Source: Corallochytrium limacisporum Hawaii
Lineage: Eukaryota > Protista > Pluriformea
Assembly (NCBI GenBank): GCA_002811645.1
Contig: PDIP01000036.1
Span: 124,001 to 188,000, forward strand
Reading direction: 5' to 3'
DNA length: 64,000 nucleotides
Shown here: piece after piece, positions 1 to 64,000 of the stretch
How the letters are laid out: each line of letters starts with the position of its first letter
Position numbering within the stretch: position 1 is the stretch's first letter
Notes under the pieces: generated by a model
Database searches by the model: none
Told to the model about the DNA's origin: nothing
What the model saw: the letters and a program-made list of their open reading frames with translations, nothing else
Made by a program: the position numbers and the translations under genes

Positions 1-1455
1 GGCCAAAACGATAAGCGGACAAGCACGAGCATGCGCTGGTCTCCCAACACAAAAACGCCTCGAAGCAACGAAGGAAGATCGCCGCTATCAACTGGAGAAC
101 CTACCACTCAATGGCGTGTGTAGGTCCCGTTTGTTATCGCGGTACTCGTCCTCTTCGCGATAAGTGTTCAAACATCATACAAAATGGCCTCATTTTTTTC
201 GCGGTTACAGATCAATCTCCGTGCAAAGCATTCTCAGCATGAATCAATGCCCTGCATCCTATTCTTTCAAATGTCCGTGCACCGAAACACAAGCGCCGGT
301 TTTCGTGTGGGTGTTGAAACACGAGCTCAGAGTGTGCTTGACTCGCTCGCTGGCAGAGACCCAGACAACAGCACACAGCAGCAGCAGCGAGCTCACTAAT
401 TGCCTGGCCGCAAGAGTCAAAACATCCCCCCGGGGGGCCTTCGTTTCGGCCGGCCGGTAGAATAGCCCTTTTTTATTTGGTCCGGTGCGCGTCCTGCCCC
501 GCGGCACCCACCCACTCCCTCCCCTCCCCTCACCCAAAACGAAAAACCCTGCCCTCCTCCCCTCCCTTCCGGCTTTTGGGTGATTGTCACAGTCTGGACC
601 CGCCTGCCCCCTTCGTCTCAAACTGGGCCCCCACCGAAAGTTGCTTTACAAGTTGTTGATTATTGAATCATCCCTTATTGCATATCTGAGATTGGGAAGT
701 TTGCATAGATAATGTACTGCTAATGTTGACCATAATTGGCCATGTATTGACTACGTCGGGTCCGTTTTGGGTTAAGTTTCATTTATCCCCGCATCATACA
801 CCTCCCCCGCATTACAAAATGATTACCTTTGATACTGAACAAATACAATATTACGCCCATGTCTGAATATGCGTCTAGGAATGCTGTGTGCTGTAAGTAC
901 TCAAAGACTAACTACCAGCACGCACAAACCCTTTCGTTCGTCTCCATGCTTCGGACTGGAAGGGCGGCTGCGTTACTGTCACAAGGGAGAGAGAATAGCA
1001 CAAGGGGGGAGACGAAGGCCACCGCCCTTTCTTTTTGGTTCTGAAAGCCCCCTCCCCCGGGCGGACTGGAACGACAGCAAAAACACCCCGAGCCGTCGGG
1101 TTTGTGGCAAGAGAAGAACGTTGAGCACGAAATACCAAACAATGGACAAACCCAAGAAAAAAGACAATAAGAAAGGTATGAGGAAAAATAGGAACCATGG
1201 AAAACGTCCGCGAAGGCTCTTCTTGTCCGTGTAAAACGAACAGAAGTAAATACACAAGGGCAAACAGGAATGTTCAATCTTTTGCTGGTCGCGGCCCATC
1301 TCAGTCATGTCGGGTCAGTCAAATCGAGCAGAGGGCTGCGGATGGTCCCGGGTGTATCACACACTCGCGTCGATGATGAATTGAAGAATCTCTATCTCGT
1401 CGGAAATTCCGATGGATGGTGTCACGTACACAGTAACGAGGGGGTACGCTTGCGC

Positions 1456-1556
1456 CACACACTCACACACACTCACACACAGGCACACACACACTGGCAC
1501 ACACACAGGCACACACACACAGGCACACACATACATACATACATACACACACAGAG
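1456..1556. repeat. Imperfect (CA)n/(CATA)n microsatellite
   Basis: Directly visible cacacac/acatacat tract. Confidence 0.9.
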
Positions 1557-2633
1557 CACATCGATCTTCGATGCAGTTCTGGACACTCTGCTCACCCTAA
1601 GCTCTACATTCTGGAGAAAACCATCCAACTGGTGGGCGCGAAAGGATTGGGACGCCACGATGTGTTCGCTAAATAGTCGTATTTCCCACTAAGTGGTACA
1701 GTATGTGTAGCAAGAGACAGTTATTTAGTACTGGGAATCGAATCCCTGTGCACTTGGTGGGCATACTTAATTTACATCAACCGCACCCCTCCGCGATGCG
1801 CTGACCGTGTCGCCTTGACAGGCAAGGGACTCATCCCGCCCTTTCTAACAAGGCGCATCGCGCACTAACTCATTCAGTATCGAGATGCACCTGCCTTCGA
1901 CGCCACCCACCCCTTCTCTCTCCCACCCCTTGCCACCCAGTTATGGAGAGAATCCCCGTGCATTTCATCGTTTTTTCTCGCTAAAAGATCTCTCCTCCCC
2001 CCCCCCCTGTCCAGGTCTTTTTGATTTATTCATTGTTTCTAAATTGTAATGGATTTTTCCCGTTACGGAACCAACAGTGTTTGCTCGTCATCGCATATTT
2101 CCCTCCATTTTTTTTTAAATTCGTTTTCGGCGTTTCTCTCACCATATTTTCTTGCAGCGAGGTTTCGTTCTCGTTTTTTTTCTCTTTTAATGTGCTTTCC
2201 TGGGTTGAGAGATGTGGGAGACGTTCGTTAACACGCGTCCAAGGATTCTTCAATGCACCAAAAGCTCTCCCAATTGTTTTTGCTTTTGCTTCTGTAATTT
2301 TCTTTGCGGTTCGGCCCAGGTTTCTCTTGCTGCCGTACATTCGAGATACTGACACAGATCACAGCAAATTTGCCAGAATCTGACAATTTGCGATAACGCA
2401 TGGCTCTCTGCCCACCGGTGTGGCACGCGCGGCTCTCGGTTTTGCCTCCTTGGATTTCTGCTTTTTCCTCCGATCTCAAAGCTTAATAGAACCGCGAGCT
2501 CCACCTCCTCCTCCTCTCTTCCTCCCTCTCCCTCTCTCCCGCGGAGGGGGGGGCTTCTTTCGGTCTTCCTTTGCCTCTTTCTTTCTTCCCCTGAGTGATT
2601 TGAGACTCTGATCGCATCGGGAGGAAGAAGAAA

Positions 2634-2757
2634 GGGGGGGGGGGGGGATGGGTACCCAATCTTTCTCCTTGTTCTTTTTTTATACTGCNNNNNNNNNNNN
2701 NNNNGGGGGGGGGGGATGTGTACCCAATCTTTCTCCTTGTTCTTGTTTTATACTGCA
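2634..2757. repeat. ~55-nt near-perfect direct repeat on both sides of a 16-nt N gap (probably an assembly overlap)
   Basis: G-run + atg[g/t]gtacccaatctttctccttgttctt...tatactgc occurs on both sides of N 2689-2704. Confidence 0.8.
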
Positions 2758-3930
2758 CCACCGAATAATTAATCTCTGGAGTTGACAATCTCACCCTCGA
2801 GCTTCGTCGGGGTGTGTCGGTGATGTGAGTGTCCGTCCCGGGGGGGGTGGTGACGTTCGCGGGCTTCGTTTTTGGAATCCGATCGCCTTCTCTTGGCATG
2901 TGCGGCACAAAGGACAAGAGATAAAAATTAGAAAGAGACATGAGAGAGGGAGGAAAGTCCGGTGTATTTTCCTTGTGCTTTTTGTTCGCCCTTTCTTTTT
3001 TTTTTTTGCGTTGGCGAGTGGAGAGTTTTTTTTTCTTTATTACTTTCCTTCCTCACTCTCTCTCTCTCTCTTCTTTACTTTCACTTACTCCAATTATCAA
3101 GTAATTGGTTCTATGAATTCTTGGCGCACTTTTTGATTACCTGCTTCTGTATTTGTAGTCCTCCAGGACATAGTGTCTCTATGGAGAAACGCTTTGGACG
3201 CGTTTGGTAACTTTCGAGTCCGGAATAGTAATATATCTGTGTCTCTATCGAACCCAAATAGATAGTATAAATTGATTCTCTTTCTCAGCTCCAGAGAATT
3301 TCTTCATACTAAACATATGGTGATAATCAGCAACTTTTGAGAGACCTTCGAATTGCGGAAACCAATGGAGCAGCGGCGGGGTGGGGACCAGAAAAACTTG
3401 TGAAAGGCCAGCATGGGTTGGGGTACCTCAAAGCAACCCGCAGGGGAGAGAGGCTCAGGTGGGTTATTGGATAGTGAAGCCCCCAGATTTTACTACCGCA
3501 TGGTTGCCGCTTAACCAGCGCTTCCCACACTTCCGCCGCCTTGCCTAACGAGCGGCAAACTCTTCTCTCGACTTTCTCTGACAGAACTAGAGAGGCCCCC
3601 TTTGGGTGAGAGAGAGACAGGGGCCCTCTTTGGGTGAAGAGAGAGAGAGAGAGGGGGGGGGGGAGATTGAGAGGGCATAAAAGTGTGGGGTGGGCGTTCT
3701 ATTGTAATACGTACCCGGACGTTCGGGGGTTTTTTGTAACACGGTTCATCTACAGTTTTCTTGCGAGCTGTGGGTGTATTATATATACTGACATATTCTA
3801 AATATGTAAATTCGGCACAATCTGGCGGAAATTAGAAAATTCTATATATTTACTACCAGAAAATGTCACCTTCGGCAAAAAGTGGAGCAGAAAAATCAAT
3901 ATATCTCGACAGATCTGGCTACAGATCATA

Positions 3931-5337
3931 TCAGATCGCTCCCGCTGGTGTGGCGGACTCAGTGGGATCGTGCACATCCATTCCCTTGAAGGTAAACTTG
4001 GAGTCCTTGATGAGCTCGTTGTAGGATCCGAATACTTCTGCAGCTTGCTCAGGTGTAATCGTGTCCAGTAGAGATTCTTCGTCAGCAACGGCGGAGTTCT
4101 CGTAGACCTTCAGGTGATCATAGAGCGTGGATCGTTCCACTGGGATCCGACCTGCACCGGTGACAAGGTTGCGCAGTTCCCTAGGACGCATCAACTGCCC
4201 ATTCTTCGCTCCCGCGGAGGTGGAGATACTTTCGTTGATCAGGGACCCTCCAAGATCATTCGCCCCTGCGTTTAACAAGATTTGTGCCATTCGAGCTCCT
4301 TCCTTAACCCAAGAGACTTGCACGTTCTTGATGTTGTCCAGAGCCAGCCGTCCAACAGCGTGCATGAGGAGCACCTCAATGCCTGTGGGTCCTGGTCTGC
4401 AGACTATGTTGCCAAGTTTCCCCTTGCGGAACATGGGCGCCTCCGAAAACACAAAACTCAAAGGCACAAACTCTGTAATACCTCCCGTTCGGCCCTGGAG
4501 GTTGCGCAGGTGCAGCAAATGCTCCGCGACGTGCTGCGGCTCCTCAATGTGCCCGTACATGATAGTGCTGGTGGTCGGGATGTCCAAGTTGTGTGCTGTC
4601 TCTACAATATTCACCCAGCGCTCAGACGACAGCCTTCCTGCCGCCAATTTCTTCCTCACGTCGTCCACTAGGATTTCTGCTGAAGTTCCTGGCAGTGACC
4701 CAACTCCTGCGAGCTTCAGCTCTGCCAAGTATTGCACAGTAGAACACCGCATCCGCTTCGCACCATACTCGATCTCTTCAGGACTAAATCCATGAATGTG
4801 AAGGTCTGGTACGGCCTCTTTGACAGCAGCACAGAGGCGGATGTAGTAATCGCCGCGCATGTGCGGTGGCATTCCAGCCTGTATGCACACCTCAGTGGCC
4901 CCCAGGGCGGCCGCTTGCTTGGCCCTCCGCACCACCTCTTCCATAGGCAGGAAATACCCTTCCTGGTCTCCATTCTTTCCTACGTCCGTCATGGTACGAC
5001 TAAAGGCACAGAATCCACAGCGCTTGACACAGACGTTGGTGAAGTTAATATTCCGGTTAACGACGTACGTGACACGGTCGCCGACCAGTTGCTCCCGTTT
5101 CGCATTTGCCGCCAGAACAATGGCAGAGACATCCGCTGGCCGCCGGGCCTTCAGCAAGGTGATGATCTGATCTGCAATTAGGCTTTCGCCTGAAGAAACT
5201 CCTTCGAGAATATCTTGCACATTTTTGGAAGGAGTAGATGCTGTGCTCTCATGAATGGCCCGTCGTACACAGTGTACCGGTTGGAGACGATTCTGTAGCG
5301 CTCCACGGGCTACACCTTTTCTCACCAGCAATAACAT
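3931..5337 (-). CDS. cofH: FO synthase subunit CofH (radical SAM; deazaflavin FO biosynthesis) with N-terminal basic presequence
   Basis: TYVVNRNINFTNVCVKRCGFCAF (CxxxCxxC), EVCIQAG, HIHGFSPEEI, SLPGTSAEIL, TSTIMYGHIE, EFVPLSF, VQVSWVK, GANDLGGSLINESIS and RIPVERSTLY are CofH/MqnC-family motifs; SWVK and GG[ST]LxNESI favour CofH. No CofG half is fused. Confidence 0.88.
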   Translation of the reverse strand: MLLLVRKGVARGALQNRLQPVHCVRRAIHESTASTPSKNVQDILEGVSSGESLIADQIITLLKARRPADVSAIVLAANAKREQLVGDRVTYVVNRNINFTNVCVKRCGFCAFSRTMTDVGKNGDQEGYFLPMEEVVRRAKQAAALGATEVCIQAGMPPHMRGDYYIRLCAAVKEAVPDLHIHGFSPEEIEYGAKRMRCSTVQYLAELKLAGVGSLPGTSAEILVDDVRKKLAAGRLSSERWVNIVETAHNLDIPTTSTIMYGHIEEPQHVAEHLLHLRNLQGRTGGITEFVPLSFVFSEAPMFRKGKLGNIVCRPGPTGIEVLLMHAVGRLALDNIKNVQVSWVKEGARMAQILLNAGANDLGGSLINESISTSAGAKNGQLMRPRELRNLVTGAGRIPVERSTLYDHLKVYENSAVADEESLLDTITPEQAAEVFGSYNELIKDSKFTFKGMDVHDPTESATPAGAI

Positions 5338-5821
5338 TTTTAGTCTCTAAACAATAGGTTTCGAACATACAGCAACATGAATTGGAAACGGATTCAGAGT
5401 TGCTTGAACGTAACTTCTTCGTATAGGTTCAAGAGCAAGTTTGTTCTGCCCGAAAACACCGAACTGCAGAAGGTGATTACTTTTCGGGTTTGCTTCCGTC
5501 AAGCGCCGGTCCCGCACTGTCCCTCCCGGCACGATACCGGTACTGCCCTAGATTAGGGGGGACGGACAGGGGAAGCTGTATAGATGGAAAGCAGGGGGAT
5601 GGGGAACAACTCCTAAGCCCTTGGTGCAAAATAGATCAATAATATATCGCGTGGGTGGGCTCCGTTCGGTGCCTGCGGCTGTGCCCGCCAGTACGGACCC
5701 CTATAAGTCTCAGCAATGTACGAAATGGTTGGTATTCTATTATAAGGTTTGATGATGCTTTATGGTGCTAGTAAAGGAAAAGAGATCATCCAAGAGGACA
5801 CAAGCGCCGTGTTTCGGGATT

Positions 5822-7459
5822 TTAGTATACTCCGTTCGCGCCCTTTGCGATCCGCCTTGTCGACCGAGTTGGAGACGCTGATGCGGGGGACTTGGAGTGG
5901 CCTCCCCGAGCTGGACTCTTAGCCGAAGTTTTCTTGGTCGGTTTTTTGGCTGACGTCTTTTTGGCCGGAGACTTTGCGGATGTCTTCGCCGATGCCTTCC
6001 TTGTTGGTGTGGGAGACTTGGTCCGCTTGACACTGCCATCCGGGTTGATGACGCCGTCAGTTAGGGCCTTCTCGTATTCGTGCATACTCTCGGCATCCCG
6101 TGCTTTCTGGTACTCAAGTGCAAAGCCCTCAATTGCTTTCAGAATGAAATACCCGACAAAGCTGAGAATGAAGGCATTGAAGACGCCGGAGATACTGAAG
6201 TAGGAGTTACTGGCCTGCTGGGACTTGACGAACTCCGGGTTGTTCAAACTGTACTTCGCCTTCTCCCATTTGTCCATTAGGGCCGCAGCCATACCCGGAG
6301 TCAGAACGTACTTTTGGGCAGTGGACAGTACCGAATCAATAATTGTTTCCAGGTAATCAGTCTCCATCGCAATTGCGGTCACAATAGCTGTCTGCAGAGG
6401 GGCCTTGACCAGACCCTTACCGATCAGAGTGGCAAAGAAGAAGATCTCGAATGGAATTAGGAAGTGGCCGCAAGTCAGGCCAGCCAAATCGAAGAGAGGG
6501 TTCGGAATTGAAGCAGCGGCAAGGATACCCCAGAAACCAAAGTACTGAACAAGATCATGCATGCCCTTTTTCGCCCTGAAGAACAGATCAGTCTCATCAC
6601 CACCACGTTCAATCTCAGCAATGTCCGCCATTTCCTCGACGTCGTCTTCTGTGCCGCTCAGCTTTGCAGATCGTGCAATAAAGTAAGGTGGCATTTCACC
6701 GAATCCAGTTCCTAGACCCCACAGAATGGTTTCGTACTGCAGAGAAATGAAGACCCGCAACCAAGTAGCCGATTGATCTGAATCAGGAAGCAACAAAGAT
6801 GACGAAATAATATTGCGACCCCAAGTGTCAGCCTGAACGTGGGCCGGACAGATGGGTGCATAGTCTGCCCATGAACTCCAGTAGCTCCATGGGTTATCAG
6901 GCACATACATATGCACAGAATTGCACACAAAACTTGCCCGAGCATAACGAGCCACGTACGGACCCACAAACAAGACGTATGTGTGCAGGCCTGTGCCTAG
7001 ACCGCAACTTGACAGGAAACCAAGCGTGAGCCAAAAACTAGCATACGCCAAGTTGTTCTCTATGGGCGCTAGATAAGGACGCACAGGGTTTTCCGTGTTG
7101 TAGACAATAGCAACAGTCAGGACAGTCGCTGTCGTGAGCAGCTGAACATTTCCCGACTTTTTGAACACACCATAGCAGTCCGTCGAATATTCTACCATTT
7201 GCTTGAAGAAGAGCTGGAAGACTAGGACTGGTTTTGTCCATATGTTAATCTCTTGGCGGCGCTCAGAGAGCGTCTTCCGCCGTGCCGTCACGGCGTTCTG
7301 AATTTTCTTGGACACCATGAAGAGTCCCGTAAGAAAATCACCCGTACTGGTTGAAACTATTGTTCCATATGAGTTCGATCCCGGTTTGGACGTCCCATAC
7401 ATTTGCGTATACCTTCCACACCGGTTCTCTGCCCAAGACTTGACATTGCTCCTTTTCAT
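5822..7459 (-). CDS. VMP1: Vacuole membrane protein 1 (VMP1/TMEM49, DedA/VTT family) with a basic K/S/P-rich C-terminal tail; start may be the ATG at 7318 (MVSKK)
   Basis: LGFLSSCGLGTGLHTYVLFVGP, WGLGTGFGEMPPYF, FGFWGILAAASIPNPLFDLAGLTCGHFLIPF and FFATLIGK are VMP1 signature segments. Confidence 0.93.
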   Translation of the reverse strand: MKRSNVKSWAENRCGRYTQMYGTSKPGSNSYGTIVSTSTGDFLTGLFMVSKKIQNAVTARRKTLSERRQEINIWTKPVLVFQLFFKQMVEYSTDCYGVFKKSGNVQLLTTATVLTVAIVYNTENPVRPYLAPIENNLAYASFWLTLGFLSSCGLGTGLHTYVLFVGPYVARYARASFVCNSVHMYVPDNPWSYWSSWADYAPICPAHVQADTWGRNIISSSLLLPDSDQSATWLRVFISLQYETILWGLGTGFGEMPPYFIARSAKLSGTEDDVEEMADIAEIERGGDETDLFFRAKKGMHDLVQYFGFWGILAAASIPNPLFDLAGLTCGHFLIPFEIFFFATLIGKGLVKAPLQTAIVTAIAMETDYLETIIDSVLSTAQKYVLTPGMAAALMDKWEKAKYSLNNPEFVKSQQASNSYFSISGVFNAFILSFVGYFILKAIEGFALEYQKARDAESMHEYEKALTDGVINPDGSVKRTKSPTPTRKASAKTSAKSPAKKTSAKKPTKKTSAKSPARGGHSKSPASASPTRSTRRIAKGANGVY

Positions 7460-7559
7460 CACACCATCACTGCCATCCACTCATACATCGTTGTACACAT
7501 CGCAGGAGTTGAAGGTGTGTCTCACAATTGCCGTCGGTACGGTACATTCATGCCGACTG

Positions 7560-8120
7560 TGGCCAAAACAGGGGCTCCACGCAACCCGAGCGCTGCCGAT
7601 GAACGAGAGACTTCGGGAGGGTGCCGCTCCCTATACTCACGGTACCACTCCGCCGGCACGAGCGACCCTGGCACTGGTGAAGAAAGCAGGGCCGGGGAGG
7701 GAGGTGTCACGTCAGTGTTACGTTCAGGCGAAAAAAAAAAAAACTTTGGTTGAGAGCCGGTACTTAAGCCCAGGGTCCGGAGAGGACCAAGAGAGGGGAT
7801 CCCTTAAACCCCGCTTGGGGGAGGAGGGGGGTTTGAGGAAGGGAAATAAAAAAGAGAGGGGGGTTCTGCCCGGCCCCGATATCTCCTGAAGCCTACCTAC
7901 TCCTTGGCTAGGTCTTTGGGAGGGGAAAACTCAACGTGAAGGAATTTTTCTTAACTGCTCCTCCCCCCNNNNNNNNNNNNNNNNNNNGGGGGGGGGGGGG
8001 CCACGGAACAAAAGAGGTGTTTAACGGAAGGGAAGGATGAGAAGTTGTTTTGTAAAGGGGGCGGGGTTTCCTGGAGCTGTGCGGACTGGCGTTGGTTGCG
8101 GACGGGTTTTGGGCTGCAGG
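7560..8120. promoter_or_regulatory. Homopolymer-rich, ApT-poor island upstream of VMP1 (putative promoter)
   Basis: A13 and G/C runs, N gap; about 8 ApT in 560 nt by hand count; lies 5' of the gene. Confidence 0.55.
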
Positions 8121-8366
8121 GAATCAATTTGGGGCTCGTGAAACGATCAGGAGAGCACCTTAGCCAGCTGCGGATGGCACCAGTGATATACAGTGACGGT
8201 AAATTGACTGACAGTAACATTCAAGAACCGCATGACTACTAGATCGAGGACAGAAAACGAAAAGTTTTATCTATGTACAAATATGTTCCGTGTGCTTGAC
8301 TATGCTGATGGGGGTGCGCTTGTCAAAATACATAATGGAAAATACAGAGTGTCTCTTGGACGACCC

Positions 8367-9890
8367 TTAAATGTCTCCACCGAGAAGGCGCTCAATAGCA
8401 GCGCTCACATTTCCGTTAGTGACATTCAGTGCACGGATATTGTCGTGCTGGTTAGTGAAGCCCATCTCCTCCAGCTGTCGCAGCTGGCTTGCGTAGCGCT
8501 CTTCAGGGGGGCGGTCGTCATTTTGGTTTGCAGTTGCTCCAGCACCACCGAGGCCACCGAGACCGCCCATGCCTCCCATCATATTCATCATCATCTCCGG
8601 ACTCATGCCACCCGCTCCAGCACCCTCTCCGCCTGCACCAAAACCGGGGAACAAACCACTTGATTGGAGCTGGGCCATCGCTTGTTGCATCTGCATCATA
8701 GCCCTCATGTTCTCCGGGTTGAGCATCCTCTGCAGGCGCTCAGGATCGCTCATCATTTCCTGAAGCTGTGGGTTGCTGGCCAAGTACGGATTCTGGCGCA
8801 TCATATCTGACATGCCCCTCATCATTTCCGGATTGCTGGTGATCTGTTCCAGAGACTGACGGAACATAGGGTCCTCCAACATGGATGCCAGCCCTGGCAC
8901 ACTTCCTGGCATTGCCCCCGTGGCACCTGCACCACCAGTGGTGCTGTCTCCTGTTGTGCTTGACTCGTTTGCGCTATTTTCTGTGCTGGTGCCATTCACA
9001 CCTGCAAAGGCAGCAAACGGATTCGAAGCTGCCGTGTTTCCTCCCGTTGATGACTGATTGCTCGTGTTGTTCGGTGCCCACGGGTTTGGAACAGGACCAG
9101 AACGAGCCTGGCTATTTGTGTTGCTGTCGCTAGTGCTATTGTTGTTGGACTCATCTTGATCCATCGCATTCATCATGGGCTCTTGCACATTTCGGTACAT
9201 TGAAGTAAGGTAGTTCATGCCCCCGGGCATGGCCTCCACATTCTGCAGCGCCCTGTCGTTGTTTCGCACCACTTCCCGCATGTGGGAAGGGTTCCGCATC
9301 ATCTGCAACGTCTGTCTAAGGAAAGCTGGATCCGACATCACATGACGCATTTCTGGGTTGCGGTTCATCATTTCTTGCATCATCGGGTTGGACTCAATCA
9401 TGGCGCGCATCAATTCCGGGTTATCCATCATCTGCTGCATGATGGGAGAGTTCATCATCTGCTGCATCATCTCTGGGTTGTTCATCATTTCCTGCATGCC
9501 TGGCATTCCCATGCCTCCCATACCTCCCATTCCACTGAGAGGATTGGTATTAGTGTTCGCGTTGTTTTGCGACTGGGACTGGGACTGAGACGTAGGAGTC
9601 GGTGTGGGGCGAGGAGCCGCGGTGCTCCCCTGTGCAGAGGAAGGCGTTGCCTTCTTCATAGCTGTAGGCAGCAGATGAATTGAATGACCATCCTTGACAC
9701 CATACTCAGATACTTTTTTCTCGTCCTTCAGGATCTGCCCCGAATAAATGAGCCGCTGTTGATCAGCGGGAATATCCGACTCGCCCGCAAGCTTCTCCTT
9801 CAGGTCCCGCACAGAAACTTCTGGATCGAATGTGACTGGAAATTTTTTCTGCTTTGCAGCATACTGGATCGTAACTGAAATTTCTGACAT
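8367..9890 (-). CDS. UBQLN: Ubiquilin/Dsk2 (UBL-STI1-UBA)
   Basis: N-terminal UBL (QQRLIYSGQILKD), Met/Asn/Pro-rich STI1 repeats, NDRALQNVEAMPGG, C-terminal UBA (PPEERYASQLRQLEEMGF...NGNVSAAIERLL). Confidence 0.96.
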   Translation of the reverse strand: MSEISVTIQYAAKQKKFPVTFDPEVSVRDLKEKLAGESDIPADQQRLIYSGQILKDEKKVSEYGVKDGHSIHLLPTAMKKATPSSAQGSTAAPRPTPTPTSQSQSQSQNNANTNTNPLSGMGGMGGMGMPGMQEMMNNPEMMQQMMNSPIMQQMMDNPELMRAMIESNPMMQEMMNRNPEMRHVMSDPAFLRQTLQMMRNPSHMREVVRNNDRALQNVEAMPGGMNYLTSMYRNVQEPMMNAMDQDESNNNSTSDSNTNSQARSGPVPNPWAPNNTSNQSSTGGNTAASNPFAAFAGVNGTSTENSANESSTTGDSTTGGAGATGAMPGSVPGLASMLEDPMFRQSLEQITSNPEMMRGMSDMMRQNPYLASNPQLQEMMSDPERLQRMLNPENMRAMMQMQQAMAQLQSSGLFPGFGAGGEGAGAGGMSPEMMMNMMGGMGGLGGLGGAGATANQNDDRPPEERYASQLRQLEEMGFTNQHDNIRALNVTNGNVSAAIERLLGGDI

Positions 9891-10059
9891 ATTTGTGTCT
9901 TGCTAATTTCGAACGCACTGACGTTACAGTGTGCAGACACGCAAAAGCTGTCAGGTTAATCAGGCTATTCTGAACAACGTGCCCATAAGTATTTTTGGAT
10001 TCTCCTGACCTCACGGACTTTCATACCCAAACGATCTTATCGACTATGTTCTGCTGACC

Positions 10060-10680
10060 ACTTTGCCTGCGTTTAGACCACGACTTCTTCCTCGCAGTCT
10101 GCTGACTCAACTTCGCCAAGTTTAGTCGTGTCCGCCTTGTGAAAATTCTGGGGGGCCGAACCGGACCCGACGGTTGCGGTCCCCCGAGAGTGTGTCCTGT
10201 TTGCCTCCTTCGTGACTGTATTCCTTTCGCTTGGTCTCCCCTTCCCAGCAGCCCTCCCTGCCCAGCTGCTGCCGCGGAGACGGAGAAACACCAGTATACC
10301 GACCGAAGCCAGAAAGGTACAGATTCCTCTCGACAACGGTCCAGCCATCGCCCAAGTTTCCGTACTAAATGAACGACTCACGCACGGTGGCTGCTGCGGG
10401 CTGCCGCTGCTTTGTTTCTTTTTTTTTTTGTTGCAGCTGATGCCAGTCGCAGCAGTTCCGCAGCCTTGGTCTCTCCGCTCTCCCGCTCGGAGCCTTGAGT
10501 GAGAGACCTCGGCCGGACGGAGAACTCAAGGGAGATCGCACAGACAGACGCGAGGGGACACACCCAAGGTCCCACCCCCCTCCCCCGGGGCGCTTCTCAG
10601 GATTTGCCACCGGTGGGCTGCGTAGAGTTTGGCCCTCCCGCCAGGGAAAGGGGGAGTGTGTGTTGAGGAAACAGACAAGC
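10060..10680. promoter_or_regulatory. ApT-poor island upstream of ubiquilin (putative promoter)
   Basis: About 9 ApT in 620 nt by hand count; T11 run, C/G runs. Confidence 0.55.
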
Positions 10681-12718
10681 CATTGTTATTTTGTTCGGGA
10701 AGGTACTCAGTGGCCCCCCGATGCCGCCGTGGCAGTGGGCCGGTCCAATGGAGAGCCCAGTACCCACAACATGTGGCCATACATTTTGGGTATCGCGAGT
10801 TGTAAGGGCTCTCACTGGTTTCAGTACTCTCGGTATTGTAGACGTCGGGTCTAACTCCAAGTATGACACCGGCCGCTATAGTGAATGTACAAGGCGGAAC
10901 TACTTTAGGGTGCATATTTGATATACGGTATTTCACTAAATAGCAAGTGAGCACTAGCCAGTGGGTGTGTAATATGTTTAGTATGCGAGAAGTACACTGC
11001 GGTAGTGAATTGCACTGCGAGTACTTCCCATCTCCTAGTTTCCAGCCGTCGTTGCGGAACGCCGGATGTGGGGGATTCGTCAAGCCACCGACGAGCAAGC
11101 AAGCAGCTGAGAGCGGACCACCAAATGCTACCCTTAAACAGAGTAACCACTAGCACAGGGGATGTGGATGCTACATACTCCAGATGGTGTGCCATGAGAA
11201 CAAGACGGAAATTGGGGACCAAGGAACTCGTTGCCTGATGCTTGATCAAGCGCCTATCGTCAAATTGTTATCCTCTGCATCATCACCCTTTCATCACTCT
11301 TTAACGCCCTTAACATCTTAAATCACAATTCAAGGTAGTACTGTCACTATGCTGCGGTGTCGGTATGGAATCTTGTGATTTGGAAGATACAAGTGGACAA
11401 TGGACTGCATGAAAGAGTGCAATGAAGCCGCACACGCAAACACCGCAAGGCTCGGGTGTGTGATAGGTGGTAGTGTTGTGCCGACAGCGCTAGTGTGCTT
11501 GTGCGGTGATGATGATGTGATTGTTCACCGAATTTTCGCCGTCGTCCACACACGTTCACCTCGGGAACGCACCCTGCCGGCTAAGAAAATCAGGGGCCCC
11601 CCCTCTCCCATCGTAGATACGCCCTCTGCCTCTCAATGCTTCGATTGTCTGTTTCCTTTTGCTTCGCCGACGCACCACTTTGTGTGTGTGGAAAACAGAG
11701 GACCAGCTGGTCGGTGCTTTTCACTCACGGCAGGCAGTACCATCCAAAACAGACCAAGCACCGCGTAGGGATCACACCCAGAGGGAAGAAAAAAAAAATA
11801 TTACGTGGAGAACCGGGCGCGAAAGTGAGCTCGTATAGAAAAACACAGATTTTTGACGCCACGGCTGCCCTTCCCGCAGAACATACCCAGTATATTCGAT
11901 ATAGAATTCGTACCTGTTCGGTTGCGACTGGCGGTGTCTGCGTGTCAGGAATGTTCGTTCTGGGCCGTTCTCCGTAAAGTCGGATGCGGTGCGGCGGAGC
12001 ACATCACCTGAAATCGGCTCCCTGCCAAAATAGACTTTTAATGCAAAGGAACGACAAAACAAAATGCTTACGTTATTTGATGGTAGCAGAAAAGAAACAC
12101 AAAGTGCTTCCTTCGGAGCGGGTGGGTCAGCAATCACAAGAGGCCAGCTCTAACCCGCGGTATGTCCACTTCGGTATACAAGCAGGACAATTGCAGAGGC
12201 CACGAAAATCTAAAGAAAATGTATAGAGCACGAGCACACACGCAGCTTCACACGCACTCTTCAGGAAAGGCACAGTGGGTGGCTGGTGGGGGTGGCCGAA
12301 AAAATGGAGTTGTGAGGTGAGCTGGACTAACAAGGGGTGGGTGGGTGTCACCACCCGGTCGCAATTGAAAAGTATCGTACATAGTGAGTGTAGATGCGGT
12401 GGACTTCCATACTTTCAAGTAGCAGGACGACGTATCCAACACAAATGCACCAGTGGGACGCACTTGGCGGTTTGTTGGTGACCGTGCGGGCAGGAGTTGC
12501 GTTGATCTCCCACAACGCGGCTCTCTTGGCACCCGTAAGCTCGTTTGGCCGGCAAGCGTTCTCTTGATACATTGTACTGGAAAACGACAGCATACGATGC
12601 ATCTCAAAAAGGTATGTAACATGCTTGATGAAATGCCAAGGAAATTAGATATTAAGTTCAACTAACGGGTAAGTTTTTCCGTACGTTCTAAGAAACCAAA
12701 ACAAACACATACATCACA

Positions 12719-13321
12719 ATGTCTGCTTCCACTGCTGGACCCTCTGAGAACCCCACCAAGGACGCACTTGGTGGTGTTATGAGAACCAAGACACAGCTCG
12801 ACGAGTTCTTCCAGAACAGCAAGCTGTTCAAGGCCGCTTCTGAAAAGACTAAGATTCCCCCTGAAGCTCTTGGATACATTGTTCTCGGTGGTGGCTTCTT
12901 GGCCCTTCTCTTTGGCTTCGGTGCCGATGTCGCTTGCGACGTGGTCGGCTTCCTGTACCCCGCATACTGCTCGTTCAAAGCTATTGAGACAATCAACAAA
13001 GATGATGACACCCAGTGGCTAATTTACTGGGTTGTGTATGCTGCCTTCTCGGTCGCTGAACACTTCTTCGACTACCTCTTATTCTGGATCCCCTTCTACT
13101 ACTTCACTAAGATCTTCTTCCTGATCTGGTGCTTCCTACCCGAAACCCGCGGCGCTGAATGGCTGTACAAGACTTTCATCCGTCCCTTCCTGCAAAAGCA
13201 CTCGGATAAGATCGATGCTGGCCTGGCAAAGGTTACCGGTATGGGCAGCACTCTCGTTGACCAGGCTGCTGATGCTATCTCTGGCAAGGCTGCTAAGTAC
13301 GCCACCTCCAAGAGCGATTAA
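12719..13321 (+). CDS. REEP5: REEP/DP1/Yop1 ER-shaping protein (REEP5/6-like)
   Basis: GFLYPAYCSFKAIE, DDDTQWLIYWVVY and WIPFYYFTK...W; AATAAA at 13372 downstream. Confidence 0.93.
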   Translation: MSASTAGPSENPTKDALGGVMRTKTQLDEFFQNSKLFKAASEKTKIPPEALGYIVLGGGFLALLFGFGADVACDVVGFLYPAYCSFKAIETINKDDDTQWLIYWVVYAAFSVAEHFFDYLLFWIPFYYFTKIFFLIWCFLPETRGAEWLYKTFIRPFLQKHSDKIDAGLAKVTGMGSTLVDQAADAISGKAAKYATSKSD

Positions 13322-14069
13322 GGGCTGTGAACATCTTTTGAACCACTCGTATCATGTATCATGTCAGGTAAAATAAACATAGTCGGTCTCGCACTGGTCT
13401 CGGTTTGAATCACATATCGGTGCTCCGCTCTATATTTGTTTCGAATATCGTAACCTCAGGTTCATACGGGAGACAACATCGGGCCGGTCGACCATCACTG
13501 TCGTGTACATGCCGACGTAACTTACGGGCTGGGTCTTGCTCATGGCTTTGTCCCTGCTTGCTTTGCCGTTCAGAAAAGCCAGAAAATACGCATCAATAAA
13601 TGACATACGGACCGTGTACGAAACCTGCTGCCACCATCTGCAAAAGTGGGTCATCACCACCATACGTGACAGTTTGTCTCACATGTTCCATTCTATGGGG
13701 ACACATCATGAATCTGGGCTTGCATTCTTAGTGCTTTCTTGCAACCGGGTTCCACCATGGTCTGCCTGAAGGGGGATGGTGATGATCAAATCATCAGTGG
13801 GCATTACATGGCGGTGCTTCGGCAGCAGTTCTGTGTGATCAATAAGCCGAGAGTGTGTAGTGCGTGTCACGATGCAAAGCATCTCTCGGGGCCTGCCACC
13901 TGCGAGACCGTCAAGGGTGGTTCTTGCTGCCGATAGAGTTCGAACCATGTGTTTCGCATGCTTGGTTCCGCCACTTTATTTTACTTGTCTGTGAGCAGTT
14001 CCAGCACATACCGAGCGTGTGTACCACCCACTTCTTGCTGCTCTCTTTGGTTGGCCTTTTCCAACGACT

Positions 14070-14205
14070 CCCCGCCCTCCCTTTGCAATTTACGGCCAAT
14101 CAGAGGCGCTTATTTTTTGAAAAATTAGCCAATCAAAACGAGGTATTCGCGGGTTTGCGTGTGTCCTCCTCCTCTCGGTCACGGCGCGCAGGGGAAAATT
14201 GGCGG
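14070..14205. promoter_or_regulatory. GC box + tandem CCAAT (NF-Y-type) boxes + TTTGAA
   Basis: CCCCGCCC at 14070, GGCCAATCAG (CCAAT at 14096), TTTGAA at 14116, AGCCAATCAA (CCAAT at 14129), reverse ATTGG at 14198. Confidence 0.5.
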
Positions 14206-14699
14206 TTGGAGAGGTGGGGATTATCAGCGCTACCTCCAGTTTTCATAGTCGCTGAATGGCTTTTTACTGATCAAGACATTTTGGCTTTTCTAATCGATCG
14301 TCGCTACTGCGAAATAAGTCAGAAACAAATTCATCACAGACGGCGAAAATGTCAAAACAGAGACCCACCGAAACATCCCGCATGACCAAGGCGCCAGGAG
14401 AGAAGAAAAACGGGTGATTCTATCCATACTTTAAATATGTAACCGTCCGAGGGAGCGGCTTCTGAGTTCCTTCTAACCACTCCACAGAAATCTCCCCGCC
14501 ACGCTCCCCAGCTTTTCGTCCGTGGTACTCCTGTCGTTCGGTACTGACACACTTGTGTGGCTGCCGCCTCCGAGCAAGGGGTCATTCGGACAAACGCCGT
14601 GGTTTCAAATTTCCACTTTGCTGGTCACTACGTGTTATGAGCCGGAAACATCCCTATATTTATTATTTCAAACCAAATGTTACATTCCAATTACCATAA

Positions 14700-15470
14700 A
14701 TCCGAGGTATCTGTGCCCCCAAAGAGAGCCCCTTGGAGAACCCCCCCTGCTTCGTGCCGCCCCCTCTCCCCCCCCCTTTTTCACCGGGTCACTCTTCCCT
14801 CTCTGCTTGCTCCGTTCCTCAGCGACGTCCCTACGGAGTCACTGCTGTTCTCTCCCCAAGGCGCAACCCAAACACTGGATGGGTACCCAGAATGGAGGGA
14901 AACATAAGGGGAGAAAGAAAAAATAAGATTGGAAAGGGAGGGAAGGAAAAAAAAAAAAAAAGAAGGACTAGTGTCTCTCACACCAACGCCGAAGCACGAC
15001 CCTTCTTTCAAAGAAAAAAAATATTCTATAAAGGGGGAGCGACCGACCAGCCGACGACAAGGCGGCCGTGCGTCCCAGGGGGCGATGGCGTTTTTGCACG
15101 TAACTCGAACCTTGAATCTGGTCCTGAATTTTGGAGATATTATGACAGAGATACAGCACTGATGGCAATGTTGTGTATCCGAATTTGTCATTCCGGTCGT
15201 GTCAGGACCTATCCGGCGACGGGTTCTCAAGGGCGCGGTTGCCAGCAGGGAAACGGCGAGAGACAAAAGCAGGGGCACGCCACGGAACGGAGGGGGCGGG
15301 TATGCCTTGCCCCCAGGGACGGGTGTGTAAGTGTGAGAGAGAGAGAGAGAGTGTGTGTGTGTGTTGTCTGTTTTCTCGTTCTGTATCTCTCTCCTCCCCT
15401 CCCCCCTCCCTCCCCGCCGTCGTCTCAACGGTCCCCCCCCCTCCCGGGGGACCTCCCTACGGTCGTTTAG
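14700..15470. promoter_or_regulatory. Low-complexity island upstream of IQGAP (putative promoter)
   Basis: Long A run, C runs and (GA)(GT) tracts, ending about 500 nt before the ATG. Confidence 0.5.
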
Positions 15471-15966
15471 TACTCATGTTGCACTGGCTTATGTGAAACC
15501 TTGTTCAGAATATGTCATTGACTCTCTATAGTCGGGGGAGAGCTGTACCCGGAGAGGGATGTATCGCATGGTAACCCAGGAGAGGGGTGTTTGCAAGGGG
15601 GCACCCAAACAGAACACTTCTAAGTGAATTGTGCTGTTCGGCCAACGCAAGGAACAGGAGAATTGTCGGGTTCTCATGGGTGGTTTGTGTTTGTGTATGT
15701 TTATGTATGTCTCCGAGATACAAACACACAGTAAGCATACCTCAAGCCTCGCGTGTACACAATTCAATGAAGGTAGAAGGGACCACCAATGATGCCCATT
15801 GAATAGCACCTTGATCTAGTTGAAGTACGACGTGTGTTGCCACAGTGTGTTGTGGTTTTAAGAAACCTTTGCGAAAGAATTTGAAACAAGTACTTTTGTC
15901 TTAATCACCAAGAGGACGGAAGGATAGCCAAGTAGGTTTCCACACCCACGGAGGTGTATAGGTTAT

Positions 15967-18900
15967 ATGCGTGACAAAATCTCAGACCTGCAAAGCATGT
16001 CGGCGTCTAACTTGCACAAAACAGAGGGTTATGGCTTTGCGAAGAGCCGTAACGCTCTGCGCAAGGACGATGAGGAGGATGTCGTCGATTCGGACTGGAT
16101 GGACGCCTCCCGTGCTCATATGCAGGCTTACGAATACCTTTGTCACTTGGAAGAAGTGAAGCAATGGCTAGAGGGCCTCATTCAGGAGGAACTGCCGCCA
16201 TCAACAGAATTGGAAGAGGGTCTTCGCAACGGTGTTTACCTGGCTAAGCTTGCCATGTTCTACGCTCCTGATAAAGTGACAAAGCGTAAGATCTTTGACA
16301 TCAGCCAGGAGAAGTACCATGAGAATGGCCTTCACTTCAGGCACACAGATAACACTGCCCAGTGGCTGAAGAGCCTGGATCATGTAGGTCTGCCCAATAT
16401 CTTCTATCCGGAGACTACAGACATCTATGACAAGAAGAACATGCCCAAGGCTATCTACTGCATCCACGCTTTGTCTCACTTCTTGTACAAGAAGGGCATG
16501 GCACCTCTCATTCAGAATTTGGTTGGCAAGGCTCAGTTCACAGAGGAAGAACTGAGCGCTATGCAACAAGAGCTGAACCGTCTGGGTGTCAACATGCCTG
16601 CCTTTGGCAAGATTGGCGGTGTGCTGGCTAAGGAATTGGGTCAGAATGACGCTGAGCGTATTGCAGCTATCATTGCTATCAATGAAGCTGTGGAACAGGG
16701 TAATGCTGATGAGACCCTGGCCCGCCTTTTGGTACCTGTTGTCGGTTTGGTGGATGTCGAAGAGGCGTACGGACCTGGCTACCAGGACCACTTGGCATTT
16801 GCCAAGCAGGAGAAGACTGCCGCTTTTGAAGCCGCCAATCCTGACAAGCCTCTGGAGGAGTGCGATGTCTTTGACCGCTACCTTACCGGCGAGGAGATCC
16901 AGGCCAACATCAATGCCAGTAATGTATCCCAGGCTTTGGCCTTCATCGATGCCAGCATCCTTGAGGGTGACCCTGACCAGCTCTTGCAGGCTATGAAGAA
17001 CAAGTACGTTCCTATTCACAACGTGGATGATGACAACAAGAAGTACTACATGCACAGTCTTCGGGAGAATCGGGATGCCAAGGGTGAGGCGCTGACCAAG
17101 AAGGAGGTTGAAATGGCAGTGGAGGAGGCCAATTTGGATGCCGCCATGTTCCGCCTGAACAGGGCGATTGAGGCTGGTGATGACGAAGGAGTACTCTTTG
17201 CCCTGGAGGATGAGTGCTTGAACTTGCCTGAGGTACGCGGTGACCTTGCCCGCCCCTACACCATCAAGCTGGCTTACGAGCGCGATCGTCTCGGTGAGGA
17301 CCTCTGCTACGATGCTGTGACCAGTATTGTGAACGATGTCAACGCTAAAGGTGGCTTTGAGGATGAAGTAACCAAGATCCAGGCCTTCTGGAGAGGACAG
17401 ACCCAACGTCGCAAGTATCTCGAGATGCTGGACCACTACTACTCCAACCAGGACGCCATCGTCAAGTGCCAGGCTGCTGTGCGAGGCACTCTTGCTCGCC
17501 GAAAGCATGATCAACGCCTTGCTCAGTGGCGCAACAACCTTGGTGCCATCATTCGCATCCAGGCCTGGTACAGGGGTTATCAGGCACGGACCTACATGGC
17601 CCGTTTGCTGGCTGTTGATGACCCCATGGTCAAGCACATCCGCTGGGGATACCGTACTTTCATTGAAGGTCACGAAGATGTTGACTTTAACGAAGAACTG
17701 TCCCTTACGAAGATGCGCCAGAAGTATATTCTCGAGCTGAGGCAGCAGAGGGAACTCCAGCAGGAATTGAATGCCATGGATGTTAAGATTGGTCTACTGA
17801 TCAAGAACCAGCTTGAGCTGAGCGACGTTGTTGCGCAGTCTCGTAAGCTGAAGAAGGGTAAGGTCATGGTTTCGCGACAGGGTTTCAAGGCTCTGAACAA
17901 GGAGGATCGTCAGCGCTATGAGGGCTACCAGTACATGTTCTACCTTTTGCAGACGAACCCTGTGTACCTGGCCAGGCTGCTGTTCCTGCTCCCGGCCAAC
18001 CGCACTGGTAAGTTCATCGAGAGCATTATTCTCACGACCTACAATTTTGCCATCAATGATCGTGAGCAGTACCTGGTTCTGAAGCTTTTCAAGGCTGCCA
18101 TTGACGAGGAAATGACCCGTGTGTTTGAAATCAAGGATTTCATCACTGGCAACCCCACCGTGACGAAGATGGTTGTTCAGTACAACCGTCAGCGTGGCGG
18201 ACAGGAAATGGAGTTCCTGCGCGATTTGCTGCAGCCTTTGGTCCGCGCTGTGTTGGAAGAGGATATCAACATGAACCTTAATCCCATTGACATTTACAAG
18301 CGCTGGATTATTCAAATTGAACAGGAGACTGGCAAGGCTGCTGACATGGCGTATGATGTAAACACCGAAGAGGCCTTGAGCTACGATCATGTGCGCAATG
18401 TCTTGGATGACCGTATTCAGCGCATTACTGATATCACGTCCAAGTTCCGGGATGCCATTGTGGACTCTCTTGACAAGATGCCTTATGCCATGCGTTATTT
18501 CGCTTCTGAGATCCGTCGGGCTCTGGAGGAGAAGTTCACCGATGCCGATGAGACTGAGATCATTAAGGTCGTGGGCAACGTTGTTTATTACCGTTTTATC
18601 AATCCTGCCATTGTTGCTCCCGATGCCTTTGAGGTTCTGGACAGTTCCATGGCTGAGTCTATCAGTGTCGATCAGCGCCGCAACTTGGGTGAGATTGCTA
18701 AACTGCTGCAAATCATGAGCGCCAAGAAGCGCTTCGCTGAGGGAAGCGAAGACCATCTGGCTCGCCTGAACAATTACCTCTCTGAATCTTGGGTCATCTT
18801 CCGTGACTTCTTCATCACTGTCACTGAAATTGAGAGCCCGGAGAGGCACTTCAACCAGGATCAGTACACCGAGGATGTCATGGTTGCCAACCCCACTATT

Positions 18901-20010
18901 TTCATTTCTCCTCGCGAAATCTATCGCACACACGGCCTCTTCCTGCAGTCCCGCGCCGACTTGGATCTGGATGAGGAAGATCCTCTCATGATGCTCATCA
19001 ATGAACTGCCACCGCCTCCGGGATACACTGAGGAAGCCGACTCGATGGGTGAGCAGAACATTGGTGAAACCACTGAAGTACCGGTCGAGCTTGTCAATCG
19101 TGCCCGTCTGGAGGACACTACTTCCAACGAGGCCGTGTTGCTCAAGACCCGCCGCATCTTCTTCGAGATCTTACGTTGCCAGAAGGGTGAGGACATTCCT
19201 TCCATTATGGCCACCCCTGCCACTGCTCATCAGGAGGACATGCACCAGAATGGTGTGCGTCGCATGCAGGAGCGTAGTCGGCGCCGTGAGGCCGCGGCCG
19301 AGGAGACGTTCGTGCAGACTGGTGCTGAGCAGCAGCTGGAGGCAGAGCTCTCCATGACCCTAAACGACCTCAAAGCCTCGGTACAGAAGGACCTGGATGC
19401 CCTGGAGGCAGCCGGTGTCACCAGCAGGCATGATGGGTACCAGTCGTTGCTTAACGCCATGGCTAGGGACATCATTGGCTCCAAGTACCTCCGTGAATCT
19501 CGCCGCAAGGACATTGCCAAGCTCACCAAGACTCTTGAGCTTCTTGCCATCAAGACCAAGGAGCAGGAGGAACAGGTACAGCAGTACACAGAGTATGTCC
19601 ACTCTTGCACAGAGAACATGAAGAAGGGCGCTAAGATCCCTAAGCCCAATAAGATGCGCATGATGTTCGACTCCAAGTACCGCAAGAACTACCAGCAACA
19701 TCGTTTTGGCTCCTACAAGTACTCAGCATCCAAGCTCTTCGAGCGTGGTATTCTGCTGGAACTCCAGGGTGTTACCGAGACTATGCGCAAGGGTGTCACC
19801 TTCACCATTTCCTCCAACCAGATTGGTGTTTTCGACATTGACGCCAGCCTTACTGGTGTGAAAATGAAGACTTTGCAGATCACCTTGGATGAGCTGCTGC
19901 AGATGCAGTATGAGGGTATCTCCGTCAAGGAGCTCTTTGGCGGAAGTGCCAAGGTCAATGTCAACCTTCTTATTCACCTTCTGAACCGCAAGTTCTACTC
20001 TCGCAAGTAG
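15967..20010 (+). CDS. IQGAP: IQGAP (CH domain, IQGAP repeats, 3 IQ motifs, RasGAP-related domain, RGCT)
   Basis: AYEYLCHLEE, LEEGLRNGVYLAKL, HFRHTDN, IQxxxRGxxxR-type motifs x3, YYRFINPAIVAPD, YKYSASKLFERGIL, KVNVNLLIHLLNRKFY. Confidence 0.97.
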   Translation: MRDKISDLQSMSASNLHKTEGYGFAKSRNALRKDDEEDVVDSDWMDASRAHMQAYEYLCHLEEVKQWLEGLIQEELPPSTELEEGLRNGVYLAKLAMFYAPDKVTKRKIFDISQEKYHENGLHFRHTDNTAQWLKSLDHVGLPNIFYPETTDIYDKKNMPKAIYCIHALSHFLYKKGMAPLIQNLVGKAQFTEEELSAMQQELNRLGVNMPAFGKIGGVLAKELGQNDAERIAAIIAINEAVEQGNADETLARLLVPVVGLVDVEEAYGPGYQDHLAFAKQEKTAAFEAANPDKPLEECDVFDRYLTGEEIQANINASNVSQALAFIDASILEGDPDQLLQAMKNKYVPIHNVDDDNKKYYMHSLRENRDAKGEALTKKEVEMAVEEANLDAAMFRLNRAIEAGDDEGVLFALEDECLNLPEVRGDLARPYTIKLAYERDRLGEDLCYDAVTSIVNDVNAKGGFEDEVTKIQAFWRGQTQRRKYLEMLDHYYSNQDAIVKCQAAVRGTLARRKHDQRLAQWRNNLGAIIRIQAWYRGYQARTYMARLLAVDDPMVKHIRWGYRTFIEGHEDVDFNEELSLTKMRQKYILELRQQRELQQELNAMDVKIGLLIKNQLELSDVVAQSRKLKKGKVMVSRQGFKALNKEDRQRYEGYQYMFYLLQTNPVYLARLLFLLPANRTGKFIESIILTTYNFAINDREQYLVLKLFKAAIDEEMTRVFEIKDFITGNPTVTKMVVQYNRQRGGQEMEFLRDLLQPLVRAVLEEDINMNLNPIDIYKRWIIQIEQETGKAADMAYDVNTEEALSYDHVRNVLDDRIQRITDITSKFRDAIVDSLDKMPYAMRYFASEIRRALEEKFTDADETEIIKVVGNVVYYRFINPAIVAPDAFEVLDSSMAESISVDQRRNLGEIAKLLQIMSAKKRFAEGSEDHLARLNNYLSESWVIFRDFFITVTEIESPERHFNQDQYTEDVMVANPTIFISPREIYRTHGLFLQSRADLDLDEEDPLMMLINELPPPPGYTEEADSMGEQNIGETTEVPVELVNRARLEDTTSNEAVLLKTRRIFFEILRCQKGEDIPSIMATPATAHQEDMHQNGVRRMQERSRRREAAAEETFVQTGAEQQLEAELSMTLNDLKASVQKDLDALEAAGVTSRHDGYQSLLNAMARDIIGSKYLRESRRKDIAKLTKTLELLAIKTKEQEEQVQQYTEYVHSCTENMKKGAKIPKPNKMRMMFDSKYRKNYQQHRFGSYKYSASKLFERGILLELQGVTETMRKGVTFTISSNQIGVFDIDASLTGVKMKTLQITLDELLQMQYEGISVKELFGGSAKVNVNLLIHLLNRKFYSRK

Positions 20011-20112
20011 ACATGGACATTACCAATACATTATCCACGCCACATTATTTTGACAAAGTACACTACAAAGAAATTCGATTAGTTGTTCACTACCGTTCTA
20101 CTAGTTATTGAT

Positions 20113-21459
20113 TTACCAGAATTTGATGCGCCAGTCCATTTGTTTCATCACGTATCCAGACAGGGCCAACGATCCCATATAGACCATTAGGATCGCCAGA
20201 GCCATCGGGGATGAGACCCGAGTGGTGTCACCTAAGCTCAGGTTGACCATGCCAGTCAACACATTGGCAAGCAGAAAAATACTGAGGCCTTCACGATTTA
20301 CGCACTCAAAGAGCAGAGACGGCCGGGCAAGCAATCCGAGACGCTGGGCCACCATAAAGCAACCACAGAAAAGAGATGTGATAAAGAGCACCCACAGTAC
20401 GTAGTTTGCATTGACAAGGCGACGACTGGACAGCTGCCAGCTGGCGTTACCGTTGGCAATCAGCAAGAGACCAACAGTGAGTAGACAGTCCGTCATACGT
20501 TCCAAGCTGACCCTAAGACGACCACGATGATCGGCAGGCATTTCTCCGTAGGCAAAGATGGCATTGCCCATACCACCCCAACTGATTAGAAAGAGTGCTG
20601 TGTATCCTGCGAGACCAATAATTCCCTCACGATTAGCCTCAAACAGATCGCTGTCACGCTGGGGACTAACAATGAATGATGCGGCACCGTTTCGCAGGCA
20701 AGTTTCGTAGACGAAAAGCAGAATGATACCAACCCCGAGTACCCATTGTGGGCGTTGGTGCCATCGCAGAACTGTGGTGGTCAACCAGGTCACAAAATGA
20801 AGAAAAGCCAACGAAAAGAAAAAGTTCCAGTGGCGGCCATACTCGGTTTCGTGGGCCGGATAGTTGACTGACTGTGTTGCGCGCAGGCGACCGAACCCTA
20901 AGATCAGTAGTGGCACGGAGGGTAGGAGTGTGGCTGTCCGGCCAGTGGTTCTAAAGCGTGCACTGGCCATCCCTGCAGCACTGACCATTACACCCACTCC
21001 AATGTCCATGACGGAGATGCCATAAGTCTCTGTCTTCATAAAGCGCCGAGGAAAAGCAGGAAAATCGACGGCAAGAATACCCAGGCACACTGCCATCATC
21101 ATAGCCCCACGAAATTCGGTGAAAAACGCTGTCGAGGTTTGGGTGAGTGCCCAGCCCACTGAATTGCGAGTTCGTTCAAGCTTTTGTGGATCTGGATAGA
21201 AAGCCCAGATCAGGAGACTGTGAAACACCAGAATAGCCAATGTGTACTCCGCTAGCGTAAAGCTGATGATCGTCGGAACTATTGTCAAACCAAATTCCAT
21301 GAGGAGAACCTGTAGGTCTGACATTGACTCCCGGCGCATTACATGGGAAGCAATGCATCCTGTAAGCAAAGGTGATATAGCTAGCAAAATTTCTTTGGGG
21401 TGGCAGCCAGTGCCACCAGTGACGAATGCTTCCTTTATTGCCCGGGCTGTGTCGTCCAT
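20113..21459 (-). CDS. PIGW: GPI inositol acyltransferase PIG-W/Gwt1
   Basis: KEAFVTG, ILAVDFPAFPRRFMKTETYGISVMDIGVG, HETEYGRHWNFF, ANREG, SRRLVN, IFLLANVLTGMVNL. Confidence 0.95.
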   Translation of the reverse strand: MDDTARAIKEAFVTGGTGCHPKEILLAISPLLTGCIASHVMRRESMSDLQVLLMEFGLTIVPTIISFTLAEYTLAILVFHSLLIWAFYPDPQKLERTRNSVGWALTQTSTAFFTEFRGAMMMAVCLGILAVDFPAFPRRFMKTETYGISVMDIGVGVMVSAAGMASARFRTTGRTATLLPSVPLLILGFGRLRATQSVNYPAHETEYGRHWNFFFSLAFLHFVTWLTTTVLRWHQRPQWVLGVGIILLFVYETCLRNGAASFIVSPQRDSDLFEANREGIIGLAGYTALFLISWGGMGNAIFAYGEMPADHRGRLRVSLERMTDCLLTVGLLLIANGNASWQLSSRRLVNANYVLWVLFITSLFCGCFMVAQRLGLLARPSLLFECVNREGLSIFLLANVLTGMVNLSLGDTTRVSSPMALAILMVYMGSLALSGYVMKQMDWRIKFW

Positions 21460-21917
21460 TGTGGATAGATCCCAGTTAGCGGGGACCCAACGCTTCGCAT
21501 TTAATCCGACATATGTTGTCCTCGGTTAGGACACTTCGAGTGGAACAAACTACCATGCTCGTCCTTGGCTGCTCAAAGTCTCCTCCCATGGGTTTCAATA
21601 CCTTTCTTTGCAACAGACACCAATTCCTCTCCCTTCGTCGTAGAGGGAGGGCAATGAACAACAAGGGGAGGCACAGCACAAGACACGGCAAGGAAACAAA
21701 TCCTTCCCAGGCTCCAAAAGGTCAAGACTCTTTGCAGCGACAGTCCCAAAGAAAACACCACGTAGACATTAAGATTATGTAAAATTTGCGACGGACTCCG
21801 TATTGGGGCATGTGCGAAATTTATGAACAAGATGGTTAAACGATTTGAATTATGATGACGTCTGTAAAGTTACATGATGATGAAGAAGTACAATCTCCAG
21901 TGATGACAATAAACGAA

Positions 21918-23243
21918 TTAGAACAAGTCATCCAGGTCATCGTCCATGTCATAGTAGTCGTCTTCGTCTAGCATGAGTTCAGCCAGGTCGACCTTGTAGC
22001 GGAGCAGACCGCCGATACCTCCGAACCCCTTAACGAACTGTGATCCCTCCGGGCTCTTGTCGGTCACAATCTCCAGGGTGGCACCGAATTTCTTGTAGTT
22101 ATTGGCAAGCCATTCTAACAAGCTCACTTTCTCGACAACCTCGAGATCTGTTCCGGTCTCCTTATCTACAAAGTGCGTCCGGTCCTTCTCTTGCTCGGGC
22201 CGCAGATGAATTGTGGTGACCTCGTCGTTGGTAGTGTTCTTGAGATCAAACCGTTGGATATCGAGATTTTCCCATACGACAAGGGTCTCAACCGCACCCA
22301 TATCTAGGCATTTAAGGGTGTCATCCACCCCGAAACAGTACTTGCCCGTGTCCTGAGAGATCTCATCGAAGAACTGGTTGATGAGCTTCTTCTCCTGGAT
22401 AAATTTGACGTTTGCCAATGACTCTTGAGCAAGCTCGATGGCCTGGTTAAAACCGTTCTCGCCACCGTAGCTAACGTCGACAACCTTGATAATCTTAGCA
22501 GCGAGACGCTGATCGAACATGTCGGACTGGGAGAGTTCAGTTTTGAAGTCGGCACTACCCGCAATGACCAAGCCGCTCACATTGGGCTTGTCGTTGGTGA
22601 TGAACATTTGTGTTGCGGTCTCAGCGACCTTACGCACATAGTTGTGTCGCTTCTCCATACGCAAACGAGCGAAACGCAGAGCGGACTGACCACCTCGTCC
22701 GTGCTTTTTGGGAAGGTCGACTGTAAACTTGTGCATGACATCGCGAGTGTTACCCTGCAGAGTTCCAAAAAGTGCACCGTTACCATCCATAACAATGAAC
22801 CCGAAGCGATTGTCGTCAGCCAAGAGCTCTTGCAAAGCCTCTGTGTGGAACTTGTTGTCACACAGATATAACGATGTGTTGATGGGCTTGAAAGGTTCAA
22901 AATCAATATTGACCTTCTTTTCCTTACCTTCCTCGGTCACGATGGTACCGCAATACACCACCAGACCATTTGGGGGCACCTTGTTGAAAAGCTTGAGCTT
23001 CTGTTGCACTGACACAATGGCAGACAATACAGACAAGCGGTTGACACGAGACTTAATGTTCGAAGCAGTACCGTACTCATCGGCCAACATCTTGGACACT
23101 CGAGTAATCTGATCCTTTGGAGGAATAATAAGCGAAATCATGCTAGTACCGTTTCCGCGAGCCGCCTCTAGGTTGTAGATAAGTTTCTTGACCTTCCAGA
23201 TCTCGACATTGCGGTCTGTCGATTCTTCTTCCTGACCACCCAT
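21918..23243 (-). CDS. ETF1: Eukaryotic peptide chain release factor 1
   Basis: GTS, TASNIKS, YLCDNKF and GGQS motifs are intact. Confidence 0.99.
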
Positions 23244-23440
23244 GTTTATAGTGGGAAAAGGACGTACTGTACAAATTCCTTCCCAAAGAAATACAAGCTT
23301 AAGTAAATTTGAATGTCAGTCCAACCTTACGTACGCGTGTACGATTTCAAATAGCAACACGGTCTTGCACAACGTACACTTTCGGGATACCTAAGAAAGG
23401 AAAACATGCTTGAGACCTAAGACTGACTGTGTTTCCTCTT

Positions 23441-24240
23441 TCCTGCACTCTGAACAAATTCTGGTCTTCCCCGAGCTCTCGGCCTGCCCCGGGCACACTT
23501 CCCCTCGGATGCTTCCTGGTTAAGGGCCTCGTGGGTCTCACGAGTCGGTTAGAAGACGAAGCGTTGGAGAGAGATACAGAGAGAGAGAGGACCCCGCCCC
23601 CCCCCCCCTCCCGGGGGGAGGCCTTCCTGCCTTTTGGGCGGTGAAAAACCGTAGCGGATGGCTTGAGGGGTGGCGGGGCGATTTATTTTTTGGGTTCTCG
23701 GGTTTCCTTGCCTCCTCGCCCTCCGACACACTTCCCTTTTCCTTTAGTTCAGGCTCTCTCGCATGCAAACTGAGGCTTTTCAGTTGTCTCAAAGCTGTTT
23801 CCGGACTCTCCCTTTCTTTTTACTTCTTGCCTTGCTCCCTCTCGGTCTCAATCGCTCCTTGTTTTCTTGTTTTCTTTTGTTTTTTTTTTCCTTTTTTTTT
23901 CGGAGATTTAGTTTGAGTCCTTAAAGTCTCCTTTTACTTTTCTTACACCCTGCCCGTTAAAAGTGGTCTCCGTTCCGGAACCCAAGGGGAGAGAAAAGAG
24001 AGAGAGAGAGAAAGAAAGAAAAAAGTTTCAATACTGCGACAGCGTAGGAAATCTCACTTGCGCCCAGCATTGGAGCGGTGGAGAATGAAAACAAGCGCTC
24101 ACACTGCCTGCCAGCACCGCACCACACACACAGAGACACCGAGCACGAGCCAACAAAGTGCCCACAGTGTGCCGCCGCACAGCAGCGCACACAAAACTTG
24201 CTGCCGGGAGCTTGGCGGAAAAGGACCAACGTCAGTACAG
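23441..24240. promoter_or_regulatory. ApT-poor island upstream of eRF1 (putative, possibly bidirectional, promoter)
   Basis: About 13 ApT in 800 nt by hand count versus about 26 in the next 200 nt; C, T and GA tracts. Confidence 0.6.
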
Positions 24241-26451
24241 TCAGTACGGGAGGATGGCCGACTGTGTATTGATATACCTACGTATTCGAAGATGCGTGTA
24301 GTACGTTAGCTCCGGAAAGGGAGCAATATTCTGAGTGCGTCTGAAGTGGTAACATGATTTATACAAAGAAGTCGGGATATAAAATATATTTTCAAAATGG
24401 ATTCTAATCACAACGAATATATGGAGAATATATTAATCACAGAGGGCCTTGCCAGGTCCGGTTCCCAAAAGGACGCGCGTTCTGCCACCTGGATCTCATG
24501 TTCTCTTCGCCTCGTCGGTCCCCTCCGCTCAGCAGACACCCTCTGAGAGCATCATCAGCAAGCCGAAGACCCAAGATTTATGTCCTTCGTCTATGTGCCA
24601 GATGCATTTGGGGGTCATCATAAGCAGCATTGACAGAGAACCACTGGATCTATCCATTTTGACTCTTGATCTTGTGTACAAGCCTTCATCTGGACTACGT
24701 TCAACTTCGACATAGACTATGCTAAACAAGTATAGACAGATCAAGGTGAGATAGAATATGGACAATATGGCCCATCCACAACTCAAAGGAACGTGTCGTA
24801 ACCTGAAGAATGCCGAGGATTTGGCGCCGATACTTTTGGACCATTGGCACTTGTCCTTCAAAGTTGTCAAATGGGGGAACAAGGAGTTGGTGAAAGAAGG
24901 AATGTATAGGTTCGTTCGAATTCCTTGTTTTCCATACTTTGATTATGGCAGCCACCCTTTGCGTCCTTCGCAAATGACATATCGGAAGCAACTCAAAGTG
25001 TAAAACAGTGAATTCAATGAGTTTTTGCTAGATCTCCAGCCGCGCCACCTGGCTTGGCTCCGACAAGCGCACTTGCACGTACTGGTACTGAAAGCGAAAC
25101 GCCGCGCCCAAGGCCAAGAGGGCCCAAACGGGGGCCCCCGCCTCCAGCACCCTCCCTGTTACAAGCCCGTGCTGTATGGATAGGTGTGTCATCGAGGGTA
25201 TTGTCGTATCTCTCATCATCAACCACAGAGCCTCGCTTCAGCGCGGCGATGGTGAATTTCCTTGTATTTGGTATCTCCGAAACTCCAACAAAAAAGGTCT
25301 TACATTTTAAAGAAGAACGACCCCTTCATGGGAGAAAGTACCGTTGCCAGTCGGATTTTCTGGTTGGATTACAGCCGACATGTACCTGTCATGCTATATC
25401 ACCATCTGTCCGAGAGACTATGGCGAGTGTATAGATCATCGGGGGTACCCCCGTGATTTCAAACAGCTAGTCTCAGCATGGCCGTCCCCTGTCGCGAGCT
25501 GTCAAGAATGGGATGTCTTGCGCACTTTGTCCCTCTGTCCTAGCACCAGAGATTCAGCGAAAGCTGGTGTGGTCGAAAAGCAACACGTAGCGAAGTGTGT
25601 AAAGAAATTGATAAAAATGGTTATCCGGACTGGAAGCAGTGTGGAACCGTTCGGGTCATTGATCGTGATCGCCGTTCTGTGCAGCAGTGTTCTGGTGTAT
25701 GATGTTTTCATTTGTACTTTGCAGGTTGCTGACTGTCAAAACGTACCACAGTTGTGGCAAAGGGCGAAACAAAATATACCTTGTCTAAACTTTTCCATCT
25801 TTGCAGAGTAGGGGCAGCTCTGGCTTGCTCGAGATAGTGTGGGAACTCACCCTGTTGATATCTGCACCAAGGTAGCTGGATACACTGAGAATTGAGAACT
25901 TGTCTGCACCAAGTGCACCATAGTTCTTGGCAGTCCATCCCCACAGTGGACGCGGGGCTATAGTGAAAGTAGGGAGCGGGTTTTGGGCCCCATCCAAACT
26001 TTGCGAGCGGAGCCCTCTGTGGGGAGGGAAGGGCTGGGCGTAGAACAACCTGTGGCCGGCCTGGTGATCGGGTCAGTGGTATTGAGTCCATGTAGAGTCC
26101 AATGGCATGTCAAATTCAGAACGTTGGGAGCATCGTCTAACATCATCAAACCATTGCCACCTATCAGGATTCAAGAGATTATAGAAGGGGGTACAGGGGG
26201 TTGCCAAGATTTTGTTGATCAATATAATACAAACCAATATAGTTTCCGAGAAACGGTCAGCAAGACGAACCAACAACACAAGAAATCGTAGACAGAGGTC
26301 AGCCTTTTACGTTGGTGAACATGATATGGATGGAGCAATGCTTGTAATTTCTTTCGATATGGACAGGTGCGATTGATGTTGCCGACACTTGCGGCTGACT
26401 ATGCTAAACTGTATGATGAGAGAGTATTGATAACAGGACGCGACTAAGCAG

Positions 26452-26925
26452 TTAGAGCATGCTCATGTCAAGCTCAAACTTGTTGTCCTCCTTGACGAGA
26501 GCAAGGAACTCATGGTTCTGTGCGGTCTCCTCGGGAGAAGTGAACACCTCATAACGTGACTCAAAGGGAGAGCTAGCAATAGAGGAAGTAAACTCATCTG
26601 TGAGTTTGGGAGATAGCTCAAAGTTGACGGCCTCGGTTGTGGCTGATTCATCGAATGATCTGCGGTGAGAAGGCGGGGCGCGCTTCAAGGCCGCAACCAA
26701 TGCATTGCGAAGAGTAGCATTCTCTTCTTCGAGAACATCAATGCGTTCACGAAGTGCCTGTTTGTCTGTGTTCAATTCTTTAACATTGGCGGAAAGCTCT
26801 TCGATCAGCATCTTCCTGCGCTGGCGGCAACGCGCCGCTGCCTCGCGGTTCTTGGAGCGTTTTGCAGCCTTCTTGGCTTCAATGGCGGACATTTCCACGG
26901 GCGCGAGGGTCTTCTTGGGTGCCAT
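26452..26925 (-). CDS. bZIP transcription factor (Fos/ATF-like basic region); first ATG at 26925 (MAPKK)
   Basis: KRSKNREAAARCRQRRK (N-x7-R) followed by a leucine zipper (L-x6-L-x6-L-x6-L-x6-L); acidic Ser-rich C-terminus. Confidence 0.9.
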   Translation of the reverse strand: MAPKKTLAPVEMSAIEAKKAAKRSKNREAAARCRQRRKMLIEELSANVKELNTDKQALRERIDVLEEENATLRNALVAALKRAPPSHRRSFDESATTEAVNFELSPKLTDEFTSSIASSPFESRYEVFTSPEETAQNHEFLALVKEDNKFELDMSML

Positions 26926-27239
26926 ACTGTGTTTGAGGACTCGGCAGAGGGGATATATGAGAGTACGTCGAGTGCAGATTGCAAACTTTGAAGGTGATAT
27001 CACAGCCGGTGCGACTTCATCGTTGTTCCTGTTTGATTTCCCTACCCCTTGTCTGACTTGCTGTTGTATTTTGTTCAAATAGGCGGCGTGATCCTGTTCG
27101 GACTGACTCTACTGGCCTATTGGGATTGCGCAAACTCGCATCGGCCGTGGTGAACCCGACCCAGAAACGAGACACGACGAAGAAGGAAGACCTGCAGGGC
27201 CCTCTTCGCAACAAACAATCCTGACCTTTATGCCCCCCC

Positions 27240-27448
27240 NNNNNNNNNNNNNNNNNNNNNNNNNNNNNNNNNNNNNNNNNNNNNNNNNNNNNNNNNNNNN
27301 NNNNNNNNNNNNNNNNNNNNNNNNNNNNNNNNNNNNNNNNNNNNNNNNNNNNNNNNNNNNNNNNNNNNNNNNNNNNNNNNNNNNNNNNNNNNNNNNNNNN
27401 NNNNNNNNNNNNNNNNNNNNNNNNNNNNNNNNNNNNNNNNNNNNNNNN
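27240..27448. other. Assembly gap (N) within the island upstream of the bZIP gene
   Basis: N run flanked by C runs. Confidence 0.99.
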
Positions 27449-30400
27449 TCCCCTTCTTCCCGTTTTTTCAAGCCCCGACCCAGACCAGTCAGTGATGTCC
27501 CAACGCCAAGCCCTTTCTTCCATCCCTCTGGATTTATACGCCCGTCCGCAGGAGTGGTGAATACTCCCACTGCTCACCAACCCTTTTATCTGCTTCCCCT
27601 TTCCCCATTTCTGTCCGCTTCGTCCCCAATTCCCCATTTCGTGAGCAGTGCGGTGGCTAGTGGCTGCTTTAGTGGTGGGGAAGGGGAAAGGGGAAACGGG
27701 ATCCGAAGTGAGAAGGGGACCCTACAAAGCCATGGGTATTGTTCCCGGACTTAGATCGCTTTCCTAGAACACCAGCGGGAATTCCCTTCAGTGTTATCTG
27801 TCTAACTCCGCCTCCACCCACGTCTTGCGGCCCGCACTTAGTGGCTTCAGGATGTGCAAGATGTGCCCGCTGTGTGCGGTGTTTTCCTTGTAGATGCGCT
27901 GCGAATTATTGTACTATGTGAATTGACACCATTCCGCATTCCGATATCGCAACGTTGGCACATGTACTCTGTGGGAGACCGCGAGCTCTTTGCCTGTTGA
28001 GCAGGGTCAGCTACTATCCCGGGACTGAAGAACTGTCTTTAGGGACCTGCCAACTTCATAAGCGGACCATAGCTTTTGGTGTCGGGTTTGCGCAATCCCG
28101 CACGCACTACTCGGGGATTGCTCCCGCGCACCCCCAAAACAAAAACAACACAACGCGGGAGTTTTATCGCTTGATTTGAACGTGAGCAAGCCGATCTCCG
28201 CACGTTTAGCAATTGACCATCCTGCCCACGTTGTGGTCTATCGCAGTCGGCACGGAAAGACCAGGGTCCGCATTCCACTTCCAAAGTGCGATTCTTTCAG
28301 AGCTTCCACATTGGTTTGTTAGTTTCAGCAGACTTCGGACATTAGAAAACAGATGGGTGTTCCGATTCCTAAAGTATGAGGCCGACTGATATCCAATTGC
28401 GGTGGCCACCATCACCGATCTCTCACAGAAAACAGGGCGGCCTAGTGAGCATTGTAAGCAGATCTTAGTTCCAGTAGGTGCCACAGCTGAACATCTGAGG
28501 GAGGAGAAGTCAAGAATTCATGAATTTGCCAATAAATGCCATTCACAATGCATACCAACCTGCTCTTCTCGAGGGTTTGGCGCGCCTTCACAGCCACTGT
28601 TATTTAGTCGAGGCTCTGTCAGCACTTCAGGGTGAAACATTGATGGCGATTTGATGCCAATTTGGGTGATCTTGTACGGCCATGGATGGGCGATAAGACT
28701 CCTTTTCTGATCTGCTTATGCCCTCTTCAAGGGTCGGCGGGGCATCCCACACGTACGCGAATTTGCCGCCAATGTTCGACAAGCCAGTAAGACGAATACA
28801 TGATTCGGAAAGGTGCTCTGTATGTACCGTCTAAGGTCTTTTTTTCTTAAGTTTGGAAACATACACCTGGTAGGCAATATTTTGCTCCATCTCCTGATTC
28901 CGCCTTATGCACCATTTGGTGGAATACGAACCTGCACCGTGTCAAATATGCCGCAAACTAAACTTGAGAAAAAAGGGTGGCGACTGCCGTCCGAACCAGA
29001 AGTGATCTGGACCAACCTGCGTTTACTATCTTGATGTCATCTCGACGAAATACTCTACGCAAGCCGACTCGTGCGTAAGCGGGACTCCTGCTGTGCTACT
29101 CTCAGCCTCCCTTTTTCCACTGGGCACCCGTCCGGACAAGGCGGTGGTAGATGAAACAGCTACTTACCGCCTTTACCATGTCACAGTGTTCGTTTTGGGT
29201 ACGGTGACCTGTATGTTAAAGAGAAACTATGACTTCCGAGGCTCACATACACCGTGGGCTTCGCGTGGGTCACTTTAAGGGCATAGATTGGCTGCATAAT
29301 TGTTACTTGAAGTTGCTGCGGTAGTCGTTTTGCATCATCAGCTCTTACTCGAGACAATTCGGGTGGACAACTTGGCGAGGAAGGAGGACACGGTGGAGTA
29401 ATTGGCACATGAAACCAACGAACAATAGAGAAATCCACAAATTCCAAAGAACGCCTGCCTTCTAAATAGTGTCAAAAACTGACCACCATGTTAACCCTTT
29501 GCTCTTTACCAGGTTTGAAGCATCAGCGTTCACGATGTGCGGTCGATGTCCGAAACTACGACACCCTCAATGCCCAGTGCAGCTCGTCCTCTCCACCGAG
29601 GGACTAGGAAACACTGTAGTTTGAAGTCCCCCGGTTGAGGAAGTCGCCGGTGCGTTGTAGACGAGGTGTATTGATCTCAAGAGTTGCTATCCCTTCGACT
29701 GGCCAAAGTGCCCATAGAAAAGCCGATACCCTATCTGTTCCCATCTCGTCCAAATAGAGATGAATCGGAATCTCCTTCCCACCGCGAGCATGCACTCAGC
29801 ATAATGCACTGGCCATCAGTTCGACGTGTTCTGTTCCACTTCGAGAAGTGATATGGCAAACGTGTGGCACAACATAGAGCCCCCTGCCCAACTGGTCGGT
29901 TTGTATGAGAATGTTGGTCTGTACTAAGCGTTTTCTTGTCCAAGCGCAAGAGTGTCCATTTGTCCACTGCCATTTGGAGTGCGACAAGCCTTTGACACAT
30001 GACAGACAGCTCGTACATCCGCTGTTTTGACCATGCCGACAACTTTTCAGTGGCGACACAAGCTATCTTAAGTCTGCTTTGACATAAACGGGATCTCAAA
30101 TGCAACATCGGGGCTTCGAATGATCGCGACTGTCCGCTCAGTAAGCTTCATATAGAACTAAGTTAAGTCTCTTGACAGCTTTATGGATTTGTTCGACAAA
30201 GGTAATCAAAGAGCAGGGGAGGAAGCCCGGGAATTGTGTTGTATGTCAGCTTTCCGTTTGCGGTGGTGATTTGTTTCCCTTTCTACTTCCTCTCCCGTTT
30301 CGTCGTCCTCGCTTACTTTGGTGACAGCCACTGACAGACGACAGGGTAGCGGGCACGTTTGCTACTATTGAGTATTGGTCTCCAGGACGGTGGGAAGCCC

Positions 30401-33241
30401 GCACCCTGGATGTTTTGGTAGTAGGCCACAACAGTGGACATCACTTCCACAGTCGCGGCGAAATATGTCGAAGGCAATGGACTCCGAGAGAAGTTGTGTC
30501 CCGCCCAAAAAAGTGTGCTATGGGTGGATCAGTTACTTGTAAATTTCATCGGTTCCTGATTGCAAGAACCCAAGTGAAACAATGGCGAATCCTGGCTGGA
30601 ATGGGACATGGGATACTGCAAACCAACTTGTCTCAGCTGAGCCATCAAGTGCACGACTTTGGTTCCAATTGTTAGTACACCGGTGACCGATCCCCCGTGT
30701 TGTACGGTAATGGGGGAAGCACCTCCCGGACGTACGTTATGCCGGCAGCAGTTGGGCGGACCAAGATCAACGGCATCGACCATCTCGAGATATCCAAATG
30801 GAGACGGCAAGCCGCCCAGTTGAATGCGATGCCCACTGAGAGGTGTTCAAGAGGGAGGTCTAAAAATAGAGCCGTTGCAGTTTCATCGCTTTCATACGCT
30901 CCCCCTTTGTCATTGTACTGTGTATGTATACGGCGGCTTCAATTTTAACGAAGAACACTGTTCAGGTCCAATCTATTTCTTTCTTCTCCCCTGTGTTTTG
31001 TACGCTTCATCTCAACATCCTCCCACAGCAGGAGTAAACGAAAAGATATACTTTCATGGAAGTGATTACACCATTCCCCGCACCCGCAAGATCAATTGCA
31101 AACATTTCCCATATAATATGGTTTTCTCTACGAAGCGACGATCCCCAGACATTGACGACAATTTTTGTTACTATAAGCCTATGGTCAAGAGTCTTCCGTG
31201 CTGACGATTCAGGGTCATTTGGGTCATCCAGAGGCAATGAAGCGAGCATCCAACCATAGACAACCCTAGTATTCATGCAGCTAAATGCTCGGTGCAAACC
31301 ATTGGATTCGACATCCTGCAGATCATGTTATCTGCCAGTTAAATCCTCCCAGTGTCCACATGAACGATGGGTGGCAATGGCTTCCGAATGACGGGTATGG
31401 TACCATCCAAAGAATCTCCGCATCCATCGGCCTTGTCCGTCCGGACTTGAGCGGTACTCGTTTCGTCACACCTCCGTAATTCCCCGGGTGTGTTGTGTAT
31501 AAGAAACTTGTGGCCGTTTTCCGTCCTAATGCGCCTCACATACAATCTGTGACAAACAAGACGTCTTGTACAGTATTGTCACAGCGGCCGCTAAAGGGCA
31601 GATCCCCTTCCTTCTTAAACCTCTCGGGGGAATACTTCAGAACAAGTACACGCTTGAGGACATTCGAAACAGCCACCCAGAAAACGAAAGGAGAAGACGG
31701 GGGCGGAGGGGGGAAGAGGTGAGGAACGCCGGACTAGCTGTGCACTTCTTCTTTTTCCACACCGGCTCATGCGGTCATCGCTGTTGGCCTTGGTAAAAAA
31801 ACTACTGCGAATGTTTACCACGTTAGCAACTGCTTCGTGATCAGGACTTTTGACGAAGTGCCATCGATAACCTACTTGGTCACTAGCAGCTGCGGGACTC
31901 TCGAGGACATCCTCGCAGCATGGGGATTCTTGGCGAAGGAATTCAAATATGGAGCGGCTTAGCTTTGAATTCCCTGCAACGCGCGCCTCGTCGACGATTC
32001 CGAGCGACTAACCTGACTGTATATTCCCGCGCTGCCCCCGCCCACTCACCGCTTGCATAGCATCCGAAGTCTTCAGGAAAACGAACCTCCTGGTGTCAGA
32101 GGGAGAGAGAAACTATCTGTCAAATTTTGAAGAAACAAGGGGGACGAGTAAACATTTTTGTACTCGATACGACGACGGTGGTGGTAAGTATGTACTCCTG
32201 AGGCTAAATCTGTAGTCTCCACTTGAAGTGGCTTCGAGGACACAATAGGGGTGCGAGCAGTGGACACCACTCTGTTCAATGACCGCTTGTCGGTGGGCGC
32301 ATGAACCGTAATTCCTTCTCTGACGATTATTGAAGGAACAATCGTCACAGTAAGAAACGGAACGACGAGAAAAGTACACGACAAAGATCTTTATTCTAAG
32401 TGTGCTGGCCTCTAGTTGGTACTGGGTGCCTCAAGCGTTACAATAATCAGGTCGGCCCACCGCCGAGCCTGCATCCTAACATGCAACTGTCCGGGAAATA
32501 CCATTGACGTGAAACGGAAACCTGTAAGATTTCCGGCCCAGCATGAATGTGTACAGGAAGCCAACGTTAATTGAGTGTGTAGAGATCCCGAAATGAAGTG
32601 ACCGGGGTCCCTCCCCTTCATACTCTTTGCACCGGTGCCGACAGAATCGAAATCATAAATCAAATACAATCATTTGCATCAGCAAGTTTTTGGTCATTGA
32701 GTTCTCTGGCCAATACCTAAAATTGAAAATAGTAAGTATAAGTAAATTGAGCAGTCCTCGTTCTAGTCCATTTCGACAAGGCCGCTCTGGCGGGGGGAAT
32801 GGAGTTTGCGCCTTAACGAATTCGCTGCGACACCGAAGGGTAGGGGGGAGGGGGGTTGTGAATGCGAGCGCTTCTACGCTGGCTCTCATTTTTTTTACCT
32901 AGACTTTGGGACCCCTTCCCGCCAATATATGCGCACCAGCTTAGGGGCGCGGGGGTTTCAAAATCTATCGCGTCGAAAGAGCGTTGCCAACAAGACTGGC
33001 TTTGTGTCCAAATGGCCTAAAGGGCAATGGGGAAGGTCGGGTTTGGGTCAGGGAGTATGCCCTCAAGTTCGTGTCTACTGTGTCTGATCATTCCTTTGTA
33101 TCGATGCATATTTATAGTACACAACTTGATGAGTATGTGTACTGTTCTTCTTCATGGAGTCGTCACAGACGGTAAAAATTCCAAGGCAGAAGTATGGCAT
33201 GATTCAATTTGCTAGAGTCGATTAGATTCGCAACAGTGAAC

Positions 33242-36200
33242 ATGTCGTTCGCCATACCTGCCCGAGAGGCAGGTGCTTCGCCTATACTTGTCGTAGATAG
33301 TTCTGCCATGTTGGAGGATATGGGTCTGGCAGATGCTCCTATTGAGAGCCAGCAGATATACGAATACATCCGGAAGCTTTACAGCGCTCGCATCAAATCG
33401 CTGTGTGAGAAACTGGCCAGCTTGACCATGTCAATAGCCTCCGACGAGCTCTTGCAGACTATGGGCTCGCGAACGGAGAGCGCCCAGTATCTTAGTGAAA
33501 GGGCTTTGGAACTTATCCAAACTGCATTCATCAGCGATAGAGAACGGTATATCGAGGACCTTGCTCAGAGGTGTGCCCTGCTCGAGCTTGAACTAGGTCA
33601 CACACAGAGCACAACACAAGCGGCGAATGGTGCAGGCTCCTTTGTATCACCACAAGTGCAAGTGACACAATCTCCCAAAGACACAACTCTTCCTGACAGA
33701 GTGTCGCTGTATCTTGAAAGGATCCTTGTTCAGATTCAGCGAGAGGAAGGACCGGCGATCGGTAAAGCTGAGATTGCTCGGGAACTGCGTCTGTTATCTA
33801 CGGTTGTGCAAGATGCTCGGAAAGTTGAGCTCTTGAGCGATCACATAGGAAGCCTCACCGTCAGTTTAAAAGACAGCTTTTCGCAAAGTGTGCAAAGCAC
33901 TGAACACGAGAGACTGCAAATTTCTGCACTGACAGACGAATTGATGGCCGCGCGATCAGCTAACGAGATCGCGAAAAGCGCTCAGGATTCTCTTCTGGAG
34001 CAAAACAACAAGCTGCAGGGAAAACTCATGGAGAATCACCAGTACTATAAGCAACGGTACGCAGAACAAAAGGAATCACTGCAGCAGAAGGAACGGGAGA
34101 TCGTGCAGCTGAAGGCTGCGCTAAACGGGAGCACAGTAGGTGACTCGATAAAACAAGAGTTTGAGGCTCTGCGTTCAGAGTTTCGTCGGTCTGTGTTCGA
34201 GATTCGGGATCAGTTTGCACATAACCTGAGTGAGGACCACGCCGGAAAGACTAGTAATGACCTCGAGAACATTAGGAAGACTATGCAGTCCTCATTGAAT
34301 AACCTCAACAAGGAAATCCAGGACCTTCGCAAGTCCCGACCAAACCAAGAGTTCAGTCGCGAGATCTCGAGACTGCGCGATGAAGTCAGTAGATCAATCA
34401 CGCAGATTGCGACTTCAGGAGACACTGGTGGGAGCAAACTAGCACATGATGACATAGCGGAGCTCCGAAACACAGTCACACAGTCCCTGCAGAACATCAT
34501 GGATCATGTCCAGGAGCTTAAGTCGTCTTCATCCATGGCTTCACAGCAACGGGCACATATAGAACAGATTCTGGATACCAAGATGACCGCACTTAGAGGA
34601 GAAATGACGCGTTCACTGACTGACCTTGCAACGCTGATGAACACCAGAATAGAGCAAGCTGCCGCTACTGGCATGGATGATCGCTTGATGTCATCCATGG
34701 AAAACATGCTGGCGGAGCATGTTCACTCAATGAGGAGCCAGATGGAGAGCTCTCTGGCCAATGTCAGACAGGAAATGGCTAAGTCATCACAAGTCAACTT
34801 GTCGCAGGCTGACAATGACCAAGTGCTGTATGCTGTTGAGGGTGTCATGCAGAGGGGACTGCATCAAATGCGGGAGGAGTTAGACGCTTCCATTAGCGTG
34901 CTTGCCAAAGAAGTCGATACATTGAAGGCAACCCAAACAGGTTCCCTTCAAAGCATCAATGAAGCGATCGCGACTGCACAAGGACAAGGTCTGCACCTGG
35001 ACGCCCGCATGACCGAAATTGAGCAATCTGCTTCGAATGAAGAAATCAAGCAATTGATCCGGGAGGAAATTTCCTCACTGCAGCAAAATTTCGGTGGCTC
35101 ACTAACAGACCTACAGCGCACTATTGAGAACGTTAAACGCGGTGGTGTGGAAGGAGAAATGTCTAGCATGGAGGAGATTGCACAGTCTCTTCGGGACGAG
35201 CTCAGCGGCCAGATTTCGAACGTCAAGAAAGATTTACAGACCTCACTTTCGCACCTTTCTGCAAACGTCACAGACTGGAAACGAACTCACGAAGACACGG
35301 CACCCGCAGGGGCACAACAAGGGGTTGCAGAGAACCAAATCATGCTGCATCTTGCAGACATCAAGTCTGATATGGAACGTAGCATCACAGACCTCAATCG
35401 ACAGCTACGGGACCTCCAGGAAACAGAAATCGCATTCACGCCACGATCGCGTCCGGTTACCGAGCAGACACTGACAAGTCGTCTGCAGGAGATGGATGTC
35501 ACAGAAGACTTCAAGGCCCAACTCGATGATATGCACTCACTCATCCATGACACTTTCAATGCTGTCATGAAGGAAGTGGCCAAGCCGTCACCAAAGAAAA
35601 CGGACAAGGGTGCTTCCTCTACGCGATCACCACAGCGCCCGATCGCCACCTCACCACCACCAAACCTTCGCACAGTCACTCCAGAAACCAAACGTAGAGT
35701 CAGCAAGGTGAACAGATTGCTGGAAGACCTGATTAACGCTGGCCAGACAGACGAGAAAGATATGAACCAGTCCCTGCTTGACCTACTGGATCTAAAACAA
35801 AATGTTGAAGGCATGAAACGCAAGATGCACATAACTAGGGAAGATGAAAGGGAATATCTCAGCACTTCAGAGCCTGGAGCGGTCATGCATGAAATTACGC
35901 AAGAGCTCTTGGATAATATGGACGAGGTATCCGATCCTGAACTGCGTCACCTCATGACCAAGTGCACTTTGCATTTATCGGAAGTTCTGGAACTTAATGA
36001 TTCCGGGTATGCCAGCGATGATGCCGCTGACAAGACGCGCGACTGCATCAAGACGCTGCAAGAGCTGTCCAGAGTGCTTCTCATCGCCGATCGCAAGGCG
36101 ATTGCCAGCATGGGCTCTCTCCGCAAGTATGCCTTAATTTCCGACATAGAGGCCATCCTTCAATTCTTGCGCAAGGTTATTTCTGCCCACGAGGAGCTTC

Positions 36201-37525
36201 GCGCCGTGAACACCGTGGAACGTGGTACTTCGCCGGTCAGAAATTCTCCACCTCGGGCTATGGCGTCCTCTGCGGTCGGAACCTCGCCTGGTGTTCCGTC
36301 CGTGGTAGCTCCACAAGCCCTTGAGCCATCTGCTTCCACTTTAGCATCAGACAACAAAGCCCGTGAAGAACGCCGGAAACGTAAAATCGCTGAGACGAAG
36401 CTTCTGGAGGTAGCAAAGAAGTTTGAAGAAGTCAAAAATCGCATGAACGAGAAGTCCGCCGTAATCAAGGAGATGCGAACGGAAATGCAACGTCTACGGG
36501 AAGAGGCTGATGTGGAGAAGGAGGGTAGGATTGCCCTTCAGAAGCAGCTTGACCTTCGCGTGGATGAGCTCTTGCAACGCGAGAAGGAGATTGAACAAGT
36601 CCGGAACCATTGTGAGCAAATCGAGGCCCAGCTTTTAGCGTCACAGCGTGGCCTTCATGTGGAGAAGATCAAGTCCAACAAACTTTTGAGCCAGATGGGT
36701 GGCATGGACCCAGGTTTTGACATTGCTGCTCTGAACGCCACCAGAATGCGTTTGCAGAGCATGGAAACTATGGCAAGGCATCGACTGGGCGACAAGGAAG
36801 AGCCTCTAACAAGGGAAGCACGACTTGACCTCTATGCTCGTACAGTTGAGCTCCTCGTCGCGCAAGCGCTGTCGAAGACATCACGTCAGTCTCAGGAAGT
36901 TGGCACGGGTGCCGTTCCAAGTAATACCTCTATGGCATCAACTTCTGCACAGGCAGACACCATGACGTCCACTGAACCCAAGCATTCTCTGAAACAGCTC
37001 GATGACCTTGATCAGCGCTATAAGGACTTGATGGAGACCTCTGGTCTACAATCCGAGCAGGCTTCACAGGATATCGCAGGCAGCCTCATCCGCATCATTG
37101 ATGACTACCGCGGCCTCCTAGAGAACGTCCGTCCGAGCCTCTCTCGCCAGAGCTCGCCAAGTCGCACGAGCAAGGCATCGCAAGGCGCAAGCGCCGCTGT
37201 TCGGCCGGGTCCGTCCGTGGCCGAAGCAGATAGTCTGGCCATGCGCATCCAGAGTCTGGAAGAGGAAATGCAATCTACTCGACACTACCGTAACAATCTG
37301 ACACAAGCTAAGCAAATTATCCGCGCTGCATCCCAGAAAGGAGAGGAAGTACGGGAACTGCGGGCCGCATTGAACCGTTCTCTTCGGGATGTGTCCAACC
37401 GGCCGCCGCCCCAGAGCACCCTCGACACCTCCACGCAACTCGAGGCTGAAACGGAACGCCTCCTTCGCGAGTACCACACTGTCTCGCAGCGACCCGCCCC
37501 ACGGGAGTCAAGTCCCGCCCCATGA
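33242..37525 (+). CDS. Large coiled-coil protein of unknown function with internal degenerate repeats
   Basis: 4.3 kb uninterrupted ORF, E/Q/K/L/S-rich with heptad patterns; no family recognised; first ATG at 33242. Confidence 0.85.
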   Translation: MSFAIPAREAGASPILVVDSSAMLEDMGLADAPIESQQIYEYIRKLYSARIKSLCEKLASLTMSIASDELLQTMGSRTESAQYLSERALELIQTAFISDRERYIEDLAQRCALLELELGHTQSTTQAANGAGSFVSPQVQVTQSPKDTTLPDRVSLYLERILVQIQREEGPAIGKAEIARELRLLSTVVQDARKVELLSDHIGSLTVSLKDSFSQSVQSTEHERLQISALTDELMAARSANEIAKSAQDSLLEQNNKLQGKLMENHQYYKQRYAEQKESLQQKEREIVQLKAALNGSTVGDSIKQEFEALRSEFRRSVFEIRDQFAHNLSEDHAGKTSNDLENIRKTMQSSLNNLNKEIQDLRKSRPNQEFSREISRLRDEVSRSITQIATSGDTGGSKLAHDDIAELRNTVTQSLQNIMDHVQELKSSSSMASQQRAHIEQILDTKMTALRGEMTRSLTDLATLMNTRIEQAAATGMDDRLMSSMENMLAEHVHSMRSQMESSLANVRQEMAKSSQVNLSQADNDQVLYAVEGVMQRGLHQMREELDASISVLAKEVDTLKATQTGSLQSINEAIATAQGQGLHLDARMTEIEQSASNEEIKQLIREEISSLQQNFGGSLTDLQRTIENVKRGGVEGEMSSMEEIAQSLRDELSGQISNVKKDLQTSLSHLSANVTDWKRTHEDTAPAGAQQGVAENQIMLHLADIKSDMERSITDLNRQLRDLQETEIAFTPRSRPVTEQTLTSRLQEMDVTEDFKAQLDDMHSLIHDTFNAVMKEVAKPSPKKTDKGASSTRSPQRPIATSPPPNLRTVTPETKRRVSKVNRLLEDLINAGQTDEKDMNQSLLDLLDLKQNVEGMKRKMHITREDEREYLSTSEPGAVMHEITQELLDNMDEVSDPELRHLMTKCTLHLSEVLELNDSGYASDDAADKTRDCIKTLQELSRVLLIADRKAIASMGSLRKYALISDIEAILQFLRKVISAHEELRAVNTVERGTSPVRNSPPRAMASSAVGTSPGVPSVVAPQALEPSASTLASDNKAREERRKRKIAETKLLEVAKKFEEVKNRMNEKSAVIKEMRTEMQRLREEADVEKEGRIALQKQLDLRVDELLQREKEIEQVRNHCEQIEAQLLASQRGLHVEKIKSNKLLSQMGGMDPGFDIAALNATRMRLQSMETMARHRLGDKEEPLTREARLDLYARTVELLVAQALSKTSRQSQEVGTGAVPSNTSMASTSAQADTMTSTEPKHSLKQLDDLDQRYKDLMETSGLQSEQASQDIAGSLIRIIDDYRGLLENVRPSLSRQSSPSRTSKASQGASAAVRPGPSVAEADSLAMRIQSLEEEMQSTRHYRNNLTQAKQIIRAASQKGEEVRELRAALNRSLRDVSNRPPPQSTLDTSTQLEAETERLLREYHTVSQRPAPRESSPAP

Positions 37526-37619
37526 AATCAGAGATACATGCCGTAGAAGGACACCTGACATGAGACAGCCATACCACTGTGGGATGGTCAATACCCGTAC
37601 CTGAGCTCTATTTCCTGCG

Positions 37620-39540
37620 CGAAACTGGAACCCTCCCTCCGCAGGCTTCGCCCCCCTTGCGCGGCTCCTCTCAGATCCCATTTTCTCAGATGGCGGTCAC
37701 ATGGGGGGGGGGGAGCCGGGGACCCCTCCCCACCAGAGCGGTTGTGGATACGATAGTATCAGCGATCTGGTTACATAACACATCCAGCTGTCTCTTTACC
37801 ATGGTCGACACCGCTGCGGTCCATATCGAATAAATTTGTTTCCCTATGATGTGTGCATGTTGGTAACGACTAATACACAATAACACACGCGCGCACTCAC
37901 TCACACAAACACACACACACACACACACTCTCTCTCTCTCTCTCTCTCCCCCGCGCTCTCACATATACACGCACATGCACACCCACACAACACATACGCA
38001 CATGCACCTACTTCTTTCACAAACAGTTCGGCCACTGTTCTCCCTCAGTCCCTTTGAGTTCTTTGCTCCTTGGCCTTCCAATGGTTTCCTTTTCCCGTAC
38101 AACTGCAGCCCAGCCGCCCTCCCCACATGGCATCCACACCGGTCCCTGCGTCCTCCCGCATAGCCCGTACCCCTTGAGTACAGCCCGCGGACGAGCAGGT
38201 GCCGGATCATACCCGTACGGCGCGCTTTTAACCCGGGGTAAGGCCCAGTGCCAGGGCGCCAGCAAAACTTTGTAAGTTTTGCCTCGCTACGTTTTGGCCA
38301 GTGGGACGCTTTCCGGTGTAGTCGGCTACGGATCCAGAGCGGGGCGCCGCTGCTGCAGCCCTTGGTGAGCAGGTCCGTGTGGTTTTTTTTTGGTTTTCTA
38401 AAGGTTGGCCTTGTATTAAAGGTAGACTCTTTCAAAAAATAGCAGCAAATTTGCCCTCCTCCCGTCCCCCGCTCCCTGCCAGAGCAAGGAAGGCCCCTCC
38501 CCGGGGGTGGTGGCCGGCCGCGAAGCAGAGAGAGAGAGAGAAAAAATTCCATGGCCTTCGCAGCCTGGCATCCCATTCTTCTCCTCCTCCGGGCCTATTA
38601 CACCGTGCGCAAAGACGGAGCGAAGACAAAATACACAGGAAAGCATTGGAGGCGAGGCGAGAATGACAACAGACACACACACACACACAAAGAGCCGTGA
38701 CGCCCTGCTCGCACACACCGACACCCCCGGGTGGCTCGTGGTCCCCCGGGGCCGCACGGGTCCGCGGTACTGGATCAGTGGGAAAACATTTCCCGGGCTT
38801 TTACTCCAAGCCACAAGGAAAATCAAGCAGTAGAACTGGCTCCGCTGGGCCCCCTCCCCATCTCCCTCCCTCGCTCGGTGGTGCGATAGGTTAAACACCA
38901 CCGCGGGGACCCCCCCCGGGGGAGGCGCCCGCGCAAGAGTGTGTTGGTATAATAAAGCCATAGCGTTCCCTCTCTTATTGTCCCCTGTGGCGGTGGAGTT
39001 TCACCTCTTTGGCCTGACCAACACCACACACCCCCCCCCCCTTCCCGTCAGCCAGAGGTGGACCGGGAAAGGAGACGAAAGGGGGCCCAAAGGGACGGCT
39101 CCCCCGCCCGGGTTTGGGGGGGGGGGGGCATGTGAGAGACTCCACCAAGCGAAAGGTTGAAGAGCAAAGCCCAGAAAGCTCAAAAAGCTTGGAGCTGTGT
39201 GGCCTTCCCTTTCTTTCCTCCTCCCCCCCGGGGGCCTCCCCTGCTCGCTCTTAATATTTTGCCCCTCATCATCCTTCCCGTCGTTTCCTTTCGGCTGTTG
39301 GACGAGTGGATTCTGTGGCGGTTTCTGCAGCCCCCGCGGTGTTTTCCATAATCTTTCTTTGCACCGCAGCGCGGGCTTCGAAGGATTTTTCCATCGTTGG
39401 AATGAAAAAAAATGGAATCGGTCTTTCTCATCGTTTGCTTGCTCCTGCGTGCCCTGCGTGTGGTGTGTGTGTGGGGTCTGTGCCGTGTGTGCCCTGTTTA
39501 TTGAGGGCGGCATCATCGTGACCGGGACACAACGGGACCG
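37620..39540. promoter_or_regulatory. Large low-complexity island upstream of GIGYF
   Basis: Multiple G/C/A/T runs, CCCCGGGG palindromes and microsatellites, followed by an ApT-rich leader. Confidence 0.5.
37883..37950. repeat. Compound (CA)n(CT)n microsatellite
   Basis: Directly visible. Confidence 0.9.
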
Positions 39541-39861
39541 AATCGTCTTGTTTTGTGGTACCGTGATCCGTAACCCCATATTCAGTGGCAGTGTGGCATA
39601 GAATTCCCAGCTTTTTTTCATGGAATCAGGTAGCCACATGTATGAGAGAATGTGATCGAGGGCAAACGGGTAGAAGAAGCGCTGCTCTGCAGGGAAGATG
39701 ATATGAGACCCCTACACACTCAGTGCCTCTAAAGGGTTTAGTATTTATTCATAGCTTTATAGATCAAGCGATATAGACAGGGATCACCATTGATCAGAAA
39801 AATTGTGAACTTGTAGAATATTGTTAATGGAACGGAGTCAAAGGAGACTCTAAAAACAGAA

Positions 39862-42800
39862 ATGTCAGCAGGAGTATGGGCATCGTTGACAGCCAAAGGC
39901 CGAAGTGGGGACACATCTCAGCAGGTTGCTGGCGCAGGAACTCGAACAGAACCAGTAAAGTACACGAAAAATGACTTGCTTGCACTGTTTGATCCTACTG
40001 TGCCGATTCCGGAAAACCTGTTGGAGCATGCGGCCGTGTGTGCACCTAAGGCTATGCCTCCCATTTCAGCACAGCCGATGACAGACGAGGAACATGCACT
40101 GTGGAGCAATATTAATTCTGATATTGCCCTTCGTGGTGAACGGCCTGAACGGCCTGACCGTGCTAGCATTGGTGTTATGTCTGGAAATGGACCGATAACT
40201 CCTAGGGGCCGAACCTCCATGACCAGTGGTCCTCGGTACGCAGGCGGACCTGGCAGCTCTGGTGGTGGTGGTTATGGCGGTGCTGGAGGACCAGGTGCTT
40301 ACGGCAGTGCAGGTGGTAACATTCCTTCGAGCAATGGAGGACAGGGATCTATGCGCGCTTCTCTGGGCCGCCGCTTCACCATGGACGGGTCCGATGGCAA
40401 CGCAGTAGGTGAAGCATCCTCTAGCGGTAGGCAAGGATCATTCGGAAACACTGGTAGTCGCTATGTTCCTGCACCCAATTCTGCACGGCACTCCATTGCT
40501 ACTAATGCTGCACCGGGTGGTGGCCATCCGGGTGGCATTGCTTCGGTTGGCGCTGGAGCTGCAGTGGGAAACCTCAAGAAGGAATTGAGTAGGGCTGATA
40601 GTGAACGGGATTGGCGCAGACCAGCCAGCGAAACTGGGGCCAGCAACTTTGGTTTCAACCGTTCAGTGACACTGGAGAATCCTCCTGCTCTCCCAGGTGC
40701 CCTGGGTGCGCGTGTTAGTCGCCGTGCTGGCGAGGAGGATGACGATGTGCCGGAATGGGCTAGGGTTGATGTGGACGAAGTTCGCCGTAGCCAGCGGGAA
40801 AGTGGTTTTGAAGACGGCGCACTGCGGGTTGGTTCTCGCAGTGCCCGGGGATCCAAAACTGTAGATGATGCAGCCTTGTCACACGGATACACCTCCGGGT
40901 CCCAAACACAGCGCACACAGGAACAGTACAGTGCCGCATCCACGATGCAACCGGGATTCATTTCTGGAGCTCCTGCTGGTGGAATTGGCCGCAGTCGCTA
41001 TGCAATCCCGGAACAGCCGCAGCACTCACAGCAGCAGCAGTCACAGCAGCCGCAGCAGCAGTCTCAGGTATCGCCCCAACACCCTCAACAACAACGACAG
41101 TCGATGCCCGCACAGCCGCAGCAACAGCCTGGTCCTGCCCCAATTGGAAATGTCAGCAACATCAATATTTGGTTCTACCGCGATCCTCAGGGTAACGAAC
41201 AAGGACCCTTCAGTAGTGTCCAGATGTTGGAGTGGGCGGAGATGGGTTATTTTCAGGATCAGCTTGCCGTCAGGCGGTCCACTGACAAGCTCTTCATGCC
41301 TCTGGGTCTACTCGTCAAGACCCTGGGTCAGCTCCCATTCAAGGTGGATCCTTTCATTGGTCAATTGGACGCAATTTATCAGCAGTACGGAATGTTGGTC
41401 ATGCAGCAGCAGCAGCAACGACAGCAGCAACAGTCAACGCAGCAGCACCCGCACCAGCACCCGCACCAGCAACATCAGATCCCCCCACAGCAACAGATTC
41501 CGCCTCAGCAGCCTCAACAACAACAGCAGGCCCCATTGACCCACCAAGATCTGGATAGCCAGGTCCAGCAGCAAGTGCAACTGCCACACCCGCCAGCTGA
41601 GTCCATGCAGAAGAAGCAGATCACGGAACCCAAGGTGGAAGAAAGGGAGGTCTCTGTTCCTGAGGAACCCTCTGTTGAGGAGCAGGTTCCTCCTGTCCCT
41701 GCACTGGAGAAGAAGTCGCCCAGGCCAGAGGCTCCAGTCGCTGAAGCGCCGGTCTCGAAGGAAGATGCTCCGGTGGAGGCACCCGCCAAGCCGACCAAGC
41801 AACAACCGAAGAAGGAACCTGCTGTTGCTCCTTGGGTCGAGAAAACGCAGAAGGGCAACAACGGGAAGTCCCTCCGGGAGATTCAGGAGGAGGAAGCTCG
41901 CGCCCTCGAGGTCAAGCGGGTGGTCGATCAGCAGCGAAAGAAGGAACGTCTGCTGAGCGAGGGATCAGACAGCAGCAGCGGAGGTATCGGTGGCGGTGCT
42001 GGATGGGCCAGTAAGGGTAGTAGTGCCCCAGGCAAGCTTACCATGGGCCGTAAACCATCCCTTTTGGAAATTCAGCAAGAGCAGGAGCGTCAGGCTAAGC
42101 TAACTGCGGAGAAACGTCAGAAGGATATGCCCGGCTCCGCTACCAACGGCAGTAGTGGTCGCATTGTGAAGAGTGGATGGTCATCCGTTGTCGGCGGTGC
42201 CCAAACTGGTCCACCTTCCAAGAACACCTGGGGTACCCCTGGTGGCAGCACCCCTGCGTCCGAGACTGCTGCCAAAACGGAATCATCCGCTGGTGATGTG
42301 TCCGAGGACGTTGATCACGTTGAGCCTACAGCCGAGCTTGCCCATGAAGATGTGGCGGCCGACGACGATGGTGAGTGGGAGACGGTGCATGAGCGTGCAC
42401 ATAAGGCACGCAGCGCCAGTGCTGCCACACCTGCCCTGGCAAACCTGGACCGTCCTCTGACCAAGTCGGAGAAGAAGCGCATGAAGCGTGCACAGAAGCG
42501 TGCTGCGGGCCGGGAGAGCTCGTTTGGTGAAGAGGAAGCCCATGTCGACGCCGCTGGCGCTGATGACAGCGAGCCAGCACCTTCTGCTTCTGAACCCCAG
42601 CCACAGCAGCCCGTGGTGTCTCCTGGGAAGGCTTCCAAGTCCAGCCCTCCCCCCAAGGGAGTTCAGACCGAACCCAAGCCTCCTGCTCTCTCCGTGCCAT
42701 CTCCCAAAGCCTCTGCGTCGTCTGACTCCAGGTCTGCTAATCTGGGCGAAAACGCAGAGCTGTACATTTGGTGTATCGATTCACTGAACAAACTGAAGCC

Positions 42801-43008
42801 GGAACTGGAGACCACTCCATTCTTGCTCTTCCTCCTGAGTCTGGAGACTGATGGAGACGTGTCTGACTACATCCGTGCGTACGTTGGATCCGATGCCAAG
42901 ACCCAGAGCTTCATCCAGGACTTTAATCAGCGTCGACCCTTCATGAGTGGTGCTGAGTTCGAGTCCATTGCTGAGCATCTGAAGGGAAGCAAGGCCACTG
43001 GTGCCTAG
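39862..43008 (+). CDS. GIGYF: GIGYF-family GYF-domain protein
   Basis: GYF domain WFYRDPQGNEQGPFS..QMLEWAEMGYF; N-terminal YTKNDLL (4EHP-binding-like) and PMTDEE; VPEW (DDX6-binding-like); SLREIQ/SLLEIQ motifs; C-terminal DYIRAYVG; Gln-rich tracts. Confidence 0.9.
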   Translation: MSAGVWASLTAKGRSGDTSQQVAGAGTRTEPVKYTKNDLLALFDPTVPIPENLLEHAAVCAPKAMPPISAQPMTDEEHALWSNINSDIALRGERPERPDRASIGVMSGNGPITPRGRTSMTSGPRYAGGPGSSGGGGYGGAGGPGAYGSAGGNIPSSNGGQGSMRASLGRRFTMDGSDGNAVGEASSSGRQGSFGNTGSRYVPAPNSARHSIATNAAPGGGHPGGIASVGAGAAVGNLKKELSRADSERDWRRPASETGASNFGFNRSVTLENPPALPGALGARVSRRAGEEDDDVPEWARVDVDEVRRSQRESGFEDGALRVGSRSARGSKTVDDAALSHGYTSGSQTQRTQEQYSAASTMQPGFISGAPAGGIGRSRYAIPEQPQHSQQQQSQQPQQQSQVSPQHPQQQRQSMPAQPQQQPGPAPIGNVSNINIWFYRDPQGNEQGPFSSVQMLEWAEMGYFQDQLAVRRSTDKLFMPLGLLVKTLGQLPFKVDPFIGQLDAIYQQYGMLVMQQQQQRQQQQSTQQHPHQHPHQQHQIPPQQQIPPQQPQQQQQAPLTHQDLDSQVQQQVQLPHPPAESMQKKQITEPKVEEREVSVPEEPSVEEQVPPVPALEKKSPRPEAPVAEAPVSKEDAPVEAPAKPTKQQPKKEPAVAPWVEKTQKGNNGKSLREIQEEEARALEVKRVVDQQRKKERLLSEGSDSSSGGIGGGAGWASKGSSAPGKLTMGRKPSLLEIQQEQERQAKLTAEKRQKDMPGSATNGSSGRIVKSGWSSVVGGAQTGPPSKNTWGTPGGSTPASETAAKTESSAGDVSEDVDHVEPTAELAHEDVAADDDGEWETVHERAHKARSASAATPALANLDRPLTKSEKKRMKRAQKRAAGRESSFGEEEAHVDAAGADDSEPAPSASEPQPQQPVVSPGKASKSSPPPKGVQTEPKPPALSVPSPKASASSDSRSANLGENAELYIWCIDSLNKLKPELETTPFLLFLLSLETDGDVSDYIRAYVGSDAKTQSFIQDFNQRRPFMSGAEFESIAEHLKGSKATGA

Positions 43009-43451
43009 GGTCACCGAAGGCCGTAGCCATTTCAAAGATACGCCTGTCGTTTGAGGACCCCTGCCGTTTTGTTGTTTTGTTGCTGGACAACGAAGGACCG
43101 TCTTTTCACTACAGAATTTTAAGTGTATTCTTTTGGCGCTGCCCACGATAATCGATCGGCAATATCTAAGTATTGTGCAGAACCTGTGTTACTGTTTTGC
43201 AGAAGTACATTCCGTAGATCACAAACATTCACACACAAAATGATCTGAATTACTTTTCGTGTCTTTCCCCTTTGTATGGTGTAGTATGGTACGCTTGTAA
43301 TGGATATAATGGATGCCGATGAATGGTCTTGTCGCCATGATTGTACACAGTTGATGATATGGAATGCGTGTATGTCAAGTAGAAGACTCGCATGCTGGGG
43401 AGAATCCAGTCCCCGTGTGTCTCAGCATGATCTGGAGTCCCTTGAATTTGC

Positions 43452-44414
43452 TCACGCGGCAAGATATGCCACGGTTTCCGAGTGCTTCGCGGAGAGCATG
43501 GAGTTGTTGGATGAATCACGGCGCTTGGGCATAGGCTCCAGGCTACTATCTCGCACGCCAAGTAGATTCCGGTTGCAGGACCTGCGGCCCTCCAGAGGAC
43601 CATCAATGTGTGTATTGCACTCAGCCAGGAATGCATCTTTTTTGGTGAGTTTGTCCTTCGCCTTGGCCCGTTGGCGTTCTCGCATGCGGATTAGACAAGT
43701 GATGGGTTCGAGTTTCTGCCCGCGATGAAAGTACATGAGCAACAGTGTACGGTGCTGATTTAGAGAGATTTCGTCCCATTTTTCTCGGCTAGCGAGGTCC
43801 TGGAGAGTCTGCAGACGCTCCGGTCGAGTAGCTGGCATCACTGCCAGTGGACTGACCTTATCCGCATCCACCATGCCTAGAATACGCCTGAAATAGGACT
43901 CAGTGGCTCGGACCTGCAAATCTGGGAACCGCTTCAGACCCCGACCTATGCCCGCGGTATATGTGCCTGCCTCACCATTGTTGTTTGGCGTCTCATACGT
44001 AGTAGTGACAACCATGTCAAAGTCTGTCTCGCTGCACGCCGCTCCGTTATCGCCTGAAATCTTCAGGTGGCTGATTTCACTGGCAATGCGCCCTTCTGGT
44101 CCCCGCAAGTGGACAGTAAGCATTGTGCAACGCATGAGAGAGGCGCGTGCAACATCAGTGGGCTCCCAAATGCCAACCTCCGTTCCATTAACGTCTTCGA
44201 ATCCCACGAAATGTGCAATCAGCGGCTCCTCGTCGCCGCCAAACGGCTTGATTTCAAACTCCAGGCGCTTAATGTGGTCTTCAAGAACAATGCTGCACAA
44301 AGTGTTCCATCCCTGGCTAACCTTGCATGCTGTCCCGAGCAAAGTAGGGTCTGCTAGTTTGAGAATATGGTGAATCGTCTCCGTCGGGAGTTGGTCGATG
44401 GCGCCCGCGCTCAT
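43452..44414 (-). CDS. F-box protein, C-terminal domain unrecognised; start MSAGA at 44414
   Basis: IDQLPTETIHHILKLADPTLLGTACKVSQGWN is an F-box motif directly after the ATG at 44414. Confidence 0.8.
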   Translation of the reverse strand: MSAGAIDQLPTETIHHILKLADPTLLGTACKVSQGWNTLCSIVLEDHIKRLEFEIKPFGGDEEPLIAHFVGFEDVNGTEVGIWEPTDVARASLMRCTMLTVHLRGPEGRIASEISHLKISGDNGAACSETDFDMVVTTTYETPNNNGEAGTYTAGIGRGLKRFPDLQVRATESYFRRILGMVDADKVSPLAVMPATRPERLQTLQDLASREKWDEISLNQHRTLLLMYFHRGQKLEPITCLIRMRERQRAKAKDKLTKKDAFLAECNTHIDGPLEGRRSCNRNLLGVRDSSLEPMPKRRDSSNNSMLSAKHSETVAYLAA

Positions 44415-46978
44415 TACGACTGTTAGTCCCGTGTAAATATCTGCGGATTGTTTTGTGGTTGCTGTTGGTACGTGTACTATACAAAGTAGACAGTCTGTCC
44501 TACTCCATGCCTGAATTGAGAAGTGGTGTATCCTGACTGTGTATCCGACTGAACAGTGCTCACTATGAACTAAAGTATCCCGGCTGGAAGGGTCTCTTCT
44601 ACCGACGACGATCTTGGTATACCTTATCGGGGCATCTGATGTATAACAGCACACCATGCCCATTTTCAAATGCCGCTGACTCCCAGTTACCGTGGCATAC
44701 CCTATTACACAACCCAAATGTTACAAATGTACCCCTCGGTTGCCCCTTAGCACGACCCGAGTGACGTCCATCTGGGGTGCGGCTTACGTGCTTCTCACAT
44801 TCTCCCAACCGGGCTCTCGCTGCACAGATCGCCGGTTTTGCATCGCTCTCCCCCGTTTCGGCTTTTTCCATATTTTTTTTTTTTTCCTCCTCTTCGTGCT
44901 GGGGCCCCAGTGTGTGCTACATAACTCCCAGCCCGGCGGAGAAGGGTCCCCTCCCCCCCCCCCTCTGCTGCTGGCGGTGTAAAAATCTTTTTCTCTCTCT
45001 CTCCCCCTTTTTTTTTTTAACCTTGCGCAGTCGACGGGCAGGCCCCGGGGGCCGTCCCCTCCTTAATGTTCAGTACTGCCACCGGGCCAGGTTTCCAAAT
45101 TTAGACTCCCGCTGGGTCTGTAACCCCTCTTGCGTGCATGGAATGTTTTCCGTCACCCACTTCCGCATGCGGGTCTCCGCAAGGTATTCATTACGTCGTG
45201 CTTGTCATCATATTACTCCATACATTATATATCAACTATGTGGCGACTTCACGGAAACGCAAATTTAGGGACCTATCGAATCGCCGGGCCTCGTGCTTGT
45301 CGAAAACCCGTTCGTCAGATAGAGGGAAGGGGGGACCGGATGCACACTGGGGTACCTTCCGCTCCTCTCTCCCCCAGTCTTTTTTCAGTACCCAAAGGGC
45401 CCGCTCCACCGCAAGCCTTCCTCCCCCCCCCCTCTCTTCCTCTGTCCGGGCAGGAGGTTAGCCCGTGTGGCTTTTTTGGGCGGATCACTGGAACGGACTG
45501 TGACACAGTGCACTGTGGGGCCACCTCTCCGGGTGGAAAGTACCATTATTTCAATATAGATATTCAATGTTAAGAAAATATTCTTTGTTCAGGGTGCGTG
45601 TATGTTGCAACCCTGTTTGTGCCGGTGTGAGATGATGCAATTCCGGGAAAGCAGGAAAAAAATGGTTGCATCATGCGTTTTTACATGGGGATAACTCAGT
45701 TGATTTAGTACCGCTCGCGCTTAGCACTAATATGGGACGGGCACTAACGATTGAAGGGGGCCCCGGGCACAACGCACGACCGCGTGCCCGCCTGGTGTTT
45801 TTTTTATTATCTCTGGCGAGGTGCCCCGCTGTCTTCTTCCTATGAGGCTGCTTTTCGCCCGAGAAGGTTGATGGTCACCTCGGTTTTGTAAGGGGTGAAT
45901 ATATAATGAGTGAATATAAGAAGTCAGCCTCAACTCTGTATTCGTTCCTCCCGGGCTTGCCAGGCACTGTCCTAAAATGGTCCTGCTACCTTCCCTCCGG
46001 GGCCCCCGGGGGGGAGAGAGCCTCCCCCTTTTCGCTGGGGCCGGTCGGGTATCGGCAGACAAAGGGAGACACCTGCCCGCGGCAGCGGAGGAGCAAATTA
46101 GAAAATTAACCGCAAATTTGTCTTCATATTCACTATATAATCTTGGCAGATGCCGTCAAAGGTGACATGTCAGAGAGCCATACGGATGATGAAAGACTGG
46201 CAGAAATTTTCTCTTCTCCTGAGGTCCATGACCCACCTCCGGGAGAGCTGGCACTCAAGTGCACACTCGCCTGCGAACCGAACTAGAGTTGAGCCGTGCT
46301 GCCATCACCATCATCATCATTCGATTATACACAGAGCATCATAGCCAGCAATTTACATCATTGAATTCGCCACAGGAAAACTCAGAGGCACGGCCTTCGT
46401 CGGGTGCGCAGGATATTAGTACCATGGCTAGATGAAAGTTCAAAAATGAAATGATGATGCTGCACTGAGCCACGAGTTCCCGGTCACACTTACTTTTCTC
46501 GCTGTGAGTGCGAACCCTCCCCCGCTCTCTCTCTCTCTCTCTTCTGATTTGATTTAAACTGATACCCTAAACTAACATTATTAAAACCAATTAGACAGCA
46601 CTCTCCGATCGCCCTTCACCTGCCGAGTGAGCGGGCAAACAGTACATTCAGTATGAGACGCATTCTGCCACAATGGGCTGCCGGTACGGGCCGTTCCAAT
46701 TTCTTTACTTGCTATGTTTGTACACCCTCAGGTCAACAGCAGATGGTGAAAACGAGATTTGGGTGACCTTGCCAGCACAACAAAAACAAGTTCCCAGGGA
46801 TGGTCTAATAACTGCGCCGGTACTTCAAATGCCATCGTCTGATTTAGAGCAAGAGCATTGATCTTGAGGTGTCTGTATATGAAATGTATTTATCCTAGAG
46901 AAAACCAACGTTTCTGCGAGGCATGCGTCCGGTTTGAGATCTAGTACATTCTGGCCGTGCATATCACCCGCATTAGTT

Positions 46979-48022
46979 ATGGCAGGAAGACCTGCAGGGG
47001 CAGCTGTTCCGACACCAAAACCTGGGGGTCCACGACCCCCGAGAATCATTATTCCTGGGCAGAGGGGCTTTCGGACACAGGCTTTCCATGGGTACAGTGT
47101 TGAGTGGTCTCCATACTTCCCGGGACGACTCGCGGTCGGCAGTGCTCAACATTACGGCATTGCAGGCAATGGTCGGCTATCCATTTTGAGGGATGGTATG
47201 AACCCAGGTGAAGCCATCACGCCAGAACGAAGCTTTGACACACAAGAAGGCATTTATGAAGTAGCTTGGGCGGAAAACACGGAAAACCTGGTGGTCTGTG
47301 CGACAGGTGACGGATCACTGGTCCTCTTTGACTGCAGCAACCCCTCTCCGCAGCCACTGCGCATTTACAAGGAACACACGCGGGACGCCTATGCTGTGGA
47401 CTGGAATTTGGTGGCAAAAAATTCATTTGTGTCGGGTAGCTGGGACCAGACCGTGAAACTTTGGGACCCTCACCGCCCTCAGAGCTTAGCGACATTCCAG
47501 GGCCATGACCATGTTGTCTATGCCGTTGAATGGCATCCACACCAACCCAATATGTTTGGATCATGCTCCGCGGATCGTACGTTGCGTATCTGGGATGCAG
47601 GTGCTGCTGGCAAGCCGGCTACTGTGCTGCCAGTGCATGACTACGAAGTTCTGACATTTGACTGGTGCAAGTATGATGGCAATTTGGTGGTCACCGGTAG
47701 TGTAGACAAGTCAGTACGGGTATGGGACATTCGGCGACCCCTCAATCCTTTGTTCATCTTTCCAGGTCATCAATTTGCTGTGCGAAAGGTCAAGTTTTCG
47801 CCACATGACAAGAACAGAATCTTGTCCTGCTCGTACGACATGACCGTGCGACTGTGGAATATGGGTGCACCCAACGGTCAGGCACAAGAGGGAGTGTACG
47901 ACCATCACACGGAGTTCGTGGTTGGCATTGACTTTGATCTTCATCGCAGAGGAGTTGTTGCAGACTGTTCTTTCGATGAGACCGTCCAGATCTACAGCCC
48001 TCCACCTCTCACCGGCCCATGA
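46979..48022 (+). CDS. PEX7: Peroxin-7, PTS2 receptor (WD40)
   Basis: HGYSVEWSPY, AQHYGIAGNGRL, GDGSL, SGSWD, GHQFAVRKVKFSPH, SCSYDMTVRLW, HHTEFVVG. Confidence 0.95.
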   Translation: MAGRPAGAAVPTPKPGGPRPPRIIIPGQRGFRTQAFHGYSVEWSPYFPGRLAVGSAQHYGIAGNGRLSILRDGMNPGEAITPERSFDTQEGIYEVAWAENTENLVVCATGDGSLVLFDCSNPSPQPLRIYKEHTRDAYAVDWNLVAKNSFVSGSWDQTVKLWDPHRPQSLATFQGHDHVVYAVEWHPHQPNMFGSCSADRTLRIWDAGAAGKPATVLPVHDYEVLTFDWCKYDGNLVVTGSVDKSVRVWDIRRPLNPLFIFPGHQFAVRKVKFSPHDKNRILSCSYDMTVRLWNMGAPNGQAQEGVYDHHTEFVVGIDFDLHRRGVVADCSFDETVQIYSPPPLTGP

Positions 48023-48104
48023 ACGTTAGCTCAAGCAGCAGGCACGTCAAAACCATACAAAACTTAGTTCCTAGTCGTTTGATATAATACAAGTCTCTGG
48101 TTCG

Positions 48105-48983
48105 TTATAGATTTCCACAGGCCGCGAGGGCTGTGTCTGAAATGTCTGTCACGGGACCACGACACAAAACAATACGTGAGCCAGAGTCAGGACCGTTGGC
48201 CTTGGGTGTCACATCGTTTGGCAACGTGTCAAAATTGGACTCTACTGAGAGTAACTGCAGACGTTGAGCCTCTGAGGCGTTGTTTGTATTTGTAACACCA
48301 AATTGCGTGGCTGCCTGGTCCAAGATCCGACCAAAGACATCATCTTGGTTAAAGAAGAGTGGCATATGCTTCAATTTCGTGGCATCCGTGTCCGAAGCGA
48401 CGTACGCCACATCGTAGTAGACCCTCTTCTCCTGGGGCACATTGTTGTTTCCCTTGGCCTTCATTTTCAGCTTCATAACTACAACCTTGGGATGACGTTT
48501 CTTCAACTTGATCACTGGTCGCGGTTTTACCGCCTTTTTCCCCGCCCCTGTGTCGGCTTTCGTTGTACTGGCCTCAGTGGCTTGTGGTTTGGGACAGGCG
48601 TGTTCGTCCGGGTGCCTATGCTTTAGGCAATAGTCCTGGTCACAAAGCGCACAGTGAGCCCTGACAAACTTCACCGACTGTGCACAGCTCTCCAACGCAC
48701 ACACAGGGCCACCATACTTTCCCCTTGCTTCCTCACATCGCTTGGCTTGGTGTAGCTTTAGCTCCGGACTGTCAACGTTCGGATCCTCTGGCCCAGGGGG
48801 CAAGAGATCTCCACAGAACTCACATTTCACTGACCGGTCCACAAAACGCTTCTGGTGGAGACAGTCATGCTGATCTGGTCGACCGTGACTTGCACAGAAA
48901 GTCGTCTTACAAAGTTGACATTCTACGGGAAGGAAATCTAGTGAATTACATTCCTTATATGAACAGTGCTTTCCGTACTCCAT
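48105..48983 (-). CDS. ZFAND1: AN1-type zinc finger protein 1 (two AN1 fingers plus C-terminal ubiquitin-like domain)
   Basis: GKHCS..ECNSLDFLPVEC..C...FC..H....HDC; second finger CLKHRHPDEHAC; MKLKMKAKGNNNVPQEKRVY. Confidence 0.88.
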   Translation of the reverse strand: MEYGKHCSYKECNSLDFLPVECQLCKTTFCASHGRPDQHDCLHQKRFVDRSVKCEFCGDLLPPGPEDPNVDSPELKLHQAKRCEEARGKYGGPVCALESCAQSVKFVRAHCALCDQDYCLKHRHPDEHACPKPQATEASTTKADTGAGKKAVKPRPVIKLKKRHPKVVVMKLKMKAKGNNNVPQEKRVYYDVAYVASDTDATKLKHMPLFFNQDDVFGRILDQAATQFGVTNTNNASEAQRLQLLSVESNFDTLPNDVTPKANGPDSGSRIVLCRGPVTDISDTALAACGNL

Positions 48984-49903
48984 CCTACGGTCGACTCATG
49001 CTGATCTCCAAACGAATGCGTCCACAGCCCGAAAGATGCGTGTATGGCGAAGTATAGGCAGCGTGTAACTATGTGAAACACCTTACTCAGCACATTTTGA
49101 AACAGCGCAGGCTCTGTCCGTCCAGACGGGCTCACGCGGCGACCCTGCGACCTTTCACACCCCCCTTAGGCGGAGGCCCCCTTGCCCCGAGGAGGGGCTG
49201 GAGTGTGTATTGACCCCGGCGCTTAGCTTACGGTCAAAGTGGTCTCCCCCCCCCCACTCTTTCCTTCTCCCAAGGGTCGGAAATGCCCCATTGCACAGAC
49301 GCCCGCGGGTCCGGGTCATGAGAGGGGTGTGCCCGACCGGTTGCATTTTTCATTGTCGCATGTCCAGCAGTCTCTGCGCCCACTTCAACACTTGGGAGCG
49401 GTCAGAAAGGTGGGAGGAGGTGTGTGAGTTGTGGAAAAAAAATTTCTTCTGCAAGGAAGGGAACCGAGCGGTTGGGGTGCACCGGTCGTTTATTAACATT
49501 TTGGGTCGTCGTAAGGCAGCCTGTGCGGGACGGTTAGTATCAACGACAGCGGAACTGGTTTTGCGGTAACGAAGCCTTCTCTGGTTCTAGATCTTGGCAT
49601 CTACGTGAATCAGAGGTCGGACATGCTCACAATCCATAGCTCATGCTCTCCAATTCTCGTAACAGAGCGATCAAGGATCAACTTTTTTTGATGCTCCCGT
49701 CACAGCTGAGTGGTCGATAACTTGAAACATCCAGTCATGACGCGTATGGGAGATGAACGGCGGTGTGACACGTACTGCCGTGCATCATCCATATTCCTTC
49801 TCCCTGTCCTGTGGACCCCCCCCCTCGTCTCCCGCCCTCGTCCCAAATGAATTACCTTGTCCGAAATACGTCCCACATCAGCACATATTCCGGACAAGGT
49901 AAT

Positions 49904-50264
49904 NNNNNNNNNNNNNNNNNNNNNNNNNNNNNNNNNNNNNNNNNNNNNNNNNNNNNNNNNNNNNNNNNNNNNNNNNNNNNNNNNNNNNNNNNNNNNNNNN
50001 NNNNNNNNNNNNNNNNNNNNNNNNNNNNNNNNNNNNNNNNNNNNNNNNNNNNNNNNNNNNNNNNNNNNNNNNNNNNNNNNNNNNNNNNNNNNNNNNNNNN
50101 NNNNNNNNNNNNNNNNNNNNNNNNNNNNNNNNNNNNNNNNNNNNNNNNNNNNNNNNNNNNNNNNNNNNNNNNNNNNNNNNNNNNNNNNNNNNNNNNNNNN
50201 NNNNNNNNNNNNNNNNNNNNNNNNNNNNNNNNNNNNNNNNNNNNNNNNNNNNNNNNNNNNNNNN
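49904..50264. other. Assembly gap (N) within the island between ZFAND1 and the 50820 orphan
   Basis: N run followed by G10. Confidence 0.99.
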
Positions 50265-50819
50265 GGGGGGGGGGCCTGGCGCGCGTACCCGTTCCTCCCG
50301 GCGAGCGAGCACGGTGCGGGGGTGGGGGTTGGGGCAAAGAGCAAGAGACCCTATTCTCCCTGCGGCAGTGTTTTTGCGTTGCTGTTTTTTTTTTTTGGTC
50401 CATGGTCCACCGAGCCAGGGACAAAGCCGAAAAAGACCGTTTGTGCCCGGAGGACTTGACGAAGAAGGCAAGGAAGAGGAAAGGGGAAGGAGGGGGGGGC
50501 CAACAGGTCTGCTCGGGCGGGGGTGTGGTTGGGATGAGGGATGAGGTGAGGTGTTGTGTCTTGCATCACAGACGTTGCAATTGACGGCGAAAATGGCAGT
50601 GGTGACTCATGGTTTGGTGCGGTGGTATTTATGTGCATAAGGGAACGTATTCCAAAGGAAACTATTTCTGGTGCCTGAAATGGTATTCACGGGAGTGTAT
50701 ACGAATCCGCACGGATAAAAGCCTGCAATCGTACGAGGTGATTGAGTTGCCAGCACATATAGAAAGGAGTATGTGCTCATAGAGACCCTCTTGCCCAAGT
50801 GAGGGCTACAATTATCAAT

Positions 50820-51782
50820 ATGGCAGATTCACTTACAGAAATATTCAATTGCACAGACGGCCTTCGCGCCGCGTTTCCGGAGCAGGACTCTGGACAATTT
50901 GTTCCGCCAGCGATGAGCCGGACCCTCATAAAGGACGAAGTGACTTTAAAGAAACGGGGTATGACAGACTATGGACCAGACAAGGAACTGTACTCATTAT
51001 GTCGAAAGATTCTTGATGTGCAAGTAGCACCTATTAGGAAATCAAGCTCAGGACTCATTAGCGGCCCAATGCTTAGCGAGGAGGTGCTGGCTATGAGACC
51101 GATGTTCACGGACGAAGAATGGGAGGAGTGGCTTGAAAAGCAAAAGCGTTTCTCAGCAATCTTAGCAGAAGAAGAGGACGAGCTTTCACAACAGCAGGAT
51201 CGTTTGTGGGAAAGTGCATGGATGGAACAGAAAATGCTCCAGAATCGACTGGAAGCAGCGGAACAATTCTTAGAACGGGAACAGAGATTGTTGCGTGCAC
51301 AGCAACGACGCATGAGCGCTGAGCGCCGTGAGGCTCTGCTGCACCCTGACGATGAAGAAGAGGGGAAGACAAATCGGTTCTACGGAGATGATCAATTCAC
51401 TAAAGAAATGCGCGAAAAGGGTCTTCGTTACAAGACTGAATCTGAAGAGAGAGCGATTCGGTATGAAGATCTGCCTCCCGTCCCAGAGGACTTTTCAGTC
51501 TTGCTGCAAAGTACTGCCACGCTATCAGTTGGATCACCGATTGCAGAAGACGTTGACATCGATGACAATGTCATGGACAATGTGACCAAGAGTAGTTCTG
51601 CCATGTATGTCGATGAACAAGTGCGTGATGCTATGAGAGGCTCTCCAATGGCCGCAAAGGCACGCCTTCTGAACGCGACGGACCACCTTGATACACCAGG
51701 AAGTGACGACGAGGCTGAAGACCTGCATCTGTCCGGTACCCTCCCACAAGTAAACGGCAACAGCAAAGGCATATTTGCATAA
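50820..51782 (+). CDS. Hypothetical protein with central coiled coil and acidic C-terminus
   Basis: 320-aa ORF with protein-like composition, downstream of a promoter-type island and convergent with TBP-A. Confidence 0.75.
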   Translation: MADSLTEIFNCTDGLRAAFPEQDSGQFVPPAMSRTLIKDEVTLKKRGMTDYGPDKELYSLCRKILDVQVAPIRKSSSGLISGPMLSEEVLAMRPMFTDEEWEEWLEKQKRFSAILAEEEDELSQQQDRLWESAWMEQKMLQNRLEAAEQFLEREQRLLRAQQRRMSAERREALLHPDDEEEGKTNRFYGDDQFTKEMREKGLRYKTESEERAIRYEDLPPVPEDFSVLLQSTATLSVGSPIAEDVDIDDNVMDNVTKSSSAMYVDEQVRDAMRGSPMAAKARLLNATDHLDTPGSDDEAEDLHLSGTLPQVNGNSKGIFA

Positions 51783-51873
51783 AGAACATGGGACGTCATG
51801 GACGTTGTAAATACATGAGCATATGTAGTAATAGGACATTATGGATGGTATTGTTTTGAATTATGTACAAAGC

Positions 51874-52734
51874 TTACTCCTGCTGGGCAGCTGGTGGCTC
51901 ATATTTCCGGTACTGCTGCAAAGCAGGGAAGATAAGCTCAAAGGCATCGATAATATCTTTCTCATATTTCGCACCGGTCAGTACAACCTTGCCAGATCCG
52001 AAGACAAGGAGGGTGACCTTTGGTTCCACCATCTTCCACACCAATCCGGGAAACACCTCTGGTTCGTAGGATGCAATCTGGTCATTGTCCTCGGCGCTCA
52101 TCTTCTGCAACTCGATCCTGAAACCAAGATTAACAGAGCCGACAATATTCTGCACCTTGAAACTTGAATAATCTGACACTTTAGACATCTTCAGAGCCTG
52201 GCAGATGGCCTTTGTAAACTTCTTGGCACCAAGAATAGCATCTTTCTCGCTCTTTGCGCCCGTAACTACTAGCTTACCGGTTGCGAAAATAAGAGCGGTT
52301 GTCCGTGGCTCTCTTTGTTTCATAATTACAGCAGCAAAACGCTTTGGGTTGTACTCTGTGTTCTTACACTTCTGTGAGATCATGCTCAGGTCTAACTTCT
52401 TATTCAGATCCAGTGTAGCCACAATATTCTGCATTTGTGGTACCAACCCTGAAGGATGTTCCTTGAAGTCAACCTCTGCTCGTGTGTCTGTTTGAACCGA
52501 ATATGCTTGGTCATAAAATTGTTGCGCAGGAGTTTGTGGAATTACGCTTTGGGCATAATAAGCACCACCCGGAGTGGGAGCAGCAAAATCTGTCGGTGGG
52601 TTAAATGGCGTGGGAGCCGCAAATGAACTGTACGCCGGATGCGCTGGCGTTGGCGCCGAAAAGTTCTGACCACCAAACGGCGTCGGCGCATTATATGGCG
52701 TCGGCGCCGCAAATGGATTCCGGAAACTCGCCAT
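51874..52734 (-). CDS. TBP: TATA-binding protein paralog A (N-terminal APTP repeats)
   Basis: [61 protein letters not shown]; both TBP repeats present. Confidence 0.93.
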   Translation of the reverse strand: MASFRNPFAAPTPYNAPTPFGGQNFSAPTPAHPAYSSFAAPTPFNPPTDFAAPTPGGAYYAQSVIPQTPAQQFYDQAYSVQTDTRAEVDFKEHPSGLVPQMQNIVATLDLNKKLDLSMISQKCKNTEYNPKRFAAVIMKQREPRTTALIFATGKLVVTGAKSEKDAILGAKKFTKAICQALKMSKVSDYSSFKVQNIVGSVNLGFRIELQKMSAEDNDQIASYEPEVFPGLVWKMVEPKVTLLVFGSGKVVLTGAKYEKDIIDAFELIFPALQQYRKYEPPAAQQE

Positions 52735-53784
52735 TGTTATGGTCTTGAGAAATTAATTTTCCCGTGTCTGTTTGCAATTTTTGGTCTTACGAGTTTGACA
52801 TGAGCTGACGTTTCTAATCTGAACCTTTGAAACTGCCAAATTGTCTTTTCTTTTTTATTTTCAGTGTTCTTAGATTCCCTCCAATAATTCTTTAAAATTG
52901 AGTATATAGTCGCGTAACTTTCTTTAATAATTCCCTTGAACTAAAACTGAGTCACTTTTAAAATGAATCGCACAAAGCCAAGTCGTTGGTGCCGAACAAA
53001 AAATACTTGCTGGCACTTCCCAATTGTGTATGCTGTCAACGACCGACACGATTAACTAGCTCACATTTTCACTTTCGATATTTATTTTCTGTACGTTCCC
53101 ATAGGTACCTGGAGATGCCAATGGCATGACAATGAGACTATGGCACGACCTCAGGGGCTGCGTCCTCCACCGGTCCTACAGCAAGTCAATCAGAGCCGCG
53201 CCAACCAGCCCTGCTGGTCACATGGGAGGGGCCCACTCTAGCCATAGTCAATGTAAGCAAATTTTCATCTCTTGTACTACGAAGGCCAGGCTCGGAGATA
53301 AGGAACAACTGTTGAGGGGAATGTTCTCGAAGTCATACATTCAGTATCGGAAAGAACAAGGCTTTTGGACTCAAGACGTATGCCGGGCACCCAAAACGGT
53401 CGCGGCAGGGGAATATACATACGGAAGGGTTTGGAAAATCTTGCGAGAAGGCTGTCCTATATGGTAGCTAGAGCCGAAATTCCCGCCCAAAAATTTACTA
53501 CCTTGCTGCGGGCCAAGAGTTCAGCACCTGGGGTCCACTCCAAGGGGGCGGGTCGGCGGACCCGGCTTCGCGGGCGAGTCACACGGACATTGTCTTCAAG
53601 TTGATTAAGCTGAGGGTATTTGGAAGACGAAACATCCGCTAAAATTTATATCTCGCACGTATAAGCAATTTGACAGAGAATAAATGCAACCACAATGACA
53701 TAGAAGACCACTGAGGGAAGCGCCTTGATTTGTTCAGTAATCATGGTGTAGGTCAGTTTTGTTTATTGAGAAAACTGTTTTAAA

Positions 53785-54546
53785 ATGTCCCGAGAAATCA
53801 GTAGGCCGTCTACGCGACGAGCTGCTCGGCCGATTATTTCCGAAGCCACCGATGGGAGCCGCAGACGAGTTCCATCAGCCAGCACAGGGAGGGCAATCAA
53901 AGAGACCAGACGTCGTGGCCTTCCGGAGCCGGCTGAAGACCTTGTAGAACGCGACAATATATACACAGGGATCACAGAGGAGGACCGCCATCCGTCAGGT
54001 TTAAGGCCCGTCAAGCACAATGTTGTAGCAACAGTAGCCTTAGGAGATTCTCTGCCACTCATGCAAATCGCGATGCGAGTGAGAAATGCAGAGTATAGTC
54101 CAAAAAGGTTCGCCGCGGTAATCATGAAGCTGCGTGCGCCGAAGTGCACTGCATTGGTCTTCGCATCAGGGAAGATGGTAGTCACAGGTGCAAAAAGTAT
54201 AACGGAAGCGAAACGAGCTGGAATGAAGTTCCGAAAGATCATTCAGAAGACCTGCCCCAACATCGACATCAAGTTCCGCGACTTTACAATTCAAAACATG
54301 GTGGCCTCAGCGGATGTCAGGTTTCCCATTCGTTTGGAGGGCATTTCAGGCAGTCATCAGTCAGCGTTTTCAACTTACGAACCGGAGGTCTTCCCGGGCC
54401 TCATCTATCGCATGTACGACCCTATCGTGACACTTCTTATCTTCGTGTCCGGTAAAGTCGTCTTGACCGGTGCAAAGACAGACGAATCTATCGAGGATGC
54501 GTTTGACAAAATCTATCCACTCCTCAGTGAATTCCGAAAGCTCTAA
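53785..54546 (+). CDS. TBP: TATA-binding protein paralog B (Arg-rich N-terminus)
   Basis: [73 protein letters not shown]. Confidence 0.95.
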
Positions 54547-55288
54547 GCATGTCGTTTGCATCATTAAGCGTTCACTATCCTTCATCATCAACACAGTCTC
54601 ATTCTCACTTTTCATATCCATCATATTCACACATCATGCCCCATAGTACAAGCCCATATTATCCACGCTTTCCATATCCGTATACTGACTAGTCTACCCT
54701 CTTAATTGCGCGCCTTACCCAAGCCCCGTCGCGAATTCTGTACATTCGCTATAGAAACGAACTGTAAGGCCTTGCCGACCCAGTAACACTGGCTTATAGT
54801 CGGCCCCCCTTTGACCACTACACTGCAAATCAATGCTCTGAACAGTTTCGTCTCGTCCCTACGAACACGATAGAAAAAGGCAGGAGGGGAAGCGGCACAA
54901 GGAAAGTGGCTGTTTTGACTTTTCTTCGAGGGGTCCAATGCGGTACATTGGGTACGGAGAGACGGTGCACATAGGGCCCGCCCTCGGGGCGTCCAAGGCA
55001 CTATAACAGCCCATTTGGCCTAGCAGCTGTTGTGTGTTTTTGGCCTTTGCCGAGAGAGGAACCGCCGGAGGTGATGTGGCGCCTTCGTCTGGACGGACCG
55101 AAGAGTTGGGAAGTTAAACTGTCGCTTTCAAACGTGTTGGTATGGCAGCTTTCGGAGCGGCGAATCTCATGCTCTCGAATAATTCACCAGTATGTTTGGA
55201 TGGTATTTATGGTACAATACTATCGCGGCTAATATTTTGTGCAAAATGGATGTACTTAGTCTCGAACTTGTTTCGGTTATATATGATC

Positions 55289-55951
55289 ATGGAGTACTCA
55301 ACAGCAACTGAACCTCAGGACTGGATGTCCAATGAGGTAATGACCGGTACCACCATTATGGCAGTGGAATTCGCCGATGGTGTAGTTATTGGAGCAGACT
55401 CTCGTACTTCTATGGGTTCATACGTTGCCAACCGCGTCTCCGATAAGTTGACACACATCACCGACAACATCTACTGTTGCCGATCGGGTTCAGCGGCAGA
55501 CACTCAAGCGCTGGCCGATATGGTACGCTATTATCTTTCGATGCATTCCATTGAGCTGGGCGAAGCTCCTTTGGTCAAGACTGCAGCCTCTATGTTCCGT
55601 TTGTTGTGCTACAACAATCGTGAGCGTCTGACCGCTGGTATCATTTGTGCTGGATGGGATCCTGAAAACGGTGGCTCCGTCTACAACATACCTCTGGGAG
55701 GCATGTGGGTGCGTCAGCCTTTCGCTATTGGAGGAAGCGGGTCCGGATACATTTACGGATTCTGTGATGCAAACTACAAGAAGGACATGAGCAAAGAGGA
55801 GTGTCTCGAGTTTGTCCGCAACGCTGTATCGCTAGCCATGCATCGTGATGGTTCCTCTGGTGGTATCATTCGCCAGGCCGTCATCACCAAGGATGGTGTT
55901 GAGCGCCTCACCACTCTTGGAAATGAGCTGCCCAAGTGGCACTCAAACTAA
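55289..55951 (+). CDS. PSMB6: Proteasome subunit beta type-6 (beta1, caspase-like); alternative ATG at 55283
   Basis: Propeptide, then G|TTIMAVEF (catalytic Thr), [44 protein letters not shown]. Confidence 0.97.
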
Positions 55952-56109
55952 GAATACGATCTTCCGTAGTAACAATATCATCACCACAATTGATAAACAA
56001 TACATAGATTCAACTTAGAAGTCATGAATTGAGATGGACGTAATGCCTATGATATATGCTGATGTTTGGATTCTGTGTTTGGAATGGACGTCGTACCCAG
56101 CTATCATGT

Positions 56110-56478
56110 TCACCACTTGTGCTCGGGATGTTGCTTATATTTTACATATGACTCCTTGTCAAAAGCTGATATCTCAGTCTCGTTTTCAACCCCACAGGAA
56201 GCCAGAGTAGCATCCATCCTAATGGTCAGCTCCTCATCTTTGTCTAAATTGATGATAGGATTGCTAGTTTTTGCTCCATGTGCTATGTGGTGGATTTTGA
56301 GGGTGTCAATCTTGACATTCTTGTACGGCCCGAACCCTGGTTTAGTCTGAATCCACTCTTTAGCCTGATCCAAGAGAGCCTGCCCCGTCGTATTCTCCAA
56401 ATCTATATTTTGTAAAACAATGTTTTTGAAGGTACGGTACTCAAAGCTCTTGATCACACGCACAGTCAGGACAGCCAT
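56110..56478 (-). CDS. C2orf76: UPF0538/C2orf76-like ubiquitin-fold protein
   Basis: LTVRVIKSFEYRTFKN, DTLKIHHIAHGAKT.N.IINLD, GVENETEISAF, YK.HPE.KW. Confidence 0.88.
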   Translation of the reverse strand: MAVLTVRVIKSFEYRTFKNIVLQNIDLENTTGQALLDQAKEWIQTKPGFGPYKNVKIDTLKIHHIAHGAKTSNPIINLDKDEELTIRMDATLASCGVENETEISAFDKESYVKYKQHPEHKW

Positions 56479-57099
56479 ATTGCGCGCTTTGTTTGGTTCA
56501 ACCGCCTCCACCTGCTGACGGTCTCCCACTATCCTGCCTTACAGCGATGACTGTATGCAGTCTCTCTTTCCGCATCTATTGCGTTGAGGTAGATGACGGA
56601 TATGCTCATCTTCTCGCTATGTATCTTAAAGAGCCGTGAGAGACATCTCAGTTGTTCCTCGGTGCTCTGAACTAACGAGGTTGGTCAAGGCAGCTGGCTT
56701 AGACCCAGCGGCCGATCTGAGAGGAAAATTTTGCCGTATGGGGGAGAGGTTTCCGTTCAAACTTCCCCTTCCCTCCTCCTTTCGCTGTGCTGCCGGAGGA
56801 GAGGAGGGTTCGCTGCGGTCACGCCGTCTGCAATCTTTATTAATCTCTAAGAAAACGCTGGGAAATGTTGTTCTAGATCGAGACCGGGGTGACTCTTTTA
56901 AAAGCAGACAACAACATAACTAGTCCCACGTATTTGGAGGTACTCAAAGTGTTCTAATCTCAGCAAGTGCGCTTGAACGGTGCAAAAGTTTTTGCTGAGA
57001 GGGCGACGCCAACGAGCAATTAAAGGACGGCTACCTAATAATGCATATGGGCAGTTAGGAAGATTCATGTAGAGTCAACAACGGGCTTTAATAGCGAGG

Positions 57100-58014
57100 A
57101 TGACCTCCAGGAGCATGTCTCAACCCGGACTACAGTCGCAGAGCTCTTTTTGGTGCAACAAGGAACCGGCTGGTCTGTTTGTCTCCACCTTGCTCTGGGC
57201 ATATGTCCTCTATGCCTACTATACTACAGTGTTTGTGGTCATTCTACCGTCACAGACACTGACAGCGAGCAGTGCTGCCCATATTTTATTCCTTTCTGTA
57301 GTGGTTGTGCTGATTTTGGGGGCGCAATTGCGGGCGATGCTCACAGATCCAGGGGCTGTGCCTGTAAATGACGTGTCGCCAGCCTATGCGGATCTGTATG
57401 CAGAGAGTGTTGAAAATGGGCATGCTGGCGTGCCCACGAACCATCAAATTTGCAACAAATGCGGTGCAGCAAAGGATGAAGACACCCACCATTGCAGCTT
57501 ATGCAATCGATGCATTCGGAAAATGGATCATCATTGCCCCTGGATCAACAACTGCGTGGGCGAACAGAACCTGAAGTACTTCTGTCAGCTGCTCTTCTGG
57601 GGAGCTATTGGCACACTGTACGTCGTGTACTGGTGCATATCCTTTTGGATTCATCTGACACCACGGAACCGGCGGCATATGTCTCAGAATGACTTCGCTG
57701 CGTACTTATTGACTGGTTCTCTGGGCGCACTTTTGTGCTGCTTCTGTCTTATCCTACTGGGTGTACAATTCTCGAACATTTCAGATGAGAAGACAACAAT
57801 TCACAAGCTCAAGGAGCATCAAGCGCGAATTCCAGTCATCGGTGCACCAGTCCCAGAGGTCAATCTCTCCAACATGGACTCGTGGTATGAGAGTTTCAAC
57901 ACAGCCCTTGGGCCTGGCGGGCCAATGTCGTGGTTCTTCTTCTGTGCTGGACATCCCACTGCGCCCACCAACTATATGCAGCTATCGCAGATGCCACCAA
58001 CGGGACTAGTGTGA
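57100..58014 (+). CDS. DHHC palmitoyltransferase (ZDHHC3/7-like)
   Basis: RAMLTDPGAVP, HHCSLCNRCIRKMDHHCPWINNCVGE.N.KYF, four hydrophobic segments. Confidence 0.93.
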   Translation: MTSRSMSQPGLQSQSSFWCNKEPAGLFVSTLLWAYVLYAYYTTVFVVILPSQTLTASSAAHILFLSVVVVLILGAQLRAMLTDPGAVPVNDVSPAYADLYAESVENGHAGVPTNHQICNKCGAAKDEDTHHCSLCNRCIRKMDHHCPWINNCVGEQNLKYFCQLLFWGAIGTLYVVYWCISFWIHLTPRNRRHMSQNDFAAYLLTGSLGALLCCFCLILLGVQFSNISDEKTTIHKLKEHQARIPVIGAPVPEVNLSNMDSWYESFNTALGPGGPMSWFFFCAGHPTAPTNYMQLSQMPPTGLV

Positions 58015-58589
58015 GTGATGCATCGTAAAGAACATAAAAGTTTAGGTAAGCAAGTATCAAAGTACTGTCTCTTGTGAGCGGGTGCAGTAGATTCGGACAA
58101 CCCTCAAGGAGAGCGCACGCAGGTGAAGAAATTGTCGCCTTCGCGTATAAATCAATATTATTGACACATATCTCTGTCTCCAGTAATAAATGTACTGGAA
58201 TGACATACACATCCTGTGATTGGCCGGCCCCGTCCAATCGCCCGAGCGGGCCACACGAAGGCAGGGTTGGAGAGGGAATGCGGGAAATTGTGTTCGAGAG
58301 TTCTGGGGTGACAGGTTAGCTGCGTTCCCCATAGTGAACAGCTTAGGGGCGTCATCCGCTTCATACCAGTCTGGTCCTGAGACACGCGAAAGCCACTATG
58401 TTTCCCGTGCACGTCGTGACTCGCCGGCAGTGTGCGAATATTTACCCCATTGGAAACCCACCTTCGCGACCAACACAGTCTCAATAGTGGTCCTGAAGGA
58501 GTGGGTATATCAACATCGGTCTGTTAATAAATGACCCTAAAATATTGTACTTGTATGTTTAGTTACCGTTGGGAACTATTCTGTCAAAT

Positions 58590-59435
58590 ATGGACGTGGT
58601 TGTGGACATAGCGGACTACTTCGTCTTGGACGAATACGTATTCGGGGATACCCTGGAAAAGGGCAGCCTGGAACGCAATGCAATTTCCCTTTTCCTAGTC
58701 CTTTGGATTGGTGGAACTTTGATGTACCTGTGCACAGCCTTCGTGAGCTACCATACTTTGTACGATCACAATGATATGAAGAGTAAACACTTCATACCGG
58801 GGCAGATCAAGCTTGAGATTCAGTGTGCGCTCTGGAATATCCCCTGGATGTCTCTTCCAACGGTGCTGGTCACCCTACCGGAATTGTACGGGTATGCAGT
58901 GCTTTACGACCGCATGGATGAGTACGGTTACATGTATGCTTTGGCCTCCATGTTCCTGTTCCTGCTCTTCACTGACTTTGGTATCTACTGGGTACATCGG
59001 CTGGAACATGACATTCCCTGGGTATACAAAAATGTTCACAAGCCCCACCACCGTTGGATTGTCACCACACCATTTGCATCGCATGCGTTCCACTGGGCAG
59101 ATGGGTTTGCTCAGAGTTTGCCGTATCACATTTTTGTGTATCTGATTCCTATGCACAAGTACCTTTACATCGGAATGTTTGTCTTTGTAAACTTTTGGAC
59201 TGTGTCAATCCATGACGGCAATGTGCAAGTTCCAGAGAGCCTGGCGCACATCATCAATGGATGTGCTCATCATATTGACCACCACACTCTGTTTACTTGC
59301 AACTATGGCCAATTCTTCACACTGTGGGACAAGCTCGGTGGTAGTTTCCGGTTCCCGAATGCTTATCGTGAGGGTGGCAGGGCCTACACCAAGAAGAACC
59401 AAAAGCCTAACCGTATCAAAGCCAAGGCAGCTTAA
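58590..59435 (+). CDS. SC5D: Sterol C5-desaturase (SC5D/ERG3)
   Basis: His boxes HRLEH, HKPHH and HHIDHH; FTDFGIYWVH, TPFASHAFH, VNFWTVSIHDG, NYGQFFTLWD. Confidence 0.94.
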   Translation: MDVVVDIADYFVLDEYVFGDTLEKGSLERNAISLFLVLWIGGTLMYLCTAFVSYHTLYDHNDMKSKHFIPGQIKLEIQCALWNIPWMSLPTVLVTLPELYGYAVLYDRMDEYGYMYALASMFLFLLFTDFGIYWVHRLEHDIPWVYKNVHKPHHRWIVTTPFASHAFHWADGFAQSLPYHIFVYLIPMHKYLYIGMFVFVNFWTVSIHDGNVQVPESLAHIINGCAHHIDHHTLFTCNYGQFFTLWDKLGGSFRFPNAYREGGRAYTKKNQKPNRIKAKAA

Positions 59436-59525
59436 GCATGATGACACGTATGTATATTTGACATCTTAGGGCTGGTGGAGTACACCAAGCTAATATTTCT
59501 TTAATAGATCCTTCAATTTCTTCCT

Positions 59526-60302
59526 TTAGACGTCCTTTAGGTGCTCTACCTTTCTGAGCTCCTTCTTAATCTTCTTGTATTGGGACTTGCTCTTGATCTC
59601 ACGTTTGTCCCAGGTGGACTTCTTTAATTTCATTGGCCGGTTTCCGCAGTATTTGCCGTTCATTTCGCGCATGGCCGCAATGTAGTCCTTGGTGTCCAAT
59701 AAAGACACAAACCCGAATCCTTTACTCTTTCCCGCTTTATCTTTGATTACTTTTGCTTTGGCAAACGAAGGATATTGTAAAAACATGTTGGTCAGCATCT
59801 CGTCTGTTGTGTCTGGACCTAGGCCCCCGACAAAGATCCGGTGGTCATGCTCGGGCCATTCATTTAGAGTTTCATCCTTCCAAACCTCGCCACCGGCCGT
59901 TCGAAGATGGGCCTTCGGTTGCTTGTTATGAGCGGTGTCTGAGCACTGCGTCAGAGCCTCGGTGCCGTAGGCATTGCTCACACTTGCTGCAGCAAGGGCC
60001 GCATTGCCTTGAGCCAGGGATGCTCTTTCTTGGTCCTGCTGATAGTGGTAGGCATACCATTGAGCGTACCACTGCGCATATGCAGGGTCTGTGACGTCGA
60101 CCTTTGCGTAGGGGTCGTTGTTGTCGGACTGCCGATCATATTTCTGTTGCTCCTCGTTCGAAACCTTTTTCTTTCTAGCCTGTTTTCCTTTCCTTTTCCT
60201 TGCGGACTCTTGTTCGGGTGCTGTCTGAGCACTTGTTGACTGTTCCAAATCGGCCTCGGCCTGTTCCAGCTCCGCCTGGAACCTTGCCAGTTCGTCAGCC
60301 AT
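59526..60302 (-). CDS. RBM42: RNA-binding protein 42 (RRM; U4/U6.U5 tri-snRNP associated)
   Basis: RTAGGEVWKDETLNEWPEHDHRIFVG.LG, YPSF.KAKVI, KSKGFGFVS, AMREMNGKYCGNRP.KLKKS.W. Confidence 0.93.
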   Translation of the reverse strand: MADELARFQAELEQAEADLEQSTSAQTAPEQESARKRKGKQARKKKVSNEEQQKYDRQSDNNDPYAKVDVTDPAYAQWYAQWYAYHYQQDQERASLAQGNAALAAASVSNAYGTEALTQCSDTAHNKQPKAHLRTAGGEVWKDETLNEWPEHDHRIFVGGLGPDTTDEMLTNMFLQYPSFAKAKVIKDKAGKSKGFGFVSLLDTKDYIAAMREMNGKYCGNRPMKLKKSTWDKREIKSKSQYKKIKKELRKVEHLKDV

Positions 60303-60529
60303 TGGGCACAAGAAGTTCTTGCATGTTCATGCCCAATGTCTTTCCTTATTACATCAGTCTTCCCAGGTAGGTGATTCAGACCCCCCAATATGATAGAACA
60401 CCGTATCTTCGCTCTCAAGTAACCAAGTACACACGACGCTCACTCGCATGGACTATTTCGTGGGTCTTCCCGCCAGCTCGGGCGCCCGAATAATCAATAT
60501 AACTTTAATATTGATCTCTACAATGGGAA

Positions 60530-61260
60530 CGCAGGAGGGGGGAGCGTGTTCCAAATTCCTGCTCACCAAAATCGCAGGGTCAGCCAACACCCCCCCCCCT
60601 CCCCCTTCACCGAAACCCGGACCCCCTCCCCACGGAATTCCCCCCCACCGGCAGAGAAGGGGATTCCCACCCAAGCAAAAAAACGAATAAAACGAAAAGC
60701 CAAAAAAAATAGACGGGCCTCCCTCCCGCCCCATTAATCTGCGCAGGATTATTTTTTTTTATCCTTGGTGTCCGGCCGGGTGAGGGAAGGGGTTTGAAAC
60801 GGACAAAGGCGTGTGTGTGTGTGTGTGTGTGTGTGTTTTTTTTTTTTTGGCCCCGTCCCCTCTCCGGGGCATATTTTTCTTTGCCTTTTTTTTTTCCTTC
60901 CTTTCTTTCGTTTGCTTCGGCTCCCCCCCCTTCTCTCTCTCTCCCCCCACCGCCGCACCGCAGGAAAGGGGCGAGTAAGAAAACAACAGTTCCTCCCCCA
61001 CATCCCAATAAACCACTACCACCACCGGCAGAGATCGTTTCCGGTACAAATTCTTTCGGTTTTGTTCGCACGTACGCCACAAAAAAAACTGGGACATACA
61101 CAGTGCATTTCATCACCACCACCAACCCCCTCTCCCCCGGGGAAGGGGGGAGGGGGAACCTGAGCCTGTTCGGACCCGCCTTTGTCGTCATCGCCGCATA
61201 CCTCATCGTTCTTCCGTGGAATGTGTGGACAGATGTTTATGGACAGGGGACCTTGGGGGC
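60530..61260. promoter_or_regulatory. Shared island between divergent RBM42 and cNMP-LDH genes (putative bidirectional promoter)
   Basis: Homopolymer-rich tract centred between two head-to-head ATGs (60302 and 61358). Confidence 0.6.
60811..60848. repeat. (GT)n followed by poly-T
   Basis: Directly visible. Confidence 0.9.
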
Positions 61261-61357
61261 TATAGGCTATTTCGGCGCCTAGTAATTGTCTTTTTCATTA
61301 AGTGATCAACATATCACCAAGTAAATACAACGCTAGAGAGACCTCGGATCTGCAAGC

Positions 61358-62845
61358 ATGGTTTCAGATCCCGCGAACGAGTTTAATCTGCGCAGACTTC
61401 CCTTTCTGCACGGCATCAATGATGACACTCTGGCCAAGCTCAAGTCCTTGAGCTGGACTGAAACTAAGAATAAGGATGATGTGATTGTCGAGGAGGGAAT
61501 TGAGGATGGCAAGATGTCTATGATCGTCGGGGGCCACTGTGACGTCTACAAGCGTGTTGAGGCGACGAACGAGGATGTGAGGGTGCACAAACTGCATGTT
61601 GGTGGCTTCATCGGGCTGGGCTCCATGTTCGATAAAGAGCCACACAGTGCCACTGTCAAGGCTGGTGAAGACAATACAGTTGTGGTGTTCATCAAGCACT
61701 CCGATTTTCTTGCCAACATGACCACGGACGTAAGTTTGTCCATTCTGCACTTCATGTCTAAGGAAATGAAGCTTGGGCGGTCCGAAATGGCTGTGCTTCA
61801 GAGTGACAAACAGGGTGTCATGGATGACAGCACTCGTATTCTCTTCTATTCCACTCAGGACTATGAAAAACGAGCGTTTGAAGAAGAGATGAAGAAGCGT
61901 GACAGTGACATCAAGATCCACATAGACTATCTCGAGACGCAGCTGAATGAGAACACAGTCACCGCTGCGAGGGGCTACGATGTGGTCTGCATCTTTGTCA
62001 ATGATATTTGCAACTCTGATGTTGTCCATGGTTTGCAGTCTGTGGGGGTGAAGATGATTGCTTTGCGGTGTGCTGGGTTCAACAATGTGGACCTGGCCCT
62101 GGCAACCACTTTAGGCATCACCGTGGCTCGGGTACCGGCGTACTCACCATACGCAGTGGCTGAACATGCAGCCACCCTGGCCATGACCTTGAACCGGAAG
62201 ATGCATTTGGCTGTTGAACGGGTGAAGAACGGAAACTTTTCCTTGAACGGACTTGTAGGTTTTGATATGCACGGCAGGACAGTGGGTGTGGTTGGCACTG
62301 GCAAGATTGGACAGTGCTTTATGGCTATTTGCCAAGGACTGGGGATGGAAATTCTGTGCTATGACAAGTACCCGAATGACAAGGTCAAGGAATACGCAAC
62401 CTATGTGGAGCTGGATGACCTGCTGAAGCGCTCAGACATTGTTTCCTTGCATCTTCCCCTGTTCAAGGACACCTACCATCTGATCAACGATGAGTCATTG
62501 AAGATGATGAAGGAGAACGCCATCCTGGTCAACACCAGTCGCGGTGCTCTGGTTAATGCCAAGGCTTTGATCAACGCGTTAAAGCGCAAGGGCATCGGCG
62601 GTGCTGCTCTGGATGTATACGAAGAGGAAGCGGAATACTTTTTCAAGGACATGTCACGTGCCACTACCATCCAGGACGATGTGCTCGCACGTTTACTTAC
62701 CTTCAACAACGTCATTATAACTTCGCACCAAGCTTTCCTGACTACCGATGCTTTGGGTGCCATTGCAAGCACAACCATCGGCAATGTGAGCTCTTTCGCG
62801 AGCGGCAACACCTTGACCAAGTGCGAAAATACCCTGAACAAGTAA
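61358..62845 (+). CDS. ldhA: Fusion: N-terminal cyclic-nucleotide-binding-like domain + fermentative D-lactate dehydrogenase (LdhA-type)
   Basis: C-terminal part: VCIFVND, ALRCAGFNNVD, RVPAYSPYAVAEH, GVVGTGKIG, VNTSRG, DVYEEE, TSHQAFLT. N-terminal part: LRRLPFL, VIVEEG, IVGGHCDV, GGFIG...PHSATVKA (cNMP fold). Confidence 0.9.
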   Translation: MVSDPANEFNLRRLPFLHGINDDTLAKLKSLSWTETKNKDDVIVEEGIEDGKMSMIVGGHCDVYKRVEATNEDVRVHKLHVGGFIGLGSMFDKEPHSATVKAGEDNTVVVFIKHSDFLANMTTDVSLSILHFMSKEMKLGRSEMAVLQSDKQGVMDDSTRILFYSTQDYEKRAFEEEMKKRDSDIKIHIDYLETQLNENTVTAARGYDVVCIFVNDICNSDVVHGLQSVGVKMIALRCAGFNNVDLALATTLGITVARVPAYSPYAVAEHAATLAMTLNRKMHLAVERVKNGNFSLNGLVGFDMHGRTVGVVGTGKIGQCFMAICQGLGMEILCYDKYPNDKVKEYATYVELDDLLKRSDIVSLHLPLFKDTYHLINDESLKMMKENAILVNTSRGALVNAKALINALKRKGIGGAALDVYEEEAEYFFKDMSRATTIQDDVLARLLTFNNVIITSHQAFLTTDALGAIASTTIGNVSSFASGNTLTKCENTLNK

Positions 62846-62915
62846 TCGAATCAGAGGTTGTTACCGGTGAACAAAGGTTCTTATTACAGATTTGGTCTAG
62901 CATTATATTACCACT

Positions 62916-64000
62916 CTATACCTTGATATTCTTTACCTGGTGTGAAAGCGTCGTGTACACATAGTGATCCTTTGGCACGATGCGGTTGGTGTATTCCAGA
63001 GCGCCATTGTAAGCCTCGTACATCTTCTTCCGGTACAGTTCCCTGCCCATGCCATGTTCCTTGTCCTTAAGAATGTTTTGCAGAGACCCTGCACGCGTAA
63101 TATAGTAGTTTCTGAGTTCAAGACTCAGCGGAATCCCACCCGCTTCCATGCACTTAATAATCTCATCAGCAGCCTTGTGGCAGCCAACGTAGTCATCCGC
63201 AACGTAAAGGGTTTGCAAAGACTGCACCAACAGATTGAAGCGCATCCAGTGGCCCGGACCCAATTTGGCCATCTCCGGGCTGTCCAGCATCTTTTCCAGC
63301 ATAGCAGAACGGGCCTTAGCGTCTAGGTTTCCTGTCTTTAACTGTAACAGAACATCAAAGACTTTGCTCTCAACGCTTTGGTACTGTATCATATCGACTG
63401 AGTGCTTAGGATTATTGGAGCAGGTCCAGTTTGTGTCGGGCGATTCCCACCGCTTGGACCAAGCTCGGACATCCGGCATGAGATAGGACCCGCAGGTGTC
63501 ACAGATGATGCCAGTCAATCTTACCTCCAAATTGCTGTCCACATCAATAGCCTCGTTCACACAAGCACTGCAATTGCAGACAAAGCCTCGATCCCGTTTC
63601 AGCTCACCCTTGCGAATCTCTTTCGGGGAGAAGAAGTCACAGTAGCTGATTGTCACTTCCTCGCCCTTCTTTATAGGCCGTGCTGCGCGTACCTCCAGCA
63701 CGCCCAACCTACCGGTGGAAACGTGCAAAGCATTGAAGTAACACCCGTGATTTGCCATAGCCACATGGGGAAATAAGCCGATACCGATTACCTTATTGGT
63801 TGCATGGGCCACGTCGATGATACCGTGCGAATTGCTGTTGATGACAGCACACATCTGCAAGCACTGTTTGGTAAGGTCATCATCATTTGGAAGCAATCCA
63901 GCTTCCACAATAGCTGGATTCAGTATTTCAAAGGCCTCTGTGCATGGCTTAACCCAGGGATCAGACTCCTGAGGCTCTGGGGCTTCAAGGGCTTCAATGT
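62916..64000 (-). CDS. SMYD-type SET-domain lysine methyltransferase (5' end outside the window)
   Basis: GIGLFP..AMANHGC..N, VRAARPIKKGEEVTISY, post-SET FVCNCSAC, helical C-terminus; the frame stays open to the window edge. Confidence 0.87.
   Translation of the reverse strand, partial: IEALEAPEPQESDPWVKPCTEAFEILNPAIVEAGLLPNDDDLTKQCLQMCAVINSNSHGIIDVAHATNKVIGIGLFPHVAMANHGCYFNALHVSTGRLGVLEVRAARPIKKGEEVTISYCDFFSPKEIRKGELKRDRGFVCNCSACVNEAIDVDSNLEVRLTGIICDTCGSYLMPDVRAWSKRWESPDTNWTCSNNPKHSVDMIQYQSVESKVFDVLLQLKTGNLDAKARSAMLEKMLDSPEMAKLGPGHWMRFNLLVQSLQTLYVADDYVGCHKAADEIIKCMEAGGIPLSLELRNYYITRAGSLQNILKDKEHGMGRELYRKKMYEAYNGALEYTNRIVPKDHYVYTTLSHQVKNIKV

Follow-up and report, generated by a model that had tools for sequence, protein, structure and literature searches.

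The low-complexity islands upstream of genes in a 64,000-nt stretch of Corallochytrium limacisporum DNA (the window) are best explained, with a probability of about 0.8, as ordinary GC-rich, repeat-rich promoter spacers, in which the scarcity of the dinucleotide ApT is mostly a by-product of composition. The first-pass annotation of the window had described them as "ApT deserts" bordered by ApT-rich shores and had tentatively ascribed this pattern to a promoter system based on N6-methyladenine (6mA). Its observation was confirmed in part and its 6mA interpretation gained partial support, while the inference of ApT deserts was not supported, because ApT in the upstream regions failed the test against composition-matched shuffles which the annotation itself had set.

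Architecture and position of the islands

Each of the nine islands named in the annotation has a promoter-side position relative to one or more ORFs (Table 1 lists those discussed here in detail). The same polarity was detected in a survey of 264 kb of one contig, which covered 61 long ORFs and 1.1% of the genome and used ORFs as proxies for gene starts. Over the 61 ORFs, poly-G/C runs, purine/pyrimidine (R/Y) tracts and microsatellites were 5–10-fold enriched between −1000 and −200 and fell sharply at about −200, and low-complexity content was low in the leaders, in coding sequence and in the first 200 nt after the stop codons. Poly-G/C runs of at least 5 nt made up 4% of the bases at −700 to −300 versus 0.1–0.5% in coding sequence, while R/Y tracts made up 5–9% at −1000 to −300 versus at most 1%.

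Table 1. Coordinates of the islands, genes and elements discussed (positions in the window)
Feature	Position	Strand	Remarks
Island	7560–8120	.	ApT-poor, GC-rich, upstream of a VTT-domain (VMP1-like) gene
Island	10060–10680	.	ApT-poor, GC 0.59, upstream of the ubiquilin gene
Island	14700–15470	.	Upstream of IQGAP; no ApT depletion against matched shuffles
eRF1 gene	21918–23243	-	Pfam eRF1_1/2/3
eRF1 leader and proximal promoter	23244–23440	-	Between the ATG and the focal island
Focal island	23441–24240	.	Low-complexity, GC 0.53, promoter side of eRF1
CnGn palindrome-like element, C12-TCCC-G6	23597–23618	.	Pattern scan; within the focal island
Shore of the focal island	24241–24440	.	A/T-rich, GC 0.38, TATA-like runs, no gene attached
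bZIP gene	26452–27078	-	Pfam bZIP_1; island 27180–27720 on its promoter side
Island	37620–39540	.	Upstream of a GYF-domain gene; no ApT depletion
5′ leader of the GYF-domain gene	39601–39860	+	True leader, GC 0.41; ATG at 39862

Inspection of the focal island revealed C/T-rich tracts, poly-T, (GA)n, (CA)n and a CnGn palindrome. The only gene demonstrated downstream of it is eRF1, which was covered by transcript-shaped contigs (21792–23288) in two runs; their 5′-end at 23288 falls some 150 nt short of the island, and for the two transcript-shaped contigs of the window as a whole the 5′-ends lay approximately 150–220 nt outside the islands, although such contigs cannot fix a TSS. RNA-like contigs were also present at the bZIP gene (26331–26956), and none were found over 23289–26330. 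On the far side of the focal island, the seven ORFs of 24449–26291 gave no Pfam match, the shore proved to be single copy in a genomic repeat search, and REEP5 is located at 12719–13321, not to the right of the island. Neither Rfam families nor tRNAs were found in the whole 64,000-nt window.

These islands most probably represent the promoter-side portions of intergenic spacers in a compact genome. Their GC content is 0.53–0.59, they are composed mostly of homopolymer runs, R/Y tracts, microsatellites and CnGn palindromes, and some 200 nt upstream of the ATG they give way to A/T-rich DNA of the UTR type. We infer that they act as nucleosome-disfavouring, factor-binding promoter DNA. Nucleosome-depleted promoters rich in poly(dA:dT) and poly(dG:dC) are established in yeasts and other compact genomes. 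The C. limacisporum tracts resemble these in being confined to the promoter side and in ending shortly before the transcribed region; they differ in being equally G/C and A/T, in carrying CnGn palindromes and R/Y microsatellites and in their GC-rich setting.

A neutral origin, in which slipped replication and mutational bias in untranscribed spacers formed the islands without any promoter function, would also leave the ApT scarcity a by-product, and it agrees with islands that consist of runs and microsatellites and enclose assembly gaps. We consider it unlikely, since low-complexity sequence is promoter-sided and rare within 200 nt downstream of stop codons, short convergent spacers are devoid of ApT-poor windows, and slippage alone does not predict the excess of CnGn over GnCn elements (17 vs. 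2 in the pattern scan of the 264 kb). Two of the CnGn elements, at 38910 and 39223, belong to the island upstream of the GYF-domain gene.

ApT content compared with matched shuffles

The six hand counts of ApT on which the annotation relied (13, 0, 9, 8, 26 and 24) were all exactly reproduced, including 13 ApT (16/kb) in the focal island and none in its part at 24121–24240. The named islands were compared with three nulls, namely mononucleotide shuffles, homopolymer (run)-preserving shuffles and swap-based run-preserving shuffles confined to blocks of 20–40 nt. For the focal island the expected count was 43.7, 29.7 and 19–22, respectively, and the deviation under the last, local null was z −2 to −3. 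The VTT-domain island contained 8 ApT versus 18–23 expected, and the ubiquilin island 9 ApT and 9 TpA, where 19–25 ApT were expected. In the pool of these three hand-counted islands, 30 ApT were observed versus 69 expected from homopolymer-preserving shuffles and 55–58 from local ones (z −4.4 to −5.1).

Only these three of the nine named islands were ApT-poor compared with homopolymer-preserving shuffles. The remaining six had 201 ApT versus a local expectation of 197, with individual p values of 0.1–0.8; the counts were 25 versus 29–33 in the IQGAP island (p 0.03–0.2), 69 versus 70–77 in the GYF-domain island and 12 versus 12.5–16 at 27180–27720. Even in the three strongest islands the deviation is not specific to ApT, as TpA, CpG and GpC fall as well. 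Relative to run-preserving shuffles, TpA was at 0.57, CpG at 0.73 and GpC at 0.84, AG, CT, GA and TC were elevated (z +3.5 to +6.8), and the odds ratio of R-Y steps was 0.38 versus 1.4–1.5 in coding sequence. The focal island alone presented the same picture, with TpA and CpG low together with ApT, and AG, CT, GA and TC raised. The statement that CpG is not depleted is therefore correct for the simple observed/expected ratio and incorrect against run-preserving shuffles of the three islands.

In the 264-kb survey, the upstream dip in ApT density was mild (44–48/kb, with 48/kb at −600 to −201) versus 58–59/kb in coding sequence, and the density rose to 66/kb over the 200 nt directly upstream of the ATG and to 80/kb immediately downstream of stop codons. 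When homopolymers were preserved, however, the 57 upstream regions contained 969 ApT at −600 to −201 versus 1004–1013 expected, a ratio of 0.96, and the ratios of TpA (0.77), CpG (0.85) and GpC (0.94) were lower. Islands delimited without reference to ApT, by a strict objective definition which leaves the focal island outside, gave 0.80–0.90 for ApT, 0.67–0.77 for TpA and 0.78–0.85 for CpG. The strong ApT contrast therefore could not be generalized, and the description of promoters as ApT deserts was not supported. ApT density in non-coding 200-nt windows was negatively correlated with GC content (r = −0.70). Windows with at most 5 ApT per 300 nt occurred in about one in five inter-ORF spacers, and 7 of the 30 ApT-poor stretches defined by this threshold lay inside GC-rich coding sequence.

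Four features of composition make ApT scarce in the islands: A and T are fewer, they are tied up in runs, A-rich blocks stand apart from T-rich ones, and R-R and Y-Y steps occur in preference to any R-Y or Y-R step. Three observations count against a pure by-product: three of the nine islands are about two-fold ApT-poor even under the strictest null, the drop of ApT relative to the genome baseline exceeds that of TpA, and SATS sites are about two-fold rarer upstream (9–10/kb) than in coding sequence (20–23/kb), with 14–15/kb in leaders.

Shores, leaders and adenine methylation

The flanking shores are not enriched in methylatable sites, contrary to the annotation. Around 19 non-coding ApT-poor stretches, the flanking DNA had a mean of 59 ApT/kb, equal to the background (57–59/kb), and the surveyed leaders were at 0.97 of shuffle expectation, while the 3′ flanks were richer in ApT (1.08). 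True leaders within the window ranged from 41 to 93 ApT/kb. That of eRF1 has 9 ApT (46/kb) at a GC content of 0.40 and consequently is not ApT-rich, whereas ApT reaches 119/kb in the 3′ UTR of eRF1 and 91/kb in that of the bZIP gene, both supported by RNA. The 24 ApT (92/kb) of the GYF-domain leader correspond to an observed/expected ratio of 1.07, with 21–23 in shuffles, so this richness merely matches the GC content. Shores appear ApT-rich because UTR-like DNA, on the 5′ and even more on the 3′ side, is A/T-rich. Among the 26 ApT (130/kb, beside 23 TpA) of the focal shore, 15 are in the WATW context, 18 in TAT/ATA and only 3 in SATS. Most of them are thus W-flanked or in TAT, contexts published as barely methylated in C. 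limacisporum, where the levels are 2.39% for SmATS, 0.20% for WmATW and 0.13% for TmAT (PMC12695648).

The AMT1-type 6mA system which the annotation had proposed was confirmed at the level of its genes. Exactly two MT-A70 genes were found in a search of the C. limacisporum genome. The AMT1 gene (L001:1009-2010) encodes 334 aa with an intact DPPW motif and scores 238 bits to the Tetrahymena MTA1 structures versus 134 to METTL3 (Pfam MT-A70, 131 bits). The AMT6/7-type partner (L002:691-2184, 498 aa) has a degenerate DAPW in place of DPPW, and its best solved relatives are MTA9/AMT7. The two are identical in sequence to Clim_evm86s157 and Clim_evm3s199, respectively, the two C. limacisporum entries of the published MT-A70 tree (PMC12695648), and the two genome matches agree with the table of that paper, which lists one AMT1, one AMT6/7 and 0 for all others.

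The 6mA system of C. limacisporum is already known, and ApT around TSSs has already been examined (PMC12695648); the AMT1 (MTA1)–AMT6/7 (MTA9) system described there is that of this species and involves both genes identified here. ApT 6mA was mapped in C. limacisporum, by nanopore sequencing, and in a further 14 eukaryotes that encode AMT1; in C. limacisporum it is symmetric, with enrichment over the first 500 bp downstream of the TSS (Nat Genet 2025, PMC12695648). In this organism 87.7% of the assessed genes are methylated, mAT amounts to 1.24% with a strand correlation of 0.50, and the per-site level is 4.8% at TSS+500 versus 1.45% in promoters (PMC12695648). ApT content around TSSs was plotted in the same work, and no clear association with 6mA was seen in most species (PMC12695648); in Rhizopus microsporus, 6mA frequency is uncorrelated with ApT density. 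The claim of ApT deserts and shores is absent from that paper, and it was not borne out here. As published, this organism methylates ApT after the TSS through AMT1–AMT6/7. Under the compositional explanation, the position of 6mA would depend on targeting, with H3K4me3 or transcription as the most likely guide, rather than on ApT density; the mark would fall mainly on S-flanked ApT, which are densest in coding sequence.

Selective avoidance of ApT at a minority of promoters, by which the AMT1 substrate would be kept out of the nucleosome-free region and 6mA would start sharply at the +1 nucleosome, seems very improbable to us. It could account for the roughly two-fold depletion that persists in three islands under local homopolymer-preserving shuffles, and for the 3 of 52 upstream regions with an ApT z below −2.5 within a somewhat wide distribution (per-region sd 1.33), and both AMT1 and 6mA are present in the organism. 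However, the tails of heavy depletion are heavier for TpA (9 regions) and CpG (6) than for ApT (3), and the three depleted islands are those which had been counted by hand. Moreover, even with ApT present, promoters show a three-fold lower methylation per ApT than the region past the TSS, so that ApT need not be absent for targeting to work, and the lack of a clear relation between ApT content and 6mA in most species points in the same direction (PMC12695648). It is likewise highly doubtful that a minority of promoters, such as those with the VTT-domain, ubiquilin and focal islands, are kept ApT-free beyond composition, so that 6mA would have a sharp edge set at the +1 nucleosome, and, separately, that the recurrent CnGn palindromes might constitute a hitherto undescribed type of core promoter element in this lineage.

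An artefact of assembling or sequencing homopolymer-rich DNA, suggested by runs of N inside four low-complexity stretches (the gap in the VTT-domain island is bordered by a C-run and a G-run), can practically be dismissed, since ApT-poor sequence is mostly unambiguous and free of gaps and the same architecture is repeated over 264 kb.

Meaning of the promoter islands

In vertebrate CpG islands, the observed/expected ratio of CpG specifically differs from that of the flanks, owing to a known mutational mechanism. The islands of C. limacisporum share with them the association with promoters, a composition of their own and an unusual frequency of a dinucleotide that can be methylated. Unlike in CpG islands, the deviation of ApT vanishes once homopolymers and composition are matched, and other dinucleotides deviate more. 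If ApT deserts did specify the places open to 6mA, eukaryotic adenine methylation would gain its first "grammar" at the level of sequence, on a par with CpG islands; the present data argue against this. The case serves as a cautionary control, in that dinucleotide deserts in low-complexity DNA must be judged against homopolymer- and block-preserving shuffles and against the other dinucleotides. A further yield is the description of a promoter-island architecture, including CnGn palindromes, in a single-celled relative of animals.

ApT content of the promoter-side islands

The first-pass annotation had read nine low-complexity stretches upstream of genes as ApT-depleted islands possibly left by an N6-methyladenine (6mA)-based promoter system, and all six of its ApT hand counts proved exact on recount (see table). 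Three of the islands had been counted, including the focal one upstream of eRF1 (21918..23243, minus strand). In these three, TpA was low to the same degree as ApT and the CpG observed/expected ratio (0.70–0.81) was near the window average of 0.81; in the six listed but uncounted islands, the simple ApT ratio was 0.67–1.21. Four increasingly strict null models were applied, in which mononucleotides, whole homopolymer runs (the control proposed together with the original claim), bases within 15- or 30-nt blocks, or runs within 20–160-nt blocks were shuffled, the last keeping both homopolymers and local composition. As the nulls tightened, the ApT number expected in the focal island fell from 43.7 to 29.7 and then to 19–22. 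The actual count is 13 (z −2.0 to −3.0 under the strictest null), so most of the apparent 3.4-fold depletion is compositional. Fewer A/T, their locking into runs, and the separation of A-rich from T-rich blocks account for most of the effect.

Pooled, the three counted islands contained 30 ApT versus 69 (whole-run shuffle) or 55–58 (local shuffle) expected (z −4.4 to −6.6), and the other six contained 201 versus 226 or 197, respectively. In the three low islands CpG (115 observed/157 expected), TpA (39/69), and GpC (132/158) were also reduced, while AG, CT, GA, and TC all exceeded expectation (z +3.5 to +6.8), a profile characteristic of purine/pyrimidine (R/Y) tracts and GA/CT microsatellites. 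ApT showed the largest drop in ratio, and the odds ratio of R-Y steps was 0.38 versus 1.4–1.5 in coding sequence, which leaves part of the depletion not wholly accounted for by composition. That a subset of promoters avoids ApT beyond composition appears improbable to us.

The sample was extended to 264 kb (1.1% of the genome) by adding 200 kb that flank the window on its contig, with 94 ORFs of at least 150 aa, 61 of them of at least 250 aa, serving as proxies for gene starts. Judged by the test put forward with the original claim, the proposal that ApT depletion is general to promoter islands did not survive composition-matched shuffling: upstream of ORFs the run-preserving ratio was 0.96 for ApT and lower for TpA (0.77), CpG (0.85), and GpC (0.94). 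Low-complexity islands picked without reference to ApT gave 0.80–0.90 for ApT, 0.67–0.77 for TpA, 0.78–0.85 for CpG, and 0.86–0.94 for GpC, and z was below −2.5 in 3 of 52 upstream stretches for ApT, 9 for TpA, and 6 for CpG. Windows with at most five ApT per 300 nt made up 2.1% of non-coding versus 0.7% of coding DNA, and about one fifth of the spacers contained one; among the 30 such stretches, 7 lay in GC-rich coding sequence and about 13 at 290–950 nt upstream of an ORF. ApT density correlated with GC content at r = −0.70 in non-coding 200-nt windows. The islands themselves are real; ApT depletion goes beyond composition only at the three counted ones.

ApT content of islands, shores, and ORF-relative regions (observed/expected: simple for the focal island, run-preserving for the regions), CnGn sites in the window, and MT-A70 genes
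Feature	Position	ApT	ApT/kb	GC	Observed/expected	Remark
Focal island	23441–24240	13	16	0.53	0.30	
Part of focal island	24121–24240	0		0.59		
Island	10060–10680	9	14.5	0.59		
Island	7560–8120	8	14.3	0.56		
Focal shore	24241–24440	26	130	0.38		
Shore	39601–39860	24	92	0.41		
Upstream	−600 to −201 from ORF		48	0.53	0.96	969 vs 1004–1013, z −1.7 to −2.1
Upstream	−200 to −1 from ORF		66	0.46	0.97	
Coding sequence			58–59	0.51–0.52	1.07	
3′ flank	first 300 nt past stop		80	0.45	1.08	z +4.4 to +5.5
CnGn sites	426–437, 15433–15450, 23597–23618, 38910–38922, 39223–39234, 46003–46014, 61134–61150					
CnGn site	7964–8000					spans N gap
First MT-A70 gene	L001:1009–2010 (also given 913–2013)					DPPW motif
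Second MT-A70 gene	L002:691–2184 (also given 631–2187)					DAPW motif; best match MTA9/AMT7

Architecture of the islands

The low-complexity architecture is real and promoter-sided. Each of the nine listed islands precedes one or more ORFs. Poly-G/C runs of at least 5 occupied about 4% of bases at −700 to −300 versus 0.1–0.5% in coding sequence, R/Y tracts of at least 12 occupied 5–9% at −1000 to −300 versus at most 1%, and microsatellites 3–4% at −1000 to −400 versus 0–0.5%; all three fell at about −200 and were low in the first 200 nt past stop codons. Palindromes made of a C-run followed by a G-run (CnGn) recurred in the islands, and this order outnumbered GnCn by 17 to 2 in the 264 kb (two-sided binomial p ~0.0007). 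CnGn appears to be a genuine promoter motif with a set orientation, or an element that forms a structure. All four N runs of the window (2689–2704, 7969–7987, 27240–27448, and 49904–50264) fall within low-complexity or homopolymer stretches and are likely assembly gaps caused by these repeats.

Transcript-shaped contigs from two public runs cover 21792–23288 (eRF1) and 26331–26956 (a bZIP gene). One run departs at 3 single bases for eRF1 and at 8 for the bZIP gene, and presumably represents a second strain of the species. The 5′-ends of the contigs (23288 and 26956), which cannot fix a TSS, lie about 150–220 nt outside the islands, which fits with the islands being untranscribed upstream promoter DNA. 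We infer that they disfavour nucleosomes and carry factor sites.

The 6mA machinery and published methylation

A six-frame search of all 24.11 Mb (286 contigs) found only two MT-A70 genes, both outside the window, on sequences L001 and L002, whose proteins are residue-for-residue identical to EukProt Clim_evm86s157 and Clim_evm3s199, the two ‘Clim’ leaves of the published MT-A70 tree (Nat Genet 2025, PMC12695648). The L001 protein scored 238 bits to Tetrahymena MTA1/AMT1 structures versus 134 bits to METTL3. The search gave no METTL3/METTL14-type hit beyond AMT1 and AMT6/7, matching the published gene table (AMT1 and AMT6/7, one each; AMT2/5, METTL4, METTL3, and METTL14, zero; PMC12695648); should this absence hold, the canonical writer of mRNA m6A would be missing from the organism.

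The species was sequenced by nanopore for 6mA in the same study (PMC12695648), which reported 1.24% 6mA at ApT overall, a strand-symmetry correlation of 0.50, methylation of 87.7% of assessed genes, no 5mC, and a genome ApT observed/expected ratio of 0.98. By context, the levels were 2.39% for SmATS, 0.20% for WmATW, and 0.13% for TmAT (S, G/C; W, A/T), S-flanked ApT being methylated twelve times more than W-flanked. Thus, the suggestion that a 6mA-at-ApT system acts near TSSs here was right, as both the genes and the nanopore data attest, and it is already in print.

Shores, leaders, and 3′ flanks

The idea that ApT deserts are bordered by methylatable ApT-rich shores found no support. ApT flanking 19 non-coding ApT-poor stretches averaged 59/kb versus a non-coding background of 57, and the leaders of eight window genes ranged from 41 to 93/kb, that of eRF1, the only gene demonstrably preceded by the focal island, having 46/kb at GC 0.40. 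The focal shore could not be assigned to a leader, as no Pfam-matched ORF was found in 24449–26291 and no transcript-like contig over 23289–26330. Its ApT would be of the wrong kind for methylation, given the published S-flank preference (PMC12695648): 15 of the 26 are in WATW, 18 in TAT or ATA, and only 3 in SATS. SATS density rose from 9–10/kb in upstream regions through 14–15/kb in leaders to 20–23/kb in coding sequence, which places most of the preferred substrate in gene bodies rather than in leaders. To the right of the focal island, 24241–26330 (on to 33200) is a gene-poor stretch, unusual in an otherwise compact contig; its first ~2 kb (24241–26330) are single-copy and of normal complexity, without an ORF above 155 aa, and no Pfam hit, RNA-like contig, Rfam family, or tRNA was found there.

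RNA-supported 3′-UTRs reached 119 (eRF1) and 91 ApT/kb (bZIP gene), indicating that ApT richness is a general trait of A/T-rich UTR-type DNA, stronger at 3′-ends. The 3′ flanks were the most ApT-rich class in the 264 kb, above 5′ leaders, and A/T-rich polyadenylation signals may be the source.

Genome ApT ratios and ApT content around TSSs have been published beside 6mA for each species, with the caution that the ATG itself produces ApT peaks at gene starts (PMC12695648, Extended Data Fig. 7). No clear link between 6mA and ApT composition emerged for most of the species in that study, and in Rhizopus microsporus 6mA frequency is likewise uncorrelated with ApT density (PMC12019607). Per-ApT methylation in C. 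limacisporum is 1.45% in promoters, 4.8% in TSS+500, and 0.7% at transcript ends (PMC12695648). The promoter level is thus lower by three-fold than that past the TSS, so the low 6mA of the promoter reflects targeting, not missing ApT. Of the 6mA-based reading of these promoters, the AMT1/6mA premise is true and previously published, the desert-and-shore footprint is unsupported, and the finding as a whole is an ordinary one.

What the first reader, a model, noticed from the sequence alone, without database searches (positions are those of the whole stretch)
51874..54546. Head-to-head pair of divergent TBP paralogs with complementary lobe divergence
Seen: two TBP genes divergently transcribed about 1050 bp apart. 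Both keep the four DNA-intercalating Phe and two Asn. They share derived residues (HPSGLxP; FAAVIMK where canonical TBP has [14 protein letters not shown] versus EPELF; VTLL), which points to a lineage-specific inverted duplication. A is nearer canonical in the first repeat (PQMQNIV, LDL, YNPKR, REPRTTALIF) but diverged in the second (VNLGFRIELQKM, GLVWKM, archaeal-looking LLVFGSGK). B shows the reverse (PVKHNVV, LPL, YSPKR; but [25 protein letters not shown]). The N-terminal tails are unrelated. Established: TBP paralogs in animals (TRF1, TRF2, TBPL2) split promoter or polymerase classes, and the two lobes carry different partner surfaces (TFIIA/Brf versus TFIIB). Inference: an independent subfunctionalisation of the basal transcription machinery, perhaps by polymerase, by island versus TATA promoters, or by life stage.
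Basis: partly seen in the sequence, partly recalled or inferred. Interest (0 to 1): 0.75.

Follow-up and report, generated by a model that had tools for sequence, protein, structure and literature searches.

The report
Head-to-head pair of unequal TBP paralogs

Summary
The two genes are real: intronless TBP genes A (52734-51874, minus strand) and B (53785-54546, plus strand), start codons 1050 bp apart, cores 49% identical, all four Phe, both Asn and both TFIIB-binding Glu kept. Third codon positions are saturated, so the split is old. Two runs guessed to be RNA cover both genes, and 4 of 5 strain differences are silent. The shared residues are no more than unrelated fast TBPs share (11 of 45), and trees neither support nor reject A+B as sisters. 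Divergence is not complementary: A departs equally in both repeats (18/60, 19/59), B less (13/60, 9/59); only repeat 2 differs. A has replaced the C-lobe surface where yeast SAGA and NC2 mutants map (R171E, G174K, F182I); B keeps it. Best reading: B is the general TBP and A a specialised TRF-like copy outside SAGA/NC2 control (inferred). Choanoflagellates have a second TBP with a similar change, either by convergence or from an older duplication (about 20%). A third TBP elsewhere cannot be excluded.

The parts
51874..52734 (-). TBP paralog A, 286 aa, no introns; the more diverged copy
   Evidence: exact sequence in a public protist proteome set; model matches the TBP saddle at about 1.4 A rmsd
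52462..52734 (-). A's N-terminal tail, about 90 aa, Ala/Pro-rich with three AAPTP repeats, predicted disordered
   Evidence: low pLDDT
52075..52119 (-). A's rewritten C-lobe loop and helix H1' (yeast positions 169-182: P169R, R171E, E173Q, G174K, H179N, F182I, plus a one-residue insertion)
   Evidence: 6 of 6 scored positions changed, matched by 1 of 310 other TBPs
52735..53784 (.). 1050-bp spacer, inferred shared divergent promoter region; 57% GC core at 53401-53600 between 36% GC flanks next to the genes
   Evidence: no remnant inverted repeat beyond the coding homology
52735..53045 (-). Candidate 5' leader of A (about 310 nt): contigs of both runs extend from the gene to 53045
   Evidence: contigs cannot show a true start, weak hint only
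53785..54546 (+). TBP paralog B, 253 aa, no introns; C-lobe near canonical, N-lobe changes Q68H, D81P, N95S, E129I, R137M
53785..53982 (+). B's N-terminal tail, about 66 aa, Arg-rich, unrelated to A's

Best explanation
These are two intact, long-separated TBP genes set head-to-head, likely from an old local duplication and likely both transcribed from the shared spacer, in which B likely remains the general TBP while A likely became a specialised TRF-like copy working outside SAGA and NC2 control. Shown: both keep the TATA-intercalating Phe/Asn set and the two acidic residues that bind TFIIB/Brf; A alone has replaced the C-lobe H1' surface; A keeps the N-lobe basic signature as lysines while B loses one position (R137M). 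Inferred: both still bind DNA and recruit TFIIB or Brf1; A is not loaded by SAGA or restrained by NC2 in the usual way and so would act in a dedicated complex, with Brf1 at Pol III genes like insect TRF1 or with TFIIA at a promoter subset like vertebrate TBPL2. Which of these is not decidable here.
For: Intact frames and fold. Old split under constraint: codon positions 1 and 2 are 61% and 67% identical, position 3 only 27% over 187 codons, fourfold sites 10 of 44. Contigs of two runs guessed to be RNA cover both genes; of 5 coding differences in run X2, 4 are silent and 1 is L46V in B's tail. The divergence is gene-specific: best hits are 57-58% (A) and 64% (B), whereas eRF1 in the same window is 80-83% identical to animal proteins. 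One-sided divergence in repeat 2, p=0.021. A carries R171E itself, G174K and F182I; yeast R171E and G174E are reported to weaken Spt8 and Spt3 interaction (PMC10136053, passages) and F182V is NC2-defective (PMC1896006, passages). TFIIB/Brf-binding E186 and E188 and the N-lobe basic positions come from PMC7221094 and were scored.
Against: No partner protein of this organism was seen; SAGA or NC2 may have co-diverged or been lost. [quoted passage not shown] In PMC10136053 the R171E strain showed no defect in the assay used. TAF11/TAF13 is reported to bind the concave face (PMC5690282), so A's change does not by itself imply exclusion from TFIID. B is not canonical either (22 changes at 119 conserved columns; references have a median of 0 in each repeat), including R137M at a position where human R235E abolishes basal transcription. 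RNA status of the runs is a guess, X1 may be the window's own source, and five SNPs are few. A third TBP elsewhere could not be excluded (no genome). Trees do not recover A+B as sisters.
Confidence: 0.45

Rival explanations
1. Ancient holozoan paralogy (about origin; compatible with the mechanism above): A and B descend from a duplication older than choanoflagellates, A matching their second TBP and B their main one, and the head-to-head layout is the relic of that event.
For: Without prompting, trees placed A with a Choanoeca TBP (744 of 1000 unconverged bootstrap trees) and B with Microstomoeca (651) or Savillea (316) TBPs. By eye, one Monosiga TBP in the PMC7221094 alignment shares B's N95S, I160M, K167R, S184T and the other shares A's C164V, K167G, basic 169, acidic 171, G174K, I206V. 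Choanoflagellates are known to have two four-Phe TBPs (PMC4180970). Best LG tree has these pairings.
Against: AU tests do not reject A+B (p=0.45 LG, 0.43 C20; 0.68 with A+B tree 8.2 lnL better than a quick free tree). In quartets all 5 of 5 unrelated long branches put in place of Choanoeca gave the same preferred topology. Choanoeca ranks only 11 of 82 for sharing with A, level with Microstomoeca at 12, and is 47.5% identical to A and 46.2% to B. The signature sets were chosen after seeing the sequences. Human TBP has N at 95, so that match is likely convergent. H1' loss recurs in unrelated divergent TBPs.
Confidence: 0.2
2. Reciprocal subfunctionalisation: each copy kept one lobe's partner surface and lost the other's, so both are needed.
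For: At chosen surfaces there is a hint: A keeps the four basic N-lobe signature positions as Lys but loses H1'; B keeps H1' but has R137M.
Against: Counts are not reciprocal: repeat 1 has 10 A-only against 5 B-only changes; the repeat-by-copy test gives p=0.43 and 0.50 at conserved columns, and p=0.047 over all columns only because A is higher in repeat 2. A also has K133I, a changed helix H1 and a three-residue insertion at the end of H2 in the N-lobe; B keeps K133, K138, K141, K145.
Confidence: 0.15
3. Both genes are accessory paralogs, and a conserved third TBP elsewhere in the genome does the general work.
For: Both copies are far more changed than the TBPs of two ichthyosporean-type references (81-83% mean identity to references against 51-66%), while other genes in the window are slow.
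Against: No third copy in the 64 kb window. B keeps a near-canonical C-lobe. No direct evidence either way.
Confidence: 0.12
4. Redundant drift: both copies do the same general job, and their changes reflect relaxed constraint and co-evolution with this lineage's own partners, kept for dosage.
For: All core DNA and TFIIB contacts scored are kept in both; adjacent divergent genes may be co-expressed.
Against: Redundant copies seldom persist to synonymous saturation (general knowledge); A's changes cluster on one surface (6 of 6 scored positions).
Confidence: 0.13

Closest known systems
Canonical eukaryotic TBP (yeast Spt15, human TBP)
   Same: Two PF00352 repeats, saddle fold (TM about 0.95 by target length for A's model), four Phe, two Asn, E186/E188, P191.
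   Different: A has 37 and B 22 changes at 119 normally conserved columns; both carry R105K, L189V, V203T; two copies side by side.
Insect TRF1 (Drosophila)
   Same: TBP paralog about 63% identical to TBP that still binds TATA and is mostly bound to Brf1 for Pol III (PMC3142196, passages): a model for how A might work.
   Different: TRF1 is insect-specific and arose separately; no Brf1 link was tested here.
Vertebrate TBPL2 (TRF3/TBP2)
   Same: TATA-binding paralog that works with TFIIA outside TFIID (PMC7755920, abstract).
   Different: Restricted to vertebrates with a highly conserved core; A's core is much more changed.
TRF2/TLF (TBPL1)
   Same: Fast-evolving TBP paralog.
   Different: TRF2 has three of four Phe altered and is bilaterian (PMC4180970); A and B keep all four.
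Second TBP of choanoflagellates (Monosiga A9UYM2, Choanoeca P0310)
   Same: Four-Phe duplicate in a unicellular holozoan with a similarly rewritten H1' surface.
   Different: It has many changes A lacks; orthology not established; I found no functional study and did not check its gene arrangement.
Entamoeba histolytica TBP and TRF1
   Same: Two TATA-binding paralogs in a protist with different regulation (PMC5842622, abstract).
   Different: Described as closely related; unrelated lineage; arrangement not checked.

Membership tests
TBP family (PF00352) | Two TBP repeats above the curated cut-off | tested here: met
   194 and 198 bits, two stretches each
TBP family (PF00352) | Saddle fold | tested here: met
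   A only: core pLDDT mostly 96-98, 1.4 A rmsd to TBP; B was not folded
Canonical TATA-binding TBP | Four intercalating Phe and two Asn | tested here: met
   both copies
Canonical TATA-binding TBP | Acidic C-lobe stirrup (E186, E188) for TFIIB/Brf | tested here: met
   positions from PMC7221094
Canonical TATA-binding TBP | N-lobe basic signature (R90, R137, R141, K145) | tested here: inconclusive
   A: all four Lys (145 depends on alignment of an insertion); B: R137M, other three basic
Canonical TATA-binding TBP | C-lobe H1' surface (P169, R171, E173, G174, H179, F182) | tested here: not met
   Not met by A (6 of 6 changed); met by B
Canonical TATA-binding TBP | Binds TATA DNA and supports Pol I, II and III | not testable with these tools
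   needs biochemistry or complementation
TRF2/TLF (TBPL1) | Three of four TATA-contacting Phe altered | tested here: not met
   against the definition in PMC4180970
Insect TRF1 | Insect-specific clade | tested here: inconclusive
   No sequence labelled TRF1 was in my trees; the window does not look like an insect genome (intronless long genes); a fly TBP-like protein did not group with A
Insect TRF1 | Mostly bound to Brf1, needed for Pol III | not testable with these tools
   no partner sequences of this organism available
Vertebrate TBPL2 | Vertebrate-specific, core highly conserved with TBP | tested here: not met
   cores are 57-64% identical to their best hits
Choanoflagellate second TBP class | Groups with Choanoeca P0310 to the exclusion of B | tested here: inconclusive

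The most novel reading that the evidence does not exclude
A and B are survivors of a two-TBP system older than choanoflagellates: a general TBP plus a SAGA/NC2-independent TBP with a rewritten C-lobe, shared with the uncharacterised second TBP of choanoflagellates and still in its original head-to-head arrangement here. Core-promoter specialisation by TBP paralogs would then predate animals.
Probability: 0.2. Interest if true: 0.72.

Novelty: new member of a known kind. Interest (0 to 1): 0.4.

Why it matters
TBP is among the most conserved eukaryotic proteins, and its paralogs have been tied to animal multicellularity. An old pair in a likely unicellular animal relative, one copy carrying a natural version of a yeast SAGA-interaction mutation, offers a compact test of whether TBP copies split jobs by shedding the SAGA/NC2 surface, a change that recurs in other divergent TBPs. 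Duplicate TBPs as such are already known in choanoflagellates, a placozoan, a ctenophore, insects, vertebrates, cestodes and Entamoeba, so the finding extends a known theme.

Tried and rejected
Whole-genome count of TBP genes: no genome held; earlier scan notes gave nothing relevant. Sequencing runs: no holder is on record as RNA. Neither run's contigs cover 53046-53678, and both leave long stretches without long ORFs empty in a control region; this looks like RNA, but missing cover proves nothing, and contig depth was not used to rank expression. TATA consensus count in the window: 5 against 4.99 expected, uninformative. Spacer repeats: nothing beyond short chance matches and coding homology. 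Close relatives: none above 58% (A) or 64% (B) and among 80 metagenome loci; 0 of those 80 loci held two TBP genes, but only 7 of the 81 stored loci reach 5 kb. Viral origin: one 19-residue match only; a word-based scan, so weak. Atlas: B could not be searched; the Choanoeca protein returned only general TBP clusters. Trees: the careful 55-row tree did not finish and its quick stand-in left A and B apart; the bootstrap run was cut off unconverged and its first parse was faulty (redone); one script timed out. Pseudogene or assembly artefact: rejected (intact frames, saturated silent sites, both genes in two runs). TRF2 membership: rejected. Link to the vertebrate Tbp-Psmb1 head-to-head synteny (PMC1800895): rejected, the neighbouring proteasome gene is the PSMB6/Pre3 type and lies in tandem. 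No complex prediction was run because no partner sequence from this organism was available. Paper searches with no report of this pair; in-paper searches with no hits; one search had nothing on TBP paralogs.

Full report
What is there. The window holds two complete, intronless TBP reading frames: A on the minus strand at 52734-51874 (286 aa) and B on the plus strand at 53785-54546 (253 aa), with 1050 nt between the start codons. Each has two PF00352 repeats and both exact sequences are in a public protist proteome set. The cores are 49% identical and the tails do not align. An AlphaFold2 model of A has a confident core and matches solved TBP at about 1.4 A rmsd; B was not folded. No third TBP lies in the window; no genome was available.

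Organism. Long genes in the window have no introns. eRF1's named hits among the top 120 are animals at 80-83%, apart from two over-long models at the top of the list, one plant and one animal. The neighbouring proteasome subunit scores higher against mammalian than yeast orthologues, and an IQGAP-type gene is present. I infer a unicellular holozoan; the species was not established. Because these genes are slow, the low identity of the TBPs (best hits 57-58% for A, 64% for B) is specific to them.

Age and constraint. Over 187 aligned codons the first and second positions are 61% and 67% identical and the third 27%; fourfold sites match in 10 of 44. The split is old and the proteins are under selection. 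Two public runs hold the region; neither is on record as RNA. Their contigs cover both genes without gaps, and both end at 53045 upstream of A, a weak hint of a long leader. X2 differs from the window at 5 coding positions in the two genes: 4 silent, 1 in B's tail; the unrelated gene next door has 4 silent of 7. X1 matches the window exactly there and may be its source. Transcription is likely, not shown.

The shared-residue claim. Against 197 reference TBPs (199 cores with A and B; five over-long plant models and eRF1 were left out), H59 and P60 are majority states. Four rare shared changes remain: I63L, R105K, L189V, V203T. In 310 other TBPs (the 197 plus 113 complete cores of 145 new representatives) they occur in 17, 7, 8 and 7 sequences, and none has more than two of the four, but that set is defined by A and B themselves. 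In a neutral test A and B are identical at 11 of 45 sites where both leave the consensus, the mean for 82 unrelated divergent TBPs (0.24 and 0.22). B shares four or more rare states with 4 of 74 divergent sequences, and A shares up to nine. V203T is one of the three changes in the relaxed-specificity yeast mutant TBPm3, positioned at the second base of the TATA box (PMC1636458, passages); both copies keep L205 and neither has I194F, so changed specificity is only a lead.

Trees. A quick 55-row tree left A and B apart. With 40 rows including 21 mostly divergent ones, a tree holding A+B together scored 8.2 log units better than the quick free tree, AU p=0.68. An unconverged LG bootstrap gave A+B in 0 of 1000 trees, A with P0310 in 744, B with P0317 in 651 or P0236 in 316. 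These three are choanoflagellate proteins (20 of the divergent hits were looked up, chosen partly for closeness to A or B). Seven topologies on 30 rows: A+B is 6.6 (LG) or 2.8 (C20) log units below the best and not rejected; only a fully nested arrangement was rejected, under C20. Quartets favour A with Choanoeca and B with Microstomoeca (A+B p=0.019 LG, 0.118 C20), but 5 of 5 unrelated long branches gave the same preferred shape, 2 of them rejecting A+B. The origin is unresolved. Adjacency favours a local inverted duplication; the choanoflagellate likeness keeps an older one open at about 20%.

The lobe claim. At columns at least 90% conserved A departs at 18 of 60 in repeat 1 and 19 of 59 in repeat 2; B at 13 of 60 and 9 of 59. 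A-only against B-only changes are 10 to 5 (p=0.30) and 13 to 3 (p=0.021; 15 to 6, p=0.078, at the 80% threshold). The pattern is asymmetric, not complementary.

Surfaces. Both copies keep N69, F99, F116, N159, F190, F207, E186, E188 and P191. E186/E188 are the TFIIB and Brf contacts, and R90, R137, R141, K145 the N-lobe patch used by TFIIA, TAF1, Brf1 and Mot1 (PMC7221094, parts 2-5 of the text and the numbering table). A has Lys at all four N-lobe positions but K133I and a three-residue insertion at the end of helix H2; B has R137M. A alone has replaced the loop and helix H1' of the C-lobe: P169R, R171E, E173Q, G174K, H179N, F182I. Of 310 others, 215 have none of these six positions changed, 5 have five and 1 has six; those include the Choanoeca protein, a fly TBP-like protein and an archaeal-looking one, so the loss recurs. 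In yeast, R171E and G174E are reported to weaken Spt8 and Spt3 interaction and F182V is NC2-defective.

How it likely works. Shown: two constrained TBPs with intact DNA and TFIIB/Brf contacts and one-sided loss of a regulator surface. Inferred: B is the general TBP; A escapes SAGA loading and NC2 inhibition and acts in a dedicated complex, with Brf1 as insect TRF1 does (PMC3142196, passages) or with TFIIA as TBPL2 does (PMC7755920, abstract). Against this: Spt3 also binds the stirrup that A keeps, and Spt8 is not described outside lower eukaryotes; TAF11/TAF13 is reported on the concave face; B is itself changed; no partner was seen. I put the whole reading at 0.45.

What is known. Duplicate four-Phe TBPs are reported in two choanoflagellates, a placozoan and a ctenophore and were judged not to be TRF2 precursors (PMC4180970, passages). 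Monosiga's two copies are in the PMC7221094 supplement and were compared by eye only. Entamoeba has two (abstract) and cestodes two (PMC13134418, listing only). I found no paper on this pair or on head-to-head TBP paralogs in seven searches; the library lacks most subscription papers, and figures and picture supplements could not be seen. A term was a genus guessed from recall. Verdict: a real, old and unusually diverged TBP pair, a new member of a known kind; interest 0.40.

Noticed in passing
window 55331-55951 (+): A proteasome beta subunit gene lies about 0.8 kb downstream of TBP B. Vertebrate Tbp is head-to-head with Psmb1, but this gene is the PSMB6/Pre3 type and in tandem, so likely coincidence. 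Contigs begin at 55407 or join from the next gene, so the true start codon is uncertain.
   Followed up: yes
window 50820-51782 (+): 320-aa ORF with no Pfam match, converging on TBP A with only about 90 nt between stop codons; covered by contigs of both runs; 4 of 7 strain differences silent.
   Followed up: partly
window 33242-37525 (+): 1427-aa ORF with no Pfam match, covered by one long contig of run X2.
   Followed up: partly
window 55407-56478: Single contigs in both runs span the proteasome gene and run on into the convergent DUF2340 gene, which could mean overlapping 3' ends; a contig across two genes shows no single transcript.
   Followed up: no
window 27500-32800 and 38100-39400: Long stretches with no long ORF in an otherwise gene-dense, intronless window; one lies upstream of a bZIP gene (26452-26925, minus strand).
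   Followed up: no
proteins P0310, P0284, P0221, P0316, P0349: Divergent TBPs from a choanoflagellate, a fly and unnamed sources have also replaced five of the six scored H1' positions, suggesting a repeated route of TBP specialisation.
   Followed up: partly
window 52462-52734 (-): A's tail has three AAPTP repeats in an Ala/Pro/Phe-rich stretch; PXT repeats are noted in the N-terminal domains of TBP-family proteins (PMC3142196 figure legend).
   Followed up: no
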